From assembly GCA_046314355.1 (NCBI GenBank), contig JBKBWQ010000001.1:576001-640000 (forward strand): DNA of 64,000 bases, read 5' to 3'. Source of the DNA: Candidatus Altimarinota bacterium. GTDB taxonomy: Bacteria > Patescibacteriota > Gracilibacteria > 1-14-2-50-48-13. The notes below the pieces were generated by a model that worked only from the letters and a program-made list of their open reading frames with translations, was not told the origin of the DNA and searched no databases. A program made the translations under genes and the position numbers. Positions 1 through 64,000 of this stretch are shown piece by piece. Numbering within the stretch: position 1 is the stretch's first letter; each line of letters starts with the position of its first letter.

Positions 1-1007
1 ACATTGTCTGAAACCACAGGCTCCTTTCTCAACATCTCAAGAAGCTTCTCTGCATTTACGAGATTATCAATAAAGTCCCTCTCAAAGTTTGTAAGATCTC
101 TTACAGCACCTACCACCATTCCACCCCAGGAAGTAAAAAGAAGAATATATCCAGGTGTAAATCTGCCTGTAAAAATAAAATATGCACCTAGAAATAAAAT
201 ACTATAATAAAATACTTGAAATAAAAACTGTCTTATATTCTGCATCTTCATTGAAGGTATCCATATTGAATTGCTCAGATCTCTGAGAAATTTAAATTTA
301 TTATGCAGCCAAGTAGCTTCAGCCTCTTCTCTTCCAAATTGCTTTACTGTCTCAATTTCCCTCGTAACCTCTTTCATATGTGACCAGCGCTTATTCATAT
401 GATCTATCATATTCTTCATAGGTTTTTTTACATATTTATTTGTGTATCTGATATCTGCCCAAAGTCTCGCGATCACAGCAACAGTGAGTAGCAAACCTAG
501 CTCCCATGATATAAAGAAAAGTACAGTCATCGTGATCACAAGTGTAAAGACTGCTGGGAAGACATCATACAAAAGCTGCTGTATCATATTTGTAAATCCT
601 GATACACCATTTTGATAGATGGCAAATTTTATGCCGCTTCCTTGTTCTATGTGTTGCCCAATAGAGAACTGAAGCATTTTTTCAAAACCATACTGTTCTA
701 GCAAAAGACGTCCCTTCCATCTAAAACGGTGAGCCTGTGACTGTCTTAGATAATTTAATATACTCTGCACAAGTGCCAGCCCTATTAAGATCTCAAATAT
801 AATGACTAATGAATCCAAAGACTGCTTCTGAACAATAGCATCTATCATTTGCTTCCAGAAAACCGGCTGGATGATAGAGGCCCCTTGAGCCAAAAATATT
901 AGACCAACAGCATAATACATATCCCCTCTCATTGGCTTTGTAAACTGCCAGAGATCTTTTAGTATAGATAGCGTTGATGATTTCTTTTTCTTTTGTTCAA
1001 AAAGCAT
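1..1007 (-). CDS. ABC transporter permease/ATP-binding protein, N-terminal TMD; runs off the window edge
   Basis: Not in the ORF track. Manual translation from ATG at 1007 gives MLFEQKKKKSSTLSILKDLWQFTKPMRGDMYYAVGLIFLAQGASIIQPVFWKQMIDAIV..., with several TM segments, ending ...NAEKLLEMLRKEPVVSDN, the typical TMD-to-NBD linker of exporter-type ABC proteins. Confidence 0.8.
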   Translation of the reverse strand, partial: MLFEQKKKKSSTLSILKDLWQFTKPMRGDMYYAVGLIFLAQGASIIQPVFWKQMIDAIVQKQSLDSLVIIFEILIGLALVQSILNYLRQSQAHRFRWKGRLLLEQYGFEKMLQFSIGQHIEQGSGIKFAIYQNGVSGFTNMIQQLLYDVFPAVFTLVITMTVLFFISWELGLLLTVAVIARLWADIRYTNKYVKKPMKNMIDHMNKRWSHMKEVTREIETVKQFGREEAEATWLHNKFKFLRDLSNSIWIPSMKMQNIRQFLFQVFYYSILFLGAYFIFTGRFTPGYILLFTSWGGMVVGAVRDLTNFERDFIDNLVNAEKLLEMLRKEPVVSDN

Positions 1008-1100
1008 AGTAGCTAGCTAATAGATAAACATTCTGGAGCATACGTTTAGTGTTGTTTCAAAAAAAGTTTTTTTATATTTTATTGTGAGTATACTATATAT

Positions 1101-1190
1101 GTAAGCAATAAGAGCACAGAAGTAATTAGACTCAATCATTAAGTAATTGAGCTCAATTATTGTAGCCCAATTATTCCATTACTTAATTCC
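1101..1190. repeat. Modular palindromic intergenic array, copy 1
   Basis: AATTAGACTCAATC-ATTAAGT-AATTGAGCTCAATT-ATTGTAGCCCAATT; 14- and 7-nt units shared with other intergenic copies. Confidence 0.85.
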
Positions 1191-1202
1191 TCCCTTATTT
1201 CT

Positions 1203-1240
1203 AAAAAAAGAACCCCATGCTTTGGTAAGCTCTGGGATTC
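1203..1240 (-). terminator. Intrinsic terminator
   Basis: Minus strand reads GAATCCCAGAGCTT-ACC-AAAGCATGGGGTTC followed by T7. Confidence 0.7.
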
Positions 1241-1752
1241 TATTCATCTCATAGGCAAGAAAAATAGAATCTTTCCTTTGTGATGTGTGTTTTTGTTTGA
1301 GTGACAACTGCTCAAAAGTGTAATTCATGCTGTGCTTCGGTCATATACCTCTCCTAATGCCGAGGAGTGACTGATCCCTCGAAGGGATCTGAACCCCGCC
1401 TCGTCTCATATACGAAGTGGAAGAAAATCCAGGTGTAATGATCGGAAGCAAAGCTCGTCAGAATTAATGAGAAGAGGGATGTCATCTCCCTTCTCTTTTT
1501 CGCAAAGCAGTGAAAAATGAATATTCCTTAAATACTTAAGAACTACTCGTTACTCACTACTTACATCTTATTGTAAAGGATCAAATGTAGGACTCCGGCC
1601 GGAAGTCTTTTGCTTTCCTTACTTCTTGTAGGACTTCGCTCTCCGTGGCAGGAAGGAAATCTAAATGGTAAGAATTGCTTTTTTGTTTTTTAAAATTTGT
1701 TTTGGTTTAGTCTTCTTTTTGTTTTGTTTGAAGCTGTTGTATTTTTAAGCTT
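1203..1752 (-). ncRNA. Candidate structured non-coding RNA (unit A), family unknown
   Basis: Upstream sigma70-like TTGCTT-16-TAAGAT, A-rich leader, GC-richer body with hairpins (GATCCCT/AGGGATC 1373-1389; 1469-1495), terminator at the end, no ORF of 60 aa or more. Confidence 0.4.
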
Positions 1753-1873
1753 CATAGGATCTTAATCTTTTTAAAAAATAAAGCAAGAAGAAGATGAGTG
1801 ACAAAGTATGTTTATTGTTTTAAAACATGATTATTTATTATAAAATGTATTTACTGTAAACAGATTACGTGAA

Positions 1874-1990
1874 AGTAATTATATCATTGGACTCAATAAT
1901 TTGGCGCACATTATTAGGCTCAATCATTAAGGCTACAATTATTGAGCCCAATTGCTCTCCTACTTAATTACTCTCCTACTAAATTACTTC
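1874..1990. repeat. Modular palindromic intergenic array, copy 2
   Basis: CATTGGACTCAAT-AATTTGGCGCACAT-TATTAGGCTCAAT-CATTAAGGCTACAAT-TATTGAGCCCAAT, followed by AATTACT-type tails. Confidence 0.85.
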
Positions 1991-2059
1991 TTTCCTTTAT
2001 TACTTTTCTTTTTTCTGATATTCTTGAGTCACTGTATTTTTAGATTTTCATGTCATTCC

Positions 2060-2731
2060 ATGGATTCGCAAGATCAAAAAAATCCCCTTCCAGAAACGCA
2101 GCAAGAATTTTTTTCTCAAGCAACATATCAGCAGCCATCTCAGACTCCTGACGGATCAGAGAAAAAGAGAAGATTAGATACGAGGGCTATTCGTTCCAAA
2201 ATCAGTCAAAGCTTTGCGCAGACAGTGCAAAACTTCTTTTATCAGACCACAATGACCGAAAAGGTAGTCATTGTCTCAAGCATACTGGTCATAGTCTTTA
2301 CTCTTACAAAATGGGGAGCTATAGAAAAAGAGACAGTTACTGGGATTTCAAATCTTGTCTACTTTATTGGATGGTTATTGATAGCATCTGCTCTCTTAAG
2401 TATCGGTTCATTAGTCTGGTTTCTTGCAGGAAAATCATTTCCAAAGTCTTTCCCTTCACTTCCTGTTATTCAGATGATCTTAGGCATCGAGATCGTACAA
2501 TTAGCAATTATAGGCTACACAGTACTTACAGCTTTCAAAACAACGATTTCATTTAATGCAGAAGATGTAACTCTTAGTCCCGCACTCATTGTGCTCTTTG
2601 GAATACTGATATTTGCGTCAGGGTTATTTGAAGAGCGCATCCACCAAAAGAAATCAAATCCTACCAAGCTGCCTAGTAATATGTACGCTCGTCCTGAAGA
2701 GCATGATCTTGACCGTATCCTTTCAGAATAA
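2060..2731 (+). CDS. Hypothetical membrane protein (about 4 TM helices)
   Basis: ORF 1952..2731; start reassigned to MDSQDQ at 2060 because the upstream extension translates the repeat array. Confidence 0.75.
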   Translation: MDSQDQKNPLPETQQEFFSQATYQQPSQTPDGSEKKRRLDTRAIRSKISQSFAQTVQNFFYQTTMTEKVVIVSSILVIVFTLTKWGAIEKETVTGISNLVYFIGWLLIASALLSIGSLVWFLAGKSFPKSFPSLPVIQMILGIEIVQLAIIGYTVLTAFKTTISFNAEDVTLSPALIVLFGILIFASGLFEERIHQKKSNPTKLPSNMYARPEEHDLDRILSE

Positions 2732-2739
2732 TCCTTCCT

Positions 2740-3273
2740 ATGCATACTTTTCTTCTTACTATTCTTTGTTTCATACTCTTCTTGAATGTATTACTAATGC
2801 TTGCACTAGTAATAGGTTTCTTTTACAAAGTACCTTATGTTCCTTCCACTAAGGCACAAATCAGAAAAATGATTGAAGCGGCTGACATCAAAGCAGGTGA
2901 ACATATTGCAGATCTTGGCTGCGGTGACGGAAAGATCTTATTTATGGCAGAAAAATATTCTAAGGGCGTAAGCTTTACTGGATACGAGATCGCACCAATG
3001 CCGATACTTTTCTTCTATATGAAAAAAATCTTCAATAGATCTAAAGCGTCTCTCAAGACTATGGATTTCATGAAAGAAGATTATTCTAAATATTCTGTGA
3101 TATTTCTCTACCTTCTTCCTGAGGCAATGGATAAACTCCTTCCCAAATTTGAAAAAGAGCTCCCTAAAGGCGCCCGTGTGATTTCTAATGTATTTACCTT
3201 CAAAAATAAGAAACCATCTATGGTCATTGATGCAGACAAAAAGATGCATTCAGTAAACTTATATACGTTCTAA
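2740..3273 (+). CDS. Membrane-anchored class I SAM-dependent methyltransferase
   Basis: PYVPS motif, DLGCGDG motif I, 'IFLYLLP' and 'GARVISNVF'. Confidence 0.85.
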   Translation: MHTFLLTILCFILFLNVLLMLALVIGFFYKVPYVPSTKAQIRKMIEAADIKAGEHIADLGCGDGKILFMAEKYSKGVSFTGYEIAPMPILFFYMKKIFNRSKASLKTMDFMKEDYSKYSVIFLYLLPEAMDKLLPKFEKELPKGARVISNVFTFKNKKPSMVIDADKKMHSVNLYTF

Positions 3274-3289
3274 ATTTGAAAGCATAATA

Positions 3290-3330
3290 AAATAAAACCC
3301 CGGAGAATACATTCTTCGGGGTTTTATTTT
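3290..3330. terminator. Bidirectional intrinsic terminator
   Basis: AAATAAAACCCCGGAGAAT...ATTCTTCGGGGTTTTATTT between convergent genes. Confidence 0.8.
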
Positions 3331-3340
3331 AAGCATAGGA

Positions 3341-4417
3341 TTAAACCATATTTTCCATAGCAAGTTTTTTTGCCTGATCCTCAACACGGAGAGATTCTAT
3401 GATATCTCCCATCTTTCCATCCATGATTCCTGGAATATTACTCCAGCTCTTTTTTATACGATGATCAGTAATTCTATCCTGAGGAAAATTGTATGTACGG
3501 ATTTTTTCTGATCTATCTCCAGATCCAATCTGTGAAGAACGTATATCTCCTCTCTCCTTTGCTCTCTTACTCTCTTCTAGATCATAGAGACGGGCTCGGA
3601 GTACCTGAAGTGCCTTTTCCCTATTTTTATGCTGAGAACGCTCATCCTGACACTCTACTACGAGACCTGTCGGGATATGTACCATTCGTACCGCACTATC
3701 TGTCTTATTTACTTTCTGACCTCCTGCTCCAGAAGCTCTACATGTAGTAATTTCAAGATCTTCAGAACGTATTTCGATGTCTACTTCTTCTACTTCAGGC
3801 AGTACTGCTACTGAAGCTGCAGATGTATGGATTCTTCCCTGGCTTTCTGTGGCCGGAATACGTTGCACACGATGCACTCCGCTCTCATATTTGAGCTTTC
3901 CATATACTTCTTCACCAGTGAGGCGCAGTACCATTTCTTTTACACCTGCACCAGTTGTACTCTCACTCATGCTCATTACTTCCGCAGTCCAACCGCGCTC
4001 TTCAGCAAACCGTGTATACATACGTCCGAGCTCAGCAGCAAAGAGAGCAGCTTCTTCTCCACCAGTACCCGCTCGAAGCTCGAGAATGACGTTCTTAGAG
4101 TCATTTGGATCTCTCGGCAGGAGTGAGATTTTTACTTTTTGAAGCAAATCTTCTTCTTTTGATTTTGCATCATTGAGCTGCTCTTGTGCTAGATCAAGCA
4201 TCTCGGGATCACTTTCCGCCTCAATAATCTCCTCTGCTTCTTTTTTAGCGGCAAGTACCTGTTTATATGCTCTATAAATCTCAACAATAGGCTTGAGAGC
4301 CGCATGCCGCTTCATTACCTTCACATATCCCCCCTGATCATTCATCAAATCAGGATCCATCATCTTCTCTTCCATCTCAAGAAATTCTTTTTCTATATTT
4401 TCTAGTTTCTCAAACAT
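3341..4417 (-). CDS. prfA: Peptide chain release factor 1
   Basis: GGQ motif, PAT(PxT) tripeptide, '[21 protein letters not shown]'; start set at MFEKL (4417). Confidence 0.97.
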
Positions 4418-4514
4418 AGGGATAATAAGTAGTACAAAACGACGAAATCTTACATGGGGCCATTGCAATTGTCAAACTGTTACCGTATACTTAACCTAAA
4501 CTAATGTACTGTCT

Positions 4515-5030
4515 ATGAGCGACCTCAATACCCTAAATAATACCCCCTCCTCAACTCCTGCCAAAAGTCAGAAGCAAGCTCCTGATGCTTTAAAAGGAAC
4601 GATTGGAAAGATTGGTGAGAGTATTGATAATATCGCATCCACAGCAGAAGTAATTGAATACAATCAAGAAAAGCCAAGTAGCCCTGCACAATCAGGAGGA
4701 CAAACAAAGTCTGGGCAAAAGGCAAAACAAGACGATGGACAAACGCCTATCGTGACTCAAAAAGTAATTCCACAGACTGCTCAAGCCATAAGGAAAGAAC
4801 TTACGATTGAAATTAAACGTAAAATCAATATTTTAATAAAGGAAGCGCGGGAACTGGAAAAGAAACCTGGTGCTTCATTTGCATACTCCCTGCAAAGAGC
4901 ATTGAAGGACATAAGAAAATTGAATCTTCAACTCTCAACAATGCTGCACCTTACCTTTGAAAAACTCAGAGAAGTATACATGTCATTTTTTCCAAATGCT
5001 GTTGAAAGAAAAGACGAATCTGCTGAGTAA
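4515..5030 (+). CDS. Hypothetical protein
   Basis: 171-aa ORF preceded by a TTGTCA...TATACT promoter-like pair; disordered N-terminus, helical C-terminus. Confidence 0.7.
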   Translation: MSDLNTLNNTPSSTPAKSQKQAPDALKGTIGKIGESIDNIASTAEVIEYNQEKPSSPAQSGGQTKSGQKAKQDDGQTPIVTQKVIPQTAQAIRKELTIEIKRKINILIKEARELEKKPGASFAYSLQRALKDIRKLNLQLSTMLHLTFEKLREVYMSFFPNAVERKDESAE

Positions 5031-5056
5031 AAATAAGTGTATCTATACCTAGAGCG

Positions 5057-7309
5057 TTACCCTCTTGGCATAAAAAATAGGTATGAGATTAGTTCTCTTG
5101 AAGTAAGAAGAACTTTTTTTGCAGGTATCAGCAGTGAGGTATCCAGATCATTCTGCGTAATACTATGTTCATCGTTAGCAGCAACTACCCATGAACTGTC
5201 TGAAGATACGGTATGCTGCACTTCTATATTTTTTCCTCCCGGCTGCTTCTCCAGTACTAGATAATATGGAATAAACTCCTTACTGCCCTCTTTTGCAGAA
5301 AGAGTATCTGGAAGCTTATATTTAATAGTTACATGTTTCTCCTCACCAGGTACAACATTCATAACAAAGGCAAAAACTGTTTTTCCCAAATCCTGATATG
5401 TTTCAATATCTTCTCTTTTTATTGCATCCACTGCCTGGATCTCTGATCCTTCCGGGACATAGATACGAATATAGTCTGCATTATTTCCTTTACCTAAAAT
5501 AAACGCGACACTATTATCAACCTTTTTGCCTGTCACTTTCTCTAGAAAAGAAAACAACTTTTCTTCTAGCGCGTCATTCCAAAGATGTCTGCGTGATATC
5601 ACAACATGGTCCATAATCTCTCCTGCATCTGTTACCTGTGTCTCATGTGAAATTTTTTCCTCTATATATTGATCACTCTTATTCGCTCCTATCGCCGTGT
5701 GTGCTACAAGCAAATAATCCTGTATACCATTTATTGGGCTAGTTGCGGCATCATACATCGTCCCATCTACACCGAAGTAAGAGAAAAGCGATTGAATATC
5801 ATCATGAAATGAGAAAGCAAGAATTTGTCTTTCCTTCATATTTTTCAAAATAAGATTCACGCCTTTATGTTCTAGTACCACAGGTTTTACCTTCTTTAAA
5901 AATTCATCTGCAAAAGCAAAGAGGACCGATTTAGGCTGTGCTTTATCTACTTTACTCTCCACTAAGAATGAAATAAGTTGGGAAAAATTATCTTTTGATA
6001 CCGGCACACCAACATCAGGGAGTGAAATTGGTCCAGTAAGTTCTAGAAGATCTTTTATAAAAGTATCTGTCACAGCGAAGACACCATCTACGCCTGGTCC
6101 TTTTTCTTTATCCAGGAACCACGCAATCTGCTTGGCTGATGTTGGAAAATCTGGCCAATAATTTGCATCTCTTAGACGAAACTGCGCTGAGATTTTTTCT
6201 ATGCCAGGAGGAGGTGGAACATCTTGGAAGAATTGTCCATCAAATTCATATACATCCTTAAACGTAATATTCTTGATCCATCCATCATTAAAAGAAACAA
6301 AGGCAAGGCTACCAATAAATCCTCCTGTAGCACGAGCCTCCGAAGAGTTTTGAAGAAGCACTACATAGGTTCGAGGATAATCTTCACCGATAAGGGAAAG
6401 GAACTTAGGAAAAAGATACTCAGCCTCATCTATCAAACCTATTACTTGAGCTATAGCTTTTTTAAGCTCTGTAAGCTGTGAAGCAACATCTGATGGAAAT
6501 AGATCTGCCTGTATCTTTTGCAAATTGACATTTGCCTCTCTAAGTTTATCAAAAGTATTTATTTCCAAGTATCTCCATTGAAATAAAAGAAAAGTACTGA
6601 GATTCTTATACCGGTTCTTTAGATCTACATCATTCAGAATTTTCATATCTTGTAAGAAGCTGCTTACATTATCCATTACATCACTTGCACCATCTCCAGC
6701 TTCAGCAATCAATTCCGCGCCTTTAAGTGCATTATTTAGAGTACCTACATATGAATTTCCAACTCCAAGTGCTGTATTTTCCGGAGGTATATAACTTTGC
6801 AGCTTTTGGAATATCTCTCGTGCACGAAGTAGATTAAGAGAAAGTCTCACAAAATCCTGACGAGTTATAGACTGTAGCGAGTACGAAGCAATAGGTCCTG
6901 TAAGCTCATTTTTATAAAGTGAAATCTCCTGCTTTGCTCTCACAAGGTGCATTCCAAATGCGATACCAATAAGACTTACACAAGTGAAGCCCCCTAGCCA
7001 CAGAAATATTCCTAGAGAAGAAATATTCATATGAAAACTCTCAGGAAGAATCGGGCGTACGGAAAAATGTATTTTTTTAAGATTTTTTACCTTTTCAAAA
7101 GCTTGAGATAGCGGGCTAACTACAAGCCCAGGATCTTCTTTTTTTATCGTAGGTTTTTCGTCCTTTTCTCTTAAGTCGATAGTATGCTCTGCTTTACTAT
7201 TACTGGGCTCAGTAATAGCCTTCTGCTTTTTATCAGAAAGGATAACAACATGAATATTCTCTGGAGTATTCAAATCTATACTTTTAACCGAAGGTATTTT
7301 TTTCTTCAT
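5057..7309 (-). CDS. DUF4012 domain-containing membrane-anchored protein
   Basis: 'YVVLLQNSSEARATGGFIGS', 'RDANYWPDFPTSA', 'ANKSD', 'YIRIYVPEGS' and 'KQPG' motifs; single TM. Confidence 0.8.
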   Translation of the reverse strand: MKKKIPSVKSIDLNTPENIHVVILSDKKQKAITEPSNSKAEHTIDLREKDEKPTIKKEDPGLVVSPLSQAFEKVKNLKKIHFSVRPILPESFHMNISSLGIFLWLGGFTCVSLIGIAFGMHLVRAKQEISLYKNELTGPIASYSLQSITRQDFVRLSLNLLRAREIFQKLQSYIPPENTALGVGNSYVGTLNNALKGAELIAEAGDGASDVMDNVSSFLQDMKILNDVDLKNRYKNLSTFLLFQWRYLEINTFDKLREANVNLQKIQADLFPSDVASQLTELKKAIAQVIGLIDEAEYLFPKFLSLIGEDYPRTYVVLLQNSSEARATGGFIGSLAFVSFNDGWIKNITFKDVYEFDGQFFQDVPPPPGIEKISAQFRLRDANYWPDFPTSAKQIAWFLDKEKGPGVDGVFAVTDTFIKDLLELTGPISLPDVGVPVSKDNFSQLISFLVESKVDKAQPKSVLFAFADEFLKKVKPVVLEHKGVNLILKNMKERQILAFSFHDDIQSLFSYFGVDGTMYDAATSPINGIQDYLLVAHTAIGANKSDQYIEEKISHETQVTDAGEIMDHVVISRRHLWNDALEEKLFSFLEKVTGKKVDNSVAFILGKGNNADYIRIYVPEGSEIQAVDAIKREDIETYQDLGKTVFAFVMNVVPGEEKHVTIKYKLPDTLSAKEGSKEFIPYYLVLEKQPGGKNIEVQHTVSSDSSWVVAANDEHSITQNDLDTSLLIPAKKVLLTSRELISYLFFMPRG

Positions 7310-7324
7310 GAAATGTAAGTAGTA

Positions 7325-8830
7325 CTATTGCTGCGTTGAAACAAAAAGAATCCTATAGGAAATACCGTCTGTGAATGTTGAGAGAGAAATATGTAAACTT
7401 CCATTATTCTTCTCTGCTCTAAGTGCATCTGAGAAATACGGCACAGATTGTGTTGGTAATAAGTACTGAGTTTTCACATACCATTGTGATGGTTCTTTAA
7501 AGTATTTCTCGATCGTCGTATACTGAATGGGATCTTTAGATACAGCAGTTTTGCCATCGCTTATTACATAATTTTTCTGGCTACCTGCAATTTTTACAAG
7601 AGAGATGTCATTGAATTTTATCTCTTTCAAGAAATTCCCTGAACTGCTTTGATCATTCAAAGACACTTTTTCAGGATGTCTTTCCAGCATTATTGCTTTT
7701 GTCTTGTCTGGCAAAGTAGTCGTGATTTCTTCATAAGCCATATTTTTTTCCACTCCATTCTTTAGAATCTCAGAGATTTTAGCTGCTTTCTGTTCATCAA
7801 TCCCGATAATACTTCCGATCACAGAACCTGATGAAGTAATACCAACTGCAAGCGAACTTTTTTCTATCTGAGTCAAAAATTCACGAGGCTGATCTATGAC
7901 CTTTAATTTTTCCACAAGAGCCTCAGTAAGATACTGCCATGATAAAGCAATAGCTTCACTTTTCTCTTCTTTAAAGTACTGGACAAATGTATCGATCAGG
8001 TTTGGTTCTACTACAAAAGCAAGTATTGTAGAAATATTTGCAGGCATTTCAGAAAGCACTGATAAATCTAATTTCTCTCTTTGAACGAAGTACTTTAATT
8101 CTTCTTTCGGCACTTTTATCTTCCCCGTCATAGTCAGATAACCTTCATCTGTGACAAAGAAGTTGCCTGTCGGACTTGTCATCGTAGAAAGAATATCACG
8201 TACAAATACCTGATATGTTGGTTCATTTATTTTCGGGGTCAAGATATCTCCCACTATATCTAAAGCAACTTCATTTGCTGCTGCAAATGACATCGCAGCA
8301 CTCGTATCAAAAGTAGATCTTGAAATAACATCAGCTATTTTACCTCCCTCCATGTCCTTTGTATACACATGAGATTTTATGTTCTCTGCTGATGTATTTC
8401 CTGCTATAACAAATCCTTCCTGAGTTACAACGGTAAAATTATTCTTTAAAGCATCAATGAGTTTTTTTTGAGTAAGATTATTTTCTTCAGCAAATATAAA
8501 GACACTACTATCTTTGTACTGTATTAGATAAGATCTCTCAGGAAGAGAAGCAATAAGAGTATTCCCTTCAGCTTCAGCTGTTCCAAGTAAAGATTGAGTA
8601 CCCGTTGGAGATAGATATTTTTCAGCAAACTTTTTCCACTGCAAAGCACTTTCCTCATTATTATGAATTTCCATAACAGCAAGAAAATCACGATTGCTCA
8701 TATATTTAAGAGGATCCTTTGCCTGGACTTTAGCTGCAATGAACCATGATATAACTCCAAGAAGAATAGCAACAATGATCAGAAGAAAGATAACTGCTAT
8801 TTTTTTAGAAGATATTGGGAAGGAGAACAT
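7325..8830 (-). CDS. Hypothetical membrane-anchored exported protein
   Basis: 501-aa ORF with an N-terminal TM helix, co-oriented with the DUF4012 gene. Confidence 0.75.
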   Translation of the reverse strand: MFSFPISSKKIAVIFLLIIVAILLGVISWFIAAKVQAKDPLKYMSNRDFLAVMEIHNNEESALQWKKFAEKYLSPTGTQSLLGTAEAEGNTLIASLPERSYLIQYKDSSVFIFAEENNLTQKKLIDALKNNFTVVTQEGFVIAGNTSAENIKSHVYTKDMEGGKIADVISRSTFDTSAAMSFAAANEVALDIVGDILTPKINEPTYQVFVRDILSTMTSPTGNFFVTDEGYLTMTGKIKVPKEELKYFVQREKLDLSVLSEMPANISTILAFVVEPNLIDTFVQYFKEEKSEAIALSWQYLTEALVEKLKVIDQPREFLTQIEKSSLAVGITSSGSVIGSIIGIDEQKAAKISEILKNGVEKNMAYEEITTTLPDKTKAIMLERHPEKVSLNDQSSSGNFLKEIKFNDISLVKIAGSQKNYVISDGKTAVSKDPIQYTTIEKYFKEPSQWYVKTQYLLPTQSVPYFSDALRAEKNNGSLHISLSTFTDGISYRILFVSTQQ

Positions 8831-8981
8831 TATATAAATTTATTAAGATAACGTAAGATTTGTACCCCTAATTCTTATGAAATTAAGGGGATGAAGTCAA
8901 GCAAACCCAGTTGTAGTGATGAACATTTCTTTTCTCTTCACTAAAGCTTATTTGAAGAGTCAGGCAGGGGCTATTCTACTC

Positions 8982-10016
8982 TTAACCTTTAGGTAAAAAT
9001 TCTCCAATCCAATGTTTTTTGAAAAACTGCCATTCTTTATCATCTGTAGTCCATTCTGCATAGATAGCTACACCTATCTCTCGCTTAAGTATTCCACTTT
9101 TTGACATGTCCTGTAGTGCCTTTCGGATACCAAATAGTGCTGAGTAAATATTCTCAGCATTTGGATGAAAATTATCTCTTTTATCCTCATAGGTAGGAAC
9201 TCCCATAAATACCACTGTATTTTGCGGCAAAAGATTTATAAGATTCTTCGTCTGTATATATACATAATTTGCGTATAAATAATCCTCAGATAAGGTAGTG
9301 TCATAACTCATCATTGCAATCTGATCCACGTTTTCAGCTACTTTTTTATAATATTCTTTACTCCAGAAGCTAATATTTTTTGAAAATATCTTTAAAAACT
9401 TTTCCGCTCCCCAGAAAGGTTCAAGGTCGTCTGTGGCCACAGACAATACTTTACCATTCATCCTGGTAATCTTATGAGCTTCCTCAAGAAGAGTAATCCA
9501 TGTAATGCTTCCATCCTCAATAGGTTCGATGTTATAGTGAATTCCATCAAAACCAAGATTCATAAGATATTGGGATTCTTCCAGAATATTCTTAATGACT
9601 GTTGGTTCAGACATATCCAAGGGTCCACCCCACATTTTTTCTACCTGCCCCATCCAAGCCTGTACCCGAAGCTCAGGGTAATATCTGTGCATAGCATCTA
9701 CAAGGTCTTTAGCGTACACATACTTATCATCAGTAATAGTACCGTCTCCTTCCAGCGGTCCAACATGAAAAAATGCATCCGAAACACGAAACTCCTTTAA
9801 CTGATTTGCAAGCAGCCTATATGCATCTTCACTCTGCTTGTCCCCAACCCAGCTATGCTTAAGCCAAAGCGCATTTGTAGAGGTATGAGAATTAATAACA
9901 GAAGGTAAAGGCTGCTGATACCAATTATGCATATAAATAAGTCCTCCTCCAAAGCAAAGCACTATAAAAGTGAGGAAAATCAATATGCCGCTAATTGAAT
10001 GTTTTGCGAGACGCAC
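8982..10016 (-). CDS. Exported glycoside-hydrolase-like (GH18-like TIM barrel) protein
   Basis: N-terminal TM; 'FDGIHYNIEP' resembles the GH18 DxDxE strand; 'VDQIAMMSYD' and 'MGVPTY'. Confidence 0.6.
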   Translation of the reverse strand: MRLAKHSISGILIFLTFIVLCFGGGLIYMHNWYQQPLPSVINSHTSTNALWLKHSWVGDKQSEDAYRLLANQLKEFRVSDAFFHVGPLEGDGTITDDKYVYAKDLVDAMHRYYPELRVQAWMGQVEKMWGGPLDMSEPTVIKNILEESQYLMNLGFDGIHYNIEPIEDGSITWITLLEEAHKITRMNGKVLSVATDDLEPFWGAEKFLKIFSKNISFWSKEYYKKVAENVDQIAMMSYDTTLSEDYLYANYVYIQTKNLINLLPQNTVVFMGVPTYEDKRDNFHPNAENIYSALFGIRKALQDMSKSGILKREIGVAIYAEWTTDDKEWQFFKKHWIGEFLPKG

Positions 10017-10031
10017 AAGAAAAGTTGGAAA

Positions 10032-10409
10032 TTAGGATAAGAATTCTCCATGAAACACAGCCTCAATATTATGACCATCTGGATCTAAAACAAAAGCTCC
10101 ATAATAATTTTCATGATACTCTGGACGAGCACCAGGAGCACCATTATCTTTTCCGCCAGCACCTAGTGCCGCTTTATAAAAAGCATCTACTTCATCTTTA
10201 CTCCCCGCACGGAATGCCACATGAAAATTTTTTGGAATAAGATCAGAAGATCGGCATGCAATCCAAAAATCAGGTTTTCCCGCTACGCCTAATCCACCAA
10301 ATACATCCCATTCCATAATAAGTTCATATTTGAGAGGAGAAAGGGCAGCAAGATAGAACTGTTTACTTTTATGATAATCACTCACTGCCAGAGTAATATG
10401 ATCAAGCAT
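10032..10409 (-). CDS. VOC/glyoxalase family protein
   Basis: 'LDHITLAVSD...HVAF...GGKDNGAPGARPEYHENYYGAFVLDPDGHNIEAV'; start at MLDH (10409). Confidence 0.9.
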   Translation of the reverse strand: MLDHITLAVSDYHKSKQFYLAALSPLKYELIMEWDVFGGLGVAGKPDFWIACRSSDLIPKNFHVAFRAGSKDEVDAFYKAALGAGGKDNGAPGARPEYHENYYGAFVLDPDGHNIEAVFHGEFLS

Positions 10410-10552
10410 CGGAAAATGTAAATAATAGTATTTACATGGTAAAAGTTTAGAGAGTAAAAGCAAGACTTTTACCATTTAGGATAAATTTCTAGACAAGAAT
10501 AAAACTTTCAGTATACTTCAGACCGTACTTTGATCTTCAAAACAAGTTACAT

Positions 10553-10642
10553 GGAGAGATGGCTGAGTGGTCGATAGCGGCGGTCTTGAAAACCGTTAGG
10601 TCCGCGAGGATCTCTAGGGTTCGAATCCCTATCTCTCCGCCA
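10553..10642 (+). tRNA. tRNA-Ser(TGA)
   Basis: GGAGAGA acceptor stem, anticodon loop CTTGAAA, long variable arm, GTTCGAATC T-loop, encoded CCA. Confidence 0.97.
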
Positions 10643-10822
10643 CACGCGTTTGACGCGGTAGAATCTAATGTAAAGACTAGTTATTAGGTTCTAGAAGAAA
10701 AGTATATTAGGTTCTGCCACTAGTTCCTGATTATATACTAGTCACCGTAGAAAGAATAAAAGAGTACGTATGAGCTACTAGTCTCTAGTAACTTGCACCA
10801 GGCTCTAGTCCCTACGAAGTCC

Positions 10823-10913
10823 GGAGGGGTACTCAAGTGGCTGAAGAGGCGGGTTTGCTAAACCTGTAGGGGGCGAAAGCCTCGCGAGGGTTCGAATCCC
10901 TCCCCCTCCGCCA
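10823..10913 (+). tRNA. tRNA-Ser(GCT)
   Basis: GGAGGGG acceptor stem, loop TTGCTAA, long variable arm, GTTCGAATC, encoded CCA. Confidence 0.97.
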
Positions 10914-10933
10914 TAAATTTTTTTCAAAAATTT

Positions 10934-11045
10934 GAGTAGTTAGTAATTAGTACTTCGTAATTAGAAGGCTATTTTTTTGTCTTAAGACGTAAAAAAATTT
11001 ATCCCTCACTACTAAGTACTCCAACTATCACTCTCACTCCGAGCC
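10934..11045. repeat. Degenerate heptamer inverted array related to the intergenic repeat family
   Basis: Left arm GAGTAGTTAGTAATTAGTACTTCGTAATTAG; right arm CACTACTAAGTACTCCAACTATCACTCTCACTCCGAGCC. Confidence 0.45.
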
Positions 11046-11081
11046 TTATTCCCCTCATTCAGATTCACTTAATTAAACCAA

Positions 11082-11121
11082 TTGACTATTTTATTTATTT
11101 CATATATACTTGATATATCAA
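11082..11121 (+). promoter_or_regulatory. sigma70 promoter with overlapping palindromic operator (probable MarR autoregulation)
   Basis: TTGACT (11082) -17- TATACT (11105); perfect palindrome TTGATATATCAA at 11110-11121. Confidence 0.7.
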
Positions 11122-11141
11122 CAATTAATCAAACACATATC

Positions 11142-11564
11142 ATGAAAGATTTAACCGCACTTACAAAGTTTTTTCTAACCTTAGCAAAGACCCAGACAAT
11201 TCTCACACGTAAATTTGACGGAAAGTTGGGCGGATTAAGTATGAGTGAGTTTATGATACTTTCTCATCTGCACGAAGCATCGGGTGAAAAGCTACGTCGA
11301 GTCGACCTTGCTGACAAAGTAGGTCTCACAGCTTCAGGGATCACCCGCATTCTTTTGCCCATGGAAAAGATAGGTCTTATAAAAAAAGAAACTAATGAGC
11401 GTGATGCAAGATCCAGCTATGTATTGCTAGCCTCTGGAGGCAAAGGAATGCTCACGGAAGCCATTGAAAGAGCTGAATTATTTTCACAGGACATCTTGCC
11501 AAACATTCCAGAAAAGAAACTTGAAGAAATGTCAGACATTCTCAATAAATTAAGCAGAATCTAA
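11142..11564 (+). CDS. MarR family transcriptional regulator
   Basis: 'LSMSEFMILSHL...DLADKVGLTASGITRILLPMEKIGLIKK...DARS' winged helix; start at MKDL (11142). Confidence 0.9.
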   Translation: MKDLTALTKFFLTLAKTQTILTRKFDGKLGGLSMSEFMILSHLHEASGEKLRRVDLADKVGLTASGITRILLPMEKIGLIKKETNERDARSSYVLLASGGKGMLTEAIERAELFSQDILPNIPEKKLEEMSDILNKLSRI

Positions 11565-11565
11565 A

Positions 11566-12084
11566 TTAGGTTTGTTTTAGATATTCCTTCAATGGAACAG
11601 TAAAAAGCAGTTCTCCTTCACTCTGAAAATCTAGAGTAGATTCTTTTCCAGTAAATATAAATCCATGCTTTTCATAAAATTTTTGGGCATGAATATTATA
11701 TGACGCAACATCACAATATATTTCCTCTCCTTTATACAGAGTAAATACTTTTTCAATCAGCAGCCCTCCTATTCCTCGTCCAATATACTCAGGATCTATA
11801 TAGATAGCACCTACTCTTCTTTTTCCTTCCATAACTGCTGGAGCAACAAATCCAACAATAATATTACTATTCTCAGCAACCCAAACTCCGTTTTCGATCC
11901 AGTCATATGTCCTAATTCTTTTCCTCCATCTCTCGGCACGCTCATCAAAATTAGAGAAAACTCTCTCTATTTTCTCTAATGTAATCCCACTCTCAGGATT
12001 TGGGTATGTAGCAAGCCAACTCTTCTTATGTACAGAAACGACACCAACCGCATCTTGCTCTTGTGCCTTTCTAACAACAACCAT
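11566..12084 (-). CDS. GNAT family N-acetyltransferase
   Basis: 'AIYIDPEYIGRGIGGLL' AcCoA motif A and 'N..AQKFYEKHGF'. Confidence 0.9.
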   Translation of the reverse strand: MVVVRKAQEQDAVGVVSVHKKSWLATYPNPESGITLEKIERVFSNFDERAERWRKRIRTYDWIENGVWVAENSNIIVGFVAPAVMEGKRRVGAIYIDPEYIGRGIGGLLIEKVFTLYKGEEIYCDVASYNIHAQKFYEKHGFIFTGKESTLDFQSEGELLFTVPLKEYLKQT

Positions 12085-12204
12085 AAATGAAGAAGAAGAT
12101 ATTTTTTGAATTATACAAAGTGTGTGATTTAAAATCAATAAGACTCATCTTCACAAGAAGTATATTTTTCATTATACTATCTGCAACTATCTTTACTCTC
12201 ATTT

Positions 12205-12468
12205 ATGTATTCTAGACTTCGTATTCTCTACCTCATTCTTCTAATTATAATAATACTAACATTTGTAGTATTCTTTTTTCAGAACCTGAACCTTACATCA
12301 ATGAGTTTTTTTCAGTGGAAAAATTTTATCCCATTGGGACTAGGTCTAGCATTTGCATTTCTTCTTGGTCTATTAACAGCCATTTTTGCAAATCTATTTA
12401 TCTCGGCAAATAGAGAATCTATGTTCGGAGAGGGTAACGACAGCCGTTTCCGGGACGAAGATTTATAA
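12205..12468 (+). CDS. LapA-like small membrane protein
   Basis: Two TM helices with 'FFFQN...PLGL...AFLLG'. Confidence 0.65.
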   Translation: MYSRLRILYLILLIIIILTFVVFFFQNLNLTSMSFFQWKNFIPLGLGLAFAFLLGLLTAIFANLFISANRESMFGEGNDSRFRDEDL

Positions 12469-12543
12469 AAATTTTCTGCTTGCAAAAAAGCCCCCCTTAT
12501 CTAGTATAAAAGTGCCTTAATTCTGCATACCTATTGTATACAC

Positions 12544-13119
12544 ATGCTCAAAGCACTTTTCAGTTCCAAGACACGTATAAAGCTTTTAAAGACTTTCCTT
12601 CTCAATCCTGATGAAGAATACTATGTCCGTGAACTAACACGAAATCTCGATGATCAGATCAATGGAATACGCAGAGAACTTGAAAATCTCAAGAAAATAG
12701 GATTACTCAAATTTAGAAATAAGGATAGAAAAAAGCATTATTTTGCCAATAAGGATTTTTTACTTTATCCAGAGCTCAGAAGTATATTTTTAAAAACCCT
12801 CACCGATAAAAAAGATATTGCAAGCTCTATTGCAGGACTTGGCAAAGTAGACTTTTTACTTCTCTCCGGTATTTTCGTAGGTAATGCAGAAGATGCTCAA
12901 GTTGACATGCTTATCGTTGGTGATATTGACCGGGATGCCTTATCAGATCTTGTAGAAGTACTTTCTGAAAACAATGAAGAAATAAGATATTCACTTATGA
13001 CTACAGAAAATTTCCAATACCGCATCCAGTACAAAGATTCCTTCGTTTTATCACTATTAAATGATAAGAAGAATACAGTTGCTATCAATAAACTGAAAAA
13101 GTTTTTGAAAAGCTCTTGA
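12544..13119 (+). CDS. Winged-HTH plus minimal nucleotidyltransferase-like protein
   Basis: 'LFSSKTRIKLL...YYVRELTR...RRELENLKKIGLL' wHTH; 'LSGIF...VDMLIVGD' Pol-beta/MNT-like strands. Confidence 0.7.
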   Translation: MLKALFSSKTRIKLLKTFLLNPDEEYYVRELTRNLDDQINGIRRELENLKKIGLLKFRNKDRKKHYFANKDFLLYPELRSIFLKTLTDKKDIASSIAGLGKVDFLLLSGIFVGNAEDAQVDMLIVGDIDRDALSDLVEVLSENNEEIRYSLMTTENFQYRIQYKDSFVLSLLNDKKNTVAINKLKKFLKSS

Positions 13120-13241
13120 TTTTAGTTTGTATTTTGAATAAAGTGTTCTTCGTATGTTCGTAGGTATTCATTACTTACACCAGAGGGACACACAACCATA
13201 GCGCACATTAATTATAGTTCTAACTTCGTAAAGCACCTGCC

Positions 13242-13706
13242 ATGACACACACGCTTGTACAAGAGTACCAGAAAAAGTACCAGAAAAAGAGCATCCCTGA
13301 GATCCGATCAGGTATGACAGTAAAAATCACTCAGAAATTTTTAGATGGTTCTAAGGAACGTCAGCAGGTGTTCCAGGGAGTTGTTATCAAGACTCATGAG
13401 AAGACATCTCTTCAGGCTACATTTACAGTTCGAAAGATTGTAGATGGAATCGGAGTAGAAAAGATCTTCCCTATTCATTCAGATATGATTGAAATAGAAG
13501 TTGTGAAGTTTGGTAAGGTAAGAAAAGCTCAGCTTCATTATCTTCGAGAAAGAGCAGGAAAATCAGCTCGACTTAAGGACAAGAACAAAGAGTTTGCAGA
13601 ATTGGTTGTACTCCCAGAAGACAAGAAAGCAGTATCTATGAAAAAAGAGGAAGCAGTAGTAGAAGCTCCTGCAGAAGAGGCGAAGACTGAGAAGACAGCT
13701 GAATAA
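13242..13706 (+). CDS. rplS: 50S ribosomal protein L19
   Basis: 'ERQQVFQGVVI...TFTVRKIVDGIGVEKIFP...GKVRKAQLHYLR'. Confidence 0.97.
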   Translation: MTHTLVQEYQKKYQKKSIPEIRSGMTVKITQKFLDGSKERQQVFQGVVIKTHEKTSLQATFTVRKIVDGIGVEKIFPIHSDMIEIEVVKFGKVRKAQLHYLRERAGKSARLKDKNKEFAELVVLPEDKKAVSMKKEEAVVEAPAEEAKTEKTAE

Positions 13707-13722
13707 TAGACTTCTGAAAAGT

Positions 13723-13760
13723 AAAAAGATCATTCATCTAAAAGTGAATGATCTTTTTTT
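13723..13760 (+). terminator. Intrinsic terminator after rplS
   Basis: AAAAAGATCATTCA...TGAATGATCTTTTTTT. Confidence 0.75.
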
Positions 13761-13819
13761 ATGAATTAACAATAAAAGTATTTTCCTTATAATAGGTATA
13801 CATATTTTTGATACACGAA

Positions 13820-14974
13820 ATGTCTGTAAAACATATAACACTTGTAGGAAGTTTTGGAGCAAGCAACATAGGTGATGAAGCAATCTTGGAAAGTACCCTT
13901 CAGATGCTTCATACCCATTCAGAATCATTAGGCATACATGTTCTTTCCCCAACACCAGAAGATACACAGGAGTTCTATCACGCTTATAGCGTGACCTCTT
14001 CCGTTCCCATACCCTTTGGTGTGCGGAGTATCATCAAAAAAAGCCCGGCATTTATCAAATCACTGAAAATACTGCGCTCAACAGATATAGTATTCTTTCC
14101 AGGAGGTGGTCTTTTCACAGACAATGAAAGCATCTACGCTGTACTACTTTGGGCATTGCATTTTTTCTTTTTTAAATTTTTACTAGGAAAAAAAGTAGTT
14201 TTTGGAGGTCAGAGTATCGGTCCATTAAAATCATTCCTGGCAAAAAATATTACACGGTGGGTACTTGCATCTAGTGACGGTTTTTTTGTCCGAGATGAAG
14301 AATCTCTACTCTGTATCAAGAAAGAATTTCCAAAGTATGTAAGTAAAGTATCTCTATTACTCGATCCGGTATGCTTTATTGATACTAGTGTAGAGCATAA
14401 AGGAGTTTTCACCACTACCAAGAAACCTCTTCAGATTGCACTCTCGCTTCGTCCGTGGCACGGATCAGAACATAAGCTCATACATGCATTAGGAAAAATA
14501 TTTAAGAAGATATCAGAGACGCAGCCTATACATCTACATTTGATACCAATGCAGTATAAAGGCAGTGAAGATATAACTCCCCTGCAGCATATGTCTTATG
14601 TCCTGCATGAAATGAACATTCCTTCCACCTTACATGCACCTAGATCTTATACAGAGGTATTACAGATTCTTTCAGACTGTCAGGCATCTATCGGAATGCG
14701 GCTCCATTTTCTGATACTTAGTGCCTTAAGTCATACACCACTACTTGCGCTATCATATAGTACAAAAGTGGAAGGATTTTTAAAAAGAATCAATCTGCAT
14801 TCTTCATTCAATATAGCTTCTTTACATACAGCAGAGCTTGAAGCTACGGTGGAGCATTTTATTAAATCATATTCAGATCAGCAGACTTATCTGGATGTAT
14901 TTATAGCACAAACAAAAGCTAAAAAAGACATAGAAGCTAACACCTTGCTATCTGCATTAGGATTAGTAAGATAA
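13820..14974 (+). CDS. Polysaccharide pyruvyl transferase (CsaB/WcaK-like)
   Basis: 'GSFGASNIGDEAIL', 'GGGLFTD', 'QSIGP', 'VRDEES', 'GMRLH...LSYSTKV'. Confidence 0.9.
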   Translation: MSVKHITLVGSFGASNIGDEAILESTLQMLHTHSESLGIHVLSPTPEDTQEFYHAYSVTSSVPIPFGVRSIIKKSPAFIKSLKILRSTDIVFFPGGGLFTDNESIYAVLLWALHFFFFKFLLGKKVVFGGQSIGPLKSFLAKNITRWVLASSDGFFVRDEESLLCIKKEFPKYVSKVSLLLDPVCFIDTSVEHKGVFTTTKKPLQIALSLRPWHGSEHKLIHALGKIFKKISETQPIHLHLIPMQYKGSEDITPLQHMSYVLHEMNIPSTLHAPRSYTEVLQILSDCQASIGMRLHFLILSALSHTPLLALSYSTKVEGFLKRINLHSSFNIASLHTAELEATVEHFIKSYSDQQTYLDVFIAQTKAKKDIEANTLLSALGLVR

Positions 14975-15043
14975 CCGATACAATTCCTATTATAAAAATA
15001 CCTCTCTTAAAAGAGAAAAGATTATCTTAGTTTTATACAAAAA

Positions 15044-15733
15044 TTACAGCCACTTCTTGGCAACAAGACCATTAAAAGCTGCATCTTCTTCAGCTTTTCT
15101 TTTGCTTGTTCCAGTCCCCTCTGACACTTTCTCATGCTGCAGAAATAGTCCCATAATAAATTTCTTATCATGATCAGGTCCTTCGTTAGCAATCATGGAA
15201 TAGTGCGGCGTAATACCTAAAACATCCTGAGCAATCTCCTGAAATTTTGATTTACTGTCCACATACAGTTTTTGTCCTACTATATCTTCAACATCATGAA
15301 GCAAGTATTTATTAATAAATACTTCAGCTGCTTTCATCCCCTGATCAAGATATATAGCACCTATTAGCGCCTCTACAGTGTTTGCAAGAATATAATCCTT
15401 TTGACTTCCCCCTGAAAGCGCCTCTCCCCTACTCAGAAGCAGTCTAGAGCCAAGATCAAGTTCCTTAGCAGCAGCAGCAAGATGCTCTCTTCGCACTAGT
15501 GCAGACCTCACAGCAGTAAGCTCTCCCTCTGTCATCTGTCTGTATTTTTTATACAAAAATTCTGTAGCAACTAGTTCCAGTACGGCATCTCCTAAAAACT
15601 CAAGACGCTCATTGGATTCTGGAGCTTCATTATATTCATTCAGGAAAGAACGGTGAATAAACACCTTTTCTAAAAGGTGTTTATCCTTAAAAACTATTTC
15701 TATTGCCTGCTCTACTGTAGAAAAGTCCCTCAT
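15044..15733 (-). CDS. rnc: Ribonuclease III
   Basis: 'NERLEFLGDAVL' signature and a C-terminal dsRBD. Confidence 0.97.
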   Translation of the reverse strand: MRDFSTVEQAIEIVFKDKHLLEKVFIHRSFLNEYNEAPESNERLEFLGDAVLELVATEFLYKKYRQMTEGELTAVRSALVRREHLAAAAKELDLGSRLLLSRGEALSGGSQKDYILANTVEALIGAIYLDQGMKAAEVFINKYLLHDVEDIVGQKLYVDSKSKFQEIAQDVLGITPHYSMIANEGPDHDKKFIMGLFLQHEKVSEGTGTSKRKAEEDAAFNGLVAKKWL

Positions 15734-15757
15734 AAAAAGAAAAAATAATACACCTAC

Positions 15758-16192
15758 TTAGTCCTGTTTATCAGAGGTTTTAATCTTCTGAAAAATTGTA
15801 TTAAGAACGCCATTCACAAATTTTGAGCTTGTCTCACTGCCGTAGTTTTTTGCAAGCTCGACTGCCTCATTGATAGCAACAACCTCTGGTACTTCTTTAT
15901 TGAAAAGTATCTCAAAGATACCGATATATAAAATACATCGGTCTATGAGTGCAATTTTTTCCAATGGCCATTCAGGAGCAAAGTCTCTGATATGCTGTTC
16001 AATAGTTTCTAGATTTTTATCTATACCTTCCAATATTAGCTGTGTGAATTCCAGCTTCTTATCTTGATACTCATAAAAATGTCTATTGTTTTCTGTAAGA
16101 ACATCCAGCAAGGGCTTATTTCTTTCACGAAACTCCCACGTATAAAGAGTTTTGAGCGCAAATTCACGACCCACATGTCTATTAATCTTCAT
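15758..16192 (-). CDS. nusB: Transcription antitermination factor NusB
   Basis: 'VAINEAVELAKNYG...FVNGVL'. Confidence 0.95.
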   Translation of the reverse strand: MKINRHVGREFALKTLYTWEFRERNKPLLDVLTENNRHFYEYQDKKLEFTQLILEGIDKNLETIEQHIRDFAPEWPLEKIALIDRCILYIGIFEILFNKEVPEVVAINEAVELAKNYGSETSSKFVNGVLNTIFQKIKTSDKQD

Positions 16193-16246
16193 GCCTTCTG
16201 GATAAAAGAAATTTCAAAGAATCAATACATTGTACTATACTTAAGC

Positions 16247-16477
16247 TTATGCTTCAATAGTAGTTACTTTACTAGTCTTATCTTTCATGATGAGTACCTG
16301 ACGTCCGCGGTAGAATCCGCAAGCCTTACAAGCATTGTGAAGCATTCTCTTCTCTCCACAATTCTTACAATCAACAAGTCTAAGAGCGTTTGTAAGCTTC
16401 TTACTTCTCATTCGTACATATGCTCCGTATCGCTGTCTTGATCGTACTTTCGATAACTTTTTCTTTGGTGCTGCCAT
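16247..16477 (-). CDS. rpmF: 50S ribosomal protein L32
   Basis: 'MAAPKKKLSK', CxxC...CxxCGFYRG. Confidence 0.95.
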   Translation of the reverse strand: MAAPKKKLSKVRSRQRYGAYVRMRSKKLTNALRLVDCKNCGEKRMLHNACKACGFYRGRQVLIMKDKTSKVTTIEA

Positions 16478-16555
16478 GGTGTATTATTACGTAGAAAACA
16501 AAAAATATACGGACGAATGGTACTTGAAATAGTGGGAGAATGCAAGAGAATGTGA

Positions 16556-16607
16556 GGGGCTCGAGTAATTAAGTAATTAGTAATTAAAACATATATAATA
16601 ATTACTT
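16556..16607. repeat. Partial copy of the intergenic repeat family
   Basis: GGGGCTCGAGTAATTAAGTAATTAGTAATT...AATTAC between divergent genes. Confidence 0.55.
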
Positions 16608-16788
16608 TATTTATCAGTGCCTATTCGGTGAAATTATGAGTATGAGAGTTAAATTTTGTATCACCAAAAGGCATCTTTTTCGCTCTTATTTGTGTACAAT
16701 ATAAGTATATTCAGTCTATTTTTACGCTCAAGCTGAAAATATTTTTATAAAAATTATAGTACACTGTATATACATTAACTCCACCTGC

Positions 16789-17706
16789 ATGAATTTTTTA
16801 GAAGCGAGTAAAGATATTGAGCAAATTATTTCCTGTACAGAAGTCCGTCTTACTGATGATCTAAAAAAAGCATATCAAGATGAACCAGGCACATGGGAGA
16901 TGTTTGAGAAAAATGACGCTCAGGCAAATATTTACAAGATACGTTATAGGTCTCAAATGCATGAAGTCGTCGGATATATAGTGGAACCGAAAAATATACA
17001 AAATCCCCTTCCTTGTATTGTTTATAATAGAGGTGGTTCAAGAGAGTTTGGGATGATCAAACGAGGACATTTGTTTGGATCCATAGCAGAAATGGCAAAT
17101 TGGGGCTATATCGTCATTGCATCACAATATTCAGGAAACGATGGTGGTGAAGGAAAAGATGAATTTGGAGGAAACGATATTAAAGATGTTGAAAATCTTT
17201 ACTTAATACTTGAGCAATATAGAAATGCCGATACTTTAAGGATAGGCATGTATGGAGGTAGTCGCGGAGGTATGATGACTTATCAGATGCTCACGAGAGT
17301 AGACTGGATCAAGGCAGCTGTTACTAGAGCAGGAACCGCAAATATATTTAGAAATCAGAGAGAACGTCCTATAGGGATGAAAAAAACACAGGAGGAAATG
17401 TTTGGCCCTTCCCGCGAGGAAAAAATTAAGCGTTCTGCACTCTACTGGCCTGAAAAATTTCCGAAGGATGTACCAATACTAATGATGCATGGAACAGCAG
17501 ACTGGAGAGTAAACCCTTTAGACAGTATAGATCTATCAAAGAAATTTCTAAAATTAAAGATTCCGCATCGGCTTGCTCTTTTTGAAGGGGCAGATCATGG
17601 AATTACAGAGTTTAGAGAAGAAACATTGCGAATGACGAAAGACTGGTTTCATAAGTATGTGAGAGATCTTGCCTCATTGCCAAATATGGAACTACATGGG
17701 AATTGA
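16789..17706 (+). CDS. S9 family (prolyl oligopeptidase-like) serine peptidase
   Basis: GGSRGG nucleophile elbow, 'HGTADWRV' Asp and 'GADHG' His. Confidence 0.9.
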   Translation: MNFLEASKDIEQIISCTEVRLTDDLKKAYQDEPGTWEMFEKNDAQANIYKIRYRSQMHEVVGYIVEPKNIQNPLPCIVYNRGGSREFGMIKRGHLFGSIAEMANWGYIVIASQYSGNDGGEGKDEFGGNDIKDVENLYLILEQYRNADTLRIGMYGGSRGGMMTYQMLTRVDWIKAAVTRAGTANIFRNQRERPIGMKKTQEEMFGPSREEKIKRSALYWPEKFPKDVPILMMHGTADWRVNPLDSIDLSKKFLKLKIPHRLALFEGADHGITEFREETLRMTKDWFHKYVRDLASLPNMELHGN

Positions 17707-17760
17707 GGAGAAATAGGAAATAGGTTGCACCTAATTCTTATTTCCTATTTCCTCTAATTC
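17705..17760. repeat. Heptamer inverted repeat (GAAATAG x2 / TATTTCC x2)
   Basis: GAGGAGAAATAGGAAATAGG...TATTTCCTATTTCCTC. Confidence 0.55.
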
Positions 17761-17802
17761 TCTTTACACTTCCTATATTTCCAGTACAATTCTCCTGTGT
17801 TT

Positions 17803-17933
17803 GTCACAGACAGTAGGTTTACCTCACCCGAGGTAAGTAAGTCCTACCGAGATAAAACAGTAGTATTAAAGTACAATTTGTATCTTTCATATATCTGTAA
17901 AACGTCTCGTATCAAGCACGACGTTATTTTTTT
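17803..17933 (+). promoter_or_regulatory. L10 leader (ribosomal protein autoregulatory RNA)
   Basis: AGACAGTAGG...TAA..CCTACCGAG consensus upstream of rplJ, followed by a hairpin and T-run. Confidence 0.8.
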
Positions 17934-17954
17934 ATTTACTAGCAGGATTGCACT

Positions 17955-18479
17955 ATGGCAGTTACACGGTCCAAAAAGGAATCAATCCTCGCTGATTTGA
18001 ATGACAAATTTGCAAAAGCAGTTTTAACTGTTTTCGTGAAGAATAATGGCCTTTCAATGAAAGAGATCAATGAGCTTAGAGCTCTCCTCCGACAGGAAGA
18101 TGCTACATTCAAAATTGCAAAGAAGACGCTTATGAAGCTTGCCATCGCGGAGAACAAACTCCCTGAGGTAGCTGATGAGATCTTCGATGGTCCTGTAGGA
18201 GTCACTTTCGGCTTCAAAGATCAGGTATCAGCGGCAAAAATCATTGCAAACTATGCAAAGACTCATGACAAACTTGAACTCGTAGGAGGAATCCTCGAAG
18301 GAAAAGTTCTCAGTCGTGATGATGTTGCAGCACTTGCAAAACTTCCAGGAAGACAAGAGCTTCTCGGAATGCTCGTGGGAACTATGCAAGCACCTATTCA
18401 GGGATTTGCTTCAGTACTCGCTGGCAACATGCGCAACTTTGTATCAGTTCTTGATCAGGTTGCAAAGCAGAAGGCGTAA
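17955..18479 (+). CDS. rplJ: 50S ribosomal protein L10
   Basis: 'KKTLMKLA', 'LAKLPGRQELLGMLVGTMQAP'. Confidence 0.97.
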   Translation: MAVTRSKKESILADLNDKFAKAVLTVFVKNNGLSMKEINELRALLRQEDATFKIAKKTLMKLAIAENKLPEVADEIFDGPVGVTFGFKDQVSAAKIIANYAKTHDKLELVGGILEGKVLSRDDVAALAKLPGRQELLGMLVGTMQAPIQGFASVLAGNMRNFVSVLDQVAKQKA

Positions 18480-18553
18480 TACGCCAACCATGAACCACTC
18501 CCTATCGGTCGGGTACATGGTAAAATTTTATCTCACAATTAATAAGTACCAAC

Positions 18554-18946
18554 ATGGCAGACTTATCAGCAAATTCACAGAAAATTTTAGATCTTGTTAA
18601 GGACCTTTCAGTTCTTGAGCTTTCTCAGCTTGTAAAAGCTATGGAAGAAGAGTTCGGAGTAACTGCAGCAGCACCTATGATGATGGGAGCTATGCCAGCA
18701 GCTGGAGGAGATGCAGGAGCAGCAGCTGAGGAGAAGACAGCATTCGATGTTATCCTTACAGCAGCAGGAGCACAGAAGATCGGAGTAATTAAGGTAGTAC
18801 GAGAGCTTACTGCTCTTGGACTTAAAGAGGCTAAGGACCTTGTAGACGGAGCACCTAAGGCAGTTAAAGAAGGTGTGAAGAAAGAAGAGGCTGAGTCTAT
18901 CAAAGCTAAGCTTGAAGAGGCTGGAGCATCTGTAGAGATCAAATAA
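18554..18946 (+). CDS. rplL: 50S ribosomal protein L7/L12
   Basis: '[10 protein letters not shown]...[14 protein letters not shown]'. Confidence 0.98.
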
Positions 18947-18960
18947 TTGAACTCTTAGAG

Positions 18961-18993
18961 AAAAAGCACTTCCAGAAATGGAGGTGCTTTTTT
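18961..18993. terminator. Bidirectional intrinsic terminator
   Basis: AAAAAGCACTTCC-AGAAAT-GGAGGTGCTTTTTT. Confidence 0.8.
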
Positions 18994-19020
18994 AGTATAC
19001 AATTCTTTTTGTTTGTATTA

Positions 19021-19530
19021 CTACTTTATAATTTTTATCCTATCCCCTACATAAGGAGATTTTGATAAGTTTTTAATCACTTCGTTATTATAGATTGATT
19101 TTTCTACAATTAATTCAGCAATTTCTAACCCAACTTTAAATTTTTTTGTCCTTTCATCAAAAATATTCAGAGTGCTTTCAGATTTTTCCAACAATTCAAT
19201 CTCTTTCTTTTTAAAATACTCATCATACCTTTGAAAGATATTCATTAATCTTTCAGAGATACCTATCAATATCTTAAGATATGAGACGCAGGAGTGATTA
19301 GCAATAATTACTAAAACATCCTCAGCTTCACACTCTTTATGCTCCAAAGCTGCTATAAGCACCTTTGTGTCAGCATGATAATTTCTTAAGGCAGACTTTA
19401 AACCTTCCTTCGTATGCGTGAGTAGAAGAAGAGTAACAATTTCATCTCCAGTCTGTACCTTAGAGAACACCTCTCTTTCTTTTCTTTCGATTTCCTTCTC
19501 TAACTCTGATTTAATATCAGTTTGTCCCAT
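19021..19530 (-). CDS. Hypothetical protein (AT-rich orphan)
   Basis: 169-aa ORF with a GGAG ribosome-binding site, an upstream TTGACA and a very AT-rich upstream region. Confidence 0.65.
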   Translation of the reverse strand: MGQTDIKSELEKEIERKEREVFSKVQTGDEIVTLLLLTHTKEGLKSALRNYHADTKVLIAALEHKECEAEDVLVIIANHSCVSYLKILIGISERLMNIFQRYDEYFKKKEIELLEKSESTLNIFDERTKKFKVGLEIAELIVEKSIYNNEVIKNLSKSPYVGDRIKIIK

Positions 19531-19852
19531 ATTGATCTCCTTTTTTCATAATGTAGCAGATATATACCGCTCCTAGACAAAATAATATGTTAATTTACCC
19601 AGAAGCAATATATAGAACACTACATCCAAACTATAAAAGATCTGTCTTTTTGTTTTAACAGAGGATATTCAGAAAATAGAACATGTCAATATATATACAT
19701 AAACACATTATATTTTTTTATATTACATTAAAAAATAACAATAGTACTATATAAATTATATTTCATAATAGTATATTTAAAATCAGCAATAGACAAATAT
19801 ATTTTTATTGTTCTTTATTTAATACAAAGTCCACAATATCTAAAATTTATTA

Positions 19853-20461
19853 TTATATTATTTTACTATTTAAAAGCATTTGAAACTTTTCAACTAATCC
19901 CGCATCTCTTCGCTTTCTTTCTTCATTATCAAGCTTAGACCACACTTTATTAAACCCCTCTGGTACAAATACATTTCCTATCGGATAACCCTTATCAAAG
20001 TCCTTATTTTCAAAGTATTTCATATGGATAATTCCATGAATTTCTTCTGTAATTACCTGTATATTTCCATTGATTTCAGCAAGTGCAATTGCCCATTTAA
20101 AGTATGCGTGGATCTCTTCTTTTTCTAGAGACGTAATTTGAGAATAAAAATACTCCATCCAGTCTTCATCAGATACAGTATCTGGAAGCTCTCCTCCCCA
20201 CCTTCGTACTGCAACTCCAGGCAAACTATTTAGATCTGGTATATAAAATCCTACGTCATTGCTAAAACTCAAAATGCCTGATCTTTCCATATAAAAGCGG
20301 GCTTTATGTTTGGCATTCTCTATAAGAGACATCATCCCTTCTTCTGGTACATCATTAATCCCAAACATATCAGGAGAAAATAATTCAAAGTCACTTAAGT
20401 GCTCTTCCCAGTGCTTTTTCTTACCAGGATTATTGGTCCCTATTAGTAACTGTCTTTTCAT
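19853..20461 (-). CDS. Non-canonical purine NTP pyrophosphatase (Ham1/RdgB family)
   Basis: 'GTNNPGK', 'ENAKHKA', 'DVGFYIPDLNSLPGV'. Confidence 0.8.
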   Translation of the reverse strand: MKRQLLIGTNNPGKKKHWEEHLSDFELFSPDMFGINDVPEEGMMSLIENAKHKARFYMERSGILSFSNDVGFYIPDLNSLPGVAVRRWGGELPDTVSDEDWMEYFYSQITSLEKEEIHAYFKWAIALAEINGNIQVITEEIHGIIHMKYFENKDFDKGYPIGNVFVPEGFNKVWSKLDNEERKRRDAGLVEKFQMLLNSKII

Positions 20462-20514
20462 AAAAATTTATATAAAAAAATACCTCATTTCTGAGGTATT
20501 TTTACTTGTATGAC

Positions 20515-20832
20515 TTATGCTACGATATCAACAATCTGAAGTCGAGTCTGATAGCTTCGATGTCCAAATGCTCTTCGCTGTCTTTTCTTTGACTTCATCT
20601 TGAATACTCGGATCTTCTCTCCTCTCTGATGATTGAGAACCTTTACCTTTATCTTTACTCCATCAACAAACGGAGCACCTACAGAAACTGCATCTTTTCC
20701 GTCCTTATTAAAAAGAACAACATTTCCAAGCTCCATCTCGGATCCTTCATCTGCAGATAGCTGATCTACAATAATCGTCTTCCCTTTCTCAACCATGAAT
20801 TGTTTTCCGGCAATTTCAAGTACAGCAAACAT
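20515..20832 (-). CDS. rplU: 50S ribosomal protein L21
   Basis: 'MFAVLEIAGKQF...GEKIRVFKMKSKKR...GHR'. Confidence 0.96.
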   Translation of the reverse strand: MFAVLEIAGKQFMVEKGKTIIVDQLSADEGSEMELGNVVLFNKDGKDAVSVGAPFVDGVKIKVKVLNHQRGEKIRVFKMKSKKRQRRAFGHRSYQTRLQIVDIVA

Positions 20833-20956
20833 AAGTAATTCATACAAAATAAGCCCTCACACTATATTGGTTTAAAGGCAGTAGGTCAAGTTTTTCTTGT
20901 GAAAATTAAGGAGTTTTCTGGTATAATAAAAAGAAGGTTTATTTCTACCTCAATGT

Positions 20957-21442
20957 ATGCAGTTTAAGATTCCTCAAAATATAGATATTGAAGAGAAAAT
21001 TCTTCCTTTTCTGACAATCAAACAGCTGTTTATTTTGCTGGGTGGGGGTGCGGTTGCGTATCTCATTTATATTGCGTCAGTAGGGCGTTATGATCCAAGT
21101 ATTTACCTTATTCCAGTCATACTCATAGTTGTTGTAACGGTGCTTATCGCATTTTTTAAAATGGAGAATATCACCTTTATCAAGCTCGTACTGCTTATGA
21201 TGGAGTCTCTTATAAATCCTCGTACAAGAGTTTGGTTCCACTATGCTGAGCCACTTTCTCCTTTAGATGAGTATGATATTCTTCTGCAGCTAGAGCAAGA
21301 AGGTACTAAGAAATCTCCTCAACCTGTCCAAAATCAGAATGATCTTTTACATAATCTCGAAAATCTTACTCAAGTCGTTGATACATCTCAAAATTTTCTT
21401 TCAGAAAAACCTACTTATCAGGATGAACGTCCTTCATCATAA
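20957..21442 (+). CDS. PrgI family membrane protein
   Basis: 'MQFKIPQNIDIEEKI..LTIKQL', two TM helices, 'PRTRVW'. Confidence 0.8.
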   Translation: MQFKIPQNIDIEEKILPFLTIKQLFILLGGGAVAYLIYIASVGRYDPSIYLIPVILIVVVTVLIAFFKMENITFIKLVLLMMESLINPRTRVWFHYAEPLSPLDEYDILLQLEQEGTKKSPQPVQNQNDLLHNLENLTQVVDTSQNFLSEKPTYQDERPSS

Positions 21443-21453
21443 TTTTCACTACT

Positions 21454-22155
21454 ATGGCTGATTCAGTCAAAAAAAATACATCCTCTTCAGCAAATTCTAC
21501 TATACGGTATCTTCCCTTTTCGGAGATTCACGATGATACACTTATTTTAAAAGATGGAAGTCTTCGAGGTGTAGTAGAGGTTGGCAGTGTAAACTTCAGC
21601 TTAAAATCAGAGGAGGAGCAAAATGCCATTATTTACTCATATCAGAATTTCCTAAATTCTCTAGAATTTCCTGTACAAATTCTTATTAAATCCAAAAAGC
21701 TCGATCTTGATGATTATTTAGATAAGTTGAGAGTAGTAGCCGAACAGCAGACAAATCCTCTCTTAAAAAAACAGACAATCGACTATATTCAGTTTATTGG
21801 AAAGCTTATTGAATATGCAGATATCATGGAGAAGAAATTTTATATCGTGATTCCTTACGATACGCTCACAGGTGGTCAGAAGAAAAATATGTTTCAGCTC
21901 TTTCTCTCTAGTATCAATCCTGATGATTCAATCTCAAAATATAAATCCCGAAAGAAAGAATTCGTGGATTACAAAAAAGGTCTCTTACAGAGAATGAGTA
22001 TTATACAATCAGCTTTAGAGAGCTGCGGGCTGACTACAAAGATACTAACAACCAAAGATCTTATTCAGCTCTTCTACGGTATCTATAACCCTCTTACAGC
22101 GATGGATCAGAAACTGAAGGAGATAAATATCTTGGAGCCCCAGGCGGCAAAATAG
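21454..22155 (+). CDS. TraC/VirB4-associated N-terminal-domain protein (CPR-type)
   Basis: 'SVNFSLKSEEEQNAII..YQNFLNSLEFPVQI...KKFYIVIPY...LIQLFYGIYNP'; adjacent to PrgI. Confidence 0.7.
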   Translation: MADSVKKNTSSSANSTIRYLPFSEIHDDTLILKDGSLRGVVEVGSVNFSLKSEEEQNAIIYSYQNFLNSLEFPVQILIKSKKLDLDDYLDKLRVVAEQQTNPLLKKQTIDYIQFIGKLIEYADIMEKKFYIVIPYDTLTGGQKKNMFQLFLSSINPDDSISKYKSRKKEFVDYKKGLLQRMSIIQSALESCGLTTKILTTKDLIQLFYGIYNPLTAMDQKLKEINILEPQAAK

Positions 22156-22224
22156 GACTCATGTAATTGGATTCAATAATTGAGCTCAATTACTTAATTA
22201 TTGAGCCCAATTACTAAATTACTC
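22155..22224. repeat. Modular palindromic intergenic array, copy 3
   Basis: GGACTCATGT-AATTGGATTCAAT-AATTGAGCTCAATT-ACTTAATT-ATTGAGCCCAATT-ACTAAATTACTC. Confidence 0.85.
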
Positions 22225-22227
22225 TTC

Positions 22228-22264
22228 AAAAAAAGCACCTCTTATTTCTAAGAAGTGCTTTTTA
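22228..22264. terminator. Bidirectional intrinsic terminator
   Basis: AAAAAAAGCACCTCTTA...TAAGAAGTGCTTTTT. Confidence 0.75.
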
Positions 22265-22291
22265 TTGAACGCAATATTCTTCCTTTCAGAA

Positions 22292-22993
22292 TTATTTTGC
22301 GCTTACCGCATCGCTGATATCTACACCGATTGCAGGTCCCATAGTAGTAGTCAATGAAAGAGTCTTCATATAAACACCCTTGATACCTGTTGGCTTAGCT
22401 GCGCTTACTGCCTTGATAAAGGCAATAACGTTCTCGAGAAGCTTCTCTTTTCCAAAAGAAACCTTTCCAAAACTTGCGTGGATAATACCGAATTTATCAG
22501 TCTTAAACTCAACTTTACCTGCCTGGAGCTCCTGGATTGTTTTAGCAATCTCGGTAGTAACTGTTCCAGACTTTGGATTTGGCATCATACCCTTTGGTCC
22601 AAGTACCTTAGCAACTTTTGCAAGGTCTCTCATCATATCAGGTGTTGCAATAGCAATATCGAATTCAAGAAATCCTTTATTGATCTCTTCGATCAAATCC
22701 TGATTTCCTGCTCTAACTGCTCCAGCTTTTGTAGCTTCTTCAATTTTATCATCACCAACGATGGCAACAACTCGAACCTTTTTACCAGTTCCATGAGGAA
22801 GTGCTACAGTGCTTCGTACAATCTGATCTGCATATTTAGGATCAGCATTCAAGTTGAAATGAATTTCAGATGAAGCATCAAATTTTACAGTAGAAGTCTC
22901 TGTAAGAAGCGCAATTGCTTCTGCAAGAGGATAGAGTTTCCCCTTCTCTACTTTTTTCTGTGCTTCAACATACTTTTTACCTCTTTTTTTCAT
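22292..22993 (-). CDS. rplA: 50S ribosomal protein L1
   Basis: 'LPHGTGK', 'LGPKGMMPNPKSGTVT'. Confidence 0.98.
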   Translation of the reverse strand: MKKRGKKYVEAQKKVEKGKLYPLAEAIALLTETSTVKFDASSEIHFNLNADPKYADQIVRSTVALPHGTGKKVRVVAIVGDDKIEEATKAGAVRAGNQDLIEEINKGFLEFDIAIATPDMMRDLAKVAKVLGPKGMMPNPKSGTVTTEIAKTIQELQAGKVEFKTDKFGIIHASFGKVSFGKEKLLENVIAFIKAVSAAKPTGIKGVYMKTLSLTTTMGPAIGVDISDAVSAK

Positions 22994-23007
22994 AAGATTT
23001 GTAGTTT

Positions 23008-23037
23008 CGTGGTACGAGCGGCGGAAGGCCTCCCACG
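23008..23037 (-). promoter_or_regulatory. L1-binding leader upstream of rplA
   Basis: Minus strand CGTGGGAG-GCCTTCCGCCGCTCG-TACCACG, the GGGAG/ACCAC L1 mimic. Confidence 0.7.
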
Positions 23038-23048
23038 TTAAATAAAAA

Positions 23049-23543
23049 TTACAATTTCTTTCTTAGCACAAAGAAATGGAGGATATATATAGGCAAGAAG
23101 ACGATAGTGAGTACCAAGGCAAGCAAGTTACTCTTTTCGAAATCAATGGCTTTCTGCTCTTCGATCTGTACTTTACGTGAATTCTTACAATTTTCAGTGA
23201 CACTTGTCTTTTCTTGAGGTGAAAGGGTTGCACCGCTTGCAGTCGTCATATCCTTTGAGGGACCATTTCCGTAAGCGTATGGATTGTATTCACAATCATT
23301 CAGCATATACATATATGAAGAATCAAGGGCCTTAGGAAAAAAATATCTACCGAGTATATTATATGCTCCTGTTGCAAGTCCTATAAGGAAAACTCCAAGA
23401 CTTAAAAGTGATACTACATAAATGTAGAGCCCTTTCAGTACATGCATTTTATCTTCCTTTATATGAACCATGGCAGCAGATATAAATATAATTATAATAA
23501 GAACTATAAGCAAAGCCATTCCGATTGAGAAAAGCCCTCCCAT
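23049..23543 (-). CDS. Hypothetical membrane protein inserted between rplK and rplA
   Basis: 164 aa, three TM helices, two Cys in the loop; abuts the rplK stop. Confidence 0.75.
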   Translation of the reverse strand: MGGLFSIGMALLIVLIIIIFISAAMVHIKEDKMHVLKGLYIYVVSLLSLGVFLIGLATGAYNILGRYFFPKALDSSYMYMLNDCEYNPYAYGNGPSKDMTTASGATLSPQEKTSVTENCKNSRKVQIEEQKAIDFEKSNLLALVLTIVFLPIYILHFFVLRKKL

Positions 23544-23544
23544 A

Positions 23545-23982
23545 TTATTCAGGCTGACCTGTAACAGTCACTCCCATACTTCTTGCAGTACCTGCAATGA
23601 TAAGAGCTCGCGCTTCATCATCATGGGCACTAAGATCAGAAGCTTTCTCCTGTCCAATTTCTTTACACTGATCCCAAGTGATAGTACCTACCTTTGTCTT
23701 GTTTGGTACACCTGATCCTTTTGGAATATTAATCTTCTGACAGATCAATACTGCCGCAGGAGGAGTCTTGAGGATAAATGAAAAAGTTCGGTCTTCATAG
23801 ATAGAAATCTCTACCGGAATAACCGTGTCTCCTTTCTCTCGAGTCTTGTCGTTAAACTGACTACAGAACTCTTGAATGTTGATACCTGTTGGTCCTAGGG
23901 CAGTACCCACCGGAGGTGCAGGGTTGGCCTTTCCAGCTTTAAGCTGAATCTTGACCATTTTCGTGACCTTTTTAGCAGCCAT
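23545..23982 (-). CDS. rplK: 50S ribosomal protein L11
   Basis: '[15 protein letters not shown]', 'GTARSMG'. Confidence 0.98.
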
Positions 23983-23997
23983 AGAAAATAGATGTTA

Positions 23998-24036
23998 TGT
24001 GGTTCAAGCAATCCGCAATGATACGAATCTCCCACT
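23998..24036 (-). promoter_or_regulatory. L1-binding leader upstream of rplK
   Basis: Minus strand AGTGGGAG-ATTCGTATCATTGCGGATTGCTTG-AACCACA. Confidence 0.65.
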
Positions 24037-24047
24037 AATAAAGTATA

Positions 24048-24830
24048 TTATAACGATCGGAAAAACTCATTAAAGTCCTCTTTTAGGCTAGATACTACGT
24101 CCACTGCGTAGTTAGCTCCTGTTTTGGACTCTACTACTATACGCAATAATTCTGGTTTATCAATATTATTATAATAAAACCCTCTTCTGCCAAATGCAGC
24201 ATCGGAGACCGTTATCTTTGGATTTTGAAGTACTCTTTGTGCTAGATCTCTCAAGAATAAGTTTACATTTCTTATAGTAGGGTCGACTTTCTTGATCTCA
24301 TAGAGAAATCCTACCTGATTACCATTTTTCTGCAGAATATATCTTTCTACTTTTACTGCTGTAGCATATGGGGTCAATGTTTCATAAAGTCTATTCTCTT
24401 TATATTCTGTCTTCACTACCAGATAATTTTTTCCTAATGTTGTCTGAGCGTATGCCTGCAAAGAAGCCTGTGAGACTGGATTTGTCGTTGTACCATTATT
24501 AGTACTTGTGGGAACTACAGCATTTGCATTTTGATTAGCTACCATGGCAGCATTCTGATTTGCCTGCGGTTTTGTAGTATTTAAATTTTCCTGTACTGGG
24601 ATGCTAGTTACAACATTTTGATTAACAACAGCAGGAACTATGTTTTCATTTACTGGCACCTGTAGGGCTACATTCTCATTTCTTGTACTTTCTTCACCGC
24701 CAAAAGCCAACTGAATTGCAGCTGGCTTTTCTTTATGTAGGCTCAAATATATTCCTCCAGATATGATACAGAGAAAAAATAACACAATTGTGAGTACTTC
24801 TCTAGCTAGACTTCCGGAGCGTGAAGACAT
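24048..24830 (-). CDS. Hypothetical membrane-anchored protein with Asn/Val-rich linker
   Basis: N-terminal TM, repeated (V)NEN/NQN segments, globular C-terminus; sits between nusG and rplK. Confidence 0.75.
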   Translation of the reverse strand: MSSRSGSLAREVLTIVLFFLCIISGGIYLSLHKEKPAAIQLAFGGEESTRNENVALQVPVNENIVPAVVNQNVVTSIPVQENLNTTKPQANQNAAMVANQNANAVVPTSTNNGTTTNPVSQASLQAYAQTTLGKNYLVVKTEYKENRLYETLTPYATAVKVERYILQKNGNQVGFLYEIKKVDPTIRNVNLFLRDLAQRVLQNPKITVSDAAFGRRGFYYNNIDKPELLRIVVESKTGANYAVDVVSSLKEDFNEFFRSL

Positions 24831-24846
24831 ATGAAACGGCTTAAAA

Positions 24847-25392
24847 TTATTTCTTCTTTATCTGCGTAAAATCAAGTTCTACTGGTGTTTCTCTTCCGAA
24901 CATACTTACAAGTACCTCAACTTTACCCTTATTATCATCAATTTCACTAATCGTTCCTTCATATGTATTAAATGGTCCTTCTGTAATAATAACCATTTCA
25001 CCCATCTCAAAGTCAATTTTGAATGAATTATCCTTATCTCCCATTCGTCTCTTGATCATCTTGAATTCTTCAAGAGACACAGGAACTGGAATATTTCCAG
25101 AACCTACGAATCCAGTAACATTTGGAGTGTTTCGTACAACATACCAAGATTCATCAGTTACATTCATTTCCACAAGTACGTATCCTGGAAAAATTCTTTT
25201 TTTCTCAGATTTTTTTTCTCCTTTTTTAATCACGATCTGTGTCTCCTCAGGGACAACTACATCGAAAATAAAATCCTGCATATTGTAAGTCTCGATTCTT
25301 TGTCTGATCGCTCTTTCTACAGCGTATTCGTATCCTGCGTAAGTATGTATCGCATACCAGTTGCGTCCTGTATTTTGTAATTGCTTAGCCAC
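24847..25392 (-). CDS. nusG: Transcription termination/antitermination factor NusG
   Basis: 'WYAIHTYAGYE', 'FPGYVLVEM', 'VRNTPNVTGF', KOW 'MFGRETPVEL'; GTG start. Confidence 0.98.
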   Translation of the reverse strand: MAKQLQNTGRNWYAIHTYAGYEYAVERAIRQRIETYNMQDFIFDVVVPEETQIVIKKGEKKSEKKRIFPGYVLVEMNVTDESWYVVRNTPNVTGFVGSGNIPVPVSLEEFKMIKRRMGDKDNSFKIDFEMGEMVIITEGPFNTYEGTISEIDDNKGKVEVLVSMFGRETPVELDFTQIKKK

Positions 25393-25421
25393 TTTTTTAA
25401 ATGGGTAGGTATATAAAAGAC

Positions 25422-25736
25422 CTAGTTACTAGGTGTAGTAGTCGGTGTCGTAGTCGGAGTGATCTCTACATTAGATGTCCCTTCTCCTGTTGCCGTAGTC
25501 TGTACGTCTGTAGGAAGAATCGGAGTAGTGTTCTGTGTAGTTGGAAGTGAGTTTGAAGCTGGAAGAGCGCTATAGATTGACTTCATTCCATAGTCTACAA
25601 GAGTAGCTATTGCTGAGAAGATCAAAACAAAGACAACTACATTCACAGTATGCTTGATAAGCTCATCTGTTTTTGGCCATGAAACTTTGCGTATTTCACT
25701 CCAAGAATCTTTAAAGAACTGAATTAGTGTACCCAC
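25422..25736 (-). CDS. secE: Preprotein translocase subunit SecE with a Thr/Pro-rich C-terminal tail
   Basis: 'SEIRKVSWP' motif plus TM, upstream of nusG. Confidence 0.92.
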   Translation of the reverse strand: MGTLIQFFKDSWSEIRKVSWPKTDELIKHTVNVVVFVLIFSAIATLVDYGMKSIYSALPASNSLPTTQNTTPILPTDVQTTATGEGTSNVEITPTTTPTTTPSN

Positions 25737-25841
25737 GGCGTAAGGATAAATTACAAGTTAAATTGAAAAAGCGTAAAAGTGCTTTACATGCAGTGTCTAT
25801 TATAGAGAAGTGGGATAAGACTGCAAGGGGAAATTAGGAAT

Positions 25842-25969
25842 GGAACTCGGTAATTTGGCACACATAATTGGACTCAATAATTAAGTAATTGAACTCAATT
25901 ACCGTAGCCCTAATTATAAGAGTCCAATTATGAGCCCTGAATATTGAGCCAAAATTACTAATTACTTCC
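25842..25969. repeat. Modular palindromic intergenic array, copy 4
   Basis: GGAACTCGGT-AATTTGGCACACAT-AATTGGACTCAAT-AATTAAGT-AATTGAACTCAATT-ACCGTAGCCCTAATT-ATAAGAGTCCAATT-ATGAGCCC...ATTGAGCCAAAATT-ACTAATTAC. Confidence 0.85.
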
Positions 25970-26029
25970 TCACTTCTCTTGCCTAAACCTTATCTCTCGC
26001 TATAATTCATCATGCATCTAAATCTGCAT

Positions 26030-26115
26030 GCCGAAATGGCGGAATTGGTAGACGCGCACGACTCAAAATCGTGTACATTCTATGTGTGAGGGTTCGATTC
26101 CCTCTTTCGGCACCA
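26030..26115 (+). tRNA. tRNA-Leu(CAA)
   Basis: GCCGAAA acceptor stem, loop CTCAAAA, long variable arm, GTTCGATTC, encoded CCA. Confidence 0.97.
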
Positions 26116-26262
26116 TTCTTCGCTGCTAGACGCAGCTACGAATGGCACAGCCAGAATGGAATGATACTTCGTAAACGAAGTATTTTATTGTATAGCGAAG
26201 AATGTCCCTCGTAGCCTACACCTGAATGGTAAGCTGCTTGTTCATCATGGCGAAGAGGGGCT
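26114..26262. repeat. tRNA-adjacent palindromic (REP-like) element
   Basis: CATTCTTCGCT (26114-26124) / AGCGAAGAATG (26194-26204); inner ATACTTCGT/ACGAAGTAT; GCTACGA/TCGTAGC. Confidence 0.55.
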
Positions 26263-26362
26263 CTAAAAATTAAGTAGAACTATGTTCGATACTTAACCTC
26301 ATACTTTTTTTGATAACTCACCATATCAGCTCACTTGCCACTCACACTCCTGAGCCTTGCAT

Positions 26363-26881
26363 CTATTTGCCATAATACCAAAACTCTAGCTTATCACCGG
26401 TTTCTTCTGTATCTCTTATATGTATCTGCTTCGTGAAGTGCTCAGGAATGTCAGGAAAAAATAGGTCACAGTCATAATTTTTTTGAATCCTAGTAAGATA
26501 GACTCCATCTATGTCCGGCAACTCCATCACCGTATGATAGAGTTGAGCTCCGCCAATAATAAAGATTTTTTCTACAGTCTGGTATTCTCTGTATAAAACA
26601 TGTTCAAGAGAATCTACTACAGTTGCACCCAAGAGGTGCAGATTCTTGTTTGATGATAAAACAATATTCTCTCTACCTGGAAGAGGTCTGAACTGATCTG
26701 GTATCGTTTCCCAAGTCTTTCTACCCATGATAACAATATTATGCTTAGCCGGATCAAGCGTCTCAGAAGTAATTTGCTTAAAAAACTTCATATCACTTGG
26801 ATAATGCCATGGAATTCCCCCTTCTTTTGCGAGACCGCCTATTTTATCTACGGCGGCGATTACGTATATCTTTGGTTTCAT
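26363..26881 (-). CDS. folA: Dihydrofolate reductase
   Basis: 'IPWHYPSDMKFFK', 'IMGRKTWETIP..FRPLPGRENIVLS', 'IIGGAQLY'. Confidence 0.96.
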   Translation of the reverse strand: MKPKIYVIAAVDKIGGLAKEGGIPWHYPSDMKFFKQITSETLDPAKHNIVIMGRKTWETIPDQFRPLPGRENIVLSSNKNLHLLGATVVDSLEHVLYREYQTVEKIFIIGGAQLYHTVMELPDIDGVYLTRIQKNYDCDLFFPDIPEHFTKQIHIRDTEETGDKLEFWYYGK

Positions 26882-26882
26882 T

Positions 26883-27698
26883 TTAAACGGCTATTGGAAA
26901 TTTGATAAAAGGTTCATGTGTATATCCCTCTAGTGAAAAATCCTCAAATTTTAATTCCCAGAAAGGTTTATTTGCAATTTTGAGAGTAGGCAGACTATGA
27001 GGCTTTCTTTCAAGCTGGGTTTTAATACCCTCAACCTGATTAATATAAATGTGTGCATCTCCAAGTGTATGTGTAAATATACCTGGAGTCAAACCACATT
27101 CCTGCGCAATCATGCTCATCAAGAGTGCATAGCTCGCAATGTTATATGGAACCCCCAGAGGAATATCTGCACTTCGTTGATAAAGCTGGCAATCCAGTCT
27201 TCCCTTCACTACATAAAACTGAAAGAATGCATGGCATGGGGGAAGAGCCATTCTATCAATATCAGCTACATTCCATGCACTTACAATAATCCTTCTGCTA
27301 TTTGGATTCTTTTTAATAGTATCTATCACTTCCTGAATCTGATTAATATGAGATTTTGTATACTGTCCCGTTTTATCATCCGGAGTAAATTTATCCCATT
27401 TAGTCCACTGGTATCCATAGATTGGACCAAGATTTCCCTCTTTATCTGCCCAGTCATCCCAAATCTTTGTGTATTCATGCAGTCCCTCATGAATGTTTGT
27501 TGAACCTTTCAGAAACCAAAGCAACTCTCTAAGAATAGCATCAAAGCTTACTTTCTTCGTAGTCACTATAGGAAATCCTTGCCGTAGATCATATTTACTC
27601 TGCGTTCCAAAGATAGAAATGGTACCTGTGCCAGTACGATCCCCTTTCTCTTCGCCAAACTTCAATACTTCGCGGACAAGATCGAGATACTGTTTCAT
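26883..27698 (-). CDS. thyA: Thymidylate synthase ThyA
   Basis: 'DRTGTGT', 'MALPPCH', '[18 protein letters not shown]'. Confidence 0.98.
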
Positions 27699-27909
27699 AA
27701 ATATGGGTAGTGAATAATTAATTAATATTAACTACATTTTTTGATCAAAGGCAAAGAATTCTGGTATTTTCTAAAATCTCTGTTTAAAGCCCTAAGAGCC
27801 AAGGTCCGATGCCTATATTTACAAAGTGTTTACTAAAGCCAAGTTTTAATAGTACTTTCTCTAGGTTTAGAGATTCGTATCTGTTTCTTACAGCTTATAT
27901 CCAGTAATA

Positions 27910-27992
27910 TTGACATTTTTATATAGAAGTATATAAGTCTTTAGTTCTTTGAAATCTAGAAATTGCAGTAAGTTTTGAATGGTTCTTTGAAA
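27910..27992 (+). promoter_or_regulatory. sigma70-like promoter followed by two boxA-like GTTCTTTGAAA motifs
   Basis: TTGACA at 27910 and TATAAG at 27932; GTTCTTTGAAA at 27944-27954 and 27982-27992. Confidence 0.55.
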
Positions 27993-28109
27993 GGTGTAGA
28001 GATACGACTTTAAGAAGGAATGTTCATGCCCTTGCTGCAATGAAAAGCAGTATAGTACTTATTATTATATTAAAATTTGCCAGATCGAACTGGAGAAAGA
28101 AGGAAAAGT

Positions 28110-28763
28110 ATGAGTAATTTGAAGAAAGTCATCGTTACAACTATTGGTTTGGGAATTGTTTTTATTGGCGGTTGTACACAGCCACCAATTACTGCTAAGC
28201 AAGCTACTAGTGAAATCTCTTCACAGAAAAGCACAGATAAACCAAAGGAAGGAGGCATAATTGTCAGCTTTCCTTTCGAGAAATTTCAAAAGGAATATGA
28301 TAAAAAAATAGCAGAGGATGAGGTTGAGAGAGAGAAAAAGGCAAAGTCTAATGGAGATAAGATAGTTTTTATGATGAGTCCTGATTCTGCAAAGAATACT
28401 ACCATTATAAAAATTAAGAATGTTGGCGACGAGAATGTGTATTTAGAGGATGTTACATTCCTTTTTTATGCAGAAAAAACCACATTTTTAAAAAAAATTG
28501 AAATTCTTGATAAAGAAAAGATAGTTCTGGCATACGAAAATATTGCATTAGGTGAGAAAGGAACTCTAATAGAAATGCGTCCACACCATCTCATCCCAAA
28601 AGATGAGGTAAAGGAACTTACTCTTAGATATACAAGAAACAGCGATAGTGATACTGAAGTGATTGTGCTCTACCAGTCTGACTATTCAGTTATCGGTAAT
28701 AGCACTGGAATACTTTCACGTAAAAAAGAAAGTGAATACATATATGTAGGTAATTCACTATAA
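28110..28763 (+). CDS. Hypothetical lipoprotein (AT-rich orphan)
   Basis: MSNLKKVIVTTIGLGIVFIGGC lipobox-like start after AAGGA. Confidence 0.7.
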   Translation: MSNLKKVIVTTIGLGIVFIGGCTQPPITAKQATSEISSQKSTDKPKEGGIIVSFPFEKFQKEYDKKIAEDEVEREKKAKSNGDKIVFMMSPDSAKNTTIIKIKNVGDENVYLEDVTFLFYAEKTTFLKKIEILDKEKIVLAYENIALGEKGTLIEMRPHHLIPKDEVKELTLRYTRNSDSDTEVIVLYQSDYSVIGNSTGILSRKKESEYIYVGNSL

Positions 28764-28839
28764 AAATTGACCGCAAGGGTATTACAAACTGGCCATAATT
28801 AATTTTATGGTCTTTTTCTCTATTCCTCCCTAAACACAT

Positions 28840-28877
28840 AAAAGTCGCCATTTGGTAATGGCGAACTTTTTATTTTT
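28840..28877. terminator. Bidirectional intrinsic terminator
   Basis: AAAAGTCGCCATT-TGGT-AATGGCGAACTTTTT. Confidence 0.75.
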
Positions 28878-29310
28878 GTTTCGTTTGGAGTGCGAGTTTT
28901 GGCGCCCCAAGAAACGTATAGAAGTCGACGGAACCTCTCTGTTGTAGATCTCAACCTTACTTCGGTAATACAATGTCCCGCATCCCAAGGGTCGCTATAG
29001 CGAGATTTGATGAGCCGATTTTAGACTTGCTCCAAAGAGGAAGACCAGCCGCACCGCATCTCAGCAGTGGTGGAGGAGCAATTGGGAGTCACCCAAACGT
29101 CCAGTTTCATAAAGTAGAGACAAATGAGAGCAAGATGGAATCCCTACGGGAGAGAGCCTACATCTCTGGCTCAGAAAGTTTAGTGCCTCTCAGTGAACCT
29201 TGGTAGATTATGAGTGGTACGCTTCCGTGAGACACGATGAGATGAATAGGCCATCTATCTTTCATTTATCCCTGCTTGTGTTGTTAAAGATCTTTTTTGT
29301 TTTGATTTTC
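28841..29310 (-). ncRNA. Candidate structured non-coding RNA (unit B), family unknown
   Basis: TTGATT-17-TAAGAT promoter, A-rich leader with GATCTTTAACAA, GC-rich hairpin-dense body (TTGCTCC/GGAGCAA, TCGCTATAGCGA, GAGCC/GGCTC), terminator; no long ORF on the minus strand. Confidence 0.45.
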
Positions 29311-29387
29311 ATAGTATCTTAATCGATTTAAATAAATTAATCAAATAAGAATCATTTACACATACTGAAATTTATTTTAAAAGAACA

Positions 29388-30401
29388 TCAGCCTGCATTT
29401 TCCCAAATACTGCGCATGCGAATACTACGCTTAAAATCTCTTTCAAAAAGCTGTTCCTTCACGGTATTTACAATTTGCATGTCGTTTGTACCTAGATTGA
29501 ATTCTTTGTTTCGTTTCATGCTTCTATATGTTGCATTTGCAGAACCAAGAGAAACATATTCATTATCAATCAGATATACCTTTAAGTGATTGAGTGTTTT
29601 TCCATAAATAAATATATCTATATCAAAATATCTCATCCACTTCACAGTAACAGCATGCTGAAGCCTAGTAATAAGATGATTACTAACCTTTGGGACTATG
29701 ACTTTCACATCTATCCCTCGTTTTTTAGCATCGATCAGTGCCCTTATCAGCCTTATATCAGTAATATACGGTACTTCGATAAAAATGTTTTTCTTTGCGG
29801 ACCTAATCCGCTTATTGAGATCTTCTTCAATGTCGTTTTGCTTAAAATCAGTCACGAGCATGTCATAATGATTATTCCCCCATTCGAGTTTATATGAAGA
29901 AACCTCGCCATCCACCCACTCGGCGAGAAAAATACGTTCAAATCCAGCAGCAATGAGAGGTTCTCGTATATGAATAAAAATATCATGCCATTCAAATTGG
30001 TAATGGTCCCCGATATTCATTCCTCCAGTAAATGCTTCCTTTGAGTCTATTACAATAATCTTTCTATGATCAAGCTGGAAGTGGAAAGGATTTGGTTCTC
30101 CCGCATGTACGATCTGCACTCCTTGAGTTTTCAAAAAACGCAGCAGCGCCATTCGTCCAGTGATTGCTCTCCAGTTGAATAAGGAAAAGTAATATGTACC
30201 AATTTGATCATACATTACCTTCACATCTAAACCTTCTCTTGCCTTTTTTGCGAGAATCAAAGCCATATCCCATCCAGTCTTGTCATCAGCAAAGATAAAC
30301 ATTTCAATATAAATAGAATGCTCTGCCTGCTCCAGCCGTTCAAAAAGGGTCCTGAATGCAGAAATGCCGTCCACCAAAAGCGTAAAATGTACAGGAAGCA
30401 T
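29388..30401 (-). CDS. Phospholipase D / cardiolipin synthase-like protein
   Basis: Two HKD motifs: 'DHRKIIVIDSKEAFTGGMNIG' and 'NHLKVYLIDNEYVSLGSAN'. Confidence 0.9.
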   Translation of the reverse strand: MLPVHFTLLVDGISAFRTLFERLEQAEHSIYIEMFIFADDKTGWDMALILAKKAREGLDVKVMYDQIGTYYFSLFNWRAITGRMALLRFLKTQGVQIVHAGEPNPFHFQLDHRKIIVIDSKEAFTGGMNIGDHYQFEWHDIFIHIREPLIAAGFERIFLAEWVDGEVSSYKLEWGNNHYDMLVTDFKQNDIEEDLNKRIRSAKKNIFIEVPYITDIRLIRALIDAKKRGIDVKVIVPKVSNHLITRLQHAVTVKWMRYFDIDIFIYGKTLNHLKVYLIDNEYVSLGSANATYRSMKRNKEFNLGTNDMQIVNTVKEQLFERDFKRSIRMRSIWENAG

Positions 30402-30475
30402 GCATGAATTTAGGAATAGTATGGTGAGTATAGCGAAGATGAATGATATTGGAAAGAAGGAATAAAGGAGGACGT

Positions 30476-30610
30476 GGACTCGGTAATTGGGCGCACATCA
30501 TTGAGTAATTGAGCTCAATGATGTGCGCCCAATGATAGGAGCCAAATTATAAGAGCCCGCCAATGAGCTCCAAATTATTGAGCCCAAATTACTAATTACT
30601 CAATTACTTT
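30476..30610. repeat. Modular palindromic intergenic array, copy 5
   Basis: Perfect 20-bp inverted repeat at 30486-30505 / 30514-30533; five tandem 14-mers from 30521, then AATTACT heptamers. Confidence 0.9.
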
Positions 30611-30673
30611 CCTTCCTCCCCTTGACTTCCCATTTTAAATTTATATTGTAAATTCATATAACAACTATTTACA

Positions 30674-31291
30674 ATGAATAAATTGAATCGGTATGTTTAT
30701 GTAGGAGTAATTCTATGCACTTTTACAAGCTGTAGTCTTCCTTGGCAGGCTCCTGCGGCTCCCACTCCAACTGGGCCCGATAATATTGAACGTGCATTCC
30801 CAGATGATCTCGCTTGGGTAGAAAATTATGGCAGACCTGAATATATTGCCGCTACTCCTACTATCAAGACACCCACAGGACCTTCCAATACCCCAGATCC
30901 AAATTTTCCTAGGCAATGGAAAATATACAGACATTCTACTCTTCCAATAAGTTTTGCCTATCCGGCGGACGCAGTTGTTACAAAACGAGAAATAGATCTT
31001 GATAATGGAGATAACGCCATTGATGTAGAAATAAGGGAGCCAAGATACAATTTAATCACCCTTACATTTCAAAGAGATATCCCGCAACTTAGTCACATAG
31101 CCACTTCACAGAAATCTCCGATGACTTTTGGAGGACTTACAGGTATGTACTATAATGCAAGAAATTTTGGAAATGGTAATCCATCTTTAGAAAAATTTAT
31201 TGCAAATTTACCTAATAGCAGGTATGGAATTCATGTAGCAGGACAAGGACCTTTATTTCAAACACTCCTAAGCAGCATTCAGTTGTATTAA
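30674..31291 (+). CDS. Hypothetical lipoprotein
   Basis: 'FTSC' lipobox, Pro/Thr linker, 'WKIY...ISFAYP' PsbP-like start. Confidence 0.7.
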   Translation: MNKLNRYVYVGVILCTFTSCSLPWQAPAAPTPTGPDNIERAFPDDLAWVENYGRPEYIAATPTIKTPTGPSNTPDPNFPRQWKIYRHSTLPISFAYPADAVVTKREIDLDNGDNAIDVEIREPRYNLITLTFQRDIPQLSHIATSQKSPMTFGGLTGMYYNARNFGNGNPSLEKFIANLPNSRYGIHVAGQGPLFQTLLSSIQLY

Positions 31292-31322
31292 AAAGTATTT
31301 TATTCACTCTTCTCACTTACTC

Positions 31323-31661
31323 ATGGTATATCAGCTAAAAGTCATATTTAATTCAAAGAATATTGAGGAATATCAGGAATTTACTAACTTCACAAAAGTG
31401 ATTAGTGACCTTAATGAAGAGGAAGGTGTAAATACCTATAACGTAGAAAGCTTGGACATAGCAGATATGGACCAGGAAGATATTGAGCATCTTGAGGATG
31501 AGTATGATCCAATTAATGGACCAAAGACTATTATTGAAAAAGATGACGACTTCTGGATACATGAATTTATCCCAAGTAGTGAAGATGATCTTATGAATAT
31601 GATTGAAGAGAATACAACAGAAAGTGATGAATTTGAAGACGATGAAGATGATTACAGATAG
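31323..31661 (+). CDS. Very acidic small hypothetical protein
   Basis: 112-aa ORF, strongly D/E-rich. Confidence 0.7.
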   Translation: MVYQLKVIFNSKNIEEYQEFTNFTKVISDLNEEEGVNTYNVESLDIADMDQEDIEHLEDEYDPINGPKTIIEKDDDFWIHEFIPSSEDDLMNMIEENTTESDEFEDDEDDYR

Positions 31662-31666
31662 AGTAT

Positions 31667-31703
31667 AAAAAAAACTCTTTGCCAGTGGCAGAGAGTTTTT
31701 TTT
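31667..31703. terminator. Bidirectional intrinsic terminator
   Basis: AAAAAAAACTCTTTGCC-AGT-GGCAGAGAGTTTTTTTT. Confidence 0.8.
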
Positions 31704-31716
31704 ATTGTAGAACTTT

Positions 31717-33021
31717 TTAAGTACTTATTACGCGGGTTACCTGCTTCAAGATCTTTGTAAGCATTGCTTCATCCCCAGCAAGATCAAGCAATAGATTCGC
31801 AAGTCCCATAGGAGTGATATCCTGCTGATTCTTCAATTTACCTGTATCATCTATAACATTTATTACCTCATCCGGGCAAATAAATGCAATCTGCGGAGTA
31901 CGTGCAAAACGCAGTTTCTGGTGCCACACACCTGAAGAGAGAGCTCCTGAGAGCTCCGGAAGAAGGGATCCTCCTCCACAGAGAAGAATACGTGAAGGAA
32001 GAATCTCCACCTCTTCGAACTCTTTGAGTGCAAGCTCTAATCCATCAAGCCAAGAAGCTACATCTTCTTTTACTACCTGCTCCACTTCCTTAAAGATTTT
32101 TCCAGTAAGTTTTCTTGCAGAATAATTTAGCTTTAACTCCTCTGCTTCAAGAAAAGGCAGATTAAGGTGACGGGCAATACGTCTTGTGAAGACACGTCCA
32201 CCTATACCATACATTTTTGTTCCAACAATACCTCCATTTTGCACTAGAGCCACATCAGTCGTACCTCCGCCGACATCTATAAAGATACCGCTAAAATCCG
32301 TACCATCTGATGCAGCATATGCTTTTGATACTGCATATGGCTCAACCACTATTGATAGAAGCTCTTTCCCCATTTCTTCAGCAATACTTCGAGCTGATTC
32401 ATAATGGACAAGAGGAGCAAAGGCATTAAATATGCCAACCTGTACATGTTTCCCTTTAAATCCAAGCGGATTTGATACTCGGTACCCATCAATACGTACG
32501 TCAACTAACGCTGTATGAACAAGTTTGACATCTATTTCTGAATATCCAGTTTCCCAAGAAAGCTCTTTTCGAATACGCTCAAAGGCTTTCCATTGAATCT
32601 TATGTACGATATGTCTAAGTTCAGGCAGAGTGATCTTTTCTTCTTTTCTCTCTCTCATATATTCTACAGATACAGTAGCTCCTTTTACCAGTTCTCCTGC
32701 AATACCCAGCACCACCTGGTCTGTCTGCATATGTGCTTCTGCTTCTGCTTCCTTTGTGGCGAGTTCACAGTTCTTCAGTACATTTTCAATGTCAATAATT
32801 CCTCCATTAAACATATCTCCAAGTCTTTGCTTCTGCTTACCAACTCCTTTTACGTGAATCTTTCCATCAATAGGATTTAATTCACAGACAAGTGCTTTTA
32901 CTACCTCCGTACCAATATCTAACGCTAACACACCTCTCCGTTCATGATGTCTTCCACGATGATTTGGGAACCGAGTATCTTTGGAAACACCTCCGATAAT
33001 TTTTTTTAGAAAAGAAAACAT
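31717..33021 (-). CDS. FtsA-like actin-fold ATPase
   Basis: 'ALDIGTEVVKA', 'IDVGGGTTD' and 'LCGGGS' phosphate/adenosine motifs; no adjacent ftsZ. Confidence 0.85.
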   Translation of the reverse strand: MFSFLKKIIGGVSKDTRFPNHRGRHHERRGVLALDIGTEVVKALVCELNPIDGKIHVKGVGKQKQRLGDMFNGGIIDIENVLKNCELATKEAEAEAHMQTDQVVLGIAGELVKGATVSVEYMRERKEEKITLPELRHIVHKIQWKAFERIRKELSWETGYSEIDVKLVHTALVDVRIDGYRVSNPLGFKGKHVQVGIFNAFAPLVHYESARSIAEEMGKELLSIVVEPYAVSKAYAASDGTDFSGIFIDVGGGTTDVALVQNGGIVGTKMYGIGGRVFTRRIARHLNLPFLEAEELKLNYSARKLTGKIFKEVEQVVKEDVASWLDGLELALKEFEEVEILPSRILLCGGGSLLPELSGALSSGVWHQKLRFARTPQIAFICPDEVINVIDDTGKLKNQQDITPMGLANLLLDLAGDEAMLTKILKQVTRVIST

Positions 33022-33160
33022 GAGAAAAAAGAGAGCAAACTACTGCCGTATCTTAGTCCAGCAAAGACCATAAGTCAACGCTCCATTTCTCTTTTGCTGG
33101 ACTTTACTTTTACACATACGTCTACTATGATAGATCCACTTAAATATTTATCATATCAGA

Positions 33161-34675
33161 ATGAATGTAGTCCGCACCCGGCTCGCTCCTAGTCCCACCG
33201 GCTTTCTCCATATTGGTACTGCACGTACTGCTATATATAATTACTTGATTGCAAAGCAGTCAGGAGGTCAGTTTATACTACGTATCGAAGATACAGATCA
33301 GGGCAGATATGTAGAGGGTGCTACTGAAGCTATCTTTGAAGGACTCAAGTGGCTCGGTTTAATCTATGATGAAGGTCCTGATGTGGGAGGACCATTTGCT
33401 CCCTACATTCAAACAGAGAGACTTAAAAGACATAAGGAAGCTGCAGATGAGCTGATTCAGAATGGACATGCATACCGATGTTTTTGTACTCCAGAAAGAC
33501 TTACTGAGCTCAGAGAAATACAGAAACTCAAGAAGCTTCCTCCCGCTTATGATCGAAAATGCAGAAGTCTTTCTCAAGAAGAAATTGATGCACATCTTTC
33601 AAATGGAGACACTTTTACCATACGGCTTAAAATGCCTCTTGAAGGAGAGATCATATGTGAAGATGCAATCCGCGGTAAAATATCATTCCCAGCAAAGGAT
33701 ATAGATGATCCTATTCTACTTAAAACAGACGGCTATCCTACCTATCATCTTGCAGCAATCATAGATGATCATGATATGGAGATTACACATGTAATCCGTA
33801 CCGAAGAATGGCTTCCATCTTATCCTAAGCATGCATATCTTTATACTTGTTTTGGTTGGGAGCAGCCTGTCTATCTCCACGGTCCATTAGTACTCAACGA
33901 TGACAGAAGTAAGATGAGCAAACGTAAAGGAGATGTAGCACTTAGCAGTTATATTAAGAAAGGTTACCTAAAAGAAGCACTTATTAATTTCCTTGTACTT
34001 TTAGGATGGAGTGGACCAAATGATAAAGAATTCTGGACTATAGAAGAACTTATTGAAAGCTTTGACTTTACTAAGGTTCATAAGTCAGGGGCTATCTTCA
34101 AACCTGAGAAACTTGATTTTTTCAATGCTCACTATATTAGACAAAAAAGCGTTGAAGAACTTACAGAGATACTTATTGAATATCTAGCAACAAATGATCT
34201 TCTTGAGGAAAAAGATGATGTTACTCTTTTACTCAAAGGAAGCCTAAATATAGAAGTAAGCAGAGCGGTGTTTGAACTTATGGTGCGGCATGGACAAGGA
34301 CGCTTGGTAACTTTAAGTGATTTCTTTCCTGCCCTTGGGATGTATTTCAAAAAAGAAATGCAATATGCTCCTGAGTTATTGACAAATGAAAAAATGAAAA
34401 CAGACATCAATACTGCTAAACAGTCAATTGATCTCCTTGTTACTACTCTTGAAGCTTTTCCAAATGAAGATTGGGAGCTAGATAAGTTAAAAAACCATCT
34501 ACTTGCAACTATCGCAGAAAATGGAATGAAAAACGGACAAGTACTTTGGCCAATGCGCTCAGCCTTAACTGGAGAGACGCAAAGCCCAGGAGCATTTGAA
34601 GTGGCAGAAATTTTAGGAAAAGAAGAAACATTAAAAAGACTAAAAGTTGCAAGAGAAATCTTGAGTTCTTTTTAA
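33161..34675 (+). CDS. gltX: Glutamate--tRNA ligase
   Basis: 'RLAPSPTGFLHIG', 'LRIEDTD', KMSKR. Confidence 0.97.
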   Translation: MNVVRTRLAPSPTGFLHIGTARTAIYNYLIAKQSGGQFILRIEDTDQGRYVEGATEAIFEGLKWLGLIYDEGPDVGGPFAPYIQTERLKRHKEAADELIQNGHAYRCFCTPERLTELREIQKLKKLPPAYDRKCRSLSQEEIDAHLSNGDTFTIRLKMPLEGEIICEDAIRGKISFPAKDIDDPILLKTDGYPTYHLAAIIDDHDMEITHVIRTEEWLPSYPKHAYLYTCFGWEQPVYLHGPLVLNDDRSKMSKRKGDVALSSYIKKGYLKEALINFLVLLGWSGPNDKEFWTIEELIESFDFTKVHKSGAIFKPEKLDFFNAHYIRQKSVEELTEILIEYLATNDLLEEKDDVTLLLKGSLNIEVSRAVFELMVRHGQGRLVTLSDFFPALGMYFKKEMQYAPELLTNEKMKTDINTAKQSIDLLVTTLEAFPNEDWELDKLKNHLLATIAENGMKNGQVLWPMRSALTGETQSPGAFEVAEILGKEETLKRLKVAREILSSF

Positions 34676-34755
34676 GACAAGCATATACTCCAACTGGATA
34701 CGAACCACATAACACCATACTCATGAAAATATCACATATATACCAGATTTATACG

Positions 34756-35049
34756 ATGCTGAAAGGGACAGTACGATGCCCGCATTGTAAAGAACTTTGC
34801 GATGCAGAAGAGATTGAACTCGTAGATCTCTGCGATAATGAATGTACCTTTGCAATTTATTGTGATGAGTGCGACGTAGCCATTGAAGCAGATGTAGTAA
34901 TGTATGAAAACGGACAGGCGCCATCTATTAATCTTACTTCTCATGAAAAGATTACTCAAGAAGATATAGACTCTATCGGAAAAGTACTCTCCAATCACAA
35001 AGGAAGTCTTAAAAAACTCTTTGGAAAAGCTGGGAAAGGGAAAAAATAG
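34756..35049 (+). CDS. Zinc-ribbon hypothetical protein
   Basis: CPHC...CDEC motifs and an 'ITQEDI...L..HKGSLKKLF' tail. Confidence 0.7.
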   Translation: MLKGTVRCPHCKELCDAEEIELVDLCDNECTFAIYCDECDVAIEADVVMYENGQAPSINLTSHEKITQEDIDSIGKVLSNHKGSLKKLFGKAGKGKK

Positions 35050-35069
35050 TTTATATTTATTTTTACTAT

Positions 35070-35291
35070 ATGAAAAGCCGTCTTTTACTTGTACCTCTTT
35101 TACTTATAACTCTTGCAGGCTGCAGTTCTCAAGCAGAAAAGATACAGGGAGATCTTATGCAGAAGAAAGATGAACTCAGTAACAGCGCAGCAAGCTCTAT
35201 TGAAAAGATTCAAACGAAAGCAAAACAAGGAAAAGAGGCTCTTGATAGCGTACAAAATGCAGCAAAGAAAGTAGACGAATTCTCAAAGTAA
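35070..35291 (+). CDS. Small lipoprotein
   Basis: LAGC lipobox, amphipathic helical body. Confidence 0.75.
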   Translation: MKSRLLLVPLLLITLAGCSSQAEKIQGDLMQKKDELSNSAASSIEKIQTKAKQGKEALDSVQNAAKKVDEFSK

Positions 35292-35292
35292 T

Positions 35293-35320
35293 AAAAAACC
35301 CTCCGACCGGAGGGTTTTTT
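35293..35320. terminator. Bidirectional intrinsic terminator
   Basis: AAAAAACCCTCCG-AC-CGGAGGGTTTTTT. Confidence 0.85.
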
Positions 35321-35328
35321 ATTACTTA

Positions 35329-35982
35329 TTACTCAGTTCTAAGAAATTTTTTATAGTACATTACGCCACTCGAGATTATAAGAGCTAACAGCACTAGGAA
35401 TATATCTTCTGGACCGCTCTGAGGAGCCTGTGCTGGAGTAGCAGTAACCACCTGAGTTGCTGGCTTAGCTGTCACCGGCTGCGGGACCGCTGCAACTGGC
35501 ACAACCGCTTCTGCTGTATAGGCAGAAGAGTGCAGATCACTTTCTTCGCCAGTATAAGATGTCTGTACTAGATCTGCAAAATCATCAGTATTAGATGTTG
35601 CAGTATTTATATTCAAATTTGTTTCAGAAGCAGCTGGCGCAGAAGTGTAGATAATATTAGAATCATTCGTATTCATACTGGAGATATCCATAGTGTTCAT
35701 CTCTGACGTCCCAAGACTATTACTATTTTGTAGTTGAACTGTGCTTGATATGCTTGTTCCTGATCCGCCTGTTGTACTTTCAACAGCATTTAGTAGACCA
35801 CCAGTCGTCACAAAATCATTTGTATTCAGATTATCATTTATATTCGTGATTGAGGACTGATTAATGATATCAGACTGGAAGACATTACCTCCAGAAGAGA
35901 GCCAAAGCACACTTCCGCCAAGTCCTAGCACGAGGAAGAAATAAGTTCCTTTTTTGATAAGTTCTAGTTGATTACGTGTCAT
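35329..35982 (-). CDS. Ser/Thr/Asn-rich surface protein with a C-terminal PxxGPE-TM-basic tail
   Basis: N-terminal TM; ends 'APQSGPE-DIFLVLLALIISSGVMYY-KKFLRTE'. Confidence 0.75.
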   Translation of the reverse strand: MTRNQLELIKKGTYFFLVLGLGGSVLWLSSGGNVFQSDIINQSSITNINDNLNTNDFVTTGGLLNAVESTTGGSGTSISSTVQLQNSNSLGTSEMNTMDISSMNTNDSNIIYTSAPAASETNLNINTATSNTDDFADLVQTSYTGEESDLHSSAYTAEAVVPVAAVPQPVTAKPATQVVTATPAQAPQSGPEDIFLVLLALIISSGVMYYKKFLRTE

Positions 35983-37292
35983 GCTGTTTTATGTTTGAAT
36001 GTAAAATATGCTGCAAGTGCAATACTCATCGCCGCAAGAATGAAGAGAATATGCTCCGGTCCATTTGCAGGCGTATGAGGCACTTTTGCAAGCGACGCTC
36101 TAGCCTGATCAGACAGATCATATGCCTTTACAGTTCCAGGACCGCCAGCTGCAGACTTGAGTTCATCAAACCGCAGTGTCTCAGCAGTACCAGTCTGCAC
36201 TTCGTATTCCTTCGTAGTTGCACTTTGAGTACCATCTGCATAGAGATGGGAAAGTACAAAATAGTATGTAGTATTTGCCTTTAAATTCTTAAAAGTATAT
36301 CCAGAGATAGGAGCAGATATATTTTTACTTCTTGCGAATTGATCCCGAACTGTTGAATAGTATATAACAGTTGATGCAGCTGCAGGATCACCTTTCCATG
36401 TAAGACCGATTGATCTTGGAGCCTTAGTGAACTCAATATCCGTTGGGGCAGTCTTCGTTATACTGACAGTAGGCTCAGGTATGAATTGATTAGTATTCTC
36501 ATTCATATTCTCTGTTGGAAGAGTATTTAATATAGTAGTAGCATCAGGACTTAAGTCTGCGAAATCGCTGCTTTGTGATCCAGATGTCCCCAAAGATCCT
36601 AAAGAGGTAGTTGGAGATGATGTTGTCTGTGGAATATCATTTGTATTATTATTCTGATTACCTACGGTAACTACTGATGTATTGGTATTTGCATTTTGAG
36701 AAGATCCTGCATTTGCATTACCATTAGTAGATGCAGATCCCTGACCTACTGGTATCACAAGAGACTTAAATTTTGTATAATCTACAATATTTGTTGCAAC
36801 ATCATCCACTACGACATTCGCACTATTTTTTGTAAGACTTCCGTCGGGGTCTTGGTAAAAGTCAAATTTCAACTCGTCGCCAGTAGTATCACTTAAGACT
36901 TCAAATTGAGCTGTCGCAAGAATAAAGCTATCTTTTCCAGAGGTTGGATTTGTAGCTAATCTGCTTACCTTCATCACTTTATTTTCAGGAGAAAAAGGAT
37001 CATCTTTTACAAGATTAAGATCAAAATCAGGGGCAGTGCCAAAGTCGACACTCTTCCCTTTTACCTTTACAGGATCATAAGTCACCCAAGTCTCAAAGGA
37101 AGCAATATTCTGTTTTGATGGGTTTGAAAGCGCTAAGATTACATTTACAGTATCACCCTTCTTAGCAGTAGCTTCTTTACTCGTAAGTATAAAATACGCA
37201 TCCTGCGGAGCCTCCTGTGCAGATGTAAAATAAGCAAAGCTGAGGCTTAAGCCGAGTAGTCCTGTACATGCTAGTATTTTATAAATTTTCAT
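35979..37292 (-). CDS. Cohesin-like plus FN3-like surface protein with a PxxGPE-TM-basic tail
   Basis: Signal peptide; 'GDTVNVILAL...FETWVTYDPVKV...LATAQFEV' (cohesin-like); 'LTW...YTFKNLKANTTYYFVL' (FN3); ends 'TPANGPE-TM-KHK'. Confidence 0.75.
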   Translation of the reverse strand: MKIYKILACTGLLGLSLSFAYFTSAQEAPQDAYFILTSKEATAKKGDTVNVILALSNPSKQNIASFETWVTYDPVKVKGKSVDFGTAPDFDLNLVKDDPFSPENKVMKVSRLATNPTSGKDSFILATAQFEVLSDTTGDELKFDFYQDPDGSLTKNSANVVVDDVATNIVDYTKFKSLVIPVGQGSASTNGNANAGSSQNANTNTSVVTVGNQNNNTNDIPQTTSSPTTSLGSLGTSGSQSSDFADLSPDATTILNTLPTENMNENTNQFIPEPTVSITKTAPTDIEFTKAPRSIGLTWKGDPAAASTVIYYSTVRDQFARSKNISAPISGYTFKNLKANTTYYFVLSHLYADGTQSATTKEYEVQTGTAETLRFDELKSAAGGPGTVKAYDLSDQARASLAKVPHTPANGPEHILFILAAMSIALAAYFTFKHKTA

Positions 37293-37310
37293 AAAGTATT
37301 ATAAGAGAGA

Positions 37311-38522
37311 TTATTGTGCTTGAGCATTTTGATATGCATTGATATAGAGAGTCAGGTCCTTAATATCAACTGTGCCATCGTTATTAAGATCTACTTCTAT
37401 CTTCTTTTTTGCTGGCGTTACCATTAAAGAAAAAGAACCAGAGACCATATGTGCTTCTTTATCGTATACTTTGTAAGTAAGAATATATGGTGTTGCAGAT
37501 GTCTTAACTCCATTTGGTAAAGCAAAGTTAGTAGTATATTCAATATAGTTAGCAGTACGTCCCACTTCTAGAAGCTTATTCTCCTTTGCTAGACCAAGCG
37601 CACTTAGGTCAATAGTTACCCGGTCCATATCCTTTAGACCATCCTTATCTTTTACACTGATATATACATAGATCGGATCTCCAGTTCCTTCAATGACTGT
37701 ATTTGGGAAAAGTGATGTTTTATCTTGAGTTACCTCAGGTACATTTTTAAGTACCACTGCTTGACCTGGAGCTGTAAGTGTTCCTCTATTTGGCGGAGTA
37801 AGTTCTCCTGTAAATGGTTTCTTTACGGGATTAGGTAAGACAGTCCCGCTAGCTGTACTTTTTGCTGTAATATGAAGTTCTCCTTCAGCCTCAAAATGAG
37901 GGAACCCTGCCTCTGATCCTGTAAACGTTGTATGAAGAGCACTAATAATATGTAGGCGCAGTTCATTTGTTTCACTGAGGTTAGCTACAGCAACCTGAAA
38001 AGGAAGCATAAGAAGATTATCAATACTCTTATCAAGTAGTAACGGAGATCCCCCTTGCGGTTCAATATCGACGGTGAGTATTCCCTCTTCATAATTTGCT
38101 TTTGCTGTTGCAGTATACTGTTCTGTAGTTACTAACTCTTTTCCTACATACTGAATTCCCTTTGTTGGAAATTTAATTTTCAGAGAGAGTTTCTTTTCAA
38201 TCGAAACAAACTCTTTGCTGCGGAATGCAACTGCGACTTTTCCTGTACTACCATTTTCTAGCTTATATACCCTTGGGAAATAAACCCCTTGCTGCTCATT
38301 ACCATTGATAAGCAATGCATAGATAAGGTTTCTTTCTTCATCAGATATAAATTCTTTTAAAGTACTTCCGCTATTAAAATCTATAGTAAGCTTCCCTGAT
38401 CCCGTATCATCAGAGTCTAAAAGTGATGACTGGAAAATCCCTCCCCGTATTCCGAGGACTATAAGCATAAACGTCACAGAGACGGCTAGTGCAGTAAGAG
38501 ATAAGATTTTTTTTCTTTCCAT
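37311..38522 (-). CDS. Membrane-anchored surface protein with a C-terminal dockerin-like Ca-binding motif
   Basis: N-terminal TM; ends 'DLNNDGTVDIKDLTLYINAY'. Confidence 0.7.
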   Translation of the reverse strand: MERKKILSLTALAVSVTFMLIVLGIRGGIFQSSLLDSDDTGSGKLTIDFNSGSTLKEFISDEERNLIYALLINGNEQQGVYFPRVYKLENGSTGKVAVAFRSKEFVSIEKKLSLKIKFPTKGIQYVGKELVTTEQYTATAKANYEEGILTVDIEPQGGSPLLLDKSIDNLLMLPFQVAVANLSETNELRLHIISALHTTFTGSEAGFPHFEAEGELHITAKSTASGTVLPNPVKKPFTGELTPPNRGTLTAPGQAVVLKNVPEVTQDKTSLFPNTVIEGTGDPIYVYISVKDKDGLKDMDRVTIDLSALGLAKENKLLEVGRTANYIEYTTNFALPNGVKTSATPYILTYKVYDKEAHMVSGSFSLMVTPAKKKIEVDLNNDGTVDIKDLTLYINAYQNAQAQ

Positions 38523-38704
38523 AATGTTTATATTTGTTTTGAGATGAACGAATCATTCCTAGTATCTTACCATAACTAGATATAAGTCTCTAACCAGAGC
38601 TCTTGTTAAATCTCGTGTTTTATTGTGTAGAATTATTACAAAAGAAAATCCTTTTTCTAAAGAGGGTTATGGAGTATAATGAGTAGATTTATATTTCATA
38701 CATT

Positions 38705-39688
38705 ATGAAAAGACATCTAGAGAAAATACATAGTCATTATAAAACCCACAAGGAAAAGCTCCTTCAAGTATGGGAGGAAAAACCCTTAACACGCACTGTT
38801 ACAATTGCAGTTTTTGGCATCAGCATTGTCGTACTAGGAGGATTTATACGAAATGCATATGAAGCCAAGCAGGTTCCATCAAATAGCACTTCTACTATCT
38901 CAGTATCACAGGAAGCATTTGAAGATCTGCATTTTGCTGGTACAATAAATAAAAATACCAACCATACTATTAGTGCAACAGGCGTTAAACAGCCTGTGAT
39001 AAGCTCTCCAATAGCTAAAAGCACTCCTGTGTATGGTGTAGAAAATACCTTAAGACTTGAGCAGGATATACAGACGACACTCAAGCAGCAGCAGTCTACA
39101 AAAGCAATAGAAAGCATTATCTCATCTTCAAACCGTCTGGATCCTATATATACGGATTCCACTGACCTTGTTACTAAGCATATAGAAATATTGCGAATTA
39201 TGAGATCATACTTGAGTGTAAATCTTATTACACTCATGAATGGTAGTCCAAACCGTGAACAAGTACTGGATAGCTTTTTTGATAAACTTAAAAATGCACA
39301 GACTACAATACAAGCAAGTACAAATGAGCTAAATAGTGAGATCGCAAGACTTAAAGATGAGTACGGGAGACATGAAAGTGCCAAAAAAACAGCAAGTACA
39401 AATTTTGCCAACAAACTTGCAAATCTTGATGCAAATGGTACTAACACTGAACTCTCAACTATAATCAAAGAAGAGCAGCAAGCTGCAGAATTCTATACGA
39501 GATACAGAAGCTTTGAAAAGATTAGAAATATCTATGCTGCCCTTACAAAACCTATCAATACAAAATTAACTGTTATCAGTGCAAACCGTGAAGCTCTTAT
39601 CAAAGGAGTACAGGTAGTTGCTGTTCCTGGTATGCAGGAAGATCTCATCCTTACAGAGAAACAGTGGAGAGACCTTATAAATAGATAA
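38705..39688 (+). CDS. Membrane-anchored coiled-coil hypothetical protein
   Basis: Single TM followed by long amphipathic helices. Confidence 0.75.
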   Translation: MKRHLEKIHSHYKTHKEKLLQVWEEKPLTRTVTIAVFGISIVVLGGFIRNAYEAKQVPSNSTSTISVSQEAFEDLHFAGTINKNTNHTISATGVKQPVISSPIAKSTPVYGVENTLRLEQDIQTTLKQQQSTKAIESIISSSNRLDPIYTDSTDLVTKHIEILRIMRSYLSVNLITLMNGSPNREQVLDSFFDKLKNAQTTIQASTNELNSEIARLKDEYGRHESAKKTASTNFANKLANLDANGTNTELSTIIKEEQQAAEFYTRYRSFEKIRNIYAALTKPINTKLTVISANREALIKGVQVVAVPGMQEDLILTEKQWRDLINR

Positions 39689-39690
39689 GA

Positions 39691-41976
39691 CTAGAAGTCA
39701 TCTTCAGTAGCAGCAGGCTCACTCGCCGTAACATCTAAAAATACTTTTCTTGGCTTTGATCCCTCTGCAGGTCCTACAATTCCCCGCTCTTCTAAATCAT
39801 CAAGCATACGTGCAGCTCTAGAGTATCCAATCTTCAATCTTCTCTGCAGAAGACTTGTAGATGCTTTTCCTGTAGCACGCAGTACGTCGATCGCCTCTTT
39901 CAGCATACTATCCTCATCCATATCCTGTCCTTCAAAGATACTTCCCTTCAAAGTAGAATCTTCACTTGGTGCAACGACCTCATCAACATAATGAATATCA
40001 TCCATATCACTAGGAGTCAGCTTGATTGCGTTTACTACCTTTTCTACCTCTTCGGTTGGTGCAAAGACTCCTTGAATTCGCTTTGGATCATTACCATTAC
40101 CAGGCATAAAGAGCATATCTCCTTTTCCAAGAAGATCTTCAGCTCCAATCATATCTAATATAGTTCTTGAGTCCACAAGGCTTGATACCCGATATGCTAT
40201 TCTAGCAGGAATATTTGCCTTGATAAGACCTGTAATAACATCTACTGATGGTCTTTGCGTTGCAACTACAAGATGCATTCCCACAGCACGTGCAAGCTGA
40301 GCAATACGGCAGATATATCCTTCTATGGTCTTCTTATCTCCAGTCATCATCAATTCCGCAAGCTCATCTATGATACAGACGATATGAGGCATCTTTTTAT
40401 CTGGGCTAACTTTTGCATTATACTCAGCTCTATTTCGCGCACCCACACTTTCTAGTTCATTGTAACGCCTCATCATTTCTGTCACACACCACTTTAAAGC
40501 ATTTACCGCCTTATCAACTTCCGTAATTACCGGAGTCAAGAGATGCGGAATATTATTATATACCTTTAACTCCACTCTCTTCGGATCCACAAGGATCAGT
40601 CTAAGATCCCTTGGTGAGTTCTGATAAAGAAGACTTACAATAATAGTATTGATACCCATAGATTTTCCTGACCCCGTCTGTCCTGCCACAAGGAGATGAG
40701 GCATGCTTGCAAGATCAGCAATAACAGGAGATCCACTTACATCTTTTCCTAAAGGAATACGCAGATTTGCTTTTAGAGAATAAAAGCTGTCTGAAAGTAG
40801 AAGCTCTTTTAAGCGAACGTTTGAACGCTTTTCATTCGGCATTTCAATACCAACATATGATTTGCCTGGGATAGGGGCTTCTATTCGGAGCGACTCAGCT
40901 GCAAGTGCAAGTTTAAGATCATCTCTAAGACTTGTGATCTTTGAAAGCTTCACATCCTCCGCCGGCTGAAGTGAATACTGCATAACAGTAGGTCCCACTT
41001 TTACATCTTTTACTTTCACCGTTACACCAAACTGTTCAAGCTTATCTTCAATCTTCTTCGCATTATCTCTCAAGTATCCATCATCTAAATGCACCTCTTC
41101 ATCAGGATCATCTAATAAGTCCACACTTGGAAATTCCCATTTAAAGTTTTCATCAATAGTTGCATTAATATCAATCATATCCTTTTCTTTTTTCTTATGG
41201 AGCTTTGCAGCAGCATCCATCACGTTCATATTACTATCTTTAAATACAGGAGTGATTTTTGCCGTATGAACAGTAAATTCATCTTTTTTTGCTACAGGAT
41301 TTCTTTTTTGAAATACCTCAGTAGCAGCTTTGATAACGTCTTTTGTAAGTAGAGTGCCTCTTTCTAAAGACGTATCCATTTCTTTTGTAAATATATCCTC
41401 GACTGAACTCTCAAGCTCTCTTTTCCGCGCGCTATCATGCAGCATCGAAATAACCTCTTTAATAGAATATTCAAGCGTCAAGACGGCACCGATAAGTATC
41501 ACTGCCCACAATATATATCTCGATGCTTCACTAAATGCACTATAAAGAAGAAATCCTACTATGAATCCTAGATATCCTCCATTTTCAGTAATATGTGCAA
41601 GTGTCATCTGATTGATACCTGCATCAACTTGCACAAGACCTAAACAACCAAGAAAGAAAAGACAAAGACCCGCAACTCTAGCACTATTGAATGGAACTTC
41701 TTTCAAAAAAAAGATTAGTACTGCAAGTATACTAAATACAGATATAAATAAGTATATTCCCCATATTCCTACAAGATTCTTTAAGAATCCGATCCACATA
41801 TCTCCTACTGGACCAGCAGATCCCTGAAGTCCGAGAAATGTAAGAAACACAAAGACAAGATAGAAAATACCTACAATTTCACGTGTAAGCTTTCCGTCAA
41901 TTTCTATATGTAAAGGATTTCCTGCTTCAGATTTGAGACGTTTCTTAGCCGGGGTTCTTCTACGGCGTTTGGTCAT
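39691..41976 (-). CDS. ftsK: DNA translocase FtsK
   Basis: N-terminal TMs, 'PHLLVAGQTGSGKS', 'IIDELAELM', 'ATQRPSVDVITG', gamma domain 'LQRRLKIGYSRAAR'. Confidence 0.97.
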   Translation of the reverse strand: MTKRRRRTPAKKRLKSEAGNPLHIEIDGKLTREIVGIFYLVFVFLTFLGLQGSAGPVGDMWIGFLKNLVGIWGIYLFISVFSILAVLIFFLKEVPFNSARVAGLCLFFLGCLGLVQVDAGINQMTLAHITENGGYLGFIVGFLLYSAFSEASRYILWAVILIGAVLTLEYSIKEVISMLHDSARKRELESSVEDIFTKEMDTSLERGTLLTKDVIKAATEVFQKRNPVAKKDEFTVHTAKITPVFKDSNMNVMDAAAKLHKKKEKDMIDINATIDENFKWEFPSVDLLDDPDEEVHLDDGYLRDNAKKIEDKLEQFGVTVKVKDVKVGPTVMQYSLQPAEDVKLSKITSLRDDLKLALAAESLRIEAPIPGKSYVGIEMPNEKRSNVRLKELLLSDSFYSLKANLRIPLGKDVSGSPVIADLASMPHLLVAGQTGSGKSMGINTIIVSLLYQNSPRDLRLILVDPKRVELKVYNNIPHLLTPVITEVDKAVNALKWCVTEMMRRYNELESVGARNRAEYNAKVSPDKKMPHIVCIIDELAELMMTGDKKTIEGYICRIAQLARAVGMHLVVATQRPSVDVITGLIKANIPARIAYRVSSLVDSRTILDMIGAEDLLGKGDMLFMPGNGNDPKRIQGVFAPTEEVEKVVNAIKLTPSDMDDIHYVDEVVAPSEDSTLKGSIFEGQDMDEDSMLKEAIDVLRATGKASTSLLQRRLKIGYSRAARMLDDLEERGIVGPAEGSKPRKVFLDVTASEPAATEDDF

Positions 41977-42051
41977 GCTGATATAGAACAAAAGAAAAAA
42001 TAGATGTGTGTACTATACTTAAACTAATGAGTAATTGCAATAAAAGTACTC

Positions 42052-42951
42052 TTATATAAGGACCTTTGAAAGTTTTATAAATCCTTCTTCTGCAATACCG
42101 ATAGCGAGGAGCTCATCCTTCATATTCTTTAATTGAATATTAGTGTTATTTTCATAAGAAGTAGGTAATTGAGGCTGGACTCCATAGACAAGACCTTGTT
42201 CAATTTCATCAGACACAATAACCTTACACATGTTTAATTGTATTTCCCTGAGCGGTATTAGGAGATTGTCTATATCTTGTCTCGTCATGTCTAGAACTGT
42301 ACATTTGTCGTCTAGACGGTATGTGTCTACTGATACTCTTCTTAGCTCCTTCACATATGCACCAACCCCTAAAGCAATTCCGATATCATAGCCTAAGGAA
42401 CGAATATATGTGCCTGTACTACATGCAACTTCAAGCTCTAAATAAGGCTCATTATAGGACAAGATTTTTATGTACTCTATATGAATTCTGCGAGTAGGCA
42501 TTTTTATATCGTGACCTTTTCTTGCTCCTTTATATGCTCTTTTACCATCTATTTTTATTGCAGAAAATTTAGGTGGAATCTGATCAATGTCTCCCACAAA
42601 AGTAGGCAGTATTTTTTCAATAGCTGCTACATCTATACATGAGGTATCTGCATATTCAGTAATAGTTCCTTCAGGATCATAAGTAGTACTTACCTTTCCT
42701 AGATGAAGGGTAGCTGTATATACCTTCGGGAGTCCTTGCAGATATTCTACCAATCTGACTGCTTTCCCAAGAGCAAGGACAAGCAATCCCGTAGCAAAAG
42801 GATCAAGAGTGCCTATATGTCCCACCCTCTTCTCTCCGGTCAACTTACGCATAAATGACACCATATTAAAAGAAGTTTTCCACTTCGGTTTATCCACTAG
42901 TATTATACCGTCCAATTGATTTAAATAACGAAAATAAAAAGGAAGCCCCAA
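42052..42951 (-). CDS. truB: tRNA pseudouridine(55) synthase TruB
   Basis: 'VGHIGTLDPFATG', 'QIPPKFSAIK', 'CSTGTYIRSL'; exact start uncertain. Confidence 0.95.
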   Translation of the reverse strand: MGLPFYFRYLNQLDGIILVDKPKWKTSFNMVSFMRKLTGEKRVGHIGTLDPFATGLLVLALGKAVRLVEYLQGLPKVYTATLHLGKVSTTYDPEGTITEYADTSCIDVAAIEKILPTFVGDIDQIPPKFSAIKIDGKRAYKGARKGHDIKMPTRRIHIEYIKILSYNEPYLELEVACSTGTYIRSLGYDIGIALGVGAYVKELRRVSVDTYRLDDKCTVLDMTRQDIDNLLIPLREIQLNMCKVIVSDEIEQGLVYGVQPQLPTSYENNTNIQLKNMKDELLAIGIAEEGFIKLSKVLI

Positions 42952-43003
42952 TGGAACTTCCTTTTCACTATAAAAGATTTAGAGCCTCTCTTCAATATAA
43001 GCT

Positions 43004-43492
43004 TTATTTTTTAGACTGAGGCTTCGCAGAAGTCTTTTTTATAGCAGTCGTTGCTTTGTTTTTTGCAGCATTAACTGTTTTATTAGCTTTAGCAGCAAGA
43101 GCCTTTCCTTCTGTCATTGCTTCTGCCTTGACCTCTTCTTTTCCTTCTTCGAAACGAACCCTAAGTTCTTCCCACTGATCTTCAAAGTTTGTTCTCATTT
43201 CAAGCATCTTTTTCTGTGCCTGCTTGTAAAGATCTTCAAACTTTTCATTAGCCATCTCCTTGTATTCCTCAACTAACTCTGATGACCGTACTTCTGTGGC
43301 AATCTTCTTAGCTTCGTCTCCAAGACCTTTCAGTTCCTGTAAAAGAAGATCTGAAAGATTATCCTTATTCTTAATAGCCTGATAAAAGTCCTTTCGAACC
43401 TCGGAACCCTTTCTTTTGGCAGTAAAAAGAGCAAAGATACCTCCCAACACTGTACCAAAGATAAAACTGAAAAATCCTATTCCTTTTTTCAT
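43004..43492 (-). CDS. YtxH domain-containing protein
   Basis: 'GTVLGGIFALFTAKRKGSEVRK' followed by a coiled coil. Confidence 0.75.
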   Translation of the reverse strand: MKKGIGFFSFIFGTVLGGIFALFTAKRKGSEVRKDFYQAIKNKDNLSDLLLQELKGLGDEAKKIATEVRSSELVEEYKEMANEKFEDLYKQAQKKMLEMRTNFEDQWEELRVRFEEGKEEVKAEAMTEGKALAAKANKTVNAAKNKATTAIKKTSAKPQSKK

Positions 43493-43581
43493 AGTGGTTA
43501 TTGGGTAATGAAATAAACGTCATTAGGTAGTATATAAAAAAAAGAAGCCTTTGGAAAGGCTTCTTTTTACTACTATCTTTA

Positions 43582-46014
43582 TTAATCTTTTTTCTTATTG
43601 ATCATTCCAACAGGAAGAATTCTTTTACCAAATTCCGTTGTTGCAAAGATCTGAAGACTAATACGCGTTACCCAAACTGCCGTAAAGAGACTAAGCAAGA
43701 TACCTATCAAGAGGAATACTGCAAACCCTTTTACCTGATCTGTACCAACAAGGAAAAGCAAGAGGGCCGTAATAATACTTGAGACATGAGAATCTCGAAT
43801 AGCTGGCCAAGCTCTTTCAAAAGATCTTTTAATATTTGTACTAAGATTACCACCTTCTGTAAGCTCTTCTTTAAGTCTCTCAAACTGGAGGATATTACCA
43901 TCTACAGCCATACCAATCGATAGGATAATCGCTGCAGCACTTGATAATGTTAGGTTAAATCCAGGAAGAAGCTTAATAAATGCAAGGAATAAAATCGCAT
44001 ATATGAGAAGCGCAATCATTGCAATCACACCTGCAGCTCTATAAAGATAGATAATATATATAGTAAGGATAAGGAACCCAACACATGCAGCAATAATACT
44101 CTTCTGAAGAGCATCTGCTCCAAGCTCAGCTCCCACAACTTCCTCACCAGATATAGAAATCGGTGCTGGAATTGCTCCTGTATTGAGATCTCTAGCAAGC
44201 GCAATAGCACTCTGAGGCGTAAAGTTACCTTCAATTACTGCATTTCCTCCTGTAATCTTATCGTTTACTGTAGGTGCAGAGATGAGAGTACCACCGACAA
44301 AGATAGCCACCTGCTTTCCTTTATACTTTTCAGTTATATTTGCGAAGAGGTCTCCACCTTCCTTATTAAATTTGATAGAAACAACTGGATCAAGTCTATT
44401 CTGATAATACTGAACATCAGCACTATCGAAGTATTCTCCGGTAAGCTGTTTGCCGTCTACTACTGCCGGCATCCATGGGTCAGGAATAGTTGAATAAAGT
44501 ATCTGAGAATATGCATACTTAGTTTCTTCTCTAAGTGCCTTCATCGCTTCTGTTGCTCTCGTCTTTGCTTCATCTTTACTTCTTGTCTCAGAAGCACATG
44601 ACGCATCTTTTGCACCAGCATAACATACCATGATCTGATTCATTTTTGCCCAAGTAGCAGAAGCAGGTTTTGTATTAGTCTTCATAATTATATGATAACC
44701 AAACTCAGTTTCCACTACGCTTGAAACCTCACCATCTTTAATGGAAAAAGCTGCATCCTCGAAAGGTTTTACCATTGCTCCTTTAGCAAAGAATCCCAAA
44801 GTACCACCAGCACTTGCAGAACCATCCTCAGAATTTTCTTTAGCAAATTCAGCAAATTTAGAAGGGTCTGCCTTAAGCTTAGCAGCTAAATCCTCTGCCT
44901 TTGCTTTTGCGGCAGCATTATTTGTATCCACTTTCTTATTTGCCTCGGCAATCTTAGCATTTTCTTCAGTTATCTTCTTTTTATCATCCTCAGTCGCTGC
45001 AGCTGGAATAGTCTTAAGTTCTGCTCTAGGTTCTGTTCTAAGCAAGATATGTGATGCCTCAATCTGCTCGCTGCCCTCAGCAAGCTTCTGAGTCATTGAA
45101 AGTACAACCATACCTTCGTCAGCTTCAACTACATCAGATACCTGTCCTTGCTGCATAGCAGTAGATCCAGTAAGAGCATTCTTAAGATATGCTGGAAGTG
45201 CTCCATTATCAGATTTTACAAATCCAAGATCACTTTCTTTTGCGTTATTATATTTCTTTGCAACATCTGCAAATAGCTGACCATTCTTAGGATAACTTCG
45301 AAGTTCAGTACTTACATTATCAAGCTTTACAATAACATATCCCTGTTCTGCGCTCTGTAGAGCAGAATCATCTATAAGTTCTCCAATAATCTCTCCTGCT
45401 TTTGCCTTTGTGATCTTATCCTTTATAGTTGCAGGAAGCTCATCAAGAAACTGTGCTTTTTTAGTAGTTGCTACTTTTCCTTCATTTCCATTAGTCTTTT
45501 CCTCAGCTATATTCTGAAATTTATCTGGAGCAGCCTTTACTGCAGCAAGAGTTGCCTCAGCATCCTTCTTTACTACATCCTTTTCTCCGCTATCAAGAGA
45601 CGGCTTTGGTACCTTGAATTCAAGCTGTATTGTCTTACCAATAGTCTTTTTTGCCGCTTCCACATCACTTACACCCGCGAGCGTAACCTTAATATGATCC
45701 TCATTACCAATAGTACTTAATACAATATCCGGCTCAGAAACTCCTAAAGCATCCACTCGGTCGTGGATTACCTTTTTAATACCCTGAAGTACCTGATTTT
45801 TTTTGTCAGAAGTAATCTTTGAAGTATCAATCTTATAATCAAGCTCAACTCCTCCTGCAAGATCAAGACCTTTGCTTATTTGCTTATTTGTCGCAAATTT
45901 TAGAAACCCTGGAGTAAATTGATCAATTCCTTTTTTCCATGAAGCTGGTAGAGCTATAAATAACGCAAGTAGCGCCAGTAGTAGTACGAGGGTGAATTTT
46001 CCTTTGAGCGACAT
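43582..46014 (-). CDS. secD: Protein translocase subunit SecD with inserted parvulin-type PPIase domains
   Basis: 'GLDLAGG', 'RVDALGVSEP', 'SIGMAVDGNILQFERLKEE', 'VKGFA'; internal 'SHILL...FAEFAKENSED...GGTLG...MVKPFEDAAF...VETEFGYHII'. Confidence 0.93.
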   Translation of the reverse strand: MSLKGKFTLVLLLALLALFIALPASWKKGIDQFTPGFLKFATNKQISKGLDLAGGVELDYKIDTSKITSDKKNQVLQGIKKVIHDRVDALGVSEPDIVLSTIGNEDHIKVTLAGVSDVEAAKKTIGKTIQLEFKVPKPSLDSGEKDVVKKDAEATLAAVKAAPDKFQNIAEEKTNGNEGKVATTKKAQFLDELPATIKDKITKAKAGEIIGELIDDSALQSAEQGYVIVKLDNVSTELRSYPKNGQLFADVAKKYNNAKESDLGFVKSDNGALPAYLKNALTGSTAMQQGQVSDVVEADEGMVVLSMTQKLAEGSEQIEASHILLRTEPRAELKTIPAAATEDDKKKITEENAKIAEANKKVDTNNAAAKAKAEDLAAKLKADPSKFAEFAKENSEDGSASAGGTLGFFAKGAMVKPFEDAAFSIKDGEVSSVVETEFGYHIIMKTNTKPASATWAKMNQIMVCYAGAKDASCASETRSKDEAKTRATEAMKALREETKYAYSQILYSTIPDPWMPAVVDGKQLTGEYFDSADVQYYQNRLDPVVSIKFNKEGGDLFANITEKYKGKQVAIFVGGTLISAPTVNDKITGGNAVIEGNFTPQSAIALARDLNTGAIPAPISISGEEVVGAELGADALQKSIIAACVGFLILTIYIIYLYRAAGVIAMIALLIYAILFLAFIKLLPGFNLTLSSAAAIILSIGMAVDGNILQFERLKEELTEGGNLSTNIKRSFERAWPAIRDSHVSSIITALLLFLVGTDQVKGFAVFLLIGILLSLFTAVWVTRISLQIFATTEFGKRILPVGMINKKKD

Positions 46015-46160
46015 AAGATCAGTTAAGCAATAAGGAGTAAAGATGGTTTTAATACTAGATGAGTCTATCTATCTTTTCAGGATTGTCAAAAAAACTCGCT
46101 CCAGGAATGAGAATACGTAGAAAATAGGGTTGACTAAACATTCAGTATATTTTTATTTAC

Positions 46161-47258
46161 CTATCTTTTTATCTTCCGTATTTTTTTGAGAAATTTTGCT
46201 ATTTTTACCAAAAGAAACCACATAGGTTTTACTCTTATTTCAAAAGTTCCAACGAAACCTCGCTCCTGTCCGCCAAACTTTCTTTTAAACTCTGTTACTC
46301 CGGCAAGAGCAGCATCATTTTCTGCACTTCCAATACCAAGAAAGTCATAGATCTTTGATCCCAAAACCTCTTTCGCATAAGTAATAGCTTTCCATTGTAC
46401 CAGATAAGGTGCCATAAGCTGGCGGTACTGATGAAGAGAAGCTCCATAGTAATAGATACATGCATCAGAAGTATATGTGAATATTCCTCCGCCGATCCAT
46501 TCATCTCCATGTTTAGATAAAAGTAAAAATGCATGCTCAGAGCCAAGAGTTCTGAGGAAATTTTCAAAATACTCTCTACTATGTACTGAGAAACCGTCCC
46601 TCTTTCCAGTTTCATAAATCATATCAGAAAATAGCCCCACTGGATCTATAAGCTCATCAGTATACTCCATACCACTAAGCTTAGTTAGTCTCTGATCTTT
46701 ATATTCCCATCCAAACACCTCTACACCCTTTTTTTCTGCAAGACGAATATTATATCTTCCTTTTGAATGCATTTGCGCTAAGATCTCATCTTTTGTAGGA
46801 GTAAGATCGAGTACAAGTGTCTTCTTGGGATGAAAAGACTTGTGAGCTTTTGCATAAGAAAAAAAAGAGACGGTCTCAGATGATTCAGCAATAGCAGGGT
46901 CAAACCTAATCCAGACTGCATCTTTTTCAATCCTTTTTACCTCCTCAAAGAACGTTTTTAGATATTCCCGATCTTTCCATTGGAACAAGGGACCTCTTGA
47001 GAAATAAAGCCAATACTTCCTCCTCAAAAGAGGATATCTATATCCCATACTTCCAATAAGTATCTGACCCGTATGCTTCTCTCTCAAAAGATAAAGACCT
47101 ATACCATCTTTTGGTATAAGTGTTTTGATAAAATCCGCCCACACAAGGTTCTGATATAAAAACCCTTTTGTTTCAGGAATACTCTCTATAAATAACTGCC
47201 ATTCCTTTTTCTGGGAAGCAGTAAGGGTAGATAACGGTTTATATATAAGTTCCGTCAT
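46161..47258 (-). CDS. FemABX/MurM family peptidoglycan interpeptide aminoacyltransferase
   Basis: 'RGPL', 'KGRYNIRLAEKKGV', 'YYYGAS...APYLVQW...YDFLG...GVTEFKRKFGG'. Confidence 0.9.
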   Translation of the reverse strand: MTELIYKPLSTLTASQKKEWQLFIESIPETKGFLYQNLVWADFIKTLIPKDGIGLYLLREKHTGQILIGSMGYRYPLLRRKYWLYFSRGPLFQWKDREYLKTFFEEVKRIEKDAVWIRFDPAIAESSETVSFFSYAKAHKSFHPKKTLVLDLTPTKDEILAQMHSKGRYNIRLAEKKGVEVFGWEYKDQRLTKLSGMEYTDELIDPVGLFSDMIYETGKRDGFSVHSREYFENFLRTLGSEHAFLLLSKHGDEWIGGGIFTYTSDACIYYYGASLHQYRQLMAPYLVQWKAITYAKEVLGSKIYDFLGIGSAENDAALAGVTEFKRKFGGQERGFVGTFEIRVKPMWFLLVKIAKFLKKIRKIKR

Positions 47259-47263
47259 AATTA

Positions 47264-47719
47264 TCAAGAGCGAAATATAAATGAATCACCAACCTTACTA
47301 CCTTTCTCAATAGCATAGTTTGCCATCGCATCTGCTGCCGAATTAAGATGTCTTAACACATGAGAAAATTCTACTTCAGCATCTTTTGTTTCTTCAACCA
47401 CTAAATCATGAAGTCTCTTCATTTCACTATTTTTAATTTTATACTCCCCTTTCATTTGCTTTGTAACAAGTTCACTATCTAAATAGCAGTGGATTTTCTG
47501 TGGTTCAAACTCCTTTGCTCTTCTTAAAGCTAATAATAGTCCTGTGTATTCCGCCTGGTTATTTGTCTTTTCACCAAGATATGTTCCCTGCTTTAGAATT
47601 TCTTTACCAGTCTTTGTGTCAGACAATACAAATCCGCAAGAAGCTCTTCCTGGATTTCCCTTGGATGCCCCATCACAGTAGAGGGTGATTTCATTTAAAG
47701 ATTTACTTTTGGGCGCCAT
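47264..47719 (-). CDS. rnhA: Ribonuclease HI
   Basis: 'DGASKGNPG', 'TNNQAEY', 'DSELV', 'N..ADAMAN'. Confidence 0.93.
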   Translation of the reverse strand: MAPKSKSLNEITLYCDGASKGNPGRASCGFVLSDTKTGKEILKQGTYLGEKTNNQAEYTGLLLALRRAKEFEPQKIHCYLDSELVTKQMKGEYKIKNSEMKRLHDLVVEETKDAEVEFSHVLRHLNSAADAMANYAIEKGSKVGDSFIFRS

Positions 47720-47842
47720 GAAGCGTGAATTGAAATGATAGTAATAAATATTCTGGGAAATAGTCCATAAGCTCGCTTTGACCCTTGTTTCTCCAATGTG
47801 ATAGAATAATACTGATACAGACGTAAAATACTAGTCAAACCT

Positions 47843-48682
47843 ATGAAAAAGCAAGATAAAATAGATGGACAAAATCCTAACCAGATTTTTAACACCAACT
47901 TTCATTCCGAAGTACACGGAAAGAAAAGAAAGCGTGCATCTTTGGCTCTTCCAGCATATAACATACCTCTCATATTATGGGGAGGAGTAATTTTTCTTAT
48001 ACTCTCACTACTTTTCTCTACTTTTTTCATACTAAGGGTAAGCCCTAGAGGAGAAAATATCATGGGAAGTCTCTCACTAAGCAGGCTGATAAGTCAGGAA
48101 AGACAAAACCGCCAGGTACTTGAGTCTAAAGTAGCAGAAACAAAAACAACTCTTTCAGATACAGGAAAAGATATTGATAAACTCCTTATATCAAGTTCGC
48201 TAGATAGTCTTCCCGAACTTGCAGTAGCACGAGAGCTTTTTACAAAAAAAATTAATTGGTTTAGAGCATATGTAGGAATAGATCAGACCATTAAGCAAAT
48301 TGTAGCTGCTAATGATATCTTAAAAAAGATCACAATTGGATCTATCAGCTTTGATCAGGCAAATAAAAAAGTCCTGCTGGAAAATGTCAGAGCTTATGGC
48401 ACATACTACGGAGTAAACGAAGATCAAAAGTCAGGATCAAGTATTTCACTTGCTGCAGGTATCGTAGATGCATTTGAGCAGTCCAGCTATTTTAAAGATA
48501 TCAGTGTTGATGAGTATACTAGAAGGCAGGAGCTTGGCAGCGGCGCGCTACTCACAGAATTTTTCACTCCTATTATACTCCATGCAACTCTTCAGGATCC
48601 TGATGAGAGTAATGCTAAAGATAAGAAGACAAATATAGAACAGGAGATCAATAGTCTCAAAAAAAATCCCTCTGACTCTTAA
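47843..48682 (+). CDS. PilN-like membrane protein
   Basis: TM, coiled coil, 'W', then a ferredoxin-like segment 'FEQSSYFKDI'; upstream of the pilus ATPase. Confidence 0.5.
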   Translation: MKKQDKIDGQNPNQIFNTNFHSEVHGKKRKRASLALPAYNIPLILWGGVIFLILSLLFSTFFILRVSPRGENIMGSLSLSRLISQERQNRQVLESKVAETKTTLSDTGKDIDKLLISSSLDSLPELAVARELFTKKINWFRAYVGIDQTIKQIVAANDILKKITIGSISFDQANKKVLLENVRAYGTYYGVNEDQKSGSSISLAAGIVDAFEQSSYFKDISVDEYTRRQELGSGALLTEFFTPIILHATLQDPDESNAKDKKTNIEQEINSLKKNPSDS

Positions 48683-48693
48683 AAGCTATTACT

Positions 48694-49827
48694 ATGCAAT
48701 TACCAATTTCAAAAATACAATCAATACGTATCATCTCCATCTCTTGTTTTGTCATAGGTGCCCTTTTTATAGTAAATATATTTACAGGATGGTTTATAAA
48801 AGCTCCTTACTGTGGGACATTTGTTGATCCCTGTACATTCTGGAGAAGCTATCTCTACCTCTCTTCCCAGGCACATAATACACATGCACTGGATGAAAAT
48901 GCTCTGGCACAGATTTTTTTAAGAGAAAAAGAACGCTTTCTCAAGGATCAGGAGAATAATGTTTATACAAATAAGCTTGTACAGCAGTTTAAAAATTCTA
49001 TTATCAGCAAAGAAAAAATAGCTGAAGTAATGAATACTTTTGCAAATCAGGAAAAGATAAAAGAATTCCGGGATCAGCCTTCTATCACTGAGGAACAGAT
49101 GGGTCTTGTTAGTATGTATGCTTATTCTACAGTTGCAAATACGTTTCAGAAGTACTTAGATAGTGCAAAAAATAGTCTTGTGGAAAAGAATGTAAAAATA
49201 TTAGGCAAGATTATGCCTACATCAGTCAACCTTAATGATTATGTCCGTTTCTTTGATAGACTACAGGAGAATATCAATACTCCTCAAAAACCATTCATAT
49301 TTGAAAATATTAGCGTCAAAGAAGGTACCATCTCCACTGAATATTATGACACCGTAGATATCTCATTTCTCTTAAAGACAACTAATGACAATTTAAAAGA
49401 ATTTTTGAAAGGTATTTATGACAGCGGTAACCTTCCGATACTCTCTCTCGATAATAATCCCCTATTTCCTTTTGTTGAAGTAAACCAGATAAAAGTTACT
49501 TTACCAAAGGATGATATTGCAACTTCATCAGGAGCTATACTTACGTCTGAGATGAAGCTTACAGCTTATATCAAAGCAGTATCTGAAAATAGTATTACAA
49601 CGATACAGACAGAAATTAAAGAACTGGAGGACAAAATCACTACAGCAGATAAGATTGCAGATTTTACAGAAGATAAGCGCATAAAAAAAGAAAGTCTGGT
49701 ACAATATATAGACAGCTATAAAACAGAATATGCTAATGCAGTCGCAAGCAAAAATCTCAGAAAAGCACTGTCAGCTCTACAAAATATTAAAGAACTCACC
49801 TCTGAGCTCTACACCCTCTACCTATGA
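48694..49827 (+). CDS. PilO-like membrane protein
   Basis: TM, coiled coil, 'MP...' then 'NLKEFLKGI...VEVNQI'; positional inference. Confidence 0.45.
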   Translation: MQLPISKIQSIRIISISCFVIGALFIVNIFTGWFIKAPYCGTFVDPCTFWRSYLYLSSQAHNTHALDENALAQIFLREKERFLKDQENNVYTNKLVQQFKNSIISKEKIAEVMNTFANQEKIKEFRDQPSITEEQMGLVSMYAYSTVANTFQKYLDSAKNSLVEKNVKILGKIMPTSVNLNDYVRFFDRLQENINTPQKPFIFENISVKEGTISTEYYDTVDISFLLKTTNDNLKEFLKGIYDSGNLPILSLDNNPLFPFVEVNQIKVTLPKDDIATSSGAILTSEMKLTAYIKAVSENSITTIQTEIKELEDKITTADKIADFTEDKRIKKESLVQYIDSYKTEYANAVASKNLRKALSALQNIKELTSELYTLYL

Positions 49828-51083
49828 ACAGTCTCATATACACATCAAAATTTGTAAAAGATCTTCAGGAATCAATAGTCTCAGGTCAAGCTCCTGAAGT
49901 ACTCGCGGACATGATGGAAATCGCAGTGGCAGAAAGAGCCAGCGATATCCATGTAGAACCGCTTGATCAAAAAGTACGTGTACGTCTCCGTATTGACGGT
50001 AAGCTCCATACACTTATCGAGTATGGTGATGCTCTTCATAAAGCGCTCGTATCCAGAGTAAAAGTAATGTCCAACCTGAAGATAGATGAGCATAGAAAAC
50101 CTCAGGACGGACGTATACATACCACTATCTCTGAAGGAAAGATGGTAGATATCCGTGTCTCAGTCTTCCCTACCATCTATGGAGAAAAGGTAGTAATGCG
50201 TATTATCGATCACTCTTTCAAAATACCAAATCTCTCAGAGCTCGGACTTGAGGGTCGAAGTCTTGCAATAATGAAGGAAGCTCTTGAGAAACCTAATGGA
50301 ATTATCCTCAACACAGGACCAACAGGTTCTGGAAAATCAACAACTCTCTATGCATGCTTAAATAATCTAAATAATGACACTGTAAATATTCTGACACTTG
50401 AGGATCCAGTGGAGAATCAAATGAGCGGTCTTAATCAAAGCCAGGTACATCCCGACATTGGCTATACATTTGCTACAGGACTTAGAAACGCTCTGCGTCA
50501 GGATCCCGACATCATGATGGTGGGTGAGATACGAGATAAAGAGACTCTGGAAACTTCTATCGAAGCTGCACTTACAGGTCACCTTGTTCTTTCCACTCTC
50601 CATACGAATTCTGCCATTGAAACAATCACAAGACTATTAAATATGCAGGTGCCAAGATATCTGATCACTTCAACTGTTCAGATCATTATCGCACAGCGTC
50701 TTGTGCGTGTTCTCTGCCAGAAATGTAAGATTTGGACAGCTCCTTCTGATATTGTGCGGACAGATATCCTAAACTCTCTCAAGACGCTCTCTGCGGAGGA
50801 AGTTAAGACTCGACTTCCAAATCTCCAAATTAAAGATTTTAAGATTCCGCAGGCAGGTACTGGATGTTCGGAATGCAGTAACGTAGGATACAAAGGACGT
50901 CTTGCCATTTATGAGATTCTTAAATTTACTGATCCTATTCAACAGGCGATTCTTCAGGAGGAATCTACAATGCAGATATCTGTCATTGCGGCACGTGAAG
51001 GCACTACCTTCCTGAGGCAGGATGGTATTATACGAGTATTACAGGGACTTACCTCGCTTGAAGAGGTCTATGCAAATACTTAA
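49824..51083 (+). CDS. Type IV pilus/T2SS assembly ATPase (PilB/GspE family)
   Basis: 'ASDIHVEP', 'GPTGSGKST', 'LRQDPDIMMVGEIRD', 'TGHLVLSTLH', CxxC...CxxC. Confidence 0.95.
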   Translation: MNSLIYTSKFVKDLQESIVSGQAPEVLADMMEIAVAERASDIHVEPLDQKVRVRLRIDGKLHTLIEYGDALHKALVSRVKVMSNLKIDEHRKPQDGRIHTTISEGKMVDIRVSVFPTIYGEKVVMRIIDHSFKIPNLSELGLEGRSLAIMKEALEKPNGIILNTGPTGSGKSTTLYACLNNLNNDTVNILTLEDPVENQMSGLNQSQVHPDIGYTFATGLRNALRQDPDIMMVGEIRDKETLETSIEAALTGHLVLSTLHTNSAIETITRLLNMQVPRYLITSTVQIIIAQRLVRVLCQKCKIWTAPSDIVRTDILNSLKTLSAEEVKTRLPNLQIKDFKIPQAGTGCSECSNVGYKGRLAIYEILKFTDPIQQAILQEESTMQISVIAAREGTTFLRQDGIIRVLQGLTSLEEVYANT

Positions 51084-51165
51084 AGCAGTCTCTTGCAAAA
51101 ATCATACCTTTACTGGTATAATAACAAGAAAGAAGGTTTTATTTTCCAATTTTTCTCTCAACATC

Positions 51166-51681
51166 ATGAACAAACGTACTCTCAAAAAAGGTTTCACCCT
51201 TACAGAACTTCTTATCGTAATCCTCATCATTGGATTGCTCATGGCATTTATCCTACCTCAGCTTCTCAGAGGACCTGCTCAGGCACGTGATCTTCAGCGA
51301 GTAACTGATATTGGTCGTATTGCTGCAGCTCTTGAGAGCTATAGAAGTAGTAATGGTTCACTTCCGGACGGAGGATGTATCAAACCAGAAACTGCTACTG
51401 CAAATAGACTTATCGAGCTTGGTATATTTTCAGTACAGAACTTCCCTTCTGACCCTGTAAAAACAAATGATGTAGGTAGTTGTGAAGGTGGATATCTTTA
51501 CACACTTGTACAAGCTAACGGTATTCCTAAAAATGGATTCGTTATAGCTGCAAAAATGGAGAATGCCGGAAATGCAAACTATAGTTCAAATGGTAACACT
51601 ATTTCTGATCTTACAACAAACCCTCCAAAGCTTGAGAAAGGAGTTGCTTCAAATAAGTATTACATAAAGGTAAGTGATTAA
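51166..51681 (+). CDS. Type IV pilin / pseudopilin
   Basis: Class III signal 'KKG/FTLTELLIVILIIGLL' followed by 'ARDLQR..D'. Confidence 0.92.
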   Translation: MNKRTLKKGFTLTELLIVILIIGLLMAFILPQLLRGPAQARDLQRVTDIGRIAAALESYRSSNGSLPDGGCIKPETATANRLIELGIFSVQNFPSDPVKTNDVGSCEGGYLYTLVQANGIPKNGFVIAAKMENAGNANYSSNGNTISDLTTNPPKLEKGVASNKYYIKVSD

Positions 51682-51701
51682 TAAGAACAGGTAACATATT
51701 T

Positions 51702-51738
51702 AAAAGAACTGCTTCAGTAATGAAGTGGTTCTTTTTTT
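51702..51738 (+). terminator. Intrinsic terminator after the pilin gene
   Basis: AAAAGAACTGCTTCA-GTAA-TGAAGTGGTTCTTTTTTT. Confidence 0.8.
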
Positions 51739-51740
51739 GT

Positions 51741-51838
51741 GTAAGTAATTGGGGCTCATATAATTGAACTCAATAATTGGGCTCACATCATTCAGTAATT
51801 GAGCTCAATTATGAGAGCCTAATTATGTGCCCCTTACC
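51741..51838. repeat. Modular palindromic intergenic array, copy 6
   Basis: GTAAGT-AATTGGGGCTCATAT-AATTGAACTCAAT-AATTGGGCTCACAT-CATTCAGT-AATTGAGCTCAATT-ATGAGAGCCTAATT-ATGTGCCCC. Confidence 0.88.
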
Positions 51839-51916
51839 CAAGCCTCCTGACTTCCCCATTTACTTTTCTTCCATTATTCTTAAGATAAGTCGCAGTTATA
51901 TTGTATATCACATATC

Positions 51917-53011
51917 ATGGCTCTTCAGATAGGTATCGTAGGTCTTCCAAACGTAGGAAAATCAACTCTTTTTAATGCTCTTACAAAGTCCCGTGCTGCT
52001 CAGGCAGCAAACTATCCTTTTTGTACTATCGATCCTAATGTAGGAATCGTAGAGGTGCGTGATGATAGGCTCACTGCTCTTGAAAAAACAGTGAATGCGC
52101 AGAAAATTGTACCTTCCACTGTAGAATTTGTGGATATAGCCGGAATCGTGAAAGGAGCATCACAAGGTGAAGGACTTGGAAATAAGTTTCTCGCAAATAT
52201 CCGTGAGTGCGATGCGGTACTACAGGTAGTACGTGTATTCGAGGATTCAAACGTAACCCATGTGGAAAACTCTGTCCATCCTAAAAGAGATATCGAAATT
52301 ATCAATGCAGAGCTTATCCTTGCAGATCTTGAGACTCTTGGAAAACAGTATGAACAAAATGCAAAGAAAGCGCGCGCAGGAGATAAAGATGCCGTAAAAC
52401 TTGATGCATTATTCAGTACAGTTAAAAATACCCTCCTCGAAGGAAATCTCGCATGTACACTTTCTTTTACGGATGAAGAAAAAGAATTATTAAGACCTCT
52501 TCATCTTCTGACGATGAAGCCATTTATATATGCTGCAAATGTGAGCGAGGCTCAGCTTGGAGAAATAGATATGACAAAAGTTAGAGAACAGCTAGGATTA
52601 GACGCTGCGCTACCTGTCATGCCTATTTCAGCAAAACTTGAAGAAGAGTTATTAGATCTCTCAAGTGAAGATAAGAAAGAATTCCTCCAGGAGCTCGGAT
52701 TAGATGATACCGGTTTAGATGCACTTATACAGCTGGCTTTTGATACACTTGGGCTTATGTACTACTTTACCGCAGGAGAAACTGAAGTTCGTGCATGGAC
52801 CATACATAAAGGCTGGAAAGCACCTCAAGCCGCAGGAGTAATCCATACAGACTTTGAAAAAGGATTTATTAAGGCAGATGTGGTGAGCTGGAAAGATCTC
52901 GTTGATCTTGGAGGATGGACCAAAGCACGTGAGACTGGAAAAGTCCGTATGGAAGGTAAAGAATATACAATGCAGGACGGTGATGTGGTGCTGTTTAAAT
53001 TCAATGTTTAA
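51917..53011 (+). CDS. ychF: Redox-regulated ATPase YchF (Obg family)
   Basis: 'GIVGLPNVGKST', 'ANYPFCTIDPN', 'APQAAGVIHTDFEKGFI'. Confidence 0.98.
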   Translation: MALQIGIVGLPNVGKSTLFNALTKSRAAQAANYPFCTIDPNVGIVEVRDDRLTALEKTVNAQKIVPSTVEFVDIAGIVKGASQGEGLGNKFLANIRECDAVLQVVRVFEDSNVTHVENSVHPKRDIEIINAELILADLETLGKQYEQNAKKARAGDKDAVKLDALFSTVKNTLLEGNLACTLSFTDEEKELLRPLHLLTMKPFIYAANVSEAQLGEIDMTKVREQLGLDAALPVMPISAKLEEELLDLSSEDKKEFLQELGLDDTGLDALIQLAFDTLGLMYYFTAGETEVRAWTIHKGWKAPQAAGVIHTDFEKGFIKADVVSWKDLVDLGGWTKARETGKVRMEGKEYTMQDGDVVLFKFNV

Positions 53012-53082
53012 CAGAGGAATTTGACTTTTATTGTTCAAAGGGTAGAATGCTAGATAGCTTTTATCACTTACCCCCATTTCTT

Positions 53083-53280
53083 ATGGCAACAACTAATCAA
53101 CCACAGAGTGAGACATCATCAAACGTACTCGCAATCGTGATAGCAGGAATAGTACTTATTGTTCTATTACTTCTCTGGAAGTCATATGCTGCTCCAGCAG
53201 ATACTTCATTAAATGCGAATACTGATACAACAAGAAGCACCACTTCTCCATCCACTTCAACTGGAATGATGCTCTACTAA
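53083..53280 (+). CDS. Small single-TM protein
   Basis: One TM plus a Ser/Thr tail; a TTGACT..TAGAAT promoter lies upstream. Confidence 0.55.
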   Translation: MATTNQPQSETSSNVLAIVIAGIVLIVLLLLWKSYAAPADTSLNANTDTTRSTTSPSTSTGMMLY

Positions 53281-53315
53281 AGTCAAAAAAAGCCCTCTAG
53301 AAATGGAGGGCTTTT

Positions 53316-54014
53316 TTATTTATCTCTTGTTGTGTATACATGACACTTAGCAAGAAGCTTTTCCATCTTTGGGAAAAAATTTATCCTTTCAAGAAGAGGA
53401 TTTAACCATCCAGTAGTAATACAGTAGTAGTGCTCAAATGGAGGAGTATGATGCACTCTATGATGTTTAGGAGCTAAGACAACGTGGCTTTTCTGAAGTA
53501 TTTTTACCCAAGTCGAGGTATGTATCTGATGACTCCATTTGTGAAAAAGATTTGTAAGCACGCCAAAAAATGAAATCCATACAAGAATAATACTTAATAC
53601 TGCAATTGGTGTAGAGGCAGGCAAAAGGAACAAAAGAAGAAGATGGCATCCTAAAAGAATAGAAGCAACAAGAGCCGCATGACCAATGGTACCGAAGAAA
53701 TTACTCTTACACATCCCCAGAGGAGTAAGATGATGCTGTCTAAAATTTTGAATAAAAAGCGGACCAATCAGGAATGTATCCTTTGTCCCGTAAGAATCAC
53801 AGAACCAGTGAACGAGACCAGAAATAAAATCGCTGATAATGATTGAAATAGGTATGCTAATAAAAAAAACTAGAATGAACCATATAAGTCCCAGTATTTT
53901 GAATGCGTTGATATCAATATATATACTCTCCGCGATCCATACAAAAGTTGCTAGAGGCAGTAGAAAGACCTCTAAGAGAGAATTATAGGAAGCATTTTTA
54001 GATGATGTATCCAT
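53316..54014 (-). CDS. CarF/TMEM189 (Kua domain) lipid desaturase family protein
   Basis: 'DFISGLVHWFCDSYG', 'FRQHH', 'HKWSH', 'HHRVHH', 'YCITTGWLN'. Confidence 0.88.
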   Translation of the reverse strand: MDTSSKNASYNSLLEVFLLPLATFVWIAESIYIDINAFKILGLIWFILVFFISIPISIIISDFISGLVHWFCDSYGTKDTFLIGPLFIQNFRQHHLTPLGMCKSNFFGTIGHAALVASILLGCHLLLLFLLPASTPIAVLSIILVWISFFGVLTNLFHKWSHQIHTSTWVKILQKSHVVLAPKHHRVHHTPPFEHYYCITTGWLNPLLERINFFPKMEKLLAKCHVYTTRDK

Positions 54015-54075
54015 AAAGGAGTAATGTGAAGCTAGAGCTACTATACAAAAAGAATCTAAAACCGTAAAGATAAGT

Positions 54076-54756
54076 TTAAGTAGTCTTCATCATTCGAACG
54101 AGCTCTGCGCCATCAATCAGCCACATATTCTCATCTTTCATATATACCTTAGTATGATCACTAAATTTCGCTGTTGTAACAAATACAGGGCGCTTAAGTC
54201 CAAGTCTCTGGCAAGAAGGAATGACAGCTTTTACAATCTCGATCTTTAGATAAGACTCAGGATCATATTTTTTACACTGCACACCGTAACTCTCTCCATT
54301 TTTTTCCATAATAATATCTATCCCTCCATCAAGTGAAGATGGAGTAATTTTAACATTTTGGAAACCATGTTTTCGAAACACCGCCGCTACGGCCTCTTCA
54401 AAGTCAAAGGGATTGAGAGCATAGAGTTTATCTAGAGAATCACTGCCAATGAGCATTTTTTTGAGAGATTTTTCCTGCATACTCGCACTGATGTATGCAG
54501 CACCTAAGACAAGAATAACCACTAGCATAAAGATAAGACTCATACCCCAGTCAAGAATTCCAAATAATGGAAGCAAAAGAAAAACTACAGCAGCAGCTAC
54601 TATTCCAAACTTGATAAGCTTTCTTTGAAGCACAAAAAACTCCTGACGTTTCTTGGAATATTTCTGCCGGTCAAGAACTTTTTGGAACTGCTGATTCTTC
54701 CATTCCTGCTGTGAAAGACGAGGCTTTGGAGTATATTTCGGAGAAGACTGCTGCAT
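54076..54756 (-). CDS. Membrane-anchored Mrr-like restriction endonuclease domain protein
   Basis: Two TMs, then 'FEEAVA..F...DGGIDII...VQCKKY...VTTAKFS...LIDGAEL'. Confidence 0.85.
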   Translation of the reverse strand: MQQSSPKYTPKPRLSQQEWKNQQFQKVLDRQKYSKKRQEFFVLQRKLIKFGIVAAAVVFLLLPLFGILDWGMSLIFMLVVILVLGAAYISASMQEKSLKKMLIGSDSLDKLYALNPFDFEEAVAAVFRKHGFQNVKITPSSLDGGIDIIMEKNGESYGVQCKKYDPESYLKIEIVKAVIPSCQRLGLKRPVFVTTAKFSDHTKVYMKDENMWLIDGAELVRMMKTT

Positions 54757-54815
54757 AAATACTGTAAAAAATCTTTACATCTATTGTATAGGAAACTACT
54801 AAAATACACAATTCC

Positions 54816-55103
54816 CTACTCCTGATAATCTATCACCTGCTCATCTCTTCTATATTTTTTCATATCACTCATCATAAGTGTCATTCTTTTCTCAAGATAC
54901 TTTACTACAGCGAATATAAACAGCATGAGAATTGCCCAAGAACCGCTAATAACTGCAAAGAAAAGATACATAGCTTTTGCTGCAGCATTTAGAGTACCTT
55001 CTCCGAGATGTACAAACTGCTGAACGAATATAAGCGTGAAAAGAAGCGCAAGTAAAAATAGTACTCCGAGTATTCGGAAAAAAGGATTTTTGAAGGTTTG
55101 CAT
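54816..55103 (-). CDS. Small membrane protein
   Basis: 95 aa with two TM helices. Confidence 0.65.
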   Translation of the reverse strand: MQTFKNPFFRILGVLFLLALLFTLIFVQQFVHLGEGTLNAAAKAMYLFFAVISGSWAILMLFIFAVVKYLEKRMTLMMSDMKKYRRDEQVIDYQE

Positions 55104-55274
55104 AGAATTTTAATGAAGAATTACGTGATAATTATATTCTATATGGAATAGAATGCTACTTTATTAGATCTAAAAAAGCTTTTATATTTGGAAATAGTTT
55201 CTCTCTCAGGGCTTCCTCTTTTGACTAAAGAAATGATTATTGAACGGGATAACAGGCTCAGCTCATTTCAATAA

Positions 55275-56714
55275 TTATACAATCTTCTCAAACAACACTA
55301 TCTTCTCTCTCTTCTCAAGTGCATCTCTAGCTTTTGCTACTGCTTCAGGAATGATTGGTTCATAGAGATCATTTAATTTATGAATCGCAAAGCTTAAGTT
55401 ATTGATGACGAGTTCAATTTGAGATTTCTCTTCCATCTTCCACGGAGCCTGGTCCACAATGTATTTATTTGCAAAAAGTGCAAGATCATGAGTAATTCTA
55501 TACCCGTCATTCAATTCAAATTTTTCAAAATACGCTTCTGCTTTTTCTACAAAATTCATTACTTCTTTCTTAAAGCTTTCCTCTACCTTTGCCTCATTAT
55601 TTATCTCCACTTCTTTGAGGTTTGCCATGTGTACTACTCGGGAGAGAAGATTTCCATATGCATCCGCAAGATCTGAATTACATACATCTTTGAGTTCCTG
55701 TTCTTTATATGAAGAATTACTGTATGTAGGAAGCACAGCTGCCATATAGTATCTCAAATAATTGAGTCCGTACTTTTCTATTTGCTCAAAAGGAGATACA
55801 CCATTTCCAAGACTCTTTGACATCTTTCGTCCCTCTTCATCAAGCACTGTTCCATGCATCAATGCCTTTGTTGTAAATTTAAGACCCGCAGAGGCGAGCA
55901 TACCCTGCCAAATAGCACATTGGAATCTAAGGTTATCTGGACCAAATATCTGTACTCCAGGCCACCATTCCTGAAATCTTGCCTCATCATCTGCATATCC
56001 CACCGCGCCTATATAGTTTGGAAGCGCATCAAACCATACATAAATGGTCTGAGTAGGATCATTGGGAACCTGTACTCCCCAAGGTACCTTATCGCTGCTT
56101 CGGGATACACTGATATCCTCAAGTTCAGCCACAAAATTCTCTAGTTCTTTTATCTTTGATGAAGGAGAAAGAAACTCTGGATTTGATTTAAAATATGCAA
56201 GCAGCTCTTCCCGGTATTTTGAGAGTTTGAAAAAATAGTTTTCTTCCTCTACTAAAACAGGTGCTTTCCCATGATCTGGACAGAGTCCATCTACAAGATC
56301 CTTCTCAGTCTTAAAACCTTCGCATCCAACACAGTAAAGACCGCTATATTGTTTTTTATAGATATCTCCCTTTTCCATACAAGCATTCCAAATCTTGTGA
56401 ACAGTCGGTACATGATAAGCCTCAGAAGTTCTATAGAAATTATCATAGCTAATACTAAAGAGTTCACAGAAGTCCTTAAAACGCTGAGCAAAATAATCCA
56501 CAAATTCCTTGGGAGTCTTCTCTACCTCTGTAGCCTTTTGAAAAATCTTTAATCCATGCTCATCAGTACCTATATTAAAGAAAACCTGTTCTTTACCAAG
56601 TTTCTGCCTTTTATATCTCGCCATCGTATCAGCTTGGATAAATTCAAGTGCATGACCTATATGCGGTTCTGCATTAACGTATGGAAGAGTCGTAGTAATA
56701 TAAAAAGGCTTCAT
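55275..56714 (-). CDS. metG: Methionine--tRNA ligase (short form)
   Basis: 'TTTLPYVNAEPHIGH', 'GTDEHG', 'YVWFDAL', KMSKS. Confidence 0.97.
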   Translation of the reverse strand: MKPFYITTTLPYVNAEPHIGHALEFIQADTMARYKRQKLGKEQVFFNIGTDEHGLKIFQKATEVEKTPKEFVDYFAQRFKDFCELFSISYDNFYRTSEAYHVPTVHKIWNACMEKGDIYKKQYSGLYCVGCEGFKTEKDLVDGLCPDHGKAPVLVEEENYFFKLSKYREELLAYFKSNPEFLSPSSKIKELENFVAELEDISVSRSSDKVPWGVQVPNDPTQTIYVWFDALPNYIGAVGYADDEARFQEWWPGVQIFGPDNLRFQCAIWQGMLASAGLKFTTKALMHGTVLDEEGRKMSKSLGNGVSPFEQIEKYGLNYLRYYMAAVLPTYSNSSYKEQELKDVCNSDLADAYGNLLSRVVHMANLKEVEINNEAKVEESFKKEVMNFVEKAEAYFEKFELNDGYRITHDLALFANKYIVDQAPWKMEEKSQIELVINNLSFAIHKLNDLYEPIIPEAVAKARDALEKREKIVLFEKIV

Positions 56715-56795
56715 ATGTGCAATAATAAAATAACTTGTTCTTATTATATGTACTCAAGCATGAAGAACAAGAGAAACCTTACTATAGAGAAGGAA

Positions 56796-57545
56796 TTACT
56801 TTAACGACGAATATGCCTTAGAGTCACGGTTTACTACCTGTTCCTTCAAGCGGTAAATGATCTCAGCAAGCTCACCTCTAGTAATCTTCTGTTCAAAAAG
56901 ACTAATCGTAGAAGGAATAGCCTTTCTATCTGCGAGTGCTCCTACATAAGGACGGTACCAGACCGCATCTTGGGATGTGGAAAATCCGAAAGCATTTGAA
57001 AGAATCTTAGAAGCTTCCACAAAAGATACATTTTGTTCTGGCTTGAATGATCCATCCGGGTATCCTCCAATAAGTGACTTCATTTTTGCTAGACAGACGA
57101 ATCTCTGATACCAGACTCCATTAGTTATATCAGGAAAACAACTATCATATACCTTTAAAATACTGCTTTTCGGATCAGGTTTACCATTTGCATCAGTTGA
57201 GTACCCCATGCATGCACCATAGTTTACAAAAGCAGCAGCTTCACATTTATTAATCCCCTCACACATGCTGATGTCTGTCTTATATTCTTGGTTACAAATA
57301 TATGCATCATCCACTTCATTTTTATAGAAACTATTTACGACAATCTTTGTAAACTCTGCTCTGTTAATAGAGCTTTCAGGCTTATAGGTACCATCAGCAT
57401 ATCCAGTAACGATCCCTTCACGCTGAACATAGTCTACGGAATTTGAATATGTATAACTGGCAGGCACATCAGAAAAAGCAGCATGCGCTGGCATAGCACC
57501 AAGTAGCAGAAGCATCGCAAGCACCATTCGAAAAATATTTTTCAT
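56796..57545 (-). CDS. S-layer homology (SLH) domain protein
   Basis: Signal peptide; 'GYADGTYKPESSINRAEF', 'GYPDGSFKP', 'ITRGELAEIIYR'; Cys-rich insert. Confidence 0.88.
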   Translation of the reverse strand: MKNIFRMVLAMLLLLGAMPAHAAFSDVPASYTYSNSVDYVQREGIVTGYADGTYKPESSINRAEFTKIVVNSFYKNEVDDAYICNQEYKTDISMCEGINKCEAAAFVNYGACMGYSTDANGKPDPKSSILKVYDSCFPDITNGVWYQRFVCLAKMKSLIGGYPDGSFKPEQNVSFVEASKILSNAFGFSTSQDAVWYRPYVGALADRKAIPSTISLFEQKITRGELAEIIYRLKEQVVNRDSKAYSSLK

Positions 57546-57630
57546 TTAGGAAGGAATAAGATATCAACTACGGGAAAAAGTGTACTCTTATTTTCAAGAT
57601 CATCAAGAAAAGGAAGATAAAAGAATTGTG

Positions 57631-57785
57631 GTAATAAGTAATTGTGGCGCGATGATGAGAGGCTCGGTAATTGGGCTCTTATCATTGAGCTCAATTATTA
57701 AGGGCTCTTAATTAGGCTACAATCATTGAGCTCAATTACTTAATGATGTGAGCCCAATGATTGAGCCTAATTACCGAGCCCCAAT
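57631..57785. repeat. Modular palindromic intergenic array, copy 7 (longest)
   Basis: Outer inverted repeat GGCTCGGTAATTGGGCTC / GAGCCTAATTACCGAGCC; two ATTGAGCTCAAT cores. Confidence 0.9.
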
Positions 57786-57791
57786 CTCCCC

Positions 57792-58397
57792 TTAATACCC
57801 TACTCTTTGCTGTAATGAATTTCCAAGCGTCACTTCGTCAGCGTAATCAATATCTCCACCCATAGGTATTCCTTTTGCAATCCTCGTTAACTTTATCCCT
57901 GATTCTTCTCCTATGTGCTTTTTGATGTACATAGCCGTTGCCTCACCTTCTAGAGTAGGGTTGGTAGCAAATACAAGTTCATCAATTGGTTCCTTTGAAA
58001 GGCGTGCTAAAAGCTGCTCAATCGTAAGTTTTCCTGGTCCAACTCCATTGATAGGAGAGAGAGAGCCATGCAGAACATGATATACACCGTGATAGGATTT
58101 TGTCTGTTCTATGGCAAATACATCTATAAACTCCTCTACTACACAAAGTATACTATGATCTCTTGAGGAGTCAGCACAGACGGCACAGAGGTCCTCACCC
58201 TTTTCTGTAATATGAAAACATCTGCTGCAGAAGTGTATATCTGTTTTAAGACTTTCGAGCGCAGAGGCAAACTGAAGTACTTCACGCTCTTCAGTTTTCA
58301 GTAAATGCTGTACCATACGTTGTGCGCTTTTTTTACCAATGCCCGGTAGTTTTGCAAATGATTCTATAGCTTTTTCTAAAGCCTGAGGATATTTCAT
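57792..58397 (-). CDS. recR: Recombination mediator RecR
   Basis: 'LPGIGKKSAQR', C4 zinc finger, 'YHVLHG.LSP', 'ATNPTLEGEATA'; start at MKYP (58397). Confidence 0.97.
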   Translation of the reverse strand: MKYPQALEKAIESFAKLPGIGKKSAQRMVQHLLKTEEREVLQFASALESLKTDIHFCSRCFHITEKGEDLCAVCADSSRDHSILCVVEEFIDVFAIEQTKSYHGVYHVLHGSLSPINGVGPGKLTIEQLLARLSKEPIDELVFATNPTLEGEATAMYIKKHIGEESGIKLTRIAKGIPMGGDIDYADEVTLGNSLQQRVGY

Positions 58398-58485
58398 GAC
58401 GCAATTATTCAAATAATAAGGTGTGTGACAAGTATATCTAATACTACTCACTTTATGAGAGAAGAAAATAGTAATTTTTTCCGTA

Positions 58486-59640
58486 CTAGGCAGGAAGGAT
58501 ATGGGTCTGATCAAAGATTTTCTTATCCAGACTAAGAAGCACTATTTCTTTTTCCATGGCTCTGTACATCGTCTCAATACTTGGAGTTGCGGATCCAAGA
58601 ATAAGCAATGTTCCTTCTTGAAGCTGAATATATGCTTCAGCAATTCTTCTTGCGTGGTACCTAGGATTCTGCTCATTTTTATAGGTCCACTCATGCTCCT
58701 CATCAACTATAATCACACCAAGATCAATCAAAGGAGCAAAGATTCCTGAACGTGAGCCAATAATTAGTGTACTTTCTTTCCTTTTTACCCGAAGCCACTC
58801 CTGTTGTTTTTCTCCCATAGATAAGTGAGAATGGAAAATACTTATTTTCTCTCCGAAGGCTTCAGTAAAATAGTGAATAAGCTGTGGAGTCAGTGCAATC
58901 TCAGGAACCAGAAGAAGTGTCTGTTTATCCTCTCTCTGCATCTTTAAAGCAAGCTCCAGATAGATATGAGTTTTACCTGAACCAGTAATACCAAATAAAA
59001 GAAATATATTCCTTTTCGTTTCTTTATAAACAGTATCAACAATCTCCTGCTGCTCTGATGTAAGATGCTTCTTTACAGCTGCTGCCTGATCTTTTGCTTC
59101 ACGAACTGGATCAAGCCTAAGATATGTTCTTTTGATAATCTCTTTTTCTATGGCTTCTTTTAAAAATCTTTCTGGAAATTCCTTCGAAAAATCCTTAGGG
59201 TTTTCTCCTGCTTCTATAACTTCCACTAGTTTTTTAAGCTTTTTAGATCTGGCAGAAATCTCATCTGAAGAAACCAGAGTACTATATTTCCATTGTATAT
59301 TTGGTGTATAGTTATCAATCCATATTTTCTCAGGGATAAAAAGACGCAGCACTCTATGCAGAGGAGACCTATAATACCAGGCAATCCAAAGTACCAGCAT
59401 TCCCTGTCTTGAAGTAAGCAGCGGCGCCTCAGAGTGAGCATGAATCGAAGAAATGTGCTTCAGTGCATGTATCTCTTCCTCATCCATTAGTTGCAGTACT
59501 ATCCCGAGCTTATCTTTATTGCCGACAGGAGCATATACTTGGAATCCAACTTGAAGTGTAGACACCAAATCATCTGGCACTGCATAGGAAAATGCTTCGC
59601 CTATCATCCCTACATCGTAGAAAGCTACACGTGCAACCAT
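58486..59640 (-). CDS. priA: Primosomal protein N' (PriA), N-terminal half only
   Basis: 3'-binding-domain-like N-terminus, 'GITGSGKT', 'LVPEIALTPQ', 'DEEH', 'GSATPS'; stops before the Cys-rich region and helicase lobe 2. Confidence 0.8.
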   Translation of the reverse strand: MVARVAFYDVGMIGEAFSYAVPDDLVSTLQVGFQVYAPVGNKDKLGIVLQLMDEEEIHALKHISSIHAHSEAPLLTSRQGMLVLWIAWYYRSPLHRVLRLFIPEKIWIDNYTPNIQWKYSTLVSSDEISARSKKLKKLVEVIEAGENPKDFSKEFPERFLKEAIEKEIIKRTYLRLDPVREAKDQAAAVKKHLTSEQQEIVDTVYKETKRNIFLLFGITGSGKTHIYLELALKMQREDKQTLLLVPEIALTPQLIHYFTEAFGEKISIFHSHLSMGEKQQEWLRVKRKESTLIIGSRSGIFAPLIDLGVIIVDEEHEWTYKNEQNPRYHARRIAEAYIQLQEGTLLILGSATPSIETMYRAMEKEIVLLSLDKKIFDQTHILPA

Positions 59641-59706
59641 AAAAAAAGAGTCAAGAATGCTTCTTGACTCTAGTGTACTGGAGGCTTAGTTACTTTCCAA
59701 GGGCAC

Positions 59707-61308
59707 TTACATTTTTTTCTCTCCCCAGCCCTTATTTGTTCCGTATAGACTTGGAAAAAGATTTTTAAATGTATCCTCTTTTCCAATTTTAAGCATTCCT
59801 TTAAAGAAGGCTGCGTCAGCTTTTCCTGTCGCTAATCCTGTATAAAGTCCTTTTCTCTTCATGTATTTCTGCAGTTCTTCAATCATCTGAGATTTTTCAG
59901 GAAGACTCTCCGCTCCTGGCATGCTCCAAGTAATCGTCGATGTCTTCATGATTGTATCGAAGCTCCGTGCAGCTTCAGGCGTGATCTTTTCAGTTATTGG
60001 AAGATTGTTTTTAATCTGGAACTGTCTCATGGCTGTTCGAGTCTGAGCATTCCATTTTCCGTTAATAGGTCCTGGATTATAACCCATAGTCATAAGTTTT
60101 GCTTGTACATCTTGGATGAGATCAGCAGATATCGTTGGAGTTTTGAAATCTATTGGATCATTATACTCAGTAGTTCTAGGCTTCTCGGCCTGAATAAAAG
60201 GTACTGTTGAGGTTGTGCTGATTGCGATCAACACTGGTACATTTTTACTTTCAGACTTTGGCGCTGCAACGAGTGATGCAATTTCCATTTGTGATGCAGG
60301 CATATTAGGAATAATTGTATCTGCCTTCACTTCATTTTTTGCAGAAGCAATTTCTACCTTTTGCTTAGATATATCTTTTTGAGCAAGGGTAACCTCTGCC
60401 GCAAGCTCATCAATCTTCACCTTTTTATTCATCAGAATTTCAATAAGCGTTACTCTCGTTTTCAAACCAAAGTATCCTGCTGCTGGATCATCCTCCGAAG
60501 AGACAATCTTTTTACTTACCTGAAATGTAAGAATAGAATTTGCTAATTCATATCCATACACACCATCAATTTTACCTCTATAGTATCCAAGTTTTGAGAA
60601 AGCCGCCTGGATAAGACGCACCTGATTTCCAGATGCTCCTACACCAATATTTGCAGGAAATGAGTTTAACAGTTCATCACGTTCAGCAAGCTCCTGTACC
60701 TGTGCCTGCAAAAGCATCGCTTCTGCTGGATCGAGAGCTGGTTCTTCCTTTTTGACTGAAGAATTTTTGCCATTAATCTGCTCCTGCAGTCCTCCATAAT
60801 TAATAGTATCAAGAGCACTACTATTACTAAGGATCTCTCCATCTACGACACGAACTCCCCATTGAAGTGCTCGCTGAAGACCTTCATCTCCATATCCCAT
60901 CCAGACATCTAAACGGTCATAATTATGCCCATTGTTTCCTGCAGCCACGATGGCACCTCCTCGATCCTCCACGGTTCCAACACCAAGTCCATTTAACTGG
61001 ATTTTCGTTCCAAATGGATATGTCTTAGGGGCTGCAATCATACCTGGATGTACAGCAACACCTGAAGCTCCAAATTCACCTCGTCCATTGAGCCTAATCT
61101 CAGCTTCATAATTACCGCGAAGATAATTTTCCTGACCACGAAGCGGAGAATAGTAAGCGCTTACCTTAAAAGTGTGTTTGCCCACAGAAGCACTTTGTGC
61201 GTATGCCTCTGGCGCTATAGAAAAAGAAGAAAAAATTTCACAAATGAATAGTGGGAGAAGAAATAGTACTACATTACGTTTTGTTTTCTTACTCGACGCG
61301 ACTAACAT
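59707..61308 (-). CDS. 3D-domain (lytic transglycosylase-like) protein with peptidoglycan-binding domains
   Basis: 'SAYYSP', 'IAAPKTYPFGTKI...VEDRGGAI...RLDVWMG'; PG_binding_1-like repeats 'Q..L..LGY..G.IDG'. Confidence 0.85.
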   Translation of the reverse strand: MLVASSKKTKRNVVLFLLPLFICEIFSSFSIAPEAYAQSASVGKHTFKVSAYYSPLRGQENYLRGNYEAEIRLNGRGEFGASGVAVHPGMIAAPKTYPFGTKIQLNGLGVGTVEDRGGAIVAAGNNGHNYDRLDVWMGYGDEGLQRALQWGVRVVDGEILSNSSALDTINYGGLQEQINGKNSSVKKEEPALDPAEAMLLQAQVQELAERDELLNSFPANIGVGASGNQVRLIQAAFSKLGYYRGKIDGVYGYELANSILTFQVSKKIVSSEDDPAAGYFGLKTRVTLIEILMNKKVKIDELAAEVTLAQKDISKQKVEIASAKNEVKADTIIPNMPASQMEIASLVAAPKSESKNVPVLIAISTTSTVPFIQAEKPRTTEYNDPIDFKTPTISADLIQDVQAKLMTMGYNPGPINGKWNAQTRTAMRQFQIKNNLPITEKITPEAARSFDTIMKTSTITWSMPGAESLPEKSQMIEELQKYMKRKGLYTGLATGKADAAFFKGMLKIGKEDTFKNLFPSLYGTNKGWGEKKM

Positions 61309-61411
61309 GTTTTTGTTTGTTATTTGTAAATGACTGTCTAATCATTATATCATGAGGAGGAAGGGCGTGCTATTGACGAGTGTAGAAAAATCATGGTTTA
61401 GTGATACTTAA

Positions 61412-61535
61412 GGGGGAGTAATTGAGTAAGAGAGTAAGAAAGTAATTGGGGCTCGGTAATTGGACTCAATAACTGTGCTCTAATAATTGAGTCCACTTAC
61501 TTACTTACTTACTTACTTACTTCCCTTCCTCCCCC
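61412..61535. repeat. Modular palindromic intergenic array, copy 8, ending in (ACTT)7
   Basis: AATTGGGGCTCGGT-AATTGGACTCAAT...ATTGAGTCC, then ACTT x7 at 61495-61522. Confidence 0.88.
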
Positions 61536-61629
61536 ACTTTTTCACAAAACATTGACTTTTTCTCTCATATCAGTAAGGATATATACCGTTATTCCCAACG
61601 TGCTTAATTTCTCAATATATAGCTCTATT

Positions 61630-61758
61630 ATGTTATCAAAATCTAAGGTTAGACGCCGACATCGAAGACATGGTTTTCTCTCCCGTATGCGTACTCCAGG
61701 AGGTAAGAAGGTACTTGCACGAAGAAGAAGCCGAGGACGAAAGTCACTCTCTGTGTAA
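61630..61758 (+). CDS. rpmH: 50S ribosomal protein L34
   Basis: '[29 protein letters not shown]'. Confidence 0.95.
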
Positions 61759-61772
61759 AACCCGCACTACTC

Positions 61773-62120
61773 ATGCTCAAAAAACGTGATCGTCTACGGG
61801 CTGAAGAAATAAAAGAAGTACTGACTAGAAAAGCTATACCTGTCAGTACTTCTTTTTTTAACATGCGCGTCCTTAGAAAGAATACTGAAAAACCTTTTGA
61901 TAGTAAGTTTGCTGTGACAGTCACAAAGAAGATGTATAAGAGCGCGGTAGATAGACATCATATGAAACGTCGTGTCATGGAGGCACTTCGGCTCACGAAA
62001 CATATTTTTCCACAAAATCTCTACATTTCTATAATGCCAAAGCCTGACACAGCAGCACTTTCTTTTGAAGAACTCCTTGTTGAAGTAGAAAATATATCAA
62101 AAAGAATTCGAAAGGGATAA
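61773..62120 (+). CDS. rnpA: Ribonuclease P protein component
   Basis: 'MLKKRDRL...FAVTVTKK..KSAVDRH.MKR'; follows rpmH. Confidence 0.92.
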   Translation: MLKKRDRLRAEEIKEVLTRKAIPVSTSFFNMRVLRKNTEKPFDSKFAVTVTKKMYKSAVDRHHMKRRVMEALRLTKHIFPQNLYISIMPKPDTAALSFEELLVEVENISKRIRKG

Positions 62121-62177
62121 AAGATTTCCAACTCAAGAAAAATCTTATATACTCACACTGTTATTTCTCCCAAAATT

Positions 62178-62492
62178 ATGATTTCTCTACTCTACGAAGC
62201 ACGCATCGTTGCCCATCGAATATTTCTAACTGTAGGAGCTCTATATCTTCTTTCAGCGGTATTGCTATTAAGTCCTATCAGCGCAGGGTTTAAAAGTCTT
62301 CTGAGTTTTATACATGTATTTACGTTCTTCCCTACTCTTCTTTTTCTAGGGATAAACGCGACCTTATTCTTTCTCACAATGAAAGATGTAAAAAGTACTG
62401 CTATGACTTCTCTGCCAACAAAAAATATTATTGCTGGAAGTATTGCCGGTGTCATCTCTGCCGTTCTTATTATCTGGCTTCTTCTTTTCTAA
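62178..62492 (+). CDS. Small membrane protein
   Basis: Three hydrophobic segments. Confidence 0.6.
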   Translation: MISLLYEARIVAHRIFLTVGALYLLSAVLLLSPISAGFKSLLSFIHVFTFFPTLLFLGINATLFFLTMKDVKSTAMTSLPTKNIIAGSIAGVISAVLIIWLLLF

Positions 62493-62493
62493 A

Positions 62494-63048
62494 ATGATGA
62501 AAAAAATATTAGCTGCTTTCATGATATGTGTACTGACAAGCTGTGGCACACCCGATGCAACGAGCTCTACAACGAGTTACACAGGACAGAATTATAATAT
62601 CAGTATTCCTACATCATGGGTCGAGATGCCTTCCAATGAAGTAGAAACACGACTCCCGGCAAATAACTTTAAAGTGTTCCGTGCTGGATACACTATAGAT
62701 GGAGTCTACCCAAAGCTTACGATCTTTCAGGAGAATCTACTCACAGCAACTAATAGTGCCACATATGCTAGTGACAATATAACAAAAGCTCCATTGGTAA
62801 CCCAGGAGTATACTAAACTCGACGTCAGAGATGCAACTATCAGCGGACAAGCAACAAAGATCCATATATTTCAGGCTCGACCGTCAGTGGATTCTCCAAT
62901 CCTGACATTTGTACAAGGATACGTCATCCAAGATAGATATACTGGATACACAATCAACATCACCACATCCACCTCTGAGAAAAACTACGATAAATATGCA
63001 GGTCTACTTACAAGTTTCCAGCTCCTAAAAAAAGAAGCGACAAAATAG
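62494..63048 (+). CDS. PsbP/DcrB-like lipoprotein
   Basis: 'LTSC' lipobox, 'ISIPTSW', C-terminal 'LLTSFQL'. Confidence 0.7.
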   Translation: MMKKILAAFMICVLTSCGTPDATSSTTSYTGQNYNISIPTSWVEMPSNEVETRLPANNFKVFRAGYTIDGVYPKLTIFQENLLTATNSATYASDNITKAPLVTQEYTKLDVRDATISGQATKIHIFQARPSVDSPILTFVQGYVIQDRYTGYTINITTSTSEKNYDKYAGLLTSFQLLKKEATK

Positions 63049-63699
63049 TTATCCAACTCTCCTTTCACACGAAGCTGAACCAAGCCATGTATGAGGATTT
63101 CCCTCCCAGCACCAGCCGAGATTTGCTTGCTTTGCACCGTTGATCCAGATAGCAAGCACTCTTTTATCATTTGGAATTCTGGAAGCCAGCAATAGAAAAC
63201 AGTTATTCTTGAGCAGAAATTCAGGATAATACGTAATTAAAGCAATCCCCTCCTCTATTGTCAGTGCAGAACGGTTTTTTTGCGTGATAGATATCATAGC
63301 TTCTTTTGGAACAATATTAAGACTTTCTCTCCCTCTATCAATACCCACTATCAAGTAAGCACTTTTATTTGGTATGGTTATACTAGGGATATGTTGAAAA
63401 TCCTCAGGTTCCTTAGGTCTCATGATATCTATTCCCGGTTTACCGGAATATGTCACAAGATGCATCATCTTTTTTGCTGACATAAGCTCTGAAGATATCA
63501 CAATAGCAAAAGGTAAGTATCCTTTTTCAAAATCCACATCCTGAAGCTGCAGGGTATGTAACTGATGCCTTAATGGTTCAAGAAGACGCAGGAACTCCTC
63601 TATGCTAAGTCCGGTGTGTTCAGGATAATGTTTTCCAATAAGGATTTCAGTCTGATACTCAAATATTGCCATTAACCTATCCTGTGAAAGAAAAGACAT
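63049..63699 (-). CDS. DUF5701-like hypothetical protein
   Basis: 'RSALTIEEGIAL...LASR...LGWCWEGNPHTWLGSASC'; family recalled from memory. Confidence 0.6.
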   Translation of the reverse strand: MSFLSQDRLMAIFEYQTEILIGKHYPEHTGLSIEEFLRLLEPLRHQLHTLQLQDVDFEKGYLPFAIVISSELMSAKKMMHLVTYSGKPGIDIMRPKEPEDFQHIPSITIPNKSAYLIVGIDRGRESLNIVPKEAMISITQKNRSALTIEEGIALITYYPEFLLKNNCFLLLASRIPNDKRVLAIWINGAKQANLGWCWEGNPHTWLGSASCERRVG

Positions 63700-63883
63700 A
63701 GAAGATGTAGAATTTAAAAATATCTGATTCAACAGATTAAATATATAAAAAGTATAGTGTTCTCTGTGTAAATGCAAGAATAAGGTGCTTCCTTCGCCTT
63801 GCAATATACAAATATTTCCCTAGTATAAGGAAGACGTATTTATACATCAGTCAGATTTTGATTTTCTCCTCACTCATTACATA

Positions 63884-64000
63884 ATGTTCAAAAAAGATTT
63901 TCTCATTACCTTCGTATTCGCGTTCGGACTAGCGCTTCTTATTAACTATTTTCTCTTCCCTGCAAAACCAGCAGCACCAGTAGTGACCGTATCAAGTGGT
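63884..64000 (+). CDS. Probable membrane protein insertase YidC, 5' part
   Basis: MFKKDFLITFVFAFGLALLINYFLFPAKP... has an N-terminal TM; the position downstream of rpmH-rnpA suggests yidC. Confidence 0.45.
   Translation, partial: MFKKDFLITFVFAFGLALLINYFLFPAKPAAPVVTVSSG

Follow-up and report, generated by a model that had tools for sequence, protein, structure and literature searches.

Positions 28839-29344 on the minus strand of the window, the whole 64,000-nt stretch of DNA analyzed here, form a promoter-to-terminator unit (unit B) in a source genome (G000) of 1.69 Mb that comprises 28 contigs and is 98% complete. Among sequencing runs, the stretch is listed only for DNA runs of a hot-springs metagenome. 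As originally predicted, the unit leads from a TTGATT-17-TAAGAT promoter, which we read directly, to a terminator recovered by scanning, and the longest minus-strand open reading frame in the region does not exceed 52 aa. Transcription is inferred to start near 29309, which would yield a transcript of 471 nt (29309-28839). The features of unit B, followed by those of a related unit in the same window (unit A), are as follows:

29339..29344, minus strand, -35-like hexamer TTGATT, by direct reading, 17 nt upstream of the -10 hexamer
29316..29321, minus strand, -10 hexamer TAAGAT, by direct reading, followed by the conserved start region ACTATGAAAATCAAAAC
29281..29293, minus strand, boxA-like AGATCTTTAACAA within an A-rich leader, by direct reading
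29121..29275, minus strand, variable 5' domain that single-sequence folds predict as a long irregular hairpin with AGAUAGAUGG/CCAUCU as its closing stem
29196..29209, minus strand, predicted hairpin AAUCU-ACCA-AGGUU, a second U-ACCA-A tetraloop, within the 5' domain
29109..29119, minus strand, 5' strand of P1 (CUCUACUUUAU), predicted to close the four-way junction by pairing with 28950-28960
29075..29102, minus strand, P2 hairpin with loop UGACU (29087-29091) and a covarying stem
28994..29065, minus strand, P3, a long irregular hairpin with a 14-pair main helix
28962..28988, minus strand, P4 hairpin; its loop GGGACAUU (28972-28979) and the junction AGCGACCC ahead of the hairpin are both conserved
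28950..28960, minus strand, 3' strand of P1 (GUAAGGUUGAG), pairing with 29109-29119
28920..28938, minus strand, P5, predicted hairpin with loop CCGUC (28927-28931), the proposed kissing partner of the P2 loop
28878..28915, minus strand, P6, predicted hairpin with a GUUUC...GAAAC outer stem, followed by an A-rich tail
28838..28865, minus strand, intrinsic terminator UCGCCAUU/AAUGGCGA with tetraloop ACCA (28853-28856) and a U tract, by scan and fold
1205..1790, minus strand, unit A, a diverged paralogue of unit B with its core at 1326-1513, identified by promoter and leader identity, covariance model match and terminator

The -10 hexamer of unit B is identical to that of unit A and to that of the 16S promoter of the same genome (TTGACT, 17 nt, TAAGAT), and exact matches to GATTAAGATNCTATGAA occur in G000 only in units A and B. 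At the equivalent position, the homologues identified in genome G002 carry TATAAT or TACAAT followed by GCRATGAAGATCAAAAC, and the homologue in G001 carries TACAAT. A sigma-70 scan, which returned 6 promoter-like sites overall against 6.6 expected, does not list the unit B promoter because it scores 8/12 against the consensus. The near-perfect boxA that had been noted in the A-rich leader was read as AGATCTTTAACAA at 29293-29281. Related words lie at the equivalent leader position, near the promoter, in G001 (TGATCTTTTACAG) and G002 (TGTTCCTTTCCAA and TGCTCCTTTGCAC), the tmRNA of G000 presents a boxA-like TGTTCTTTCACAA between its promoter and its 5' end, and a gene for NusB is present in G000, inside the window. 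The leaders of the two copies found in genome G017 contain no evident boxA-like word, and words within two mismatches of what we take to be the boxA consensus number about 60 in the AT-rich G000, i.e. they are common by chance. On the 3' side of the leader lie about 400 nt of GC-enriched sequence, then an A-rich tail, a hairpin and a T tract. As the original prediction had pointed out, GC content is above that of the flanks (0.44-0.51 in windows spanning 28850-29224 vs 0.26-0.37), and the terminator scan placed an 8-pair hairpin with a 4-nt loop and a T tract at 28864-28845. Unit B therefore has what is expected of a stand-alone non-coding RNA gene: its own promoter, on the grounds of sequence and conservation, its own terminator, and no co-oriented gene downstream.

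Open reading frames in the region span 31-77 aa, the longest on either strand being a plus-strand frame of 77 aa (28973-29206). This frame is not conserved as a protein, since its residues 1-43 are matched only in one of the two G002 copies (copy a) and no match was found in G002 copy b, G001 or G017. By reading, a short ATG-led frame (MKIKT...) is common to unit B and both G002 copies; its ATG lies at most about 6 nt from the -10 hexamer and is therefore probably not transcribed. Insertions and deletions between homologues measure 1, 2 and 4 nt, not multiples of three, and break the frames, and substitutions in the unit B family track base-pairing, not codons.

We searched the whole window with the 4227 models of Rfam 15 at gathering thresholds, and no family was assigned to unit B, the only matches in the window being three tRNAs, all of them elsewhere. 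When matches with E up to 10 were considered for 28500-29700, six were obtained at 15.5-21.2 bits against cut-offs of 41-134, the best of them scoring 21.2 bits against a cut-off of 102.3, and five homologous loci likewise yielded no consistent family. ARAGORN detected neither a tRNA nor a tmRNA at unit B. The resemblance to a tRNA or tmRNA 3' end that had been suggested within the transcript did not hold up: the CCA at 29068 is not conserved in G002 or G001, the homologues having CUUCUACUG, CACUACUG and CUUCUAACG there instead, and the tmRNA of the genome is located at C1:790733-791154, so that a tmRNA, including a two-piece one, was rejected as an identity. RNase P RNA was likewise rejected, as its models do not match unit B and the genome copy maps to C1:1260698-1261138 (149 bits). 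6S RNA, which is rod-shaped, with a central bubble and a length of about 180-200 nt, was discarded because RF00013 has no match in G000 and the covarying fold described below is a four-way junction. Models for OLE, ROOL, GOLLD and raiA did not match either, and the neighbors of unit B differ from the gene contexts of these RNAs. A riboswitch or leader, a small-protein gene and a mobile-element RNA were also rejected as identities, on evidence that is weighed below.

Neither SRP RNA model (RF00169 and RF01854) has a match in G000, and RF00169 matched in none of 41 class genomes. The SRP protein domains PF02978 (M domain) and PF00448 (SRP54-type GTPase) also have no match in G000, and across the 41 class genomes PF00448 produced only short, partial, P-loop-like matches. 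SRP RNA was therefore set aside, because the proteins are undetectable as well and the RNA would have no partner. The failure to detect SRP proteins is not a new observation, since according to PMC8080830 many CPR bacteria lack two SRP subunits.

Homologues of unit B were identified by blastn in three of the four genomes of its order, G000 included. G002 harbors two copies, 3.7 kb apart, each 73% identical to unit B, one over 306 nt and the other over 173 nt, and G001 harbors one that is 70% identical over 162 nt; no homologue was found by blastn in G003, a genome of the same order that is 81% complete. The conserved part extends from TCTCTACTTTATG to the terminator (about 290 nt), and the 5' region varies in length. 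From the four B-type sequences we built a covariance model of a 171-position core (R1), the only model used in the searches. Across 151 class genomes, R1 returned two full-length matches in G017, a member of another order, with scores of 34.9 bits (E = 1.6e-7) and 19.3 bits. In the window itself, R1 matched unit A on the minus strand at 1326-1513 (26.1 bits, E = 2.6e-6). Unit B is thus not unique, and a separate candidate RNA of the original prediction is its diverged paralogue: the two units share 76% identity over 70 nt of promoter and leader, the unit A promoter reads TTGCTT, 17 nt, TAAGAT, and its terminator reads GCUU-ACCA-AAGC. The R1 match to unit A was not returned by the whole-genome search, and its membership in the family is argued from this one 26-bit match together with promoter and terminator; blastn with unit A found no match in G001, G002, G003, G017 or G032. 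The family thus totals seven known copies in four genomes, three of which have two copies each, and its hosts are a few hot-spring and groundwater Gracilibacteria/Peribacteria.

Further searches added no supported members. A degenerate motif scan of 401 class genomes recovered the known copies and one additional match, in G251, which the model does not support (best R1 score 6.5 bits). On 151 genomes of the phylum, 143 of them from other classes, R1 matched only the copy of G000 itself, and with filters off it found no match at the ftsA-like locus of 21 other genomes. blastn with a G017 copy against 151 class genomes retrieved only its own paralogue and A-rich leader noise. An order-specific pattern identified, in genome contigs, the two G002 loci, the G001 locus and a single chance match, which lies inside a coding region of a Gammaproteobacteria MAG, and, in metagenome contigs, two loci identical to those of G002. 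A broader pattern had no match in viral contigs, and blastn had none in phage genomes. Since these searches covered samples and the model derives from four close sequences, they may have overlooked weak relatives.

Within the order, the gene has an ftsA-like gene on one side and the secE-nusG-rplK-rplA cluster on the other, with insertions that are specific to individual lineages, and the family is not mobile there, given that its position is kept; the G017 copies lie in unrelated genomic contexts. Five of the seven loci, including those of unit B, G002 and G001, are followed by convergent genes; the exceptions, with same-strand genes downstream, are one G017 copy (ftsW, murG) and unit A (an ABC-transporter gene). 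A Pfam scan of 22 neighboring proteins of the seven copies revealed no shared partner: the neighbors include PLD-like, FtsA-like, ABC transporter, release factor, P-type ATPase, DUF2339, FtsW, S-layer-like and MarR proteins, as well as others without a family.

The 471-nt transcript has a predicted folding energy of -141.6 kcal/mol, whereas its shuffles average -115.3 (z = -4.0), and none of 100 shuffles folded as well. RNAalifold on the four B-type sequences predicted 74 pairs, 26 of them with compensatory changes, and in the resulting model the 171-position core folds as a four-way junction formed by P1-P4. In the four-sequence MAFFT alignment, from which the tested structure was itself derived, 93.6% of cells pair vs 81.4% in shuffled controls, with 0/500 shuffles reaching the observed value; compensatory changes affect 17 of 47 pairs, and slid controls pair at 42-47%. 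In an alignment of all seven sequences that was fitted to the model, and hence leans towards it, the corresponding values are 92.4% vs 73.6%, with 30/47 pairs compensatory. These covariation statistics overstate independence, because the seven copies come from four genomes and the four B-type copies are close kin. Changes on both sides of a pair occur in 4 of 10 P1 pairs (seven sequences) and, in the main helix of P3, in 10/14 pairs with four sequences and 13/14 with seven. The P2 stem covaries through TTGGG/CCCAA, CCGGG/CCTGG, GTGTGG/CCACA and CGAG/CTCG, and its loop (G)UGAC is invariant in the B-type copies of the order. In P4, six of the seven copies, those of G017 among them, retain the loop GGGAYA and the 3'-side ACCRAAG; the P4 loop of unit A reads AGGAGAGG.

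The original prediction was thus partly borne out. Its anatomy of the gene stood, as did its proposal of an undescribed structured RNA, given the lack of Rfam and ARAGORN matches, conservation across genera and covarying helices; the tRNA-likeness and several of its stems did not. TTGGG/CCCAA (P2) and the terminator stem are retained by covariation, and single-sequence folds place AGATG/CATCT in the stem that closes the 5' domain. The four internal stems TTGCTCC/GGAGCAA, CACTGC/GCGGTG, TCGC/GCGA and TTAC/GTAA pair in 73.5% of cells across four homologues vs 73.2% when shuffled, with 281/500 shuffles reaching the observed value and one compensatory pair in 21, and their bases belong to the covarying P2, P3, P4 and P1. 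A pairing between the leader and the post-core region (AGATCT) that appeared in a single-sequence fold was also discarded, as by reading it is not conserved in G002.

The core is flanked by two further domains. The 5' domain is common to unit B and G002 copy a and much shorter in G002 copy b and G001, and its internal pairing is tentative, being predicted from few sequences. By reading, the equivalent place in G002 copy a has ACGU-ACCA-ACGU, in which the loop of the second tetraloop hairpin is kept and the stem differs. On the 3' side, the outer stem of P6 is invariant and its inner stem shows few compensatory changes. The terminator is capped by U-ACCM-A in 7/7 copies on stems that differ (CAUU/AAUG, GACU/AGUC, GCUU/AAGC), and among 616 strict terminator-like hairpins in G000 an ACCA loop occurs in only two and an ACCC loop in none, so the ACCM-capped terminator is specific to the family. 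A search by eye for a partner of the ACCM loop (UGGU or GGGU) revealed none that is consistent. The P2 loop and the loop of a 3'-domain hairpin, in turn, are complementary in 7/7 copies, by 3-5 Watson-Crick pairs: UGAC/GUCR in the B type, UGACA/UGUCA in unit A and UCACC/GGUGA in both G017 copies, where the two partner sequences are swapped in place. The complementarity was found post hoc with loops defined by hand, and the fraction of shuffles matching it ranges per copy from 0.01 to 0.38, unit B being the weakest (3 pairs, 0.38). This pattern suggests that the two loops form a kissing contact.

Together, these results make us confident that unit B is a real non-coding gene, conserved and structured, whose family is absent from Rfam. 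Its closest counterparts in general character are OLE, ROOL, GOLLD and raiA, with which it shares a length of several hundred nt, covarying multi-helix junctions, conserved unpaired nucleotides, a stand-alone gene, a narrow taxonomic range and the lack of a known function. It differs from them in having no sequence or structure match to any, as all are among the Rfam models searched, and in its host, a CPR/Gracilibacteria genome, and neither a phage nor a tRNA island surrounds it. OLE, ROOL and GOLLD are all longer than its roughly 470 nt, and, whereas oapA lies beside ole, unit B has no comparable associated protein gene. With tmRNA and RNase P RNA it shares an rRNA-type -10 and GC enrichment in an AT-rich genome, and with the tmRNA of G000 also a boxA-like word between promoter and structured body; unlike them, it has no tRNA-like end, lacks their conserved motifs and is confined to few genomes. 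It resembles 6S RNA, which has two paralogues per genome in some bacteria and was not detected in G000, in being an abundant-RNA-type gene present in two copies, but differs from it in its four-way junction and extra domains. An analogy limited to loop-loop contacts can be drawn with the phi29 packaging RNA, whose loops mediate intermolecular assembly: in both, two loops stay complementary though their sequences differ between lineages. In size, fold and the absence of a phage context unit B departs from that RNA, and its own putative contact may be intra- or intermolecular.

In our assessment, unit B is probably a stand-alone structured RNA of about 470 nt, from a previously undescribed family, that most likely acts in trans as a ribonucleoprotein scaffold. 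An unlikely alternative is a base-pairing regulatory RNA, or a sponge for a global RNA-binding protein, in which conserved unpaired segments or loops would bind mRNAs or titrate the protein and the rest of the fold would serve only for stability. The conserved loops, the independent promoter and terminator and the A-rich tail that leads into the latter would suit such a regulator, two paralogues per genome are common among base-pairing regulators, and units A and B share 13 nt of perfect complementarity, which 0/200 shuffles reached. That complementarity is not repeated in the G017 pair, where 128/200 shuffles reach the observed value, and at about 470 nt unit B, whose four-way junction covaries and whose junction nucleotides are highly conserved, is far more complex than typical base-pairing small RNAs. 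By reading, no repeated protein-binding motif is apparent (GGA shows no enrichment, the P4 loop alone being conserved), and unit B has no more than chance complementarity to tmRNA, RNase P RNA or the 16S gene region, with at most 11 nt for the rRNA-gene region and no stretch of at least 9 nt for the other two RNAs. Less probable still is a very divergent housekeeping RNA, 6S-like or a replacement SRP RNA, that the covariance models missed. The 6S model and both SRP RNA models are blank in G000 and the promoter is of rRNA type, as in other stable RNAs; against this, neither SRP54-type GTPase nor M domain is detectable in the genome, the fold is not the 6S rod, tmRNA and RNase P RNA are present elsewhere, and the gene comes as two paralogues and was found in only 4 of about 400 class genomes.

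We give equally little credence to the idea that the RNA is left over from, or carried by, a mobile element or prophage, such as a guide or scaffold RNA that lost its protein gene, and is not a cellular RNA. A patchy taxonomy, several copies per genome, the unrelated contexts of the G017 copies and the repeat clusters that bracket unit A all speak for it. These repeats, however, belong to a genome-wide intergenic family with about 120 matches, no transposase, integrase, reverse transcriptase or nuclease gene adjoins any of the seven copies, the position is kept within the order, and viral contigs and phage genomes are without a match. The least credible of all is a small-protein gene, on the 77-aa plus-strand frame or a short minus-strand one, or a cis-regulatory leader. 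Short frames do exist on both strands and three copies share the MKIKT frame, but its ATG sits almost at the -10, the frames are broken and the 77-aa frame is unmatched in most homologues, and a leader would have nothing to regulate, since the genes downstream of the unit B, G002 and G001 copies are convergent.

The scaffold reading, which is based on promoter type, size, conserved junction and loop nucleotides and the lack of a cis target, entails the following course of events. The gene would be transcribed from a promoter of 16S rRNA type, transcription would pass the boxA-like element, which would probably recruit the NusB/NusE antitermination machinery, and would end at the gene's own intrinsic terminator. 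The RNA is predicted to fold into a variable 5' domain, the four-way-junction core P1-P4 and a 3' domain (P5 and P6), and the complementarity between the P2 loop and a 3'-domain loop makes it probable that a kissing contact compacts the molecule. The AAAGCRACCC junction, the GGGAYA loop, the ACCRAAGUA segment and the one or two U-ACCM-A tetraloops could then be the sites at which a partner is contacted. Such a molecule would be produced together with the translation apparatus and, being stable, abundant and folded, would act in trans, most likely as a ribonucleoprotein scaffold; we do not expect it to work as an mRNA, in cis-regulation or by simple antisense pairing.

The narrow distribution of the family limits its general importance, and the few sequences limit what can be inferred from them. 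The literature searched, mostly at the level of abstracts and including PMC8080830 and the preprint 10.64898/2026.10.21.760802, describes neither this family nor lineage-specific non-coding RNAs for the lineage. OLE, ROOL and GOLLD form homo-oligomers, according to PMC12286853. A bolder and rather improbable extension of our reading is that units A and B are protomers of a self-assembling RNA architecture, or a ribozyme, and represent a new class of large ornate RNAs specific to Peribacteria-like Gracilibacteria. If that were true, the covarying P2 and 3'-domain loops and the repeated U-ACCM-A tetraloops would make intermolecular contacts, by analogy with the RNA-only cages recently seen for ROOL and GOLLD, and production would be tied to ribosome synthesis through the rRNA-type promoter and boxA. 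To our knowledge, very few large bacterial RNAs with an intricate fold and no assigned function have been recognized, each of which has turned out to be unusual in its biology or its structure, and the unit B family is a candidate ornate RNA from a lineage without cultivated representatives. As genomes of CPR/Patescibacteria are very small, an RNA gene of 470 nt that is kept in one or two copies behind an rRNA-type promoter is unlikely to be idle.

Unit A, as it was named in the original prediction, is a diverged paralogue of the B RNA. The core model, a covariance model of the 171-position four-way-junction core built from four B-type sequences, matches unit A with a score of 26.1 bits; the promoter and leader are of the same type as those of B, and the terminator is capped by ACCA. 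Searches with blastn returned no homologue of unit A in the same-order genomes G001, G002 and G003, in G017, from another order, or in G032. Furthermore, 13 nt of B are perfectly complementary to A, a length reached by 0 of 200 shuffles. The two copies in G002 share 11 nt of mutual complementarity (matched by 6 of 200 shuffles), and those in G017 share 9 nt (128 of 200). The features of A and B concerned are the following (window coordinates).

1205-1790, minus strand: unit A (core 1326-1513), with B-type promoter and leader, core-model match and ACCA-capped terminator
29237-29249: B side of the 13-nt complementarity, in the 5' domain of B, CUAUUCAUCUCAU
about 1240-1252: A side of the complementarity, immediately ahead of A's terminator, AUGAGAUGAAUAG

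A dispersed, partly palindromic intergenic repeat, approximately ATTGRGCTCAATNATT, was also observed, with ~120 matches at ≤3 mismatches across the genome under study (G000), mostly grouped in clusters of 2-4 copies. Several of these clusters were located.

window 1113-1197 and 1881-1996: repeat clusters on both sides of unit A
window about 22190, 25867 and 30588: further repeat clusters
G000 C1:1260571-1260672: repeat cluster adjoining the RNase P RNA

With regard to the rival reading of B as a replacement SRP RNA, the SRP pathway was not detectable in G000 and 40 relatives of its class. SRP RNA was found in 0 of these 41 genomes, in which the SRP54 GTPase model yielded only short partial P-loop-like matches, and neither the Ffh M domain nor the SRP54 GTPase domain was detected in G000. 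A passage of PMC8080830 describes many CPR bacteria as lacking two SRP subunits.

Outside the window, the G000 segment C1:791155-791200 carries a boxA-like word, TGTTCTTTCACAA, between the promoter (TTGATT...TATACT) and the first base of the tmRNA. The window that holds B also contains the NusB gene (15794-16168, minus strand; 107 bits). The G000 16S rRNA gene region (C1:1208243-1209000, also outside the window) shows a terminator-like hairpin after the gene, followed by apparently coding sequence and not by a 23S gene, and the rRNA genes of G000 therefore appear to be unlinked.

The two G002 RNA copies lie 3.7 kb apart (G002:C3:18000-37000), and both have a P-type ATPase gene as a neighbour. 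In one case the ATPase gene and the adjoining RNA copy are convergent, in the other they are divergent. Upstream of B, the gene at window 29391-30401 (minus strand) codes for a PLD-like (HKD) protein with two domains (PF13091, E = 3.5e-37). This gene is missing at the matching place in G001, which marks it as a lineage-specific insertion.
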